The notes beneath the pieces are model-generated. The model searched no databases. It was not told where the DNA came from and saw nothing but the letters and a program-made list of their open reading frames with translations. From the NCBI RefSeq assembly GCF_009914755.1, contig NC_060934.1: a DNA stretch of 64,000 nucleotides. One strand, 5' to 3'. The position numbers were made by a program, and so were the translations under genes. The stretch comes from the human T2T-CHM13v2.0 reference genome, Homo sapiens. This document shows positions 1 through 64,000 of this stretch, piece after piece; position 1 is the stretch's first letter, and each line of letters begins with the position of its first letter.

Positions 1-690
1 GAAAGGAGAAGAGGCACAACTTATTAGCATACGAATGAAAGAAGGCATATTGCTACAAACACTGCAGACATTCAAATAATAATGAGAGAATATTATGAAC
101 AATTTTATGTTCATAAATTTGACAACTTAAAAGAAATGGACCAATTCCAGCTGGGCATGGTGGCTCATGCCTGTAATTCCAGTGCTTTGGGAGGCTGAGG
201 TGGGCGGACGGCTTGAGCTCAGGAGTTTGAGACCAGTCTGGGCAATATGGTTAAATCCCATTTCTACAAAAAATATAAAAAATTTTCCCGGGGGGTGGTG
301 GCATGCAACTGTAGTCCAAGCCACTCAGGGGCTTGAGAGTGGGAGGTAGAGGTTCCAGTGAGCCAAGGATCACACTATTGCACTCCAGCCTGGGCAACAC
401 AGCAAGACGCTGTCTCAAAAAATACATAAATAAAAAAAAATGGACCAATTCCTTGAATACCAAAAATTATCAAAACTCACTCAAAATTAAATAGACAATC
501 TGTATAAAACAAGTTGACTTTGTAGTTGAAACTCTTCTGAAAAAGAATTGTCTAGGCCCAGATAATTTCACTCGAAAATTTGAATAAATATTTTAAGAAG
601 AAATACATAAGACCAATTTTACTCAATCTCTTTCATAAAATAGAAGAGGGGAGAACACGTCCAAATTCATTTTATAAATGGTGACAACCA
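1..690 (+). mobile_element. Old L1M ORF2 fragment, interrupted by an Alu
   Basis: A-rich L1 ORF2-like sequence (gaatattatgaacaattttatg...aaatttgacaactta...ggcccagataatttcact...aaattcattttata) that continues on both sides of the Alu. Confidence 0.7.
149..440 (+). mobile_element. AluJ-type SINE with 15-bp TSD
   Basis: Alu dimer with J-like gcttgagctcaggagtttgagaccagtctgggcaa; TSD aaatggaccaattcc at 134-148 and 438-452. Confidence 0.9.
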
Positions 691-743
691 TCTATAAAAC
701 GACCCAAAGGTTATTCCCTGGGGAATGAGACAAGGACAAGAAA

Positions 744-762
744 TCTCTCTCTCTGTCTCTCC

Positions 763-789
<27 letters not shown>
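744..789. repeat. (TC)n then (TA)n microsatellite
   Basis: tctctctctctgtctctcc followed by (at)n. Confidence 0.9.
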
Positions 790-793
<4 letters not shown>

Positions 794-2309
794 CTTAAGC
801 CTTTTTTGGAGGGCAGAGTAATTTGATTTTTAATTATGTACATGCATTACCTTGATTATAATGTGATTAAATATAAGTATCCTGGTTGCAGGCCTGAGAA
901 ACATCCAGCATAAATGTCAGCTCTCTTGCCCCATGGACTCTACCCTGGAAGCCCCGTAACCTGGCTGTCATTTTCTCTTTTCTCATCTTAAAATCTCTTT
1001 ATCTCCCAACAACTGCAGAGCTGTCTCAGAGTACTTTCCACTGCAGGTCATTTGACTTGTCTCTTCTCAGCTTTCTCTCTCTCTTTTTTTTTTTTTTTTT
1101 GTTTGCTAATTTCCCCTAAAGGAGGTCCTTGGTCCACCAAATTCATGTGAGTTCAGAGTTTTTTTCCACAATCAGCCTCAGGAGAACAATCAATGAGGTC
1201 TTAGAAAAGAATTCACATCGAGGAAATCCCCTTTGAGCTGACTGCATGAATTCCAGTTCCGTTCGTGATTTCATGCTTGCCAAGCACCAAGAGTGTATCA
1301 GGGGACTCATAGAGAGGGCAGTTGGGGCACACATGGGAGGTCATGACACCATGAATTGGGAAACTGCACTGGCCAGCGGTGTGACTGACCTTGGGAAAGT
1401 GTCCATTTCGGGTAGGTGAGAGGGGCTGCGCCATGCTATGCAACCCACTTGGGAGGATTATGAAAGTTTGGGGGCAGCATGGAGTTAAAAGTTCTCAGAC
1501 ATGAGATAATCCCATGGCCATTGCTCAACCTGGATGGAGCCCAGGATAAAGGAGTCAGAACCACATAGAATGGACTGAAGGTCCATTCTCATCTCAGGAA
1601 GGAGATCTGGTTGGCAGAAGCGGTCCTTGTGAAGAACAAGATGTTTTTGAAAACACTCTGAGCCACTTGTTCATGCCAGATGTCACTGCATGGATCTCAG
1701 CCTTATCCGTAGCCCAATGCAGAGGCTTACCAGCCCTTTCAGAAACCTTGGTACAGGTGGCTGTTTTTGACACACTGAAATGTGCAGTGACAGTAGCAAA
1801 GATTGGGGGTGGTCTGGCTGATTTCACATCTGAGGGCTGATTTCTCCCATGTTTGGTCAGTGTTTGGGCATAATCCGAGGCACCTCAAGCCTTGCTCAGG
1901 CATTGCTCTATGGGAACAGAACATCTGCTACTCACCACAGGCAGCCCAGTGGAGAAGCTGTGAGGTTACTGGGTAGAACCTCTCTTGAGGGGTCTGCTGT
2001 GAGCCCCTGAGCACCCAGAAGGCACAGCACAGAGAGCAGCACAGGCAGGACAAATCTTGTCTCCAAAGGGCCCTGCCTAGGCCCTGCAGCGCATACAAGT
2101 TCGATCAGATTTGAGAAAACAGTAGACAGGCTCTGGTAGAGCAGCAAAGACCTGCAGAATCAACCACTTTCTTCCTCCTGAAGCACAGACATTGGAGTAG
2201 TCTCTACTCCAAAGGCCCTCATTTAGGGGAAACTAGGAATAAAAGAGCTGAAATGAGACAGGTCAGATGACCTGTAATTGAAAGGACTGAGACAGCTCCG
2301 CAAACAATT

Positions 2310-2530
2310 ATAACAGCAATGTGTATGCCACACTCACTTTAAGCAATGCACTGTTCTGATGGCTGTATGCACCCTGACTATGATCTTGGTCACTCTTACA
2401 ACAATCCTGGGTTGTTAGTGTCACCATCTGGTAGATAAGGAGACTTAGGTGAACAGGGGCTCAACTTACCACCAATAAGTGGCAGAGCCATGATTCAAAT
2501 CTGGACAGACTGGTCCCAGCATGCAACCTG
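2310..2530 (-). mobile_element. MIR fragment
   Basis: Similar to the reverse MIR core (gataaggagacttagg...aataagtggcagagccatgattcaaatctggacagactgg). Confidence 0.55.
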
Positions 2531-3854
2531 GTCTAAACTTCCTCTTTCCTTCCATGAAGCAGTGCCTATCCGGATGTGCCAAGGTCCCTCTCAGCTAATG
2601 CCATGGTTTCTTTGTTGTGTGGAATTATCACATGTCTCAACTGAAGCAGTGTTGTGGTCTTTGAAGCACAATTTTAAAAATTATGTGTTTCTGATAATGT
2701 CCAGGCATATATATAAAACTTTAACATCAAATGGCATTTAACACCTTTATCTCATCCTTGAGACTTAGACTGAAGCACATTTTTAAGCCTTGCCTATTTG
2801 TGTCCTTCCTTCAGTGGACTGAGTTGGGAGTAGAACTCAGAACCCTGAAACCTGAGTGTTCTTAAGAAAAGCTCCAATCCTGTATGAGGTGTAGGTTCCA
2901 AAAGATAAGAGCCCCTGAGCTGAGATACAGGGCAAAGGTGTGATCAGGAGAGTGTCAAACACCAAGACAACAGAAACACACATGCACAGTGCTGAAGTAA
3001 CGAGGAGGAGGAACAGACCGACGATAGATGAGTAAACTCAGAAATCAAGATGGGGGTAATGAGGGAGCCACAGATGAGATGCATGGTTTCCAATGTTCAG
3101 TTGGCTCCAGGTTGAGCTCAGAGTGGGCTGCCCTGTGGGACAGCCTTCTTAACATATTATGGTGGGCTGCAACTGGCCACAGCAAACAGGAACAAAATTA
3201 AAACACTGTCTTCTTCTCTTCCATTATGATCTGTAGCTTTTCCCCACACTCAGTTGATGCGCCTCAGGGTCTGAGCCTTTCTTTCTCTCTTCCCCTCACT
3301 CCTTCACCTCCAGTGCACAACATAATTTTTGGCTCATTGCACTATCATCTTTGGTCAATGCATAACCCTCTTTTATTCATGTGTTCATGTATGTAATTAG
3401 CTATATATTTTTGATAATGTAACACCTACGAGATACTGTCCACCACAAAAACTGGGACCTTACCAATAGCCCACAACTGTATTCCACCCCATCCTTTCCA
3501 CTCATCTCATTCTGACTTTGCTGGGCTCTAAGCACTTTGTCTTTGTGAGTCCCTTCCTTTATTAAAAATTATATTTATATGCATAATTATCATTATATTA
3601 TTTTTTCTTTATGATTCTAAATGTAACTAAAATTAAAACATTTGTGTGGGACCTTAACATTATCATGGACCCTATGCATTGTTGTGCTTATTGTGTTTAA
3701 CAGATAAGTTGACCCTGAACCCACCTAGTTTAACCATCTTCCTGTACCTGGTGTTTATTAATACCCTGTTTTCCTTTTAATAAGACTTTATTTACCTATA
3801 TTAATATAGGTGCATCTGTGCATGTGTGTGTAAATAGTTAATGTACAAAGAGAA

Positions 3855-4715
3855 TGTGGGACATCCAGCAAGTGAAAAGTTTGGAAATCATCCCCTCTAT
3901 TCTTATAGCAAGAAAAAGCTGTACAAATTGAAAATCAACAGCTTTTCTTACATCTATCATGGAATGGAGGTCATAGGGCAAACTGCCATCCTGAAATGTG
4001 CTGGAGGGACCAGCAAATCCAGAGGGTCATAGCCAAGGTCTGCTCACCCAGACCTGAGGCTACTGGGGCCATACACTTGTGGGAGCACTGCAGTGGTAAT
4101 TTTGATGGATTGCTGGAAACAATGTGGACTAGCATGAGTGGGAAATTCCTGGGGGCACAGTCTTGGGGAAGGGGTGGTCTTCACACTTTTACTGGCTTTA
4201 TCTTTCATAATCCAACCAGATTCTCATGGTAAAGAGCCAAGAATTATCTCCTCCTGGCTGTGGTAGAGGCAAGAAAAGAGTACTTGTTTAGAAGTATGCC
4301 CGGTGAGTTCTCCAAAACAAAGCTTTCTCCAGGGTAAAAGACTTACCAGGGCCTTCTCCCACTGGGGGAAAGGACATTTCTCCAACTCCACTGCCCCTCC
4401 CAGCTTTCCTGTATCTCTTAAGAGTAGGGTAGAAGCTAAAAAAAACACTTGTGAAGGCCACAGGCCAGGGACACAGGCACACAACAGACTGAGATTTAAT
4501 CCTGTAATTACAGAAAGTACCCCATCCCCTAACATACACACCTTACAACCACACCAACAAGGCTCTAGTGTAACAACAGCTAAAGAAACTGCAAGGTTCA
4601 CACTCTATCAAAGGTGTTCTTTGGGAAGCCCAAATCAACAGTAAGGACAAAAATAAGGAAGGACACTAGAGGAATGGGAAACCTCTGGAACAGGAAGCTA
4701 CAGCAAACATTAAGG
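3855..4715 (+). mobile_element. Ancient L1M 5' UTR region (L1MCa/L1MDa-like)
   Basis: gaaaaagctgtacaaattgaaaatcaacagcttttctt...agggcaaactgccatcctgaaat resembles old L1M 5' ends. Confidence 0.5.
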
Positions 4716-6045
4716 GAATAAAACACCTTGACTTGGTTCCTCCTTCTTGGACCTTCTCTTTTGAAAAGTGAATTTCCCATTAAAAAAAAGGATGGTGTCT
4801 CATCCTACCTGATCTATGTAAATCCTCTAGAGCACAGAAACTCTATGGGCTAGAACCAAACACCACTGGTATTTTGTCAACTTGGAAAAGAAACAAAGCT
4901 CTGTTAATGAATAGAATTTTCTTAATTTGACATAGCTTGCCCATGAATTTTTCTAAAAGCTTTGTTATCTGATGGTGCTTGCTTGCCTCCATTCTCCTGT
5001 AACTTAGTATGTGATTTCAGCCAGGTAAGCATACCGTGGGTGGCCGCATTAGCCAAAATGCACTTCTTAGTATTTATTCAGTCATCTGAACTAGTTTAAA
5101 AACAACTTTTGGTGGATGTGCATGAGTGAATAAGAATATTTATTTTGTTAGGTTCTTAACTATCTTTTCCCTTAAGGCAAAAACATGTATTCTGGTCCTT
5201 GGGCAAATTAGTACAACAATGGGATTTAGATGAACTGACACTACTTCCTCGTGAGCTCCCCCTTCCTCAGAAGGCACTTGGGAAAGCATGTGAACAAGTT
5301 CCTTTACTCAGGATTGTGAGTGGCGAGGCTGCTTGGACCATGATTTCCAGTTTCCAGGACTTGCCCAAGAGGATTCCTTCCCAGCCTGTTGTTGGAGACA
5401 AGTGGGATCTTCTTCCTGAGAGAACTGCCTGCTACACCCACTGTCTCCTGCATCATTTTATTCTGAATGTCTCCAGTTATTTCAACTATCTTGGGAAGGA
5501 CTCTGGGAAAATGAAAGCTGTGTATGTCACCTATGAGTTTCTTACAACAGGAACCATGTTCTACCCTGCATTGATGGCTAATTGATTAAAAATGGTGCAA
5601 ATGCTGCTGTGATCTTGGTAAATCCTTCTCAATAGAACTTGTTTTTGGTTTTTCACCAATATGTGAATGACACATGTCACTGAGACAGTGACTGGAGTTG
5701 ATTACCAAGGATTGTGAATAAAATATTTTTTCAAGATGCCCATTCTCTTATAGGATTTGCATCCCAAAACCCCAGTTCTCAGGGTAAGAAACATACTTTG
5801 CTGAAAGACATTCAAAATTCCAGTACAGAGCTCCATTAACTAGCTGGATGAATAGCAAAGATTCAGCATCCACTGTGTGTGAATTACGTCTAGAAAGATT
5901 CTCATCCCTACCCTCATGAAGATCATAATCTGGTGGAAAAGCTGAGGCACGTTCAAGGAAAAAATCCAGGGGATGCATGAAACTGACAGGCAAACAAGCA
6001 GTTCATGGATGAGGAAACCCACCAGGCATTATTAATACAGGTTGG

Positions 6046-7079
6046 GAGGGAGGAGCCAAGATGGCCGAATAGGAACAGCTCTGGTCTACAGCTCCCAGCG
6101 TGAGTGACGTAGAAGATGGGTGATTTCTGCATTTCCAACTGAGGTACTGGGTTCATCTCACTGGGGAGTGCCAGACAGTAGGTGCAGGACAGTGGGTGCA
6201 GTGCACCGTGAGTGAGCAGAAGCAGGGCGAGACATCACCTCACCTGGAAAGTGCAAGGGGTCAGGGAATTCCCTTTCCTAGTCAAAGAAAGGGGTGACAG
6301 ACGGCATCTGGAAAATCTGGTCACTCCCACCCTAATACTGCGCTTTCCCAATGGGCTTAAAAAATGGCACACCAGGAGATTATATTCTGCACTTGGCTTG
6401 GAGGGTCCTATGCCCACAGAGTCTCACTCACTGCTAGCACAGCAGTCTGAGATCAAACTGCAAGGCGGCAGCAAGGCTGGGGGATGGGCACCTACCATTG
6501 CCCAGTTAGTTGTTTGATTAGTTAACAAAGCAGCTGGGAAGCTCCAACTGGGTGGAGCCCACCACAGCTCAAGGAGGCCTGCCTGCCTCTGTAGGCTCCA
6601 CCTCTGGGGGCAGGGCACAGACAAACAAAAAGACAGCAGTAACCTCTGCAGACTTAAATGTCCCTCTCTGACAGCTTTGAAGAGAGTAGTGGTTCTCCCA
6701 GCACACAGCTTGAGATTTAAGAATGGGCAGACTGCCTCCTCAAGTGGGTCCCTCACCCCTGAGTAGCCTAACTGGGAGGCACCCCACAGTAGGGGCAGAC
6801 TGACACCTCACACGGCTGGGTACTCCTCTGAGACAAAACTTCCAGAGGAACGATCAGACAGCAGCATTTGCAGTTCACCAATATCCGCTGTTCTGTAGCC
6901 ACCACTGCTGATACCCAGGCAAAAAGGGTCTGGAGTGGACCTCTAGCAAACTCCAACAGACCTGCAGCTGAGGGTCCTGTCTGTTAGAAGGAAAACTAAT
7001 AAACAGAAAGGACAGCCACACCAAAAACCCATCTGTACGTCACTATCATCAAAGACCAAAGGTAGACAAAACCACAAAG
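6046..7079 (+). promoter_or_regulatory. L1 5'UTR internal promoter: YY1 motif at 6057-6066, retained ~129-bp ZNF93-target segment at ~6824-6951
   Basis: caagatggcc motif; the segment between two actcc repeats (6822 and 6950) is the one absent from L1PA2/L1HS (established knowledge). Confidence 0.7.
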
Positions 7080-7689
7080 ATGGGAAAAAAACAGAGCAGA
7101 AAAACTGGAAACTCTAAAAATCAGAGCACCTCTCCTCCTCCAGAGGAACGCAGCTCCTTACAAGCAATGGAACAAAGCTGGACGGATGACGACTTTGATG
7201 AATTGAGAGATGAAGGCTTCAGACGATCAAACTTCTCCGAGCTACAGGAGGAAATTCGAACCAATGGCAAAGAAGTTAAAAGCTTTGAAAAAAAATTAGA
7301 CGAATGGATAACTAGAATAACCAATGCAGAGAAGTCCTTAAAGGACCTGATGGAGCTGAAAACCAAGGTACGAGAGCTACATGACGAATGCAGAAGCCTC
7401 AGTAGCCAATGCAATCAACTGGAAGAAAGGGTATCAGTGATGGAAGACAAAATGAAAGAAATGAAGTGATAAGAGAAGTTTAAAGAAAAAAGAATAAAAA
7501 GAAACGAACAAAGCCTCCAAGAAATATGGGACTACGTGAAAAGACCAAATCTATGTCTGATTGGTGTACCTGAAAGTGATGGGGAGAATGAAACCAAGTT
7601 GGAAAACACTCTGCAGGATATTATCCAGGAGAACTTCCCCAACCTAGCAAGGCAGGCCAACATTCAGATTCAGGAAATACAGAAAATGC
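7080..7689 (+). pseudogene. L1-A ORF1 remnant (premature TGA at 7467-7469, C-terminus deleted)
   Basis: MGKKQSRKTGNSK...ENFPNLARQANIQIQEIQ, then jumps directly into ORF2 sequence. Confidence 0.92.
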
Positions 7690-11439
<3,750 letters not shown>

Positions 11440-12394
11440 ACAATGAGAACACATGGACACAGGAAGGGGAACATCACACACCGGGGACTGTTGTGGGGTG
11501 GGGGGAGGGGGGAGGGATAGCATTAGGAGATATACCTAATGCTAAATGACAAGTTAATGGGTGCAGCACACCAACATGGCACATGTATACATATGTAACA
11601 AACCTGCACGTTGTGCACATGTACCCTAAAACTTAAAGTAGAATAATAAAAAAAATTGAAAGTAAAAATATATATATATATATATACAAGTTGGATTATT
11701 TCAGGATAGGCCATGTGATAAAGGAGGCAGGTGTGAAGCAGAAATCTAGTGACCCTCTAAGAGAGAATGGACTAATATTTGTTTGGAGGTAAACTGAACC
11801 AATTGCAAGTACAAGTGAAACTTTTGGTTGTGTATAAGAGAGCGAGCCCTTGCCACTTTGTTCAGTAAGTCACTTGATAGTTTCATTAATTCAGTTCATC
11901 ATTTTGGAACATACAGGGCTACGTACTCTGTATACACTCATTTGCTATCTGTCATAGCAACTAGGTATGTGTCTTCTCAGCCCTGTGTTAGACTGCAAGC
12001 AGCCAGTAGGCAGGGCTAGGATCCTGCTCATCATGTAGACCTGAAGGGGATCTTTTGATGAGTGGAGAACCATTGGTCTTAAAATGACTTGCAAAGGGAC
12101 ACCCACAATCTCGAGAATCACCATTTTGAATTCTAATTCTGAGTAAGGTGGCTAATGAAACTTTTTGGTTCACTGACTGAATTGATTCACAAACATGAAG
12201 TAGTTATTACTCTGTATGTTTAGAACAACATCCTCTTGTTTTTTTGGCCACTAAATACTTGCGACATTGGTTAGTGGAAAGCATAAATTAAAAACGGCAG
12301 CCTGAGTAAATGGATTATTCCAGTGGTTTGCACACATTTTTCGTAGTGACTAATCTTTATAAAACAAAATTTTAGGGGAAATCCCATTATAATC

Positions 12395-12620
12395 ATAAGA
12401 GATAATATATTCTGCACACTATATGCCAGGGGTACTGTAATAACTCTTTTCACTAATGAACTGATTTCATCTTTGTAACAATTCAATGAAATAGAATACT
12501 GTTGTCATTTGCAACTGAGAGTTGAGGAAACTGAAGCAAAGAGAAGTGATCTGGCTTGCCCTAGGACACACAGAGCCAGCCAGCCTGTAATGAGCCATGA
12601 TGCTAACATATACAGTCTGG
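12395..12620 (-). mobile_element. MIR
   Basis: gaggaaactgaagcaaagagaagtgatctggcttgccctaggacacacag matches the reverse MIR core. Confidence 0.7.
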
Positions 12621-12629
12621 CTCAGAGCC

Positions 12630-12838
12630 TGTGGATAAAGTCCCAAGGCTATCTGTGGAGAATTCCCTCTTGCCTGAGGAGGCCATTCTGTTTGTTCTAT
12701 TCAGTTTGCAATTGCAGGAGGCCAACCCTCATTATGTACATTATGGAGGGGCAATTGCTTTACTAAAAATTTACTGATTTAAATGTTAATATCTTCCAAA
12801 AACACCCTCCAAGTTGACACATAGAATTAACCACCACA
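12630..12838 (-). mobile_element. MLT2 (ERVL) LTR fragment
   Basis: Ends gttgacacatagaattaaccaccaca, the reverse complement of the MLT2 5' terminus. Confidence 0.7.
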
Positions 12839-13456
12839 CCAGGTCGTGGTAATAAAGGGGTCCCAGAGATGGTTCAAATGCTGTTCAGTAGAAAGCATTT
12901 CATGGTATGCAACAATCCAGAAGCACCTCCCTGGGACAAAATTTGACAACCACGGGTTGCTCCACAAAGCAGGTGTTATTACTTCTTTCCTTACTCCCAC
13001 ACCCACTAGTCTGACTCTCTCCTCTGAATGTCTTTTTTTCTTCTAAAATATGTGACTTTCTGTGCTAGACTGCTAAGGTCACTTAGATCCGTGGTCTCCA
13101 AACTTTCTGATTCCTCATCAATAGCAATAAAAAGTTTCGGAGTGTGCTCTCCTAATATTTGGAAATTTATAAATTAGACCCCACAATGAAACATCATAAG
13201 GCATACATAAAATAGAAAAACAAGGAAAGAGACAGTCTTCCTAAATGTCACATTTTGATGGCTTTATCTTAAGGTCAGTACACACTTGGCTAGAGGGTTA
13301 TTGCTATAGTATCTTAATGATATTTCAAATCCACCTCTTGATGATCTTAAATGACTTTTTGGCTAACTTTATGTCACCCATGATTATATCTTTATAGTCT
13401 TCCTAACATGGCTCATAATGAGCTCTTCTGACGAGTATGAGAAATGTCAGCTCTGA

Positions 13457-14044
<588 letters not shown>

Positions 14045-14077
<33 letters not shown>
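14045..14077. repeat. (CA)16 microsatellite at the end of the transduction
   Basis: Perfect CA run. Confidence 0.95.
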
Positions 14078-14080
<3 letters not shown>

Positions 14081-14154
14081 GCAGGAGCGGACATTCAAAA
14101 ACATATTCTGATGTTGACTGATAGTATTATTTAATGTAATAACTAACAGAGAAT

Positions 14155-14365
14155 GATTTCACTTACTGATTGTCTACTATATCCCTGTTACTTTACTAAT
14201 ATTATCTCCCCTCCTCACAAAAGCTTTTAAGTGTTATTGTCCATTTTACTGCAGACTAAACTACTTAAAAGAAGTTGGGTAACTTACTAGAAACCACACA
14301 CCAGAAAAAAGGCAGAATTGAGATTTAACTCTGAATGTTTCTTTCTCTAAAACTTTTACCCTTTT
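14155..14365 (-). mobile_element. MIR inside the transduced segment
   Basis: ttattgtccattttactgcagactaaact...gttgggtaacttactagaaaccacaca...ggcagaattgagatttaactctg is reverse MIR-like. Confidence 0.6.
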
Positions 14366-14563
14366 CACATCAGAGAACTTCTTTTTAATTGTTGACCCCG
14401 GAGAAAATTGCAGTTCTCTCTTTCAGCTTCCTGCCATACCTGAGCATCCGTAAGTCAGCTAAATTGAACTCTATGATTAATGAAACATTGGCATTTAACT
14501 CCATCAGAGGTCCTGCTTAGTTGCACAGGTGTCTGTCTCCTCTGTAAAGACTGTTTGCATTCA

Positions 14564-14869
14564 GGCCAGGGGTGGTGGCTCACCCCTGTAATACCAGCAC
14601 TTTGGGAGGCCGAAGCAGACGGATCACAAGGACAGGAGATCGAGACCATTCTGGCTAACACAGTGAAACCCTGTCTGTACTAAAAAATACAAAAAATTAG
14701 TCGGGCATCCTGGCAGGCGCCTGTAGTCCCAGTTACTCCGGAGGCTGAGGCAGGAGAATGGCATGAACCCGGGAGTTGGAGCTTGCGGTGAGCGGAGATC
14801 GTACCACTGCCCTTCAGCCTGGGGTCCAGAGGGAAACCCCATCTCAAAAAAAAAAAAAAAAAAAAAAAA
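14564..14869 (+). mobile_element. AluY-like SINE, unusually diverged
   Basis: Y diagnostics (gagatcgagaccat..ggctaacac, agaatggcatgaacccgg, ggagcttgc); long A tail; degenerate TSD aaagactgtttgcattca vs aaagactgctggctttca. Confidence 0.9.
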
Positions 14870-15152
14870 GACTGCTGGCTTTCAGAGAAAACTTGATTCC
14901 TCATAGCTCATTCTTTTTTTAAATTTTTTTAAATTTTTAAATTTTTTATTATACTTTAAGTTCTAGGGTACATGTGCACAATGGGCAGGTTTGTTACATA
15001 TGTATACATGTGCCATGTTGGTGTGCTGCACCCATTAACTCGTCATTTAGCATTAGGTATATCTCCTAATGCTATCCCTCCAACCTCCCCCAACCCCACT
15101 GCAGGCCCCAGTGTGTGATGTTCCCCTTCCTGTGTCCAGGTGTTCTCACTGT

Positions 15153-19276
<4,124 letters not shown>

Positions 19277-19339
19277 TATGATCTTAGCTGGTTATTTTGC
19301 TCGTTAGTTGATGCAGTTTCTTCCTAGCATCGATGGTCT

Positions 19340-20356
19340 TTACAACTTGGCATGTTTTTGCAGTGGCTGGTACTGATTTTTCCTTTCCATGTTTAGTGCT
19401 TCCTTCAGGAGCTCTTTTAGGGAAGGCCTGATGGTGACAAAATCTCTCAGCATTTGCTTGACTGTAAAGGATTTTATTTCTCCTTCATGTAGGAAGTTTA
19501 GTTTGGCTGGACATGAAATTCTGGGTTGAAAATTCTTTTCTTTAAGAATGTTGAATATTGGTCTCCACTCTCTTCTGGCTTGTAGAGTTTCTGCCGAGAG
19601 ATCCCCTGTTAGTCTGATGGGCTTCCCTTTGTGGGTAACCCAACCTTTCTCTCTGGCTGCTCTTAACATTTTTGCCTTCATTTCAACTTTGGTGAATCTG
19701 ACAATTATGTGTCTTGGAGTTGCTCTTCTTGAGGAGTATCTTTGTGGCATTCTCTGTATTTCCTGAATTTGAACGTTGGCCTGCCTTGCTAGATTGGGGA
19801 AGTTCTCCTGGATAATACCCTGCAGAGTGTTTTCCAACTTGGTTCTAGTCTCCCCATCACTTTCATGTACACCAATCAAATGTAGATTTGGTCTTTTCCC
19901 ATAGTCCCATATTTGTTGGAGGCTTTGTTCGTTTCTTTTTACTCTTTTTTTCTCTAAACTTCTCTTCTCACTTCATTTCATTCATTTGATCTTCAATCAC
20001 TGATGCCCTTTCTTCCAGTTGATCGAATTGGCTACTGAAGGTTGTGCATTCATCATGTGGTTCTCATGCCACAGTTTTCAGCTCCATCAGGTCATTTAAG
20101 GACTTCTCTACACTGGTTATTCTAGTTAGCCGTTTGTCTATTCTTTTTTCAAGGTTTTAGCTTCTTTACGATGAGTTCAAACTTCCTCCTTTAGCTCAGA
20201 GAAGTTTGATAGTCTGAAGCCTTCTTCTCTCAACTCATCAAAGTCATTCTCCGTCCAGCTTCATTTCATTGCTGGTAAGGAGCTGCGTTCCTTTGGAGGA
20301 AGAGAGGCGCTCTGAGTTTTAGAATTTTCAGCTATTCTGCTCTGTTTTTCCCCCAT
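19340..20356 (-). pseudogene. L1-B ORF1 remnant
   Basis: MGEKQSR... start at 20356; ORF 19340-19879 ENFPNLARQ...TPRHIIVRF...QPLQKHAKL. Confidence 0.92.
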
Positions 20357-21164
20357 CTTTGTGGTTTTATCTAACTTTGGTCTTTGATGATGGTGACATA
20401 CAGATGGGGTTTTGGTGTGGATGTCCTTTGTGTTTGTTTTCCTTCTAACAGTCAAGACCCTCACCTGCAGGTCTGTTGGAGTTTGCTGGAGGTCCACTCT
20501 GACCCTGTTTGCCTGGTTATCAGCAGCGGAGGCTGCAGAAGAGCGAATATTGCTGAACAGCAAATGTTGCTGCCTGATTGTTCCTCTGGAAGCTTCATCT
20601 CAGAGGGGTACCCAGCTGTGTGAGGTGTCAGTCTGCCCCTACTGGGGGGTGCCTCCCAGTAAGGCTACTCGGTGGTCAGGGACCCTCTTGAGAAGGCATC
20701 CTGTCTGTTCTCAGATCTCAAACTCCGTGCTGGGAGAACCACTACTCTTTTCAAAGGTGTCAGACAGTGACATTTAAGTCTGCAGAGGTTTCTGCTGCCT
20801 TTTGTTTGGCTATGCCCTGCCCCCAGAGGTGGAGCCTACAGAGGCAGGCAGGCCTCCTTGAGCTGTGGTGGGCTCCACCGAGTTTGAGCTTCCCGGCTGC
20901 TTTGTTTACCTACTCAAGCCTCAGCAATTGCAGGCGCCCCACCCCAGCCTCACTGCCGCCTTGCAGTTCAATCTCAGACTGCTGTGCAAGCAATGAGCGA
21001 GGCTCCATGTGTGTGGGATCCTCCGAGCCAGGCAAAGGATATAATCTCCTGGTGTGCTGTTTGCTCAGTTGGAAATGCAGAAATCACCCATCTTCTGCAT
21101 CGCTCATGCTGGGAGCTGTAGACTGCAGCTCTTCCTATTCAGCCATCTTGGAACCACCCCAACC

Positions 21165-22478
21165 ACCATCTGATCTTTGACAAACCCGACAAAAACAATA
21201 AATGGAGAAAAGATCTCCTATTCAGTAAGTGGTGCTGAGAAAACTTGCTAGCTATATTCAGAAAACTGAAACTGGACCCCTTCCTTACACCTCATACCAA
21301 AATTAACTCAAGATGGATTAAAGACTTAAATGTAAAATCCAAAAATCATAAAAACCCTGGAAGAAAACCTAGGCAATACTATTCAGGACATAAGCATCGG
21401 CAAAGGCTTCATGATGAAAACACCAAAAACAATGGCAACAAAAGCCAAAATTGACAAATGGGATCTAATTAAACTAAAGAGCTTCTGCACAGCAAAGGAA
21501 ACTGTCATCAGAGTGAAGAGGCAACCTGCAGAATGGGAGAAAATTTTTGCAATCTACCTGTCTGGCAAAGGCCTAATATCCAAAATCTACAAGGAACTTA
21601 AATAAATTTACCAGGAAAAAATCAAACAACCCCATCAAAAAGTGGGCAAAGGATATGAACAGACACTTCTCAAAAGACTTTTATGCAGCCAACAAACGTA
21701 TGTAAAAAACCTCAACATCACTGTTCATTAAAGAAATTCAAATCAAAACCACAATGAGATACCATCTCACACCAGTCAGAAAGGTGATTAGTAAAAAGTC
21801 AAAAAGCAATAGATGCTGGCGAGGCTGTGGAGAAACAGGAACACTTTTACATGGTTGGTGAAAATGTAAATTAGTTCAACCCTTGTGGAAGACAGTGTCG
21901 TGATTTCTCAAGGATCTAGAACCAGAAATACCATTTGACCCCGCAATCCCATTACTGGGTATATACCCAAAGGATTATAAATCATTCTACTATAAAGACA
22001 CATGCACATGTATGTTTATTGCAGCACTATTTACAACAGGAAAGACATGGAACCAATCCAAACGTCCATCAATGATAGACTGGAAAAAGAAACTGTGGTA
22101 CAAATACACCATGGAATACTATGTAGCCATAAAAAGAATGAGATTATGTCCTTTGCAGGGACGTGGATGAAACTGAAAGCCACCATCCTCAGCAAACTAA
22201 CACAGGAACAGAAAACCAAACACTGTATGCTGTCACTCAAGTGGGAGTTGAACAATAAGAACACATGAACACAGGGAGGGGAACAACACACACTGGGGCC
22301 AGTCTGGGAGTGGGGGGCGAGAGGAGGGAGAGCATTAGGATGAATACCTAATGCACATGAAACTTAAAACTTAGATGACGGGTTGAGAGGTGCAGCAAAC
22401 CAACATGACATACGTATACCTGTGTGAGAAATCTACATATTCTGCACTTGTATCCCAGAACTTAAAGTTAAAAAAAAA
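21165..22478 (+). mobile_element. L1PA8-like host element, right piece (ORF2 3' end, 3'UTR, A-tail)
   Basis: Resumes accatctgatctttgacaaacc; 3'UTR aatacctaatgca...cttaaaacttagatgacgggttg...tatcccagaacttaaag is PA8-like. Confidence 0.9.
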
Positions 22479-22745
22479 TGTACAGGTTAAAACACAGAGG
22501 ACTACAGTGAAAATCATTATAGTTTATATAGTTATCAGAATATTTTTCTAAGTGAATTTGTGCCATAGTGATAAGTGTGCTTAATTGATGCCTTGAATAA
22601 CAAGACCTAATAGTAGGTCTAATAAGTTCTGTAATTTTCAAGTAGTAATGAGCATAAACATTATTCTGAGATACGTACAACAAGGTAATGTGATTTCAGT
22701 ATACCAATACTTCCCATTGGTGACAATGTCAAAAAAAAAAAAAAA
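22479..22745 (+). other. 3' transduction of the host L1, followed by a second poly(A)
   Basis: ~250 nt of non-L1 sequence, then A15 (22731-22745), then TSD agaaatttcagctctga (22745-22761) matching 13440-13456 at 16/17. Confidence 0.85.
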
Positions 22746-23419
22746 GAAATTTCAGCTCTGACATTTTCTTCTTGTTTGCTTGGTATCTCGAAAGCACAGG
22801 GTTTTTCTTCATGTAAGCATTAGTTCGTTAAAAACCAGATAATTTAATTTGTAATTCTACTTGCCAGGAAATATTGTGAAAGACTTTGAAATAGGCAAGA
22901 AAAGATTATTGAGTGTCTTGCCTATGCAACATTTTATTACCATCGCACTATTTTACAACTCTGTGAGTCATAAAAAGTTGGTAAGGATGAAAGTCTCCAT
23001 TTCATAGAAATGCAAATGATTATGTACAGTAAAATGTAATTGATTATTGCCCTGTGGACAAGGGCTTCATCTATTGTTCATTTGTTTCATCAAATTATGC
23101 TGATGGTTTATATGTGTGTGTTTTTTGTATTCTCCTTTGAATTAGTTCTATCATCTCACTTATGGTCCTCATTAAATTATAAGTTAAATAAAAGCTTTGA
23201 CATGTGGTTGTTGTTTATTTTTATGAAAGTAATGAGTTTATCCTTTAAAAAACACCCAAAACACCCTGAATGAAGTGCACACAAGGTCAATGCAAGACAA
23301 TTGCTTGGAGGATGTGAGCAGATGAGAGCACTGTGGTTATGCTCTCTGCATTGTGGAGCTCCTCCCAGTCTTTCCCCAGCAGGCCCTGTACATGGCACAC
23401 ATGGCACCTGACACATGCC

Positions 23420-23515
23420 TACCATAATGTGGGTGGGCCTCATCTGATCGGCTGAAGACCTGAGAAGAACAAAAAGCGTTTCCAAGCAAGAAGGGATTCT
23501 CCAGCTGATGGCCTA
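23420..23515 (+). mobile_element. MLT2 LTR fragment
   Basis: ataatgtgggtgggcctcatctgatcggctgaagacctgagaagaacaaaaag. Confidence 0.6.
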
Positions 23516-24549
23516 ACAGGCTGAGAGGGCTGCCATGTCAATTTATTAAACATTAGTGAACTTTTATTTCTTTCTTAAAAAAAGAAAAGGCATAGTTTTA
23601 TTTTCCTTGGTGGAGAATCTTGTGTACTCTCCCTTGGAGATGACTTCACTAGAACAGGGGTCCAAGGAACCTTTTACATTAGCTTTTATTTAAAAATCTG
23701 CAGAGTAAATATTTTTAGAGGACACATCACTAGCCGGCCCTAAAGCTGTACTTGATTTGAAGAGTACATGGCCTGTAGGTCAAGGTACTGATGAAGGCTT
23801 CAGAGATATAAGACAGTAAAGCATGAAGGTAAGGAAGAATCTACCATAAGAGTTTGGGTATTTAGAGTTCCACTGTTACCAGAGGTCATGGTGAAAAGTC
23901 TATAAAGCCTTCAAGTTTGGGTTGCAGTGATTTTATGTTGTGGTTTGACATTCATGCCATAATTTATAAACACTCACACAAGATATTTGTGTGACAGTTA
24001 TGACTAGTGATAACATAAAAAGTAGCCGAGTGCATTTCTATATTTAGAATACCCAAGCCCTGCAGACTTCTCTATGTCCAAAAAAATCCCTAAATAATAG
24101 CATATCTTTGAAAAGCCAAGAAACCCCAGCGAATCTCTCAACTGACCAAACAAAGCCAGAGGAGGGGTGGGTGGGGTGGGGAAATGGGCATTGGTGGTAG
24201 AAAAAAACAATAATGAAACTACCAGGAAAATTCAAAGTAGAAACGAAAATTCACTCTTCAAGGTAACTGAGGGCGGAGTTTTGGTCTTTGAGAGATGATA
24301 AAGACTTTTTTCTTCCTGTTCCTTCTTGCTAAGCACCACTATAAACCCTGGACATGGCCGAAGAGACAAGCTGATGAGGACTCTGAAAGATAGTGGATAG
24401 AAGGCCCCGAGCTGTGTGGGCCTAGGCCTGGAGGCAGCACTGCACAGGGCACCCTGCAACCCTCACTGAACACTAGAAGGCCACCCAGATGCCATGTTCC
24501 CAGACGCACAGAAGGATCTTTCTTAGATCCAATGGAAGTCCCTCCAGCA

Positions 24550-24882
24550 CAGTGGTCCCCAACCTTCTTTGCACCAGGGACCAGTTTCATGGAAGACAAT
24601 TTTTCCATGGACTGTGGAGGTGGGAAATGGTTTTGGGATGAAACTGTTCTACTTCAGATCATCAGGCATCAGATTTTCATAAGAAGCATACAACTTACAT
24701 CCCTCACATGCACAGTTCACAATAGGGTTTGCTCTCCTGAGAATCTGATGCTGTCACTGATCTGACAGGAGGCAGAGGTCAGGTGGTAATGCTCACTTGC
24801 CCACCGCTCACCTCCTGCTGTGCAACCTGGTTCCTAATAGGCCACGGAGGACCAGTACTGGTCCATGGCCTGGGGACCCCTG
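24550..24882 (+). mobile_element. MER1B-like hAT-Charlie MITE
   Basis: Terminal inverted repeats cagtggtcccca...tggggacccctg; internal gtttcatggaagacaatttttccatgg. Confidence 0.85.
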
Positions 24883-24954
24883 CTCTACTGGACAGCTGAA
24901 TCTGTGCCCACCCTTTGAGTAACCAAAGTGTAGGTGCCAGTCCTGTAAGCAAAG

Positions 24955-25125
24955 ATACCTTCAGAATTTTTTAGCCCCAGCCATTCAAGTCTCCCTAGCT
25001 GAGGCCCTATCTGCTGTGCCTTTTCTGAATTCCTGATCTGCATCTCCTGGGAACACTTAAAATGCTGTATATTTTATGCTACTAAGCTGTGATGGGTTTG
25101 TTATATAGTAATAGGTAATCAAAAT
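24955..25125 (+). mobile_element. MLT1 (ERVL-MaLR) LTR 3' part
   Basis: cccagccattcaagtctccctagctgaggcc...ttttatgctactaagctgtgatgggtttgttatatagtaataggtaa. Confidence 0.6.
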
Positions 25126-25559
25126 CTTTCACAGTGCTATGAGGCAGGTACTACTATTATCCCTAACTTATGCATAAGGAAATCAAGGCTTTTAATGGTT
25201 GATTATATGCAGAAATAATAATGACTAAAGATATTTTTTGAGCCCTTCTATGTGTCAAGGACATTATGTGGATGATCTCATTTAAGTACCATGAAGCTCT
25301 GTGAAGTAAGCAATTTAAAAAAAAATGTTTAATTTGTGTGGGTACATAGTAGGTTTATATATTTATGGGGTATAGGAGAGGTGGTCACTCACCTCCTGCT
25401 GTGTGGCCTGGGAACTGGGGACCCCTGCTCTAGTAATATCAGGCAAATATGATGCTGCTGATGAGGAAGATTGACCTGGATCCCTGAATAAATTAGCAGC
25501 CAGGGAGGCCCTCTCCTTTCCTGTCAGGCCCGAGGCTCCCTTCACCAGAGGCCCTGAGG

Positions 25560-28500
25560 CTGCTGGAGGGCAAAACTGTTGAGAGAGTCCTGGCTACACC
25601 AGGCAGCTTGCTCAACAAGCCCCTTTATCCCTGTAGGAGGAGACCCCTTCCCCACCCGGAGACATGGACTTGACAGATTACACTGGAGAAAGGTACCCAG
25701 GCACAGCAGATCTCTGGTTCAGAAAACCTTCTTATCTCTGAGAACCTGAGAGTGTCAGCCTCCTGCACCCAGAGACAGCAAGGGACCCTGGCATAGTAAG
25801 CTGCCTGGCCCAGGAAGCCCCTCTGTTCTGCAGGCCTGAGACTATCTTCTCCCTGCCAGAAATAGCTGTGGAAGCAACAACAGAGGGATCCTACCACACT
25901 CTGCCTCCCAAAAGACCCCCAGGGGCTGGCGTGGGGAAACCCCTCCCACCTTCTCAGGCAGTATCTATAGGGAACAGCAAGATCCTGGGGGGGCTCCAGA
26001 TAACCAAGCAGACCAAAACAGCACTCATAGGCTCTGAAAACTAAACTTCCACTGGAACTGCAGCTAATGAAAATAGGCTAGAACCTAGGTGTTAATCTAA
26101 ACAAGGTGACTGCCTGCTTAAAAAAAAAAAATTTAAATAGGACCCAGAGTCTCCTGACAGACCCAATTCCAGAATACAATAAAAATATCACCCATAACAC
26201 CAAGAGCCAAGAAAACGACAACTTGAATGAGAAAAGAAAAGACATCTGATACCAAGATGAACCAGATGTTGGAATTCTCTGACAAAAATTTTAAAGCAGT
26301 GAACACAAGAATGCTTCAATCATCAATGACAAATTCTCTTGAAACAAATGAAACAGTATGAAATTTCAACAAAAATAGATATTATTAAGAACCAAATGGA
26401 AATTATATAATTAAAAAGTATGATAAAACATGTAGAACTTGGTGCTGAATAGGCTCGATAGTAGAGTGGAGATGACAGAGTACAGAATCAATGAATTTGA
26501 GGACAGGACAATAGAATTTACCCAATCTGAATAACAGAGAAATACTAGGCTTATAGAAAATGAACAGAGCCTCAGGGACCTGTGGGACAATAATAAAAGG
26601 TCCAGCATTTGTATAATTGGAGTGCAAGAAGGAAAGAGAGTGGGCCTGAAAGGCTACTTGGAGAAATAATGGCCAAAAAACTTGCCAACTTTGGTGAAAG
26701 ATATAATGTTACAGGTCCAAGAAGCTGTGCAAACCTGAAACAGGATAAGCATCATAATTAAACTTTGAAAAACTAAACATAAAGAAAAATCTCTTGAAAG
26801 TAGCCAAAGAAAAGCAACACATTACACATAGGGAAACACCAATTCAAATGACAGAATTCAGAAGGAAGTGCCCAATATTTTCCAAGTTCTTAAAGAAAAG
26901 AAACGTCAACCATAATAAGTTCTATATTAGCAAAACTATCCTTCAGGAATAAAAAGGAAATAAAAACACTCTTAGATGAAGAAAAACTAAAAGAAACTTA
27001 TTAGTAGATCTATCTATAAAGACTAGCTAAAAGTTCCTCAAACAGAAAGAAATTGATAAAAGAAGGAATCTTGGACCCTCAGGAAGGAAGAAAAAATAGC
27101 AGAAATGGCAGAAATGTGCACACATACAATAGACTATCTTTTTCATGTGAGAATTATAAATTATATTTGATAATTAAAGCAAAAAGTATAAGTCACCATC
27201 TGCTACCCAAAATACAGTGGGAGAATGAAGGAAACTAAATGGAAGTGAGGATTCCACATGTTATTCAAAGTGGTAAGATGATAATATCAGTATATATAAC
27301 AGTTATAAGTCACATACTTATCTTGTAATTCCCAGAGAAATCACTGCAAAAATTATAGCAAAGACACACTGGAAATCACTGGAAATAACTCAAGATGGAA
27401 ACCCTAAAAAATGTTCAACTAACCCACAGAAGGCAAGAAAAAGGAAACAAGTAGCTGAGGAAACAAATAGAAAACAAAAATAAAATGGCACACTTAAATA
27501 TTAAATATTAATAACATCTTAAATATAAATGGTCTAATTCATAATCAAAAGTCAGAGTTTGCCAGAGTGGAGCAAAAATGTCATTCAACTACACTACTTA
27601 ATAGAAACTCACTTAAAATTCCATGACATGAGTAGGTTGAAAATAACGGGATAAAAAATATATCATGGAAATATTAATTTTTTAAAAAACAGAAGTAGCT
27701 ATATTAATATCTGATATTAACATAACCACTTATAGCCTTCAGAGAAAAAAAATTACTAAAGGCAGAGACATCACATAATGAGAAATGATTAATCTATCAG
27801 GGAGACCTGACAATCCTAAGTATGCATGTGTTGAACAACAAAGTCCCAAAATATATGAAACAAAAACTGACAGAGCTTAAAGGGGAAATAAGCACATTCA
27901 CATTTATAGTCAAGTACTTTAATATCTCCCTCTCAGCAAGACAGAAAATCAGTCAGTGTAGGGAAGAGCTGAACAACTCAATCGACAGGACCCAACTGAC
28001 ACACACAGAACACTCCACCCAACAGTAGCAGCATACACAAGTTTTCAAGGGCCTATGAAATAGTTACCAAGGTATATCATATCCTGACCCACAAAACAAA
28101 CCTCAACAAATTTAAAAGAAAGAAAATCAGAGAGTGTGTTGTCTGATGATAATGAAATCAAACTAGAAATAAATATCAGAAAGACAATAGGAAAATCTCT
28201 AAACATAAAAATTAAATAACACATTCCTAAATAATCACATAGGTTAAAGAAGTCTCAAAGAGAATAAAAATACACGCAACCAAATAAAAATGAAAACACA
28301 ACATAGTAAACTATGTGGGATACAGCCAAAGCATTGCTGAGAGTGAAGTTTATAGCACTAAAATGTTCATATTAGAAATGAAGAAAATCTCATACCTAAG
28401 TTCCCATCTCAAGAAAATAGATAAAGAAGAAAAAAATCAGTCCAAAGCAAGTAAAAATAAAGAAATAATAAAAATCAAAGCAGAACTCAATGAAATTTAA

Positions 28501-28910
28501 ATTTAAAAAATAGAGAATATCAATGAAATAAAAAGGTAGTTCTTTAAAGAAATTAATAAAGTAAATAGACCCCCAGCAGTATTGACAAAAATAAAAAGAG
28601 AGAAGACACAAATCACCAATATCAGGAAAAAACTGGGAATATTTCTATATCCTTCAATTGCCGGAAAGACAGTAAAGTAATACTACAAATAATTTTACAC
28701 TTATATATATGATAACTTTCAAGAAATAAACAAAATTTTCAAAAACCACTAACTACCAAAACATGTAAAAAGTTTTTAGGATCCTTTTTATAATTCTACA
28801 CCTTGACCAAGTTGGATATGCCCAAGAATGTTTAACATTAACAAAATCAACCAATGTAATTCATCATATCAATAAGTTAAAGAAGAAAAGTTATATGACC
28901 ACATCAAATG
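25560..28910 (+). mobile_element. Old L1M (MC/MD-like): 5'UTR, ORF1 and ORF2 start
   Basis: Degenerate ORF1 (cagagcctcagggacctgtgggac, ataattggagt, aaaactatccttcagg) and ORF2 endonuclease-like sequence. Confidence 0.75.
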
Positions 28911-29010
28911 ATGGAGATAATAATAGTATGTGCCTCATTAGATAATTTTGAAAATCAAATAAGATTATGAATGTGCCTAGCACATAGTGAGGGCTTAATA
29001 AATATATGTT
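28911..29010 (+). mobile_element. MIR 3' part
   Basis: atggagataataatagtatgtgcctca...gtgcctagcacatagtgagggcttaataaat. Confidence 0.7.
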
Positions 29011-29689
29011 AGGTAATTTTATTTACCCTCTAGTACAACTCTGATATGGGCCTGATTGTGTTCTCCAGTGAGAGGGAGGCTTGAGTAAGAAGATACGTCA
29101 AAGAGATGTGTTCACGCAGAAATCTCTGAGAGGGGAAAAGTAAAGCCACCATGAAACTCCCAACTCTCACCAGTTTCTTGGGGCGTCCAGAGGGCATACA
29201 GTCCAGTTTGCCCCTCTGGCCCATCTGCAGCATATCAGTAAGATGCACAGTGATAGTATCCAGCATGAAAAAAAATGAGAGCTTCACCATAGCAGAGGAA
29301 GTTCATGAAGATTCAGAAGCAATAAAAACAGTAATCTTGGCAGAGTCATTTAACACCATCCATCTTCTTAGGAACAAAATTTGTATTGATAGTTGTAAGG
29401 AAGGTTTTGGGGCCTTGAAGAAAGACCTCACCAGAGAAAGCTGCAACAGTTCAAAAGAGTAAAAATACCAAGCACTATGTTGGCACCCAAGGGATGTGCT
29501 AAAGCCATATTTCAGACACCCAGACACCCACAGAGATGTTTAGGAATGGGTTCAGGGGATTTGCAGCTGGAGATAGGAACCAGACACAAAGAGAAATTAT
29601 TTGTTTTTATAAATGCAGACCCAATTTTACACCAGGCTGAACTGGCCTGAAGAACTGCAGGTGACACTTGGATTTGGTAATGCAGAACT

Positions 29690-30379
29690 GTGTAGAAAAA
29701 GCAAACTGTTTTTCTCTGCTTTCACACAACAACAAGCAACACAGAAGACTTCTGTGGTCAATGTCAAGGGATTTCTCTCCACCAACAAGCAAGCAATCAG
29801 TTCTGCTGTGGATACCCACTGGGACCTATTCAATTCAGTTCTGACACTTGAGATATCTACTAATATCTACCTGGAGATAGTGTCAGATCCCACAGATTGA
29901 AGGCTTAGTCCCACAAGACTGCCCCCACTGCAGCTGCCAGTCAGAAGTCTGGGCCTCTGGAACTTTTGATGGAACCAGTTCAAGTTAGGTTTCCTACTAC
30001 TCCCTCTTTAGGTTCAATTAATTTGCTAGACCAACTCACAAAACACAGCAAAACTCATTTAACAATTCATTATAAAAGATATTTTAAAGGATTCAAATAA
30101 GCACCCAGATGAAGGGATACACAGGACAGAGAGAGATTCTGTTTTCTGAGGCTGCTTCTGAGGCCTGAAGTGCCCCAACAATATAACAAAAGACTGTCTT
30201 TGGCCTTTATCACTCTGAAGCTGTTCCAAAGCTGCTTCAGTAAACAAGGACAAAAGGCCAAATGCTTTAACAAGAGATAGAGAGATACACTTATTGTTCT
30301 AGTCACTTGGGAAAAAACAAGGGCTATGTGAGTTATGAACCAGAAATTGTGGAAGAATATATATGTCTAAATAATCACA
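29690..30379 (-). mobile_element. MER21-like LTR
   Basis: tatctacctggagatagtgtcagatcccacag...agtcccacaagactgccccc; ends atatatatgtctaaataatcaca. Confidence 0.75.
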
Positions 30380-30539
30380 GGAACTAACCTGTTTCTTTTC
30401 CACTTTTCTGGTCACTTCTGTTTCTGTGAGCTTCTCTTCTTACAGGCCTTCTTCATTACCCTTTTCTTCATATACACTTTCCACCAGGGCAACTGAATCG
30501 CCTTCTTCATTTCATTGTGAGACTTTCTTTCGCTATCAA

Positions 30540-33500
30540 AATCAACTGATTTTTGTATTCCGATCTCAAATCCTGTAACTGCTGAATTTGTCTATCAATT
30601 CTAATAGTTTTTGTGTGGAATTCTTCATATGTTATGTTTACAAGATCATGCCATCTGCAAATGTAGATATTTTCACTTCTTCCTTTCCAATCTGGATGTA
30701 TTTTCTTTCATTTTTCCTAATTGCCATGGCTGGAACCTCCAGTACAATGTTATAGAAGTGAGAAAAAATATCTTAGTCCTACTTCTGATCTTAGATAAAA
30801 TTGTCTAGTCTTTCACCATTAAGTATGATTTTAGCTGTGGGTTTTGCCTCGACACCCTTTATCAGAAAGAGGAACTACCCTTCTTTTCCCAATTTGGTGT
30901 TTTGTTTTATCACGAAAGGGGCTTTAATTTTGTCAAATGCTTTTTCTTTGTCTATTGACATAAATTATTTGGTTTTGTCCTTTATTCTAGTAATATGCAT
31001 TACATTGATATGATATTTATTTCTTATGTTAAACATATGAAATAGACCTTGCATTTTATGGATAAGTCCCACTTGATTATGGTGTACAATTCCTTTTATA
31101 TGTTGCTGGATTTGGCTAGCCGGTATTTTGTTAAGGATTGTTGTGCCTATATTCATAGGATATATTGGTCTATAGTTTTCTTTTCTTTTGATATCTCTGT
31201 CTGATTCTGGTATCAAGGTAATATTGGCCTCACAGAGTGAGCTGGAAAGCCTATGCTCGTCTTAGATATTTTGGAAGAGTTTATGAAGGATTGTTATTAA
31301 TTCTTCTTTAGATATTTCATAAAAACTCCCCAGTGAAGACTTTTCTTGGGGGAAAACTGATTAATTACTAATTCCTTCTCTTTACATGTTAAAGAACTAT
31401 TCGGATACTCTATTTCTTCTTGAGTTATTTTCAGTAGTGTGTATCTTGCTAGGATTTATTATTTTATCAAGATTATCTAATTTGTTGGCATAGAATTGTC
31501 ACAGTTTAATATTTATAATATATATATTTTATTTCTGTAATGCTGACGGTGATATTCTCTCTTTCATTTCCGATATCAGTAATTTAAGTCTTTTATCTTT
31601 TGGTCAATATAACTGAGGTTTTCTCAATTGAATAGATTTTTTTCAGAGAATCAACTTGATTTCATTGATTTTTCTCTAATGATTTTCTATTCTCTTATTT
31701 ATTTTCATTCTAACATTTATTATTTTCTTTCTTCTTCTGCTTTTTTGGATTCAGTTTATTCTTCTAGTTTTTTTAAGGTGGAAGATCAGGTAACTGATTT
31801 GAGATTTCTAAGATTTGCTCCAGCTACATTGCATCAGTTTTGGTGTATTGTGTTTTTACTTTCATTTATCTCAACATATTTTCTAATTTCCATTGATTCC
31901 TTCTTTGATTCATTGGTTATTTAGAAAGGTGGCATTTAATTACTACATTATTGTGAATTTGCAAAATTTCCTTCTGTTATTGATTTCTAATTTTATTTCA
32001 CTGTGATTGTATAATGTCATCCTTTAGCAATTATTCAGGCTTTTTATGGCCTAACATATGGTCTATCTTGAAGAATGTTCTTGTGCTTTTGAGAAGAATG
32101 TATATTCTGCTGTTCTTGGGTGGAGTACTATGTAGATGTCTGTTATATCTAGTTGGTTTACAGTGTCATTGAGGTCTTCTATTTCTTTGTTGATCCGTTT
32201 TTTGTATCCATTATTGAAAGTGGGGTGTCAATTTTTCTAACTATTATTGTTGATTTATCTATTTCTCCTTTCAGTCCTTTTAATTTTTGCTTCATGTATC
32301 TGGGGATTCTATTGTTAGGTGAATGTATGTTTATAATTTTTATATCTTTTTGATGGATTGACACTTTTATGATTATAAAATGTCCTTGTCTTTAGCAACA
32401 CTTTTTGTCTTAAAGCTTATTTTATCTGTTACCAGTGTAGCCACTTTAGCACTCTTTTGCTTATTGTTTGCATAGCATTACATTTTCCATACTTTGATTT
32501 TCAATCTTCTTGTTTTTGAACCTAAAGTACGCCTCTTCTAAATGGCATACAGTTGGCTTATGTGTTTTTTTTTAAATCTATTTTATCAATCTCTGTTTTT
32601 AATTGATATGTTCAAACCATTTATGTTTACATAATTACTGATAACTTAGGATTTTACTACTTGTGTTTTATGTCTTTTTTGTTTTTTTTTGTTTCTCTGT
32701 TCCTCTATTATTACCTTCTTTTATGTTAAGTAAACATTTCTCTCTGATGTCATTTTAAGTCTCTTGTATTTTATTTTACTATATTTCATTGAGTTATTTT
32801 CTCAAAATAGGTCAGATTAAAATTAATATGCTAACTTAAAACAATGCAGTTCGAGTTTGGGAAGATGAAATAGTTCTAGAGGTGGACGGTGGTAATAGTT
32901 GCACAATAATGCAAATATACTTAATGCCACAGAACTTAACTAATTTTAACTAATGTGATATGGCAACTCTGCAAATCAGATCGCACCCCCTCCCTTTGAG
33001 TTTGTTGTTGCCTTTTGCTATTGTTGATGTTGTTTTCCTGTTTAGCGATTTTTCTGTAAAGTATGTATTCCATGTGTGGAGACTGAAATCTCTACTCAGT
33101 TTACATAGTGGTAAACTGAAACTAAATATTGGATGTAGATTTCCTTAAATGCCTTGAATCAATTAAATCTCCCACCTTTTGCCAAAGTATGTTGAGGAAT
33201 GCCTTCAAAGTTCCAGCAGTTACTGACTCTCCCTTAGCCTTCACTTTGTGATCACACAGCACCACAAGGTCAGCCAGAGGTAAGAGCTTAGGTCCCTTTC
33301 TGGTCTTTCCTGAGCATGCTGATAGCCATGTCCGTGTGCATGACCTTCTAGACTTCCAGAAATATGTCAGAGCTCTTCAAAACTACTTATGGAAATCTCA
33401 TTTGCCAGATTTTCTTTAAAATTTTTTTTAAAACATGTTTCCCTTATTATTTTAAAAACATGTGTTTACCTTATCATTTTTTACTTCAGGCAGCTTGAGT

Positions 33501-33990
33501 GTTAATTGCAATTAATTTATTTTTTCAATAATGCCCTGGAGATAGGATTCTATTCACAGGGCTTGCCTGTGAATAGGTCACAGGCCTGAGTCAGGTCAAA
33601 TGAAGACAAGCTCTGCTATTGGGACTCTCAGGTAGCTGAGAGTGGGGCTTTTGGGGAAGCTCCAAAGCCTTTCTTTCCCCTCCGTGTCTGCTAAGCTCCT
33701 GTTTTTCACACCCACCATGATCCCGAGTCTTATGGTTTTCAAAGAAACCATGGACCTGAATTTAGAAGGATGGGAATAGGACAAATTAAAATACCACAGA
33801 GCTTGTTCTTTTTCTGAGATTCAGACATTCTTTTCCTTGAGTAAATACTCCTTGGATAGTTTTAGGCTTTTGGTTAATTTCCAAAGTTCTGAAAAAGTTA
33901 ATTGTGATATAGTTTGTCAATATTCTAGTTGCTTTTAGGATGATCATATTTTGGGAGAGTCTTGTTCCACCATTCTGGACACACTTCCTA
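30540..33990 (-). mobile_element. Old L1M (ORF2 5' part, ORF1 end, 5'UTR), with a small + strand L1MB 3'-end fragment at ~32853-32938
   Basis: ORF 30965-31216 IPESDRDIKRKENYRPI...QIQQHIKGIVHHNQVG; ORF 32179-32364 is endonuclease-like. Confidence 0.75.
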
Positions 33991-34014
33991 TGAGAGATAT
34001 TAATACAATTCTCA

Positions 34015-36450
34015 ATCCATCATGAAAATATCACAATCATTAATGTTTATGTACTTAATATGAGTTTCAAAAATACATGAAGCAAAACCGAATTAAAAGG
34101 TTTTTAGGCAAATTCACGATCATAGTTAAGGTTTTTAACGCTGTACTCTTAGTAATTGATAGAAACTAAAAGACAAAATATCATTAAGGATATTTTGAAC
34201 AACTTGAAAAACACAATGAATACACTTAATTTAGTGTACTTTCATAGGATAATACGTCGAACAATTGCACCACACATACTCTTAAAGCACAGATGGAACA
34301 CTCATCAAAAGAGACCATTTGTTAGGCCATAATGATAAGGAATTTATAAGAATTGAAATAATAAAATTATGTGACCATAACAGGATTCAACCAGATTTTT
34401 AAAAATTTTGGAAAACCTTCAAATACTTGATAAACAGCACACTTCTAAATAGCTCATGAATTTAAAAAGAAATAAGGGGAATTAGAAAATGCTTTACCTT
34501 TTATTACAAGGGAAATAAAATGAATCAAGACTTGTGGGATGTAACAAAAGCAATGCCTAGAGAGAAATGTATAGCTTTCACTGACTATGCTGGAAAGAAA
34601 GAAATATAAAATCAATGATCTAAACGTCTACTTTAACCAGCTAGAAAAAGGAGAAGAGCAAAGTAAAGCCCATGTGGTGGAAGGAATAAAATAACAAAAA
34701 GCAGAAATCAACGAAGTAGAAAATAGGCAGACAATAGAGAAACTTAACAAAGCCAACATTTGCCCTTTGACGAAATTAATAAAACTGATAAATTCCTGGT
34801 AAGATTTGAAAAAAAAGAAAAGAAAACACAAAATACCATTATCAGAAATAATAAAGAGCCTATCAGTATAAATCTGAAAACATCAAAAAGACAATAAGAG
34901 GACTTACTGAATAATATGAAACAATTAAATTTGACAACTTGATAAAATGGAGAAATTCTGTAAAAAAAAAAAAGTTGCCAACACTGACAAGAGACAAAGT
35001 AAGAAATCTGAATACTTACATATATAAAAGAAACTGAATTCATCATCAAAAATTTTCCTACAAAGAAATCTCTAAATCTTCTTCCACTGAGTGAGGACAC
35101 AGCAAGAAGTTGGTCATCTACAACCCAGAAGACACACCTCATCAGAACCCAATCAGGCTGGCACATGGTCATGGACTTCCAGCCTCCAGAACTGTGAGAA
35201 TTACATTTCCATGGCTTATAAACTACCCAGTCAATGGCGCTTTGTTAAAGGAGCCTAAGCAGACAATGACAGGCATGTGGGTTTCCACTGTCCCCCAGCT
35301 GCGGACCACTCTATGGACATTCTTGTACATGTTTTGTGCACATGTGTGTTTCTCTAGAGCAGCCTCTCAATTTTTTTTTTCTATTTCAACCCTTAGTAAC
35401 AAATGCATTTTACTTTGCTATCATCCCCACAAGATGTCTGAGCCTAGATAGAGTCACTGATAAGTTCTACCAGATGTTTAAGAAAAAAATACCAATGTTA
35501 CACCAACATGTTCAGAAAAGCAATGAAAGAACTCTTCCCAATTGCTGAGGCCAGTGTAACTCTGAAACCAAAACCAAACAAAGGCATTACAAGAAAAGGA
35601 AGCTACAATGTTCCTTAAGAGCATAGACACTAAATTCTTAGCAAAATTGAAGAAAATGAATCCAACAATACATAAAAATATGAACATCGTGATCAAGCAG
35701 GGTTTTTCCCAGGATTGTGTGTTGGTTTAACATTTAAAAATCATTCAGTATAATTTATCGCATTAACAGAGTAAAAGAAAAACATATAATTATCCTAATA
35801 GATGCAGTAAAAGCACTTGCCAAAATTTAACTTTACTTCTGATTCAGAAAATGGACTCTCGGCAAACTAGAAATACAAGGGAATTTCATTGATATGAAAT
35901 GTGGCTAACATGATAATGGTGAAATATGTCTGCTCTCACCAGTTCTATTCAACATTGCTCAAAAGGTTCTATCCAGTGTAATGAGGTAATTAAAAAAATA
36001 CTTAGCAAAAAGAATGGAAAAGGAAGGAAACTAAAACAATGCATTATTATTCATAGTAGGAAGTAAATATATATTATTTTAAAACTACATGGTCAGGTTC
36101 AGCCTTTATGGAGGAAACCTTGGAAATATCTATAAAAAATTTAAATAGCACATGTTATTTGATTTAGAAATTCCATTTCTAAGAATTCTTCCTAAAGATA
36201 TACTTGCACATATGTGGGATAATGTATGTACAAAAATGTCAACGTGATCCCTCTCTCTGTGTCTCTCTCTCTCTTTCAAATCTAGTAGACATTTGGAAAC
36301 AACCTAAATATTCATCACCATGGGACTGGCTATATGAGATATTCTGCAGCTGTATAAAGAATAATAATAGACACCAATATGTTCTGATATGGAACTATCT
36401 GCAAGATATTTTTGAAAGTTAAAAAAAGCCAGTTGCAAAACAGTGAACAG
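34015..36450 (+). mobile_element. Old L1ME-like ORF2/3' fragments
   Basis: Degenerate ORF2 (aaattcacgatcatagtt, catcaaaagagaccat, tgaggccagtgtaactctga, gatcaagcaggg). Confidence 0.65.
35082..35271 (+). mobile_element. MLT1A/B LTR 3' half
   Basis: gtgaggacacagcaagaag...ggacttccagcctccagaactgtgaga...ctacccagtc. Confidence 0.75.
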
Positions 36451-36494
36451 ATCTGTCTCACTCCTTTTTGAACTACGCAAATCTAGTTCAATTT

Positions 36495-36620
36495 CACTAA
36501 GGGTGGTCCAAGGACTGCCTGCATCAGGACCCTCTGGGTCCTGTTAGAAACATCGATTCCCTCCCCTTCCCCCCATCCCCCATATTGTAATGCATACCAA
36601 ATATTCGAGAGCCAATGAAT
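36495..36620. mobile_element. MER5A-like fragment
   Basis: gtggtccaaggactgcctgcatcagga...tgttagaaacat. Confidence 0.45.
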
Positions 36621-37960
36621 GAATGAATGCCGATTTGCTATCAATCCCATGTTATTCCTCCTCCCACGTTGATCTGAAATGCCTCATTGTTCACAGACAA
36701 CCAGGAACTACACTTTCTGTGCTTCATAGCTAATGACAATCACTACTGAGCAAGGCAGTGTGAGCCATTGGCCAAAGGGCGAGATACAAATGCCTCTGTC
36801 TTATTTCTGGCTCTGACTGTGACCGGGGAATGTGTGTCCTCCATGACATTTCTTTTTCTGTGCTTTGATTTGTGCATCTGCTCAATAGGGAAAATGATAT
36901 TGCAGGAAGAAAGTACGGAGCCCAGTGAGAAATTTTCTTAGAACCCTGGGTTCAAAGTAATGGGCTAAGAACTTTCTAAGGTATTCTCATGATTGTTTCT
37001 CATGATTAAAGAAACAAATTGCCATTGATCACTTTGTAGTACTGATTAATGCACAATTTTAATTTGATTTTGCTTCATTTGTTGCCTGGGGTTTTGTTGT
37101 TTTATTTATTTTATTGTTTTATTCTTTCGCAATGGTTCCCTTTGCACTGAAAACTTACCACATATTCATCCAAATTAAACTAACCTCTGGACACATTACT
37201 AGGTACTAATTTTAGATGAGATGCTGTGCTTGGTTCTATGGGGATGCCAAGGTAAGATAGAGGCTCAGTTTACAAAAATCTTCGAACGGGAGAGAAGGTG
37301 ACTGCCTAAATAAATGCAGTGTCTGACAGCTGTAAGAGCCGAGAGAGGCACAGGCAGCCTCACCTGCTGAAGTGAAGTGAAGGGCGCCAGCTCCACTGAA
37401 TGGGGAGGGCAGAGGACGAGCAGAGGATGGGAGCTCAGCTTTGTGCCCAGAGGAGGCTTTGAAGAACTGGGCGTGGTGGAGGCAGCAGCAGCACTGCAGA
37501 GGCACCAAGTCAGGAAACCATGGAGCATGCGTGGGAGAGGAGCTAAAGATAAGGTGAAAAAACCAGACAGGGTTTTAGGAGGAGAGTTCTGTTGACTTAT
37601 TGAAAAGTGTTTGATTAGATCTAGAACAAGTGAAACTAAGGAAAAAAAAAAACTCTTACAGCAAATGCTTCCATTGATAACACATTTGCTGCATTTTTTT
37701 CCCACACCACCGGTATGTTTAAGCCCAAAAGTGAGAAGATACACCTCCTGGATCATTGTTATGCTGTTGGCATTCAATAAGTATTTGTGAAAAAAGTAAG
37801 CCATTGGATAAACTGAAGCAGAAACTGAGGGCCAGAGAGAACTGCTGCTTAGGGTAAGATGGCGACACTCGGCGAGGCTGCCGGCATTGAATTCACCTTC
37901 CCCCAACACCGGACAGAGACGGGATGAGTGGCAGGGCCAAGTTTAAAGGGAGAAGTTTGA

Positions 37961-38368
<408 letters not shown>

Positions 38369-38479
38369 TGACGTCCCTAGGCAGAGGTCACAGAAACGCA
38401 GTCCTCTCTCGTTCTCTGTATCCTGGTGAAAAAGAAGTGAATGATATTATTTTGCCTGATTATAATAACAATGTTAGTA

Positions 38480-38670
38480 ATTTCGCTTAACTAGGGCTTT
38501 AGGAGTTTTTAAAGTTCTTCTGTAACATTATTTCATTGATTTTCACAATTCATTCTTTGTGTGAGGCAGCAAGGGGAAGAGTTACTTTCATTTGAATTGA
38601 CAATGAAGAAATGGAGGCCTAGAGGGATTTTATGGCTTTCCTAAGATCTGGCTGCCAAACAGAGGAGATG
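38480..38670 (-). mobile_element. MIR
   Basis: caatgaagaaatggaggcctagagggattttatggctttcctaagatc. Confidence 0.55.
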
Positions 38671-39399
38671 AGGCTCATCTTGGGTTTTTATTTATTCAGT
38701 AGTTAAAAGTCTAAATATCTTCTACATTGCAGGCACTTGCTGAATGCTGAATAAACCACATGTCCTAATTGAAGGCCCGCAGAGTCCATTGGGAAGGTTC
38801 TAGTTCATGCAACAGAGGATAGATCCATTGTACGGTACTTTCCAGTTATAAAAGCAGAAAAATCCTGGATAAGTGAAACCAAAATAAAGTCTTTTCAGAC
38901 ACAACTGAACTTAGTAGAAAGGAAGAAAAATCCCCATATTCTAGAAATGAAAAGGAAACGTAAAGCTAGAAAAGGAAGCTTGTGGTCAGATGCTTTGGCC
39001 AGCAGAGGGGCAGAATCATCTGGACAGAGAGGCTCATGGCTTGGGGCTGGGGACCAAATGCCCTTGCTGGGACGGAAGGTGGGGTCGAGGACCTGCAGAA
39101 GGCTGGAGCTGTACTGAGATATTCTATTCAGAGCTGGAACTCTGAAAGGGACATCCTTCCACGAAGCGAAGCTCAGAACAGAAGCAATGATGAAGCCACT
39201 GTCAGCCTGGAGTGTGGCGTGTGCGCACTATCAAAGCGTCAGGTGTGGGTCAGGTACAGAGGTGGTAGGGAGCACGAGCGTATATTCCCACAAGGTTTGG
39301 AAATCCCCAGAAAAGAGCATGAAATGGGACTTAGGCAGGTGCCCTGCAAAAGCAAAGGCTAAGCCACTCTTTGTGGAACTTTCCACAGTCCAGGATGCA

Positions 39400-40123
39400 C
39401 AGAGCACCCAGAGATAAATAACTCCACTGGAACATGAACTTTAAAATAAGAATAACAAACTACACAAGAAGCTATCAACTGTGAGAAAGACTCAGCAGAC
39501 ACGACACACATGAAAATAGCACATAGGAACTCAAGATTATCTATCTGAAAGAAAAGTAAGTGTGCTCTAATACTTTAAAGGGAAGAGATAAAACGACTAG
39601 AAATGCAAATGGAATAATAGAGCCTGTGTGGAAAAACAAAACAAATAAGAGAAAATCAAGCAACTTGCATTCCCAGAAGAAAAAAATTGAGTAACTGACA
39701 TAAACAAAAAGATAATGTACCAACAGATGGGACTTAACTGAAGACAATTGATTGCTTGAGTGATCAAACTGAAGAAACTGGAGATAGAAAATGCAAACCA
39801 AAGTTTTGGAAATATTGAGAAAAGAATAAGAAGCTCCTAACAGGGCAGGGTGTAGTGGCTCTTGCCTGTATTCACAGCACTCTGGGAAGCTGAGGTGGGA
39901 GGACTGTTTGAGCCTAGGAGCTCGAGACCACCCTAGGTAACATAGCTAGACCCCATCTCTACCAAAAAATACAGAAATTAGACTGTGTGATGACGTATGC
40001 CTGTGGTTACTTGGTAGGCAGAGGGAGGAGGATCACCTGAGCCTGGGGAGGTTGAGGCTGCAATGAGCTGTGATCGTGCCACTGCACTGCAGCCTGCAAG
40101 AGTGAGACCCTGTCTCAAAAAAC

Positions 40124-40166
<43 letters not shown>

Positions 40167-40380
40167 TCTTAACAGACTAACAGGAGTCCTGAAAGTACAA
40201 AAGAGAGAGGATGCAGGAGATGCCATCTCAAAGTCATCACACTTGAGAACTTTCCAGACATGATAAAGCCTCAGTTGACATTGTATATCATGTCCCAAGA
40301 AGGGTAAAGAAAAACAAATCCACACCTATGGTCATAGTAGTTAAGCCACAGAGCGCTACAGACCAGCAGGCGTGTGACAA
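39400..40380 (+). mobile_element. Ancient L1ME/HAL1 ORF1-like fragment, split by an Alu
   Basis: ggagtcctgaaag...gagaactttccagacatg...aatccacacctatggtcatagtagttaa resemble ORF1 ENFP and TPRHIIVK motifs. Confidence 0.5.
39843..40165 (+). mobile_element. AluJ with (TAA)n tail
   Basis: gggaggactgtttgagcctaggag, gaggttgaggctgcaatgagctgtgatc; (aat)n tail at 40124-40165. Confidence 0.88.
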
Positions 40381-40419
40381 AGATGAGTCCTTAGAGGATT
40401 AATCGCTGACGAGGGGCAC

Positions 40420-40900
40420 CCGAGAGGCTCCAAAGAGGGAGAGGGCAGCCACCAGGGGACGTCAGAAGCAGTGAGGTGGCCACTCCAGATGCACAATGGT
40501 GAGATGGGGAGACAGCTGGACAGGGTGCTAGAGTGAGATGAGCGCGAGAGAAGCGGCCGTGGTAGGGAAGCGGGACCTGCTCTGGGAGACTGATGTGTGC
40601 CCCTCCTGTAGGCCAAGGACAGTCACAAAAGACTTTAAGCAGAGTAGGGACTGGGTAGGATTTGCATTGTGGAAGATGCTCTGGCTGCAATGTGGTGGGT
40701 GGACAGGAAATGGGTAAGCAGGGAGGCAGGGCTGGAAGATTGTTAGCACTACCCAGGCATGAGACGGAGGCTGGGGGCCACAATGCAGGCAGCGCAAGGA
40801 GGAGGGGGCAGCGCTGGGAGGAGCTGAAAGGCATGCGGGGTGTAGGGCCTGCAGCAGGAGGGATGAGGGGCTGAGGTGACCTCCATGGGTCCCCAGATAC
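40420..40900 (-). mobile_element. L2 fragment
   Basis: ctttaagcagagtagggac...gatttgcattgtggaagatgctctggctgcaatgtgg is reverse L2-like. Confidence 0.6.
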
Positions 40901-41769
40901 AGGCCATGCAAGCTTCCCAATCTTAACAAAGTGGGTTTTACATGTCACTCTCTATTCACTATTCACTGCTTCACTGTCTGTCTTTTAATAGCCAACACCA
41001 AACATTATTGATTCACAATTATTAACTATTATGAATAACCTTGAAAAGCAATTCATGTTTAATTTTGGATCAGTGGTGAAATAGGACATTCTTTGCTAGG
41101 TAATGTGACATAATGGGAAGCAGAAGAATGCCTAAACTATTCATCTGCTCTATAGGGAGGTCTTTTTAGAAAGGAAGAAAACACTTCTCATAAATGTGGA
41201 CAGACACAGAACATGTAAGTAATAGGGATTTGTGAGGGCTTTGGGGGAAGATGATGTTTATAATCACAGCAATTTCTCAGTATCATAAATGGATATAGCT
41301 GAAATGCCATAGGCTCCTTCAGGGCCTTAGACAGCCTGGACTGGTCTTGCCCATCCTCCCCAGGTCTCCTGGGTGCATGGGGGACACACGGTTTCTTATT
41401 CCATGAATAAGAGGAGATAATAGGCGTCTACCTATAGGCAAGGCACAGGGTCAAAGAATCGGCATTACTGAATGTCCAGAGTGTGCCAGAGACTCTCCAT
41501 ACAGAAATTCTATTAATAAACGAATCTCACGTCAAGTGCGACTGTGTTATTACAGCTCTTTTAAAGGCAGGGAAAGGGGCACTTGGAGAAGTGTCTTGGT
41601 GGAAGCCCGGAGCTGAGAGAGGTGTGTGAAGCCAAGCCTGTGGGGAACCCTGCTGCAGCCCCACCCGAGTCCAGGGCTCTCCAGCAGGGGCCTCCCGCCA
41701 GCCCCTGCTTCTTCATGAGGGGTCTTGTGGGGACTGCGGGGGCTTGGGGCAGTGGCCAGGCTGGGCTCC

Positions 41770-41905
41770 CCCATGCTCTTGCTGTGTGGTCTCCAGAATT
41801 CACTTAACCTCCTGCTGCCTTGGCCCCCCATCTGTGAAATGGGGATCAAATTCCAGCGCTGCCAGTCTGTCTGCCCAGTGGAGTGGGTGATTAATGAGAC
41901 CATGG
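41770..41905 (+). mobile_element. MIR
   Basis: gctgtgtggtctccagaattcacttaacctcc...catctgtgaaatggggat. Confidence 0.65.
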
Positions 41906-44184
41906 AGGGGGTGTGTTGTGCCCTGGGGCAGACTCATTTATCATGGAGCAGAGTCCATGTTTCTTCTTCCTTCCACACCCTGCCAAAGATTAAAATAAAC
42001 AAGCAAAAGGTAAAATAAGCTAAGGGGAAATTTTCCAGAATTTTACTGCATAACATTTAATAATTTCAAACTAACTTAAGCTAAAATCCTTCCTTTTCAT
42101 TAGTAATTCCGATCACTATCTGAGAGAACTGATTTGGTTTTGGAGCTGGCATAATTCTCAAGAGTTTAAGCAGACTTAGCTTTTTATTCCCTAAGTAAAA
42201 TGGATTAGGCACAAAGTGACATTTCAAATGACCACAGTTTCCAAACACCTTAAGGGCTTTGAGGTTTTGGCCTTTCTCCAGGGAGATTCTGGGGAAGAGT
42301 TTAAATAATTCCAAACCAGCTTTCAGCTCATTATGACTTCTAACATTTAGAACTGAATAAAATTTTTATGTTTTTCTCTCAAAGCTAAGAGTTAAGGACA
42401 GAGCAGGGGTATCCATCTTTAAAAATATCATCAGCAAATACTTATATATGAGTCACTGGACTGGATACTCAGTTGCTGTTCTGTGGGGAGTGCTGTAAAC
42501 GGTGTCTGCTGGGGTTCAGGACTACAGGGAGATGTGAAAATGTTTGCAGATCATCTTGCCACATGGTGCACAGAGTCATGGTGACACCGAGGATTGCCAG
42601 GCCTCCAGGGTCAGATGCTTTAAGACAAGCACACGTAGTTGGAATTCAGGAGGGACTCATGCTCCGCTAAGGTTTCAGTCTGAGAACATTTTTGCCAGTT
42701 TCTGACACTCTCCTAGATGCTGCAGACCCTTTCATTCATGGGACAGATGTGAGGTGGGTGTGACTAGGTGCCGGGCTGTGTAACAGGGGTGGGCTGTGAA
42801 GATCAACAGACGTGAGGCTTATTTAAGACTCACATGCGCACAGGTGGGAGACAGCAAGTGGGGGCTGGGCAGGGATCACGTCTAGCAAAGATCATCCTTC
42901 CCTGCTCCAGTGCTGGGCCAGAGGGAAAGCAGATGTCCTTCCAAGAGGTGGTGAAAGTTGGGACTCTTATGTAAAGCTTCCTGAGTTTCAAATATTAGCG
43001 ATTAACTGCAAAACCATGTTTCTTTCAATACTAGGTGCTGTGTTCAGCCAACTACAGCTAGTTAGCAACCTCCCTCTAAGTTTTCTTTCTGCCCAAAACT
43101 CTCTACTTCAATCCCCAGCAGCCAGATGTCTTGCCTGTGTGTCCTGGGTGAGAATGTTCCAAAATGCAACAGCTCACTTGTGGTTCTTATTTGGTGACGT
43201 AGCTACGTCATTTCTTATAGAGAGCAGTTCAGTTATTATTTAGGAGCAGGAGTTCTAACGTGAACATATTGCTTAAGGGGGCTGATATCAAAATGTATGC
43301 ACTACCAGGCACATACATTAGCCAGTCAAGCATTCTCCTTCACATTGTCTTTTACTTCTTCATTGTTCCTTACACAGAAGCCTAGTATGCATTACTCGAA
43401 CTCTCAGTGTATTGCCACTAAGACTTTTATTTCAAAAAAAAAAAAGGGGGAGTTGAGAGCTATTTTTAGAAGCTTGTTTCCTATGTATTTCTGTGCTATC
43501 ATTTCTTTCTGTGATTAAAGCCCAAAAAGAAGGATGGAAACACTTAGGGTATCCCATCAGTAAGGTCATTAGTCCTGAATTAGATCCACATCCCATAAGT
43601 GACAGTTCCGCCCACTGTGGCGATCCTGGGCTTCTGGTGGCCTTGGCTCTCCACTGCTCTGTGGCTTTGCCAGTGGCAGTATGGCTGAAGGGGACAAACA
43701 TGCCTACAGACATAGGACTCGACTGCCCAGTACCCATTTAAGTTACCAGTTGTCTTGGAGACTTCTCTGGGTGAAGCAGAGAAGCAAAAGATTTATCGAT
43801 GTGATCAGGAAAAAATATCTTATTCCCTCTATTGCATATATTTGGGCGTGCTGGGTAGGATGGATGGGAAGGTCACAGCTCTCTTCCCCACAGCTCACAA
43901 GCTAACATAAATAGTAGACGCATCTGAAGGACTCCCCACACACACATTCCCCAAGGTCAGTGTAAGTGAGGCACGGGAAAAAATGAAGCCATCGGCTATC
44001 CCTCCTTTGGGATTGAAAGGCCACCTAGGTCTCATTGGAAACACAGTAGGTGTGGGTCTCTCACTCAGTCGCTGGTTGGCATCTGCATTTGGGGTAAGGA
44101 AGCACAGTCTGCAAGATGGCAACAGCCTGGTGTGTGCAGTTCCACTGGGGACAAGCATGAGCTGAACTCATTCTGTTTTTCATC

Positions 44185-44476
44185 TTTTCTTTTTCTAATT
44201 TGAGACAAGTTCTCATTTTGTTGAGTGCAGTGGCTCCATCATGACTCTCTGCAGCCTCCAACTCCGGGCTCAAGGGATCCTCCCGCCTCAGCCTTCCAGG
44301 TAGCTGGGACTATAGGCATGCACTACCACACATGGCTAATTAAAAAAAAATTATTTGGTAGAGACAGAGTCTTACTAGGTTGCTAAGGCTAGTCTCAAAC
44401 TCCTAGCTTCAAGCGATCATCCCACCTCTGCCTCCCAGTGTGCTGGGATTACAGGCATGAGCCACTGTGCCTGGCT
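44185..44476 (-). mobile_element. AluJ
   Basis: gcagcctccaactccgggctcaagggatcctcccgcctcagcc; ttcaagcgatcatcccacc. Confidence 0.85.
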
Positions 44477-47414
44477 GCTTTTCTTCTTGAGTAACATCAT
44501 CCTCTGCCTTGAAGAGAAATTATGGGTGTCAGAGAGAGTTCAGAAATACATCAAAGCCAGGAGAGTTATCTGTGTGGAAGCGAAACACAAGTCCACTCAT
44601 GGTACAAACCACACACCTCATATTTTAGCCTTATTTTGAATTTCTCTGTGATCCAGGGCACTTGTTATACCCAGCTGCAACTGAATATTGACAGTGACCC
44701 CTGGGGGGAGACACCAAGACCGTTTACCCTGAATACATGATATGCTTTAATGAAAGTGAACGGGACTTAACACCGGCAGAAATTGCTCGTAGTCTAACAA
44801 GACAGTTTCTCCAAGAAACTGAGATTTGCTGAAATAGGTCCTGGCTAATTACTTATTCTCTGTGTTGCCCCTTTGGTTTTAGCAGCCATCATGATTTTGT
44901 GAAAATCCAATGATACGGATATTGCATTTACCTTTAACTCTATTACAAGGAAACAGTAGCAGATTTAATCACAAACCAGAGTATTAATTGTAAGCCCAGG
45001 CTTTGCTAAAGGAATAGACCTCCAATAGGGTAAGCTACTCATTCATATGTTGGTCTTTACTTGGGTAAAAGAAAAAAAACTGTGGGTTTCAAGGTCTTCG
45101 GCGGATGGGCGCAGTGAGAGAGTATGCAAAGATATGTGCTTATTAGGGTATTCCTGAACATGCCTTCAAGAGCAAATGCCTGGTCTTTGGAAAAATCCCT
45201 TACTCGGGGGATTAGAATATCTTGTGCTTTCAATCTCTCACATTCTACTTGCCTGTGTCCTCATTAGGGTGTCACGTTTACCAGTCACCATGCAGCTAGC
45301 CCTGCTCAGATTTAATCAGCAGCAGACTTCCATCAGAAGGAAGGAAGGACCATCCCTGCCCCCTTACAGCCTCCCATTAGTGAAATATTCAGCAAGAAAA
45401 CAGAGCCAGAATGCAAACAAACAAGGTTGACCATACCCTCACTCCACTTATAACCTCCTGTGATCTTTGGCTTCTGTTCAGTAATTGCGTTTATTTTGAC
45501 TTCATTAAAAAATGTGAGAGATGGAATTTCATTTGAGTCTTAAGTTCAAAGATTTACAGCCCAGATATAGAAGAGAGAGTTGTCTTGGTGTTCTTATCAA
45601 TTTTGGGTTAGAAGTCCTGTTCTATTTTGGATGTTTCCCTGCAAAGGAGGTAACAAACGTCCCTCCATTTTCTCAGCAATATACCAACAGTTTAGAACAT
45701 ATTTCATAATCATTTTTCTCAATACTATTGTAAGTTAAGTGTGATCAGTCTTATTTTATAGATCCAGAGACCCCTCATTTTCCCAGAACTTGATTAAAGA
45801 CTCACTGCTTCACAGCTGTCACAGATTGAGATAAGCAGCTTCTTCCACTCATAGATGTCAGTCTACTCAAAGTGCCCTCTCCCTGTGCCAAACCCACTGT
45901 CCTGGGCCCACACACAGGAATGCAAACCTTGAGTCCAAGCAGTGTTGCTTATAATGGACATGTCAGGGAAGAGCCAACATGTTTGCATTTTTATGATTAT
46001 TAATTAAATCACCAATCCCATTTGATAATACTAATTCACAAAGCTACATCATTAGACATTGTTTACAAACACGTTCATGATCAGAAGCCCCATCACCTTG
46101 AGTGTTCATCTCTATGCTCTTGAATCCCTCAACCCTGCCGTCTACATGCAGCAGAGCAATGCCTCATCCAGGCCCCATCACATCTGCACCCTGAGTCTTG
46201 TCTGGCAGGGCTCCAGCAACTGAAGGGAGCCCCAAATCTGTCCCTAGCAGCGTGGCATTCTAAAAAATTACTGTGCCATAAAGCCACATGAAATATACAC
46301 CAAACTTCCAAAGAGAGATGAGAAAACTAAAGCTTAGAAAGTTTACATACCCGAACCCAGTTCAGGTTACTATTATAAATATGACAAACATGGAGGGGAG
46401 CCAAGTTGATGGGTGAAGGGTCCTCTCTCAGCTTGACGGTAGGCTGACTTGACTGAGAACATGGTAGGGAACTGCTGACATGAGACACTAGGATGTCTTC
46501 TGGGAACAGGAGCAGGACAAGTGCTGACCACAGCGGATGTGGACTAAAGATGCTGAGCCCAGCAAACATGTATCACAAAAGGGACACATGCCAGGGAAAC
46601 CCTGTGCCCTGCAAGCTGATGAAGGGCGTTGAAGGGAAGCAAATATTGTGAGCTTGTGTTTTATGCATCTCCACGCCCTCAGCTTCCAAGAGGGGGCCTG
46701 GCTCAGAAGGCGCCTGACCACAAATGCCAGGAGGTAATGCTCTGCTGATGTGTGCTAGGGCAACTGCGTGCCGGGACACCTAGATCAGAATGCTCCCCCA
46801 ACAGGAGCAACACATTTATTTTTAGGTCGCTCCTTTTTATGGTATTCTGACTGATGCACCAGATGATAACTAATCAGTATCGAAACTATTACCATTAGCG
46901 TGTACTCCTCTTTTAAATACTTGCTTTTGCTCCTCGCTGAGTCGCAAGCAAAGTCCCTAAAAGTCGACCTCAGTGATTCTTTTCTCTTTCACTGTTTTTA
47001 CAGTTTCCAAAAATGGCTCCAAAATTCAATGTGAATGGGATTGTTTTCTATTTCCTCTGCTTATTTTCATCAGATGAGGACAATAAAAAATTTGCCTTTA
47101 ATTGTCCAGATCAGTCAGGGTATTAACACCAATTTATGGCTTTGTACTAATATGTCCCATATTTAGAGTGACATACTACTTTGAAATCTAGGATTGTGTG
47201 ATTCATAAACAATGGCATCAGAGTAATTTGTGGAGCTTGTCAAAGTCTGTACCCCATGGAGCTTCATGAAGTTGAACTCATTGAGCCCTCAGCCAGAAAG
47301 CAATGGCCCCATTGTTTCTTTCACCATCCCTGCCATCGAAGAGCTTCCTAATAACTAGACACGTGCAGGAGCTGGCACGTTAGGGAAACATCAACCCCAA
47401 TTATATGAATATAC

Positions 47415-48295
47415 TTGACTAGTATAAAAGAAGAAAAAAGAGAGAAGGCATAAATATGAAAAACTAAGAATGAGAAAGGGTACCTAACCACAGACATAAA
47501 TTTCAAATTTTACAAGAAAATATGAAGAATATATCCACGTTAATCAGTTTAAAATCAACTATTTCCTAGAAAAAAAAGAGAAATAACGGTGATCAACTAA
47601 AGAATCATAAAACTTGAATAGAATCATAGTTATGGAGATGAGGGTGAAAGAACATTGTGAGAATGTCTCTGGTGGCAAAATTGATAATTTTTTTTAAAGC
47701 TTGTGAGGTTCAGATAATCTTCACATTTTGTAAACTCCAAAGAGTATAGAAATGTAAAAAGTTTCTCAAACCTCTTTTTGTGTTAGTATAACTGTGGTAT
47801 CTGAATATGAAAATACTAAAAGAAGAAACCTTCAGGTTTACTTCAGTTATGAATAGCAAGGCCAAAATTCTAAGCTGACGACTAACCAATGGCATTCGTT
47901 CACATATTTGAGGAATAACAGTCTGTGTCTAAGTTTTCCTCAGGAATGAATTGCTGATATATTAAAAATAAGTCCATTGGTAGACTATCTATAATAAACT
48001 AGCCAAAGGGCAAATAATACAAATTAATTTCTAAAACTATCAAAGGGGCATTCATTAAACTTCAACATATGTTCTCATAAAAACCGTATTAAATGATCAA
48101 TGAGGATGACAAGAAATATCTAATAAAATTCATCTGTGGGCACCTGTGATGGTGAAATTATTGAAGCATTGCTTTTAAAATCAGATGCAAGGAAGGGTGC
48201 CTATTATGATTTACCATCTTTCTGGAAGTTCTAGTAATTACTCTAAGATATGGAGATAGAAATAAAGAATACAGCAATTGCTAAGTAAGGGAAAG
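47415..48295 (+). mobile_element. Ancient L1ME ORF2 fragment
   Basis: aagaatgagaaagggtacctaaccacagac...ttgaagcattgcttttaaaatcagatgcaagg. Confidence 0.55.
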
Positions 48296-48499
48296 TGAAT
48301 TGCCTGAGAAAGAAAAAGCCTGATTTTTCTTGTATGAGTTGCCTTATTGTTTTCAATGGCTTGATCCCTTGAGCCATATTTGGTATTATATTCAAATATG
48401 GTGCCTCATGCTGGGATAGGAAGCTAATCCTAGCCCTTCCTCATCACTGGGAAAGTGGTCAAGGAAAAGCAAATGGTGTCAAATTCCTCTTTACCCATA

Positions 48500-48905
48500 G
48501 TCGTGGCATGAATTGTGTTTCTCCTTAATTCATATTTTGAGATCTCAATGCTCAGAACGTCAGAATGTCACTGTATTTGGAAATAGGGCCTTTACAGAGG
48601 TGACTAAGTTAAAATGTGATGGTTAGGGTGGGCCTCAATCTAATATGACTGGTGTCCTTATAAGAAGAAGAGATTAGGATACAAAGGGAAGACAATGTAA
48701 AGATATAGGGAAGGTATAGGGGGAAGACCATGGGAAGATACAGGGAAAAGATATAAGAAAAAGCCAAGGAGGGTAGCTTCAGAAGAAACAAAACCTGCCA
48801 GTGCCTTGGTCTCAGACTCCCAGCCTCCAGAACTGCAGGAGACATATGTTTTTGTTGTTTAAGCCGCCCAGTCTGGTACTTTGTCATGGCAGCCCCGGCT
48901 GAGTG
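48500..48905 (+). mobile_element. MLT1B-like solo LTR
   Basis: cagaatgtcactgtatttggaaatagggccttta...atatgactggtgtccttataagaagaaga...cagcctccagaactg...tttaagccgcccagtctg. Confidence 0.85.
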
Positions 48906-49948
48906 GTGTACCCTATTTTCTCACGGTGTTCTTATGTTCTAGTTGGTGTCCAGTGGTCTTGGCGCTATCTGCATAGCTTCTGGTGGCAGTGCCGATGCTT
49001 TATGACCCAGTTTGGTGCACGGATATCCAGCGGCACTGAGCTAGTGAGACCTCACGAATCTCAGTGACCATGGACCAGTTTGCCGTGTCTGATGTAGAAC
49101 TGCTGTTATAAACCTATTAAATGGTGTAGATGCTATCTGGCTGAGACCACAACAGGGATTCCAATGAGGTGGAAGAATCAGGCTTTTTCTTTCTAAACTC
49201 ACACCAACATCTGTGCTTCAGAAGTCTCTCTCAGAGCATTCATCCCCGCTGACTCATACGCTGTGGCAGGCATCGGACACCTACAGTGCAGTGGGTTCTT
49301 TTCCAAAAGTCCATGTGACTTCGTCACGTGAAACAGTGTCTTGTCAAATGCCAGATGCTGCAACTCCCCTGATCCCATAAAGGGGGTTTTGTTCGCATCT
49401 CAAGCAGCCCGGCCCTTCTTGCATTTCTTGAAGAGCTCTGGGACAGTGCACCAGTGGTGCCAGAAGAAAGCACATCACAGGTCTGACTGTGGCACTGAGA
49501 ACTCCTCCTAAAACGAGAGGCAATATTGTTCTAACAAGGAGCACATGGAGGATGCAGATGCCTTAGCCAAAAATCTGGGAAAGTTGAGAAAGAGGAAAAT
49601 ACCAATATTGCCAAATCCTTCTGAGCTACAAGTTAGAAAACATGTTTTATTCAGCATTGGTCTGCATTTTGGTAATTCGATAATAATAGCATTGCCCCAC
49701 TGAAGAACTAAGAATTGCATAGAACTAAAACATAAGTGAATTCACAAGAGGATCCCACTCTTGAACACATTCAACAGAAGGAATGCCCTCATTTGCCTGG
49801 AGAGCTTAAGTGTCACTCTTACACTGCAGTAATGCAAAACAAACCCAATGACGAATTGCCACATTTTAGCTGGGTAGGAGAAAATGTGCTGTAGCAAGAA
49901 GCAGATTGAGAGTGATGTTCTTGTTCATACAGTGTCACATATAATTAG

Positions 49949-50305
<357 letters not shown>

Positions 50306-50773
50306 TCACATCTCTTTTCATTTGATTAGATTTGTATAGCCTCAAATCCTTATGAGTGTCCTTCCCTGTGAAATGTTCTTATGGGAGAAACTATTAGCTG
50401 CGTGCCGTTCCTGGAAAAATTCTGATGACGACAACAAGAAACAACAAAAGCTATGCAGCTTCTTTCTCTCCTGTCTTCTCTGTGCAGGAACATGGAGGCA
50501 GTCCCTGTAGATCAGAATGGTGAAAAGGAATGCACATAACTTCCTATAGTGCAAAGCCAAATCTTTGGATATTCAGCAATAACAACGGTGTTCACTGAAA
50601 GACAGTGGAGGAAGGGGTGTATCAGAGACCTAGGTTTGCATTTTCCAAACTCTACCCAGTATCTGCCTCTCTTTCACTCAATTCCCTGATGCTGAATTCT
50701 GAAAATTTCCCCTAGTAGCCATCTAACATTGGCTTAAAATGAATTTAACATATTCTTTAAAAAAAATATTCTT

Positions 50774-51095
<322 letters not shown>

Positions 51096-51205
51096 TAAAA
51101 AATCTTTAAACATCTCTGAATATTCCAGATGTTTTTCTTTTTATATTTACTCTTTTTTTTCTATTACAAAAGGAAACCAAGTTCATTTTAAAAATGAGAA
51201 AATGC

Positions 51206-51520
51206 AGGGCACAGTGGCTCACGCCTGTAATCCCAGAACTTTGGGAGGCCAAGGTGAGCAGATCACCTGAGGTTGGGAGTTTGAGACCAGCCTGACCAAC
51301 AGGGAGAAGCCCCGTCTCTCCTAAAAATACAGAATTAGCTGGGCGTGGTGGCACATGCCTGTAATCCCAGCTACTTGGGAGGCTGAGGCAGGAGAATCAC
51401 TTGAACCCAGGAAGCAGAGTTGTGGTGAGCCAAGATCGTGCCATTGCACTCCAGCCTGGGCAATGAGAGTAAAACTCCATCTCAAAAAAATAAAATAAAA
51501 TAAATAAATAAAAATAAAAA
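51206..51520 (+). mobile_element. AluSp-like
   Basis: cacctgaggttgggagtttgagaccagcctgaccaacagggagaa; TSD about aaaaatgagaa. Confidence 0.88.
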
Positions 51521-52899
51521 TGAGAACAATACAGGAAAGCAAAAGAACAACCAAATCTCCCACACTCCCACCCACCTTAGGACAACCCTCAGCCTCACCT
51601 TGGAATATTATGTCCTTAGATGCCTTCCTTATACAAATTAAACTATACTATTTGTCTGAGAAATTGTCTCAGAAAATCTACTGATGAGCATTATTTATTC
51701 TACCTTTTCACTACTTAAATTTCAACAGAGCAACAGAACAGAATAGCAAGTAAAAATTTAAACACATTTATGACCATTAAAAAAGTTTCTGAGAAACTGG
51801 CAAAACTTCTTAGAGGTAGATCAAGGTTTGCAAAACTACTCCCCAGGATGCATCCAAAATGACCTAGTTATTAAATGTTTGGTTTTTGACCTAGACATCG
51901 TTTGGCCAAATTGTCTTGTTTTTCAACCTGAATGTAGGCCAGTCTACCTTTGGCCAATGTAATGCTGCCAAAATTGTGTGTGACAAGTCTAAGAGACTTT
52001 CTTCATTTTTTATCTCAGTATTCTTTCTCTAGAACTCAATATCCATCCCTGATCTCATATTGTATCTTCTCCCGTGGCCCTGTTTAAACACCCTCTGGTT
52101 CTCCATCTGGCTCTCTGCCTAAATTTCTGGCAGTTTCTTCAAAGTTCATCCTCCTGAAAAGTCCAAGATGTACTGGGGAGGAAACTGGATATATGTAAAG
52201 TGCATAGTACCTAGTAAATATCTGCCCAACAAAAGTGGTATCTACTCTTATTTTTGCAGCCTTTTATCCAATAACAAGTATAGCATGCATGGTTTAAGTC
52301 TCTTTTAGTCTTCATAAAAATTATGCATGAGTTAGTTTCCTTTCCCCCATGTAAGAGTTGAAAGCACCAAGATGCTGAGAATGTATGTGATTTGCATAAA
52401 TGTGGAGGCAGATTTTAAACAGAGGTCTAACTATTAATTATTTTCTGCACAGAGCTAGATGCAATATGTGGACATGAGAACTGGCTTTGTTTGAAGTTGA
52501 AGGAAACTTTAAAACTTAAAAAACTGAGCACAAAACTAAAAACTTGCTGAGTTTTCAAATTCTGTTATGGCAAATTCTTTCACAAACCTTAAATTTGGGA
52601 ATGTAAATAACATTCTTCCAGGCAATGCAGAGCTATTATTTAAAATTAAAAAAAACAGACTCCTTGAGCAACAGCTTTGTGAACTTGGTTGGCACTACAG
52701 CATGCGTTTTGCAGAGTCAACACAAAATTATTTATGGGAGGTCCTGTTGCTTAATGTGACTCATGTGTGTTTGATTGTGTTTCACAGAACATGGAGAAAG
52801 CGCTGCCATTAGGATGGGAGGTCAACATGGCTCTGCTGGATGCCAGTGGCTTTGGATCTGATCTGACAGAGCTGTAATCAATACTCAGCATTTCCTCCA

Positions 52900-53070
52900 T
52901 GCAGTTACTCCGATCATTTACATATTGCCTTACTCCTCATGGCAAACCTACACATTCTTGTGATTTTACAGATGAAAAGACTGAGGCATGGAAGGGATGA
53001 AGAGCCTGTCCAGGACCAGCAGTTAATCACAGGAGAACTGGGAGCTGAGCCCAGGCTGCCTGGCTTGCAG
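52900..53070 (-). mobile_element. MIR
   Basis: attttacagatgaaaagactgaggcatggaaggg. Confidence 0.65.
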
Positions 53071-53887
53071 CTGCCCTGGGCCTGCCTCTCTGTGCTGCAG
53101 GGCTGTCAGATCCAATGCCCTTGGCATCTGTAGAGAAAAGCAATCCACACAATTCTTATACATAAAATAAAAACCATTTTGGCTACTAAAAAATATACTG
53201 TATTCATTCCACGATCACGTGAATTCATTGGTCAGTCCCAACTATCCTCTTCCAATGTCACAGTAGGTGGGCAGGAGGATGGCGCAGTGGTCAGAGCTGT
53301 GTCACCTTGCTGGCCTGCACCCCTGTCACTGCACGTTCCCACCATGTACCTTATGTGTCTCCCTCCCCCCACCCAACATGGGAACCCACTCCCACATCCC
53401 AGAGCAGAGTCTTCACCATGTTTGAATCTGATCAGACAACACTGGGCAGTGTCCCTGTCGTTCAGGGAAAGAAATGGAAACCTACCCAGGAAGGTGGGAG
53501 GAACACATGGAGGAGACAGCAGTCTGGGTCTGGAATGCTGGTGGGATTTCTATGTGATAGGAGTGAGTGAGGAGATATCTATTTTAGGAAAGAGGAAATA
53601 TCTCATGAGAACAAATGCAGACAGGCCAACCTGGGCACAGACAGGAGTGGTCAAGGGAGCCCAGGAAGGGCAGGGAAGGAGCAGGAGAACAGGGAGGCCT
53701 GGGAGTGGTGGTTTGCAGCCTGAGTGTCCTCTGCATCCTGTCTTCTCCAGGCCCATAGCCCACCTTCTATGAGCTTCCTTCCAGGTTCTGTTATGGAGAG
53801 ACCCTCAACTGCCCAACTCCCTTCTAAAGGGTGATGAGTGGAGAGCACGTACTGGGTTCAACCTGCGGGCTTCAAGACCATGGGATA

Positions 53888-54102
53888 GTGCATGCGTGAG
53901 TGTGTGTACATGCGTGTGTGTGTCTGCATGCGTGTGTGTGTGTGTGTGTGCATGGGTGCGTGTGTGTGCATGCGTGCATGTGTGCATGTGTGTGTGTGTG
54001 CATGTTTTGAGTGTGTGCCTGTGTGCATGTGTGTGCATGTGTGGGTGTGGGCATGAGTGTGTGTGCACTCATGTGTGTTGTGTGTGTGTGTGTGTATGTG
54101 TC
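53888..54102. repeat. Complex (TG)n/(CATG) alternating purine-pyrimidine tract
   Basis: ~215 nt of tgtgtg/gcatgc units. Confidence 0.95.
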
Positions 54103-54184
54103 TATAAAGGGCTTTGTGCAGGAGAGTAGCATGGAACAGCTAGGCATTAGGATGGTAGTAAACCTGATGGGGGCCAAATGAATT

Positions 54185-54318
54185 GAGAAAAGAAGGAAGA
54201 AGGAAGGAAAGGAGGAAGGGAGGGAGAGAGGGAGGAAAGAAGAAAATGAAGGAGGGAGAAAGGAAGGAAAAAAGTAGGAATTAAGAAATAAAGAAAAGAA
54301 AAAGAAGTGAAAGGAGAC
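54185..54318. repeat. GA-rich low-complexity tract
   Basis: gaaggaagaaggaaggaaaggagg... Confidence 0.9.
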
Positions 54319-57300
54319 AGGTGCACAGTGTCAAGGGACACGCACCTTGGCATGGCAGTGGAGATGGAACGAGAGGGACCAGAGGCTTCCCCGACCCCCC
54401 TGAGGGTGACTCGCACAGCAATGCATCAGTCCATCTGTCTCCCACGTTCCTCTCTATGCTTCTCAGGGGAAAGGGGACGTTTCCATTTTATAAAAGAAGA
54501 AATGACCTTACAGGACAAAGACAAAAATAAAAGTATTAAGATTGGTGCTGGATGGATAAGTTTGGATACCCAGCAAATAATTTGGAAAAAAATGAGTAAG
54601 ATTTTTTTAGCTTATAGGCTATCATGAATGCAGTGAATTCAACTCACCTGAGATTATTCACTGTGTTTTTTTTTTGTCTCAAAATATAAAACAGTAAAAA
54701 AACCAGCTAATGTATTTGACCTGTGCTCAGCCTCAGCTGTGTGCCAGGCGCTGTGCTGGGCATGACAGGAAATGCAAGGATGCATAAGACACTCTCCTTG
54801 ACTCCTGTGGAAGTGAGGGAAGAGCATTGCGTGGCAGGAGAGGGAGCCCCCTCAAAGCCCACCCCTTGTCAATCCCTACTGGTCTCACCCCTTCATTTGT
54901 GGTGGTATTTATCTGTGGGTGGAAAGGGGGCACAGAGAGATTGAATATTTGGGAATATTGACATAAGAACCTCTGTGATTTCAAAACTTTCACCTATGTA
55001 TATTTGTTAGTGTTCATCTGATGCTCATGTTAAACAAATGGCCCATGAAGCTCCCTGGTGGGACATTCAGAATCCAGTGGCAACAGAAAAAGTGCAGAAA
55101 AACTGCAACACAAGCATTGCCTTCTTTCTCTATCCATGGGAAGAGGCACTTTCAGAGAATGTAGGGGGTGATGATTCTGGCCAAACTAGGGGTGTGTGTT
55201 GCAAGACAGGAAAGCATCTGCAAGTCCAGCTGGAGATCCTACAACCTCGACCAATGATTATTTTGGTTTCCTATTTCAAACACTGGCTCCAGGTCTGTGG
55301 CTTTTGTTTTTTAATGAGAATGTCAGAGCCCAGAGGCCCTTTGGTCCAATGCAGTTGGGTGGGCAGTGGCTGGGGCACACACGCAGAGCAGAGCTGTCCA
55401 GTAGTGGACAGCACCTTGTTGAGACTCTTCCAGCTCTCCTGGGGAGGAGGTGCAAAATAGACCTGGCGTTTTGTGCCTGAAGCACCATTTGCTTTATATT
55501 GAAGTGATAGCTCAGTAGGCAGCTGTTTTTAAAATTTTCCCTTCACCATGCATGTTTTAAAGGGAAACTTTTGGCTTTGATTTCTTTAATAAAAATCTGG
55601 CGGTAACCGTTCCAGAAACCCATTATGAAGTTGTTTTTTTCCGGCAATGACAATTGTGATCATTGTGCACCTCAGGCCAGTGTCCAGGTGGGCTCTTGAC
55701 CAAGAAGCCTTCCTCCTTTACCAGAACCTGGGACCAAGGAAACCCCAGACACAAACAGGCTGAAGCTATTTGCTTTTTGTCAGCTCCTCGACTGCAGAAC
55801 AGTCCACTCTCACCACACTTATACTGTGCACCCCTCACTTACACTGTGCACCCCATTGCATCTGGCTGTCAGGAAAGCAGCATACCTTAGGTCCAGAGGC
55901 AAACACAGCACTAGTTGTCTTATTGGGGGCATCTCTCTACTGGTACTACCCATCACCAAGGCTTCATGCTTCATCTTGGAAGGAACAGCAGGGAAGTGGC
56001 AGGGGATGAAGGGACACCAATTATTTCTCCAGAGAGAGAGGGGACATGTGTAAAGGCTGATGCTCTCAAAGAGGCTCTACAACCTGATAGGATCACCAAC
56101 CCCATGAGACCTTTCATCTCCATGGCCTGGGCAACAGATTAGTGTCCCCTTTGATTAAGGCCACGTGGCCTTGTTGGCTGGTGGGTGCAGGGTTCATAAG
56201 GAAAGGGGTGGCAATATGGGGCACCAGCTTCTCTAGTTCTGAGAACACCTGCAGCCAGGAGGTTTCTTTTCCCATCCTAGGACTCTTCATCATTTTGGCG
56301 CAGACATAAACATCAGTCTCCAAACAGTGAGCCATTGTCCATTCCTCTGTTCCTTCATCTATTTTTGTCATAGAGCATCATAGTGCATAACTGTACAGCT
56401 CCCTCAGAAACAGGTGGGTGATCCAAAGAACCTGGGATCTAATGAATACATTGAATTTATGATTACAAAAAACCTTCCCACAAAAACAAACAAACAACAA
56501 AAAAAAAAACACAACTCCAGTTCCATAGAGCTTCCCTGGTGAGTTCCACCAAAGAAGAAATGATACTCATTCTATACAAATACTTCTAGAAAATTGAAGA
56601 GAATGGAATTTCTCCTAACTCATTCTTTGAAGCCAGCATTACCCTGATACAAACCTAGTTAAAGACACGACCAGAAAAGAAAACTAAAGGTGAATATCTT
56701 CCATGAAACAAGATGCAGAGATTCTAAACAAAATTTTAGCAAATCAAATTCAATGATAAACAAAAACGATATACATTATGGCCAAATTAGATCTATCCCA
56801 GAAATACAGAGTTGATTTAACATTTGAAAATCTATCAGTCGAATTTACTGTATGAATAAACTAGAAAAGAAAAACCATATGATCATTTAAATATGTGTAT
56901 TTTTTTGAACAAAAGCTAACATCCATTCCTGCCATTCCTGATAAACTCTCAGCAGACTGTAACAGAAAGGAATTTCTCAACCTCATAAAGAATATCTGCA
57001 AAAAACTAGTATAGTAGCTTAGTATAGTACTGATAGTGAAATACTATATAGCTAGTATAGTACTGATTAGTGAAAAATGGAATGCTTTCTTCCTGCTATT
57101 AGGACAAGATAAGATACCTAGTCTCATAACTGCTATTCAACATTCATTGAAGTTTCTAGCCTATGCATCCATCTTGGAAAAGAAGAGGCAAAACAGTTTT
57201 TTCTTTACAGATGACTAAACTTTGATGTAATCTACGAAAAGCTACTAGAACTAGTAAATAAGCACGTTTGTATGATACAAGCTAACACACAAAAGCCAAT

Positions 57301-58095
57301 TGTATTTCTATATATTAACAATGAACAACAAAATATTCAAAAAATTTAAAACAGTACTGTTTAAAATGGCATCAAAAATATTAAATACTTGGTGATAAAT
57401 ATCAGAAAAGATACAAAAAACCTATACACTGAAAATTAGAAAATATTACTCAGTAAAATGTAAAAAGAACTAAATAATTGGAAAGGTAAAACTTGTTTAT
57501 AGATTAGAAGGGTCTATATTATCATGATATCACTTTTTCTATAGTTTCAGTGAAATCCCAATCCAAATTCCAGAAGGAGTTTTTGGGTAGAAATGTACAA
57601 GCTGGTTCTAAAAATTCATGTGGTAATACAGAGGATCTAGAATCACCAAAGGACCACTGAAAAACAAGAGCAAAGTTACAAGGTTGATACAAACTAGTTT
57701 TAAGATTTATCAGAAAGCTAGAGTAATCAAAACAGTGTGGTATTGGCATAAGATTAAAAAAATACATCGGAGTAACAGAAGAGAGTCCAGAAATAGACTG
57801 ACACATAAATGGTACAACCAACTTTTGAAAAAAGTGCAAAGTCAATTCGTTGGAGAAAGCATAGTCTTTTAAACAAATGGTGTTGGAACAAGTGGATCAC
57901 TATATGCAAAAATAATGAACTTTGATACGTATACAAAAATGACTTCAAAATAGCTCACAGGTCTACATGCAAAACCCCCAAATTTAAAAATTCCAGAAGT
58001 AAACAGAAGTAAATCTTTTTAATGTTGTGTTAAACAAAGATTTCTTTGCTATGACATCAAAAGTAAAGTCCATTAAAAAAAAAAAAGATGAATCT

Positions 58096-58385
58096 GACTG
58101 GGCATGGTGGCTCACACCTGTAATCCTAGCACTTTGAGAGGCTAAGGCAGGAGGGCTGCTTGAGCCCAGGAGTTGGAGACCAGCCTGGGTAACATAGAGA
58201 GACCCCCATATCTACAAATAATAAATCAATTAACAAGGCATGGTGGCGTGTGCCTCTGTTCCCAGCTACTCAGAGGGCTGAGATGGGAGGATCACTTGAG
58301 CATGGGAGGTTGAGGCTGCAGTGAGCTGTGATCGCACCACTGAACTCCAGCCTGGGTGACAGAGTGAGAACTTGTCTCAAAAAAA
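58096..58385 (+). mobile_element. AluJ
   Basis: gcttgagcccaggagttggagaccagcctggg; gaggttgaggctgcagtgagctgtgatcg. Confidence 0.9.
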
Positions 58386-58598
58386 GAGATAAATTAGATA
58401 AATTTGACTTTATTAAATTTGACAATATTAAAAACTCTGATTTTTGAAAAACACTGAGAAAAGAATGAAAAGACAAGTCATTACCAGGTGAAAATACTTG
58501 TTGATCAACTATCTAATACATATCTTGTATTCGGTATATAAAGGACCCTCAGAAGTTAATAAGAAGACAAACAACCCAGTAAAAGAATTGAGGCCCTT

Positions 58599-59379
58599 AT
58601 CAAAGAAATGCAAATCAAAACCACAATGAGATACCATCTCACACCAGTTAGAATGGCAATCATTAAAAAGTCAGGAAACAACAGGTGCTGGAGAGGACGT
58701 GGAGAAATAGGAACACTTTTACACTGTTGGTGAGACTGTAAACTGGTTCAACCATTGTGGAAGACAGTGTGGCGATTCCTCAAGGATCTAGAACTAGAAA
58801 TACCATTAGACCCAGCCATCCCATTACTGGGTATATACCTAAAGGATTATAAATCATGCTACGATAAAGACACATGCACACATATGTTTATTGTGGCACT
58901 ATTCACAATAGCAAAGACTTGGAACCAACCCAAATGTCCATCAGTGATAGACTGGATTAAGAAAATGTGGCACATATACACCATGGAATACTATGCAGCC
59001 ATAAAAAAGGATGAGTTCATGTTCTTTGTAGGGACATGGATGAAACTGGAAACCACCATTCTCAGCAAACTATCACAGAGACAAAAAACCAAACACTGGA
59101 TATTCTCACTCATAGGTGGGAATTGAACAATGAGAACACTTGCACACAGGGTGGGGAACATCACACACTGGGGCCTGTCGCAGGGTTGGGGGAGGGTGGA
59201 GGGATAGCATTGGGAGATATACCTAATGTCAATGATGAGTTAATGGGTGCAGAACACCAACATGGCACATGTATACATATGTAACAAACCTGCACACCTG
59301 TGCACATGTACTCTAGAACTTAAAGTATAATAAATAAATAAATAATAAAAAAATTAAAAAGCAAACCAAAAAAAAAAAA
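58599..59379 (+). mobile_element. 5'-truncated L1PA5-like element with 17-bp TSD
   Basis: ORF2 C-terminus (58755-59126), 3'UTR and A tail; TSD aaaagaattgaggccct 58581-58597 vs aaaagaatggaggccct 59376-59392. Confidence 0.92.
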
Positions 59380-60244
59380 GAATGGAGGCCCTATGTTAAA
59401 AAAAAAGAATAGGGAAAACAGACACTTCAGCAAAGAGCAAATAACAGAAGAAAAGATGGTCAACATCATTAGTAATTTGGAAAATGCAAATTAAAACCAT
59501 ACTGAGATACCATACACACTTATTAGAAGGGTTCATATAAAAAGAGTGACCATACCAAGTGCTGGTGAGGATGTGGGGAAGCTGAACTTTCATACATTGT
59601 CTGGGAGGAGGGATGTGAAATGGTACAATCACTTTGGAAGACAGTTCTCAGTTTCTTAAAAAGTTAAACATATGCTTACCAAGTGATCCAGCTATTTCAT
59701 TCCTAGGCATTTGCCTAAAAGAAATGAAAATACATGTCTATACAAAGACTTATGCATGAAAGTTGATACAGCTTTTTATTTGTAATAGCCAAAATCTGAA
59801 AACAACCTAACTGTTCATCAACATATCAGAGGATAAACAAATTGTGGTATGTCCATGTAATAACACTACTCTACAATGAAAAGGAATGAAATATTGATAC
59901 ATAAAACAATGCAGCTGAATCTCAAAATAATTACACTGAGTGAAAGAAGCCAGACTTAAAAGGGCACATCGTGTAGGCACATCATTCATATAAACTCCAG
60001 GAAATGAAAACTAATCGTTAGTGACAGAAAGAAGATCGGTTGAATTGACCAGGCATGGGGCAGAGTAGAGGGATGGGTTACAAATAGGTATAAGAAAACA
60101 TTTGGTGGGGAGACATGTCTTCTGTCTTGACTGTGGTGATGGCTTCATGAGTGTATGAGTAGGTCGAACATCGAATTGTACACTTTAAATGTGTCAGTGT
60201 ATGCTATGTAAATCACACCTCAATAAAGATGTTAGAAAATAAAG

Positions 60245-61080
60245 AGAATTAAAACAGCAATGAGATACCACTACATACCTGTTAGAATGGCTGAAATCCA
60301 AAACACTGGCAACACCAAATGCTGGCAAGGATGGGGAGTGGCAGGAACTCTCATTCATTGCTGAATGGTACAGCCACTTTGGAAGAGACTTTGGCAGTTT
60401 CTTACAAACTAAATATACTCTTAGCATATGATTCAGCAATCGATCACACTCCTTGGTATTTGCCCAAAGGAATTGAAAATCAGTGTCCACAGGAACGTGC
60501 ACATGGATATTTATAGCAGCTTTGTTCATAATTGCCAAGACTTGGAAACAATCAAGATGTCAATAGCTGAATGGATAAACTGTGGTACATCCAGACAATG
60601 GATTAATATTCAGTGCTTAAGAAGAAAGGAGCTATCAAACCATGAAAGGACATGAGAGAAACTTAAAGGCATACTGCTAAGTGAAGGAAGCCAATCTGAA
60701 AAGGCTACATACTGTATGATTCCAACTATATGACACTCTTGGAAAGGCAAAATTATGGAGGTAGTAAAAAGATCAGTGGTTGCCAGGGATTAGTGGGGAG
60801 GGAGGAATGAATAGGCAGAGAACAGAGAAATGTTAGGGCGGTGAAACTACTTTGTACAATATCCTAACAGTGGATAAATGTCATGATAAATTTGTACAAA
60901 CCCATAGGGTTGTGCGACACCAAGATGAGCCCTAATGTACACTGCGTACTCCTAATGTACACTGCGTCCTAATGTACACTGTGGACGTGTCAGGATGGTG
61001 ACTCTCTGTACTTTCACTCAATTTTGCTGTGAACTAAAACTGCTCTCAAAAGTAAAGTATATTTAAAAATAAAAAAAATG
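60245..61080 (+). mobile_element. L1MC1/2-like 3' end
   Basis: gaagccaatctgaaaaggctacatactgtatgattccaactatatgac...aaaaagatcagtggttgccaggg...aattttgctgtgaactaaaactgctct. Confidence 0.8.
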
Positions 61081-62869
61081 AAGAGGAGAAGGATGGAAGA
61101 AAAGATGGAGAGATGAGGAAAGAGGACAGCAGGAAGAGAAAAACAGAGGAAGGAAAGGCAGAAAGATGGGAAAATGTGAAGAAAGGATTCTCTTTGGGTT
61201 CGGGTGGCTGAGAGGTTGGATGGTGGTGAGCAGGTGCCTGGGAATGTTCCAGAAACTCTTCCACTCAGTCACCACAATGAGGTCCACTGTGTCCGTCTCA
61301 GCATGGCCATGTGCCACCTGTGGGAAGGAGCTTGGGTCCAGAGAAGGGAGGGTCTTCTTTTCCAGTGGCTCTGTCCCCAAGCCTGAGGCTTTCTCAGCAC
61401 TGCCGGGGCCTCTGGAGAATGATTTCATTGGTCCTGCTCTCTGTACTTTGCCCACACCACGGCAGATAACTTTCCGTCAGCTGTTAGCATGGCCCACAAT
61501 GCCTTGAAGGCTGAGGCTCCATCTTCTGTCTGGACACTCTCACTCAATGGGCTTCAGCCACAGCGGTCTTCTCTCTTCACCTAAAGCCAACCAAACTCTT
61601 TTCTGTCCAGGACCTTTGCACACACAGTTCTCAGGCCTGGGTGCTCCCCTCAACACGCCTGAGCCTGCCAAGGTCTGGAGGTCTAAGGTACATGTTACCA
61701 AATAACCAGGCTTTTTATTTCCTATTCTCAGACTAGATTTACTCCTTTACATCAGCCACAAACTCTAGTTTCCTATCCAATATTAAGAATCACAGTGCTG
61801 CTGTCAGAAAATAGGTGAGATTTGCCTGTTTCACTTCATGCCATTTGTGAAACCACTCCCACGTCTACGCATGCCCACAAGTAAAGGCAAATGCCAACCT
61901 GCGGGGCCTGGCTGCTCCCAGTTGCTGGGTCCCTGAGGCCCATGTGCATTGGGTCCCAGCCTCCTCCCTTAAGGGCATCACTTCACCAAACACAAAGTTC
62001 CTGGCAATCACCTGCCTCTGCACAGTTTTGAACCTGGGAATGTGAAAATTCTCTAGGTTCCTTCCTGACTCATGGAGCTCATAGCTGGGCTGCTGCTCCT
62101 GCATTAGCATGCAGCCAGTGCATCTCAGTTTGAAATCTGAGAGCAAAGAGCAGCGGCCTCAACCGTGAAAAACAAACCCAATACAATTCCCGGTTGGAGC
62201 TTGTGGGTTCTTCTCTAAAACCCACAGGCTCAGCTTCCCAGCTTTGCCTTGAGTCCATCTATAAATTACTTTTATAGGAATGTTATCATGTTATTGAAAA
62301 GCAATAAAGACTTGCTAGACATGCAGCTCTACTGTTTCTGCAATCTTGTGTGGATGGCTTCTATGTGCTACCTCACCCATCTTCATCCAAGCTACTCAAG
62401 CCCCTTAATACCTCCTGGTGGATCTTTCCCTTAATCACCTTTTAGCTTAAGAACAAAGAATCCACTCCAAATGGAATAATATTACTACCAGATTATTCTT
62501 ATATCTCAATATCTATAGGGAGCTAACAGCTGGGTCAAAGAACATAAATAACATGTGGATTTTATTTGAGAGTGAACTCTTACCAACAGGGAAGCTGCTG
62601 CCTCCTAATGTTTCTATAAAGTCTCTTGGTGTTTTGTACAGGGATTGCTTTCAAACACATGAGATCTCAACTACTCTTCAACTTTGCAGACTGCTTTCCT
62701 CTTTGAGCTCTGATAGAAAATAATCCACAGGGCTGGGTGCCACCTCCTTCCCCTAGGGGCTGCACGGTCCCCTGCTGTGCGGCTGCAGAGCCACCTGCCC
62801 TCCCTGGGACTGTCCCACTTGCTCTGGGGGGCCACAAGGAGGCAGGGAGGGCAGGATGCCTCACAGGCC

Positions 62870-63250
62870 CTCAGCTCACTATTGCTGCTCTGCTACCCAG
62901 GCCGTCATTGAAGGGGCTACTGGGCAGTCTGCTTCCAGGCTCCATCCAACGTCCAGGTCTCCTCTTCAGCCTGAGACTGAAGCTGACCACGTCATTCCAT
63001 CTAAAATCCCTTATGGAACCTATTGTTTGCAGGATGAAGTCTCAGATCCTCCCTTGGAACCTGGATGTGCCTGGGTCCCACCCTGCCTGCCTCTCACCTG
63101 GTCTCCTGACCCTCTCCAGCTTTTCCTAAGGTTGCCTAGAGCTGGGGGGCTTCTCCTGAGCCCACCCACAGGGCTGCAGCTCCCCCACATGTTGCTGGAG
63201 CTGTTTCCTTTCCTTTACATAATTTCTTATTCTTTTTCTCCACCTGAATA
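62870..63250 (+). mobile_element. L2 fragment
   Basis: gctgaccacgtcattccatctaaaatccctta...ctattgtttgcaggatgaagtctcagatcct. Confidence 0.5.
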
Positions 63251-63441
63251 ACTACATACTTATCCTTCAGGATGCACGTGTGTGTGTGTGTGCATGTGTG
63301 TATACATGTGCTGCATGCTTCCCTAAAAGAGAAGAGAAATGCTTCCAGTGACAATGAAACAGTGGCAGTGGGACAGAGCAGAAAGCTGGGGTCAGCCCCA
63401 GGGACTTCTCCACTGCCACCTCCTCTTGTGTAATTTAGGGG

Positions 63442-63814
63442 TGTATTAGTCTGCTAGGGCTGCCATAACAAGAAGCCACCAGCTGTGTGGCTTAAGCAAC
63501 AGAAATGTATTTTTTCACCATGCTGGAGGCTGGAAGCCCAAGATCAAGGTGTTGCAAGGTTGGTTTCTCCTAAGGCCTCTCTCCTTGCCTTGCAGATGCT
63601 GCCTTCTCCCTGTATCTTCACGTGGTCTGTGTGTGCCTGTGTCCTAATATCCTCTTCTTATAAGGACTCCAGTCATATGGGATTAGGCCCCCGCAACAAC
63701 TCCATCTTACCTTAATCACCTCTTTAAAGGTCTTCCCTCCAAATGCAGTCTCATTCTGTGAAATGGGGATCAAGATTTCAACACATGGATTTTGTGGGAC
63801 AAGTTCAGCCCACA
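63442..63814 (-). mobile_element. MLT1B-like solo LTR
   Basis: tgtattagtctgctagggctgccataaca...tcctcttcttataaggactccagtcata...taatcacctctttaaagg. Confidence 0.85.
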
Positions 63815-64000
63815 CTGGGAAGCGGTCCTTTCTCCAACCTGGCCTCAGTTGCTCTTTCCCTCTGTAATAGGACTGTTGGGGGCTCATGACAGTAATCTTG
63901 TGGGTCCTCTGCTGCTTTCAATTTTCTGGAAGAAGAGTCAGGCAAGGTGAACCCAGAGCTGAAGCCATTCCATCCTTTTGCTGTTCTGTCAGAAAATGAG

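What the first reader, a model, noticed from the sequence alone, without database searches (positions are those of the whole stretch)
14029..14950. ~870-bp 3' transduction by L1-B: a MIR sitting inside a much younger L1
Seen: the host L1 ORF2 breaks at accatctgatcttt (14029-14042) and resumes with the same 14-mer (21165-21178); the match extends to 16/17. The site reads CTTT/GA, which fits L1 endonuclease preference. Between L1-B's own A-tail and the TSD lie ~870 nt of foreign sequence, including a MIR-like stretch. Established: MIRs stopped moving long before L1PA8 existed. Inference: this DNA came in by read-through from the source locus. A single RNA of about 6.5-6.8 kb was therefore both 5'-spliced and 3'-extended, and the transduction tags the source element.
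Basis: partly seen in the sequence, partly recalled or inferred. Interest (0 to 1): 0.75.

Follow-up and report, generated by a model that had tools for sequence, protein, structure and literature searches.

The report
Parentless L1 transduction with unlisted splice
A dead LINE-1 jumping gene on chromosome 10 carries about 550 bases copied from chromosome 16, where its parent likely once sat but is now absent, and it lacks an exact 217-base piece of its promoter, likely spliced out, as do 22 other copies.

Summary
A minus-strand L1 (L1-B, 14915-21161) interrupts an older L1, flanked by a 14-bp target-site duplication at CTTT/GA. The foreign DNA has exactly one paralogue, chr16:68,605,410-68,605,967 (94% identical), with no sibling copies. 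Corrections: (1) the transduction is about 550 nt, not 870, because a 321-nt Alu plus duplication is absent from chr16 and most likely inserted later; (2) no L1 lies at the chr16 donor. Homology ends at TTCT/AG, an endonuclease-like empty site, so the source is 'parentless'; (3) there is almost no second poly(A) tail (2 nt, 5 with the duplication), and the insert ends in the donor's own (TG)n. The MIR-like stretch is weak but above all 500 shuffles. The 5'UTR deletion is an exact GT-AG 217-nt intron shared by 23 copies that do not form one clade. Its acceptor is not among the four SpIRE classes of Larson 2018 and is absent from younger-looking L1s. Best reading: read-through from a never-fixed L1PA5/4 on chr16, spliced in the same RNA. 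Parentless transductions and spliced-plus-transduced L1s are both in print; the acceptor class is the only part that may be new.

The parts
13453..14042 (+). older host L1, ORF2 part before the insertion
   Evidence: 88% to L1-A 9784-10367; host 3' end 16-18% diverged from PA3-PA5 references
14029..14042 (+). left target-site duplication (17 nt with one mismatch from 14026); nick CTTT/GA
14043..14044 (-). all that can be a second poly(A) tail: 2 nt (5 with the three T of the duplication)
14045..14077 (.). (CA)16.5 microsatellite, present at the same place on chr16, so templated by the donor
14045..14563 (-). transduced DNA, distal part; donor chr16:68,605,410 to about 68,605,936
   Evidence: 93% over 14045-14564; 27 mismatches in 465 aligned columns over 14080-14545
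14270..14347 (+). MIR-like fragment (strand is that of my profile); also on chr16
   Evidence: family name recalled
14564..14866 (+). Alu absent from the chr16 donor, with an 18-19 nt duplication (14546-14564, 14867-14885); likely inserted after the transduction
14867..14914 (-). transduced DNA, proximal part; ends at chr16:68,605,967, TTCT|AG; would hold the source's 3' duplication
   Evidence: 42 of 48 identical
14915..14953 (-). L1-B's own patterned A tail
14915..21161 (-). L1-B, 5'-complete L1 of the PA5/PA4 transition; ORFs broken (longest open stretch 344 aa)
15799..16098 (-). second Alu inside L1-B ORF2
21063..21064 (-). 5'UTR splice junction CTGAG|CAAA; 217-nt GT-AG intron missing
21165..21178 (+). 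right target-site duplication
21165..22480 (+). host L1, rest of ORF2 and 3'UTR
   Evidence: 83% to L1-A 10351-11653

Best explanation
L1-B is one insertion that joins an L1 of the PA5/PA4 transition to about 550 nt of chr16 DNA, likely because a parent L1 once inserted at chr16:68,605,967 was transcribed past its own poly(A) signal, and that parent likely never became fixed in our lineage. Shown: the single donor, the empty donor site, the shared duplication around L1 plus insert, and the exact GT-AG deletion. Inferred: the read-through RNA (about 6.5 kb) was also spliced from donor +98 to an acceptor 217 nt downstream, was copied by target-primed reverse transcription into an older L1 at CTTT/GA, and later received two Alus. 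The second A tail has either eroded or was never long (priming at or just behind the donor's UG repeat).
For: One paralogue genome-wide, limited to the insert; donor flanks are single-copy, so not a segmental duplication. Insert lies directly behind L1-B's intact tail and inside the duplication. Donor junction TTCT/AG fits YYYY/RR (Hancks and Kazazian 2016, PMC4859970, passages); that motif occupies 1.9% of positions in the 20 kb of chr16, the stricter form 0.9%. Insert-donor divergence 5.8 +/- 1.1% is close to the 5.6-8.3% among L1-B, L1-A and five PA3-PA5 references. Parentless donors are the rule in dogs: 3 of 27 had an adjacent L1 (PMC13141329, passages). Spliced copies are rejected as one clade (p-AU 4.6e-5), so the splice recurs and an unspliced parent is likely.
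Against: A 3' transduction typically has two A tracts; here the second is 2-5 nt against 10-62 nt for the first tails of 18 L1 ends measured, 9 of which were chosen by likeness to a long tail and all of which include a few 3'UTR bases. The nearest strong hexamer, ATTAAA, is 87 nt from the end, and the RNA would have passed a further AATAAA/ATTAAA about 345 nt upstream. The parent is not seen in the one genome available. A T-rich junction is also expected from template switching, so only the two purines discriminate. That the splice happened in this very RNA cannot be shown without the parent.
Confidence: 0.8

Rival explanations
1. Same transduction, but the parent was fixed for a time and later removed precisely by recombination between its two duplications in the human lineage (mechanism recalled, not read here).
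For: The donor site is cleanly empty, with no L1 remnant or doubled sequence, as precise deletion would leave it.
Against: Non-fixation gives the same picture and is the documented cause of parentless donors; precise deletion of a 6-kb element is rare (recalled).
Confidence: 0.06
2. Template switch: reverse transcription began on a non-polyadenylated chr16 transcript near its UG repeat, then jumped to the tail of an unrelated L1 RNA. No L1 was ever on chr16.
For: Explains both anomalies at once: no second tail and no parent. The junction is T-rich, which would help annealing to an A tail.
Against: The junction continues AG as an endonuclease site would. The chimeras catalogued by Law and Burns put the foreign RNA 5' of L1 (bioRxiv 2025.02.02.635956, outline and passages). 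About 15% of full-length human L1s carry 3' transductions (cited), a much larger prior.
Confidence: 0.08
3. Two events: L1-B inserted first; a 5'-truncated (orphan) retrocopy of chr16 DNA later landed in its A tail.
For: A tails are endonuclease targets (established); the region did receive later Alu insertions.
Against: No inner duplication flanks the insert (2 T on one side, the patterned tail on the other); a truncation point need not fall on an endonuclease site; divergence matches L1-B's age.
Confidence: 0.05

Closest known systems
L1 3' transduction (review PMC4859970, passages; Goodier 2000, Pickeral 2000 and Szak 2003 not held, not read)
   Same: Unique DNA behind the L1 tail, inside one duplication, with a donor elsewhere and an endonuclease-type target.
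   Different: Second A tract almost absent; no hexamer within 40 nt of the end.
'Parentless' transductions in dog genomes (PMC13141329, passages; Halo 2021 seen as listing only)
   Same: Donor sequence with no adjacent L1 in the reference.
   Different: There the parent still segregates; here the event is about 6% diverged, so the parent is likely extinct.
SpIREs, Larson et al. 2018 (PMC5860796; sections 7 and 17 part 1, passages, whole S1 Table)
   Same: Same donor G98U99, exact GT-AG loss, full-length dead copy, about 1% frequency; S1 Table already lists spliced elements with 3' transductions (97/622-13, 705 bp; 97/790-3, 186 bp).
   Different: Acceptor 217 nt after the donor; their acceptors are 620, 788, 851 and 974.

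Membership tests
L1 3' transduction | non-L1 DNA between the L1 tail and the 3' duplication | tested here: met
   14043-14914
L1 3' transduction | one duplication around L1 plus insert at an endonuclease site | tested here: met
   14 nt exact, CTTT/GA
L1 3' transduction | donor copy elsewhere, without the duplication | tested here: met
   chr16, 94%
L1 3' transduction | donor lies downstream of an L1 or of its empty site | tested here: inconclusive
   no L1 in 20 kb; junction TTCT/AG is endonuclease-like; no outgroup genome
L1 3' transduction | second poly(A) tract with a signal 10-40 nt upstream (typical) | tested here: inconclusive
   2-5 A only, ATTAAA 87 nt away; erosion or internal priming cannot be told apart here
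SpIRE | deletion ends exactly at GT and AG of unspliced relatives | tested here: met
   16 of 17 unspliced relatives have GT, 16 of 17 AG; 23 copies share the junction to the base
SpIRE | uses donor G98U99 | tested here: met
   junction 98 nt from L1-B's 5' end
SpIRE | hallmarks of target-primed insertion | tested here: met
   for L1-B; not tested for the other 22 copies
SpIRE classes 97/622, 97/790, 97/853, 97/976 | acceptor at 620, 788, 851 or 974 | tested here: not met
   intron 217 nt, 203 in a variant
SpIRE | reduced promoter activity | not testable with these tools
   needs a reporter assay
MIR | match to the family consensus | tested here: inconclusive
   no repeat library; own profile gives 9.7 bits, 0 of 500 shuffles; label recalled

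The most novel reading that the evidence does not exclude
L1-B reveals an uncatalogued fifth SpIRE class (donor 97, acceptor about 314; at least 23 copies against about 2,590 unspliced carriers of the acceptor), and younger L1 lineages lost this acceptor (TTAG|CAAA became TTAAAAAA) because the splice cost them promoter function; the transduction in addition maps an extinct, never-fixed ape-era source L1 to one base on chr16.
Probability: 0.3. Interest if true: 0.55.

Novelty: new variant of a known kind. Interest (0 to 1): 0.38.

Why it matters
The transduction is an ordinary kind of event, but it gives a base-precise address for a source L1 that is gone, which primate assemblies can test at once. 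A census of such old parentless transductions would measure how often active full-length L1s failed to fix. The splice class is a natural before-and-after for L1 5'UTR evolution: an acceptor in about 2,590 copies, used in about 0.9% of them, and missing from about 1,700 copies of a younger-looking type. The finding as first scored (0.75) is overrated, since spliced-plus-transduced L1s are already tabulated.

Tried and rejected
Siblings: the junction query gave 40 scored hits of 222 candidates, none but the window covering the insert side fully; 2 kb of donor matched only chr10 apart from simple repeats (40 of 309 candidates scored); a 20-mer gave 38 hits, 2 exact; the one 1-mismatch hit (chrX) is unrelated; the 35 two-mismatch hits were not opened. 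Segmental duplication rejected. A spliced master lineage rejected (20 spliced and 16 unspliced rows including L1-A; 13 duplicate loci and 5 rows with short coverage left out; bootstrap not converged; unspliced rows were chosen by likeness to L1-B). DNA deletion by microhomology rejected for the 5'UTR gap: only AG is shared at the ends and 23 junctions are identical. My first guess of L1PA6/7 from the 5' end was dropped; no PA6/PA7 reference was obtained, and subfamily labels come from matching Larson's hg38 rows to this assembly by position. Single-sequence nhmmer for the MIR gave only E>=0.38; a paper search for the core motif gave nothing useful. Full-length copies of the other spliced elements were not examined. 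Notebook entry 2 miscounts: among 29 fetched relatives 13 are spliced and 16 unspliced. Papers not held: (Szak 2003 twice, Khan 2006, Szak 2002, Pickeral 2000, Belancio 2006 and 2008).

Full report
Anatomy. The window holds an older plus-strand L1 cut in ORF2 (13453-14042 and 21165-22480). Both halves align to overlapping positions of the intact neighbour L1-A, and the overlap is a 14-nt exact duplication (16/17 extended) ending CTTT|GA. Between them lies minus-strand L1-B (14915-21161) with its own patterned A tail, followed by 872 nt of non-L1 DNA (14043-14914).

Donor. A genome search with 14078-14545 found 2 candidates and 2 matches: the window and C16:68,605,453-68,605,919 at 94%. Alignment extends this from the CA repeat to chr16:68,605,967. 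The Alu at 14564-14866 is absent from chr16 and has its own 18-19 nt duplication, so 551 of the 872 nt came from the donor. Two kb around the donor match nothing else except simple repeats (40 of 309 candidates scored). Direction is chr16 to chr10, because only the chr10 copy is bounded by a tail and a duplication. Divergence is 27 of 465 columns, 5.8 +/- 1.1%, K2P 6.1%.

The parent is missing. No L1-like sequence is found in the 20 kb around the donor (blastn of L1-A, L1-B and the host's 3' part, word 7, E<1e-3). Homology stops at TTCT|AG, which fits the YYYY/RR endonuclease site in the orientation needed for a minus-strand parent. That motif covers 1.9% of local positions, a stricter one 0.9%; since template switching also favours a T-rich end, the real discrimination is only a few-fold. 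Parentless donors are known: 24 of 27 in one dog genome. Two searches for the same idea in ancient primate L1s returned no paper, and 'parentless' gave only canine papers; Szak 2003, which I recall as the relevant human study, was not held, so I do not claim this is unpublished.

The 3' end is the anomaly. After the duplication come only TT and then the donor's CA repeat, so the second tail is 2-5 nt; 18 first tails measured 10-62 nt (caveats in the Against line). ATTAAA lies 87 nt from the end. Just beyond the repeat the donor reads as a purine-rich tract on the sense strand that includes AAAGA, matching the last five bases of the target primer, about 17 nt past the present end. Tail erosion and internal priming with later change in the low-complexity tract both remain open.

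Subfamily and age. In 732 gap-free 3' columns L1-B is 6.7-7.4% from five references labelled PA3-PA5 by position-matching to Larson's table, and 17.5% from the host. At the seven columns where both PA5 references share the host's base and PA4/PA3 differ, L1-B has the derived base at four and the older base at three; L1-A has the derived base at all seven. So L1-B is of the PA5/PA4 transition, younger than PA6 (about 27 million years); roughly 15-25 million years is my inference. The host label L1PA8 was not tested.

MIR. A 21-nt window motif has 1,814 genomic matches against 21 for its control. A profile from 20 of them scores 14270-14347 at 9.7 bits, above all 500 shuffles, and scores the chr16 copy alike. 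The family name, and that MIRs are far older than these L1s, are recalled. With the donor found, the MIR is no longer needed as an argument.

Splice. Among 29 relatives of L1-B's 5' end, 13 share its deletion to the base and 16 are unspliced. A junction pattern gave 24 hits (control 0), 23 of them truly spliced including L1-B. Unspliced relatives read GAG|GT and TTAG|CAAA, with a CTAAT branch-like motif and a pyrimidine run upstream; the intron is 217 nt (192-218 across copies). The spliced copies include two 5' types and are rejected as one clade (p-AU 4.6e-5), so the splice likely recurred in RNA from unspliced parents. The unspliced acceptor pattern has 2,588 matches (2 mismatches), giving about 0.9%; a version without the AG, as in L1-A, has 1,717 (1 mismatch). 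These counts use different patterns and are rough. As a positive control the known 97/622 junction gave 185 matches. Larson 2018 lists acceptors 620, 788, 851 and 974 only; the term '303' was absent from its text (I did not search 314); searches showed no other listing that points to this acceptor; Belancio 2006 and 2008 could not be read. Larson's S1 Table already has spliced L1s with 3' transductions, so that combination is known.

Mechanism and verdict. Most likely (0.8) a full-length L1 at chr16:68,605,967 was transcribed through its weak signal into about 550 nt of flank; the RNA was spliced in the 5'UTR and inserted by target-primed reverse transcription into an old L1 on chr10; two Alus followed; the parent was lost without fixing. 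Donor, empty site, duplication and splice boundaries are shown; the parent's existence and fate, the order of the Alus and the cause of the short tail are inferred. It is a well-supported example of known processes with one possibly uncatalogued splice acceptor: interest 0.38.

Noticed in passing
window 6046-11670 (L1-A), junction at about 7684-7689: PA4-like 5'-complete L1 with a deletion of about 520 nt from late ORF1 into the start of ORF2; the ends share AATGC and are not GT-AG, so likely a microhomology deletion.
   Followed up: partly
window 6355-6365: L1-A has TTAAAAAA where L1-B's relatives have the TTAG acceptor; about 1,717 copies share this state.
   Followed up: partly
L045-L068: 22 other L1s with the same 217-nt splice, on chr1, 2, 3, 4, 5, 6, 9, 10, 13, 15, 18, 19 and X; 3' ends, duplications and subfamilies not examined.
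   Followed up: partly
window 6046-11670 and 14915-21161: L1-A and L1-B form a near-full-length inverted pair about 3.3 kb apart (94% over 3.1 kb), a configuration that may be unstable.
   Followed up: no
window 12392-12573, 52875-53066, 28911-28975, 2376-2525: Further MIR-like fragments by my profile; the last lies within the annotated enhancer neighbourhood 2194-2820.
   Followed up: no
The 97/622 junction pattern has 185 matches in this assembly against 116 curated in hg38 by Larson; the extra matches were not checked.
   Followed up: no
G000:C4:9,145,847-9,231,393: A tandem array with a period of about 4.75 kb turned up through a simple-repeat match; unrelated to the finding.
   Followed up: no

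What the first reader, a model, noticed from the sequence alone, without database searches (positions are those of the whole stretch)
21040..21090. L1-B looks like a spliced retrocopy (SpIRE) using a proximal 5'UTR acceptor: a 217-nt intron is removed exactly
Seen: the minus strand reads CATTTCCAACTGAG|CAAACAGCACACCAGG, with the junction between 21064 and 21063. The unspliced L1-A reads CCAACTGAG|GTACTG (6144) ... GGGCTTAA|AAAATGGCACACC (6360/6361). So 217 nt are missing, beginning exactly at a GT. The missing piece contains a branch-point-like CTAAT (6332-6336) about 25 nt before the far junction, followed by a pyrimidine-rich run. Established: GAG|GT near +97 is the known L1 splice donor. 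The SpIRE classes I recall use acceptors at about 622, 790 and 976, not about +315. Inference: the older subfamily had TTAG|CAAAC here. I recall this from consensus; it cannot be seen because it left with the intron. The younger L1-A has AA at that position, which suggests the acceptor was later lost from the lineage. The splice removes much of the internal promoter, so this copy was probably crippled on arrival.
Basis: partly seen in the sequence, partly recalled or inferred. Interest (0 to 1): 0.85.

Follow-up and report, generated by a model that had tools for sequence, protein, structure and literature searches.

The report
Spliced L1 retrocopy, unlisted proximal acceptor
This old LINE-1 copy was made from an L1 RNA that had lost a 217-base intron from its leader, and 22 other copies in the same genome share the joint, which makes a class of spliced L1 insertions absent from the published lists I could read.

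Summary
L1-B (minus strand, 14914-21160) joins ...CCAACTGAG (21064) directly to CAAACAGC... (21063). L1-A carries 217 extra bases there (6144-6360), starting with GT.

Of 20 unspliced relatives fetched from the same genome, 19 have AG directly before CAAAC and 19 have GT after CTGAG. The intron is 217 nt in 13 of them.

The joint recurs at 23 loci with different flanks. At least 7 have clear, different target-site duplications.

The spliced copies lie scattered among unspliced ones in three supported subfamily clades. An AU test rejects a single spliced lineage (p = 1.5e-71). This points to recurrent splicing followed by retrotransposition, that is, a SpIRE class.

Larson et al. 2018 list acceptors at 622, 790, 853 and 976 only, and their sequence supplement lacks this joint. 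I could not read Belancio 2006 or 2008.

Younger L1s, L1-A included, read TTAA instead of TTAG, and no such retrocopy of theirs was found.

L1-B itself shows no target-site duplication. Promoter loss is inferred, not tested. I rate it a new variant of a known kind, of moderate interest.

The parts
14914..21160 (-). L1-B, a 5'-complete L1 retrocopy lacking the 217-nt leader intron (a SpIRE). It holds a later Alu insertion.
   Evidence: it starts GGGGTGGTTCCAAGATGG at about 21160 and ends in an A-rich tail at 14914. Without the Alu its length is like that of the other spliced copies.
21064..21160 (-). Exon 1: the first 97 nt of the L1 5'UTR, ending ...CCAACTGAG at the known +97 donor.
   Evidence: Donor G98U99 is described in Larson 2018.
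21063..21064 (-). The splice junction GAG|CAAAC.
   Evidence: The same joint is found at 22 other loci.
14914..14950 (-). A-rich 3' tail of L1-B.
6144..6360 (+). The 217-nt intron-equivalent kept in unspliced L1-A. It begins GT and ends AA, not AG.
6332..6336 (+). Branch-point-like CTAAT in L1-A, followed by a pyrimidine-rich run. It is conserved as CCCTAATAC in 16 of the 20 unspliced relatives shown.
6359..6360 (+). The position of the lost acceptor. L1-A reads AA where older copies read AG.

Best explanation

A full-length L1 of an older L1PA subfamily was transcribed from its own start site. The spliceosome removed a 217-nt GT...AG intron from the 5'UTR. The donor was the known GAG|GT at +97. 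The acceptor was TTAG|CAAAC at about +315, with a CTAAT branch site 25-26 nt upstream, a pyrimidine run, and no other AG in between. The L1 machinery then reverse-transcribed and integrated the spliced RNA.

The same splice happened many times, in RNAs of several successive subfamilies, and left at least 23 copies in this genome. A G-to-A change (TTAG to TTAA) later removed the acceptor from the L1 lineage, and the class ends there.

Shown here: the junction, GT and AG in unspliced relatives, recurrence at independent loci, and scatter over subfamily clades.

Inferred: the splicing itself (no RNA was seen), and that the copies were poor promoters on arrival.
For: Junction and 217-nt gap.

Unspliced relatives: 19 of 20 have GT at the donor, 19 of 20 have AG at the acceptor, and the intron is 217 nt in 13 of 20 (191-204 nt in the other 7).

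Recurrence: 8 exact matches to the 22-mer, and 21 loci within 3 mismatches of a 35-mer, against 0 for the reversed control. Two more came from a 24-mer search, giving 23 verified. 22 of the 23 start at the L1 5' end.

Independent insertion: all 5' flanks differ. Of 17 copies whose two ends could be located, 7 have exact TSDs of 10-18 nt, all different (L053, L056, L062, L063, L064, L065, L069). One more (L055) has a split match.

Not one lineage: on 861 columns downstream of the joint, 22 spliced and 21 unspliced rows need 16 changes of label (shuffled mean 14.6). Starred branches force at least 6 changes. The AU test of one spliced clade gives p = 1.5e-71.

Exon 1 type tracks the exon 2 clade. 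GAGCC is found in 6 of 6 typeable copies of the youngest clade. GTTCC is found in 14 of the 16 other copies; the remaining 2 were untypeable.

Joints fall only at AG sites. When any 0-30 nt were allowed between CTGAG and GAGAYTATATYC, 14 of 15 exact hits used this acceptor. The fifteenth used another AG, TTTTCAG|ACCGG, which is present in 5 of 5 young unspliced copies.

No spliced copy of the TTAA type was found. All 12 exact hits are of the CAAAY, GCACACC type.
Against: - L1-B itself has no recognisable TSD. Its 5' end abuts an inverted older L1 3' fragment, so for this one copy the integration hallmarks are incomplete.
- No RNA evidence of this splice was seen.
- Orthologous loci in other primates could not be examined, so a post-insertion deletion in this single copy is excluded only by analogy with the 22 others.
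- Two small spliced-only groups have moderate support (L054+L058 at 90/86; L063+L059+L028 at 78/81). A few copies could therefore be daughters of a spliced copy.
- The unspliced sample was the first 10 listed chr1 and first 10 listed chr2 exact matches to a 27-mer that includes GCAAAC. Only the base before that G was free to vary, and the sample leans towards less-mutated copies.
Confidence: 0.88

Rival explanations
1. One L1 sub-lineage acquired the 217-nt loss once, by splicing or by deletion. It stayed active and produced all the copies, as the 129-bp ZNF93-site deletion lineage did.
For: 23 copies share one exact joint. Two small spliced-only groups have moderate support.
Against: The AU test rejects one clade (p = 1.5e-71). 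Starred branches force at least 6 changes of label. The label is no more clustered than when shuffled (16 changes against a mean of 14.6). The exon 1 type changes along with the exon 2 clade.
Confidence: 0.04
2. L1-B arrived unspliced and later lost the 217 nt by a genomic deletion between the two AG dinucleotides (GAG/TAG microhomology).
For: The joint is ambiguous by 2 nt (AG on both sides). L1-B has no TSD and sits in a rearranged setting. Orthologues were not available.
Against: The same joint is found at 22 other independent loci. All 15 joints found near it fall exactly at GT...AG sites. A 2-nt homology cannot direct a recurrent deletion.
Confidence: 0.03
3. The loss arose during reverse transcription, by the L1 reverse transcriptase jumping on the template at a short homology or RNA structure, without the spliceosome.
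For: Internal deletions in L1 insertions are known in general (from my own knowledge; not checked here).
Against: The ends coincide with a GT and an AG. A branch-like site and a pyrimidine run sit in the expected place, and the acceptor is the first AG after the branch site. The donor is the one used by all published SpIRE classes. No spliced copy was found for subfamilies that lack the AG.
Confidence: 0.03

Closest known systems
SpIRE97/622 (Larson et al. 2018, PMC5860796)
   Same: It uses the same donor (G98U99) and is an intra-5'UTR splice. ORF1 and ORF2 are kept. Copies are scattered over several L1PA subfamilies, and they make up about 1-2% of 5'-complete copies. Larson reports 116 of 6,609. 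Here, 7 of the 630 copies matching one 27-mer are spliced.
   Different: The acceptor is about 307 nt further upstream, so the intron is 217 nt rather than about 524. The part of the 5'UTR downstream of about +315 is kept. This class has 23 copies in this genome. Larson found only 1 SpIRE97/622 in L1PA6 and most in L1PA3, whereas the copies of this class all carry the older TTAG-type acceptor.
SpIRE97/853 (Larson et al. 2018)
   Same: It is a SpIRE class confined to older subfamilies, because its acceptor was later removed from the L1 lineage.
   Different: There the acceptor went with the 129-bp ZNF93-site deletion. Here it went by a single base change, TTAG to TTAA. That class has 9 copies, this one 23.
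SpIRE97/790 and SpIRE97/976 (Belancio 2006 and 2008, as cited by Larson 2018)
   Same: The same donor, and retrotransposed spliced L1 RNA.
   Different: Distal acceptors. 97/976 cuts into ORF1 and needs ORF1p supplied in trans. They have 4 and 11 copies.
129-bp 5'UTR deletion of L1PA3 to L1PA2 (ZNF93 evasion), as described in Larson 2018 and Fernandes 2020
   Same: An internal loss in the L1 5'UTR shared by many copies.
   Different: That loss is inherited along one successful lineage. The 217-nt loss here is polyphyletic and shows no sign of having founded a lineage.

Membership tests
SpIRE (spliced integrated retrotransposed element, as in Larson 2018) | An L1 copy lacks an internal piece whose ends are GT and AG in unspliced relatives. 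| tested here: met
   the piece is 217 nt, with GT in 19 of 20 and AG in 19 of 20 unspliced relatives.
SpIRE (spliced integrated retrotransposed element, as in Larson 2018) | Use of the 5'UTR donor G98U99. | tested here: met
   Exon 1 is 97 nt and ends CTGAG. The donor is described.
SpIRE (spliced integrated retrotransposed element, as in Larson 2018) | Hallmarks of target-primed reverse transcription: a poly(A) tail and a target-site duplication. | tested here: inconclusive
   For the class: 7 of 17 copies have exact, different TSDs of 10-18 nt, plus A-rich tails. For L1-B: an A-rich tail is present but no TSD was found. Larson's own list also holds SpIREs marked 'No TSD Present'.
SpIRE (spliced integrated retrotransposed element, as in Larson 2018) | The same joint at several independent genomic loci. 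| tested here: met
   23 loci with different flanks.
SpIRE (spliced integrated retrotransposed element, as in Larson 2018) | The spliced RNA isoform is detectable, and the spliced 5'UTR has reduced promoter activity. | not testable with these tools
   This needs RT-PCR and reporter assays.
Published SpIRE classes 97/622, 97/790, 97/853 and 97/976 | Acceptor at A620G621, A788G789, A851G852 or A974G975. | tested here: not met
   The acceptor here lies about 217 nt after the donor (about +315). The junction words CTGAGCAAAC and CTGAGCAAAT are absent from Larson's supplementary files, apart from one unrelated ORF2 flank.

The most novel reading that the evidence does not exclude
The proximal acceptor is a fifth, unreported SpIRE class, second in copy number only to 97/622, and it competed with the distal acceptors.

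While TTAG|CAAAC existed, the +97 donor paired mainly with it. Once a single G-to-A change removed it, the donor paired with A620G621. That would explain why Larson found SpIRE97/622 to be rare in L1PA6 (1 copy) and to peak in L1PA3 (53 copies).

A new AG 10 nt upstream (TTTTCAG|ACCGG) in the youngest L1s has already given at least one spliced copy (G000:C10:9488642-9488698). The site may therefore be in use again in modern L1s.
Probability: 0.3. Interest if true: 0.6.

Novelty: new variant of a known kind. Interest (0 to 1): 0.5.

Why it matters
SpIREs are the fossil record of L1 RNA splicing, and they show how the L1 leader trades promoter function against splice sites.

- **A further class.** With 23 copies in this genome, it outnumbers three of the four published classes (4, 9 and 11 copies in GRCh38).
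- **Older subfamilies.** It extends the record to subfamilies where the main published class is nearly absent.
- **A natural experiment.** A one-base loss of the AG coincides with the end of the class.
- **Annotation.** About 1% of 'full-length' older L1PA copies carry a 217-nt leader gap that is a splice. It is not a lineage deletion or an evasion of a repressor, which matters for coverage-drop analyses of L1 5'UTRs.

It does not change how L1 biology is understood.

Tried and rejected
- **Loose junction search.** Of 31 hits, 8 were fetched and found false: two are unspliced L1s with a variant acceptor region, and six are not L1.
- **TSD of L1-B.** The 19 nt after its tail occur nowhere else in the window. 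No shared word of 8 nt or more links the two flanks.
- **5' transduction or twin priming.** The sequence upstream of L1-B is an inverted, older L1 3' end with its own A tail. Its outer flank does not match L1-B's 3' flank, so I rejected both ideas for this copy.
- **Acceptor one base downstream, or a GG-type acceptor.** No hits.
- **Use of the next AG (CCAG|GAG).** No hits.
- **Naming subfamilies.** No Dfam or RepeatMasker library is on hand. I give only rough ages. Non-CpG pairwise distances among 18 intact spliced copies are 0.048-0.116. With a rate recalled from Khan 2006 (about 0.17% per million years), this suggests roughly 15-30 million years.
- **Papers not held.** Belancio 2006 and 2008.

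Full report
**What is in the sequence**

On the minus strand, L1-B starts at about 21160 with a normal L1 5' end (GGGGTGGTTCCAAGATGG). It runs 97 nt to ...CATTTCCAACTGAG, with that G at 21064. It then continues at 21063 with CAAACAGCACACCAGGAGATTATATCC.

L1-A, on the plus strand from about 6044, has the same two stretches separated by 217 nt (6144-6360). This piece begins GTACTG and ends GGGCTTAA.

L1-B runs to an A-rich tail that ends at 14914. It is 5'-complete and carries a later Alu insertion at about 15788-16102.

**Is there a GT...AG intron in the older subfamily?**

The whole genome holding the window (T2T-CHM13, handle G000) can be searched by pattern.

The word GCAAACRGCACACCAGGAGATTATATC has 630 exact matches. 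I fetched the first 10 listed on contig 1 and the first 10 listed on contig 2. All 20 are unspliced 5'UTRs.
- 19 have AG directly before CAAAC (18 TTAG, 1 TCAG, 1 TTCG).
- 19 have GT directly after the donor word.
- The distance between donor and acceptor is 217 nt in 13 of them and 191-204 nt in the other 7, which belong mostly to an older clade.
- Upstream of the AG they read ...CCCTAATACTGCGCTTTTCCAATGGTCTTAG. This gives a yUnAy-like branch site 25-26 nt before the exon, a pyrimidine-rich stretch, and no other AG between branch site and acceptor.

The sample was chosen with the G of the AG fixed, so only the A before it was free to vary. The donor, the intron length and the branch region were all free.

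**Is the joint recurrent?**

- The 22-nt junction word has 8 exact matches, against 0 for the reversed control.
- A 35-nt word with up to 3 mismatches has 21 matches, against 0 for the control.
- A 24-nt word with up to 3 mismatches has 31 matches, against 1 for the control.
- I checked 8 of the weaker hits and all were false: two unspliced L1s with a variant acceptor region and six non-L1 places.

This leaves 23 verified loci on 14 chromosomes, the window's copy included. 22 of the 23 begin at the L1 5' end and one is truncated inside exon 1.

All 5' flanks differ. The two ends could be located in 17 of the 21 copies fetched at full length. Of those 17, 7 have exact target-site duplications of 10-18 nt, all different, and an eighth has a split match.

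No two copies are close. Non-CpG pairwise distances among the 18 intact copies are 0.048-0.116, so none is a recent duplicate.

**One lineage or many splicing events?**

I aligned the 880 nt downstream of the joint from the 23 spliced copies, the 20 unspliced copies and L1-A. I built maximum-likelihood trees on the 861 columns kept. One rearranged row, SP_L052, was left out of the careful tree.

The spliced copies sit in three places:
- an older clade supported 100/99, with 7 spliced and 5 unspliced rows;
- a younger clade supported 99/91, with 7 spliced and 10 unspliced rows, L1-A among them;
- a poorly resolved middle group that holds L1-B.

The spliced label needs 16 changes on the tree, no fewer than shuffled labels need (mean 14.6). 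Starred branches alone force at least 6 changes. The AU test rejects the best tree with all spliced copies together (log-likelihood 228 lower, p = 1.5e-71).

Exon 1 tells the same story. The six typeable spliced copies of the younger clade start ...GGAGCCAAG. 14 of the 16 others start ...GGTTCCAAG and 2 were untypeable. Unspliced copies of the matching clades show the same pattern. Each spliced copy therefore has an exon 1 and an exon 2 of one subfamily, and the class draws on several subfamilies.

Two small spliced-only groups have moderate support (90/86 and 78/81). A few copies could be daughters of a spliced copy, but there is no sign of a lineage.

**The acceptor's later history**

The pattern CTTANNAAAYRGCRCACCA has 4209 matches. 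In the first 100 listed, the two free bases were:

| NN | Count |
|---|---|
| GC | 40 |
| AA | 41 |
| AG | 6 |
| GG | 5 |
| AC | 4 |
| GA | 3 |
| CC | 1 |

GC is the TTAG|C form. The AA form, TTAAAAAAY, is mostly linked to GCGCACC.

A search allowing one or no base between CTGAG and AAAYRGCRCACC found 12 exact hits, all of the older C-AAAY, GCACACC type.

A search allowing any 0-30 nt between CTGAG and GAGAYTATATYC found 15 exact hits. Of these, 14 use this acceptor. The fifteenth is a very young-looking L1 at G000:C10:9488642-9488698, which joins CTGAG to ACCGGCTTAAGAAAC. In 5 of 5 young unspliced copies fetched, that point follows TTTTCAG, 205-206 nt after the donor GT. This is a second AG acceptor, 10 nt upstream, that exists only in the youngest L1s. 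That joint is unique in this genome, even when 3 mismatches are allowed.

Every joint found in this region therefore falls directly after an AG.

**Frequency**

Of the 630 copies that match the 27-mer exactly, 7 are spliced, which is 1.1%. This is of the order Larson gives for SpIRE97/622, 1.8% of full-length L1PA1-6.

**What is in print**

I read these sections of Larson et al. [quoted passage not shown]

- They searched with 100-nt probes for chosen junctions.
- They report four acceptors (A620G621, A788G789, A851G852, A974G975), all used with donor G98U99.
- The class sizes are 116, 4, 9 and 11 copies.
- Their supplementary files hold neither CTGAGCAAAC nor CTGAGCAAAT at a junction, and they do not hold the young-type joint. 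Long sequence runs in that file were cut, but the 5' ends are shown.
- A full-text search for the junction word and for 'SpIRE97' found no other relevant paper.
- Passages found by term in Fernandes 2020, Belancio 2010 and a 2025 preprint mention no such acceptor.
- Belancio 2006 and 2008, which first listed spliced L1 copies, are not held.

The claim that the class is unreported therefore rests on Larson's summary of those two papers and on the searches named above.

**How it most likely works**

An older L1PA element was transcribed from its own promoter. The +97 donor paired with the first AG after a good branch site 217 nt downstream. The spliced RNA still encoded ORF1p and ORF2p, which copied it back into the genome in cis. 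Larson showed this route for intra-5'UTR spliced RNAs.

The copy lacks +98 to +314 of the leader, including part of the RUNX3 site that overlaps the donor. Larson measured a fall from about 267-fold to about 7-fold over background for the larger 97/622 loss. The effect of this smaller loss has not been measured. The absence of a spliced lineage fits low activity but does not prove it.

**Weak points for this copy**

L1-B has no recognisable TSD. Its 5' end abuts an inverted, older L1 3' fragment (window about 21161-22478, plus strand) that has its own A tail. This could be an insertion with target-site loss or a later rearrangement. Larson's list also contains SpIREs without TSDs. Primate orthologues could not be checked.

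**Verdict**

It is a new acceptor class of a known phenomenon, of moderate interest.

Noticed in passing
G000:C10:9488642-9488698 (locus L078), about 35.5 Mb upstream of the window on the same chromosome: A young-looking L1, with CpGs largely intact and CCATCTGAG-type exon 1, joins the +97 donor to ACCGGCTTAAGAAAC. In 5 of 5 young unspliced copies that point follows TTTTCAG, 205-206 nt after the donor GT. This looks like a single SpIRE made with a second proximal acceptor. It is unique in this genome and absent from Larson's supplement.
   Followed up: partly
window 21161-22478 (+): An older L1 3' fragment (end of ORF2 plus 3'UTR, with an A tail at about 22470-22478) lies head-to-head against L1-B's 5' end. 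Its expected continuation is not found beyond L1-B's tail. L1-B therefore has no TSD, and some target sequence may have been lost.
   Followed up: partly
window 15788-16102 (-): An Alu of about 300 nt, in the same orientation as L1-B, is inserted in L1-B's ORF2 region. It is flanked by an A-rich direct repeat. It is private to this copy among the 21 spliced copies aligned.
   Followed up: partly
window 14561-14878: An Alu in the opposite orientation, with a long T run on the minus strand, lies about 35 nt beyond L1-B's tail.
   Followed up: no
G000:C4:55656900-55657350 (L070) and G000:C4:112641790-112642240 (L074): Two unspliced older L1 leaders have an acceptor region shortened or altered to ...TTTTCCAAGGGAG|CAAAT and ...TCTCCAACGTAG|CAAAT. 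These mimic the junction word in loose searches.
   Followed up: no
genome-wide: Besides TTAGC and TTAAA, minor forms of the acceptor region exist in the first 100 matches listed: TTAGG (5), TTAAC (4) and TTAGA (3). Some are linked to the younger GCGCACC marker. They may be intermediates in the loss of the acceptor.
   Followed up: no
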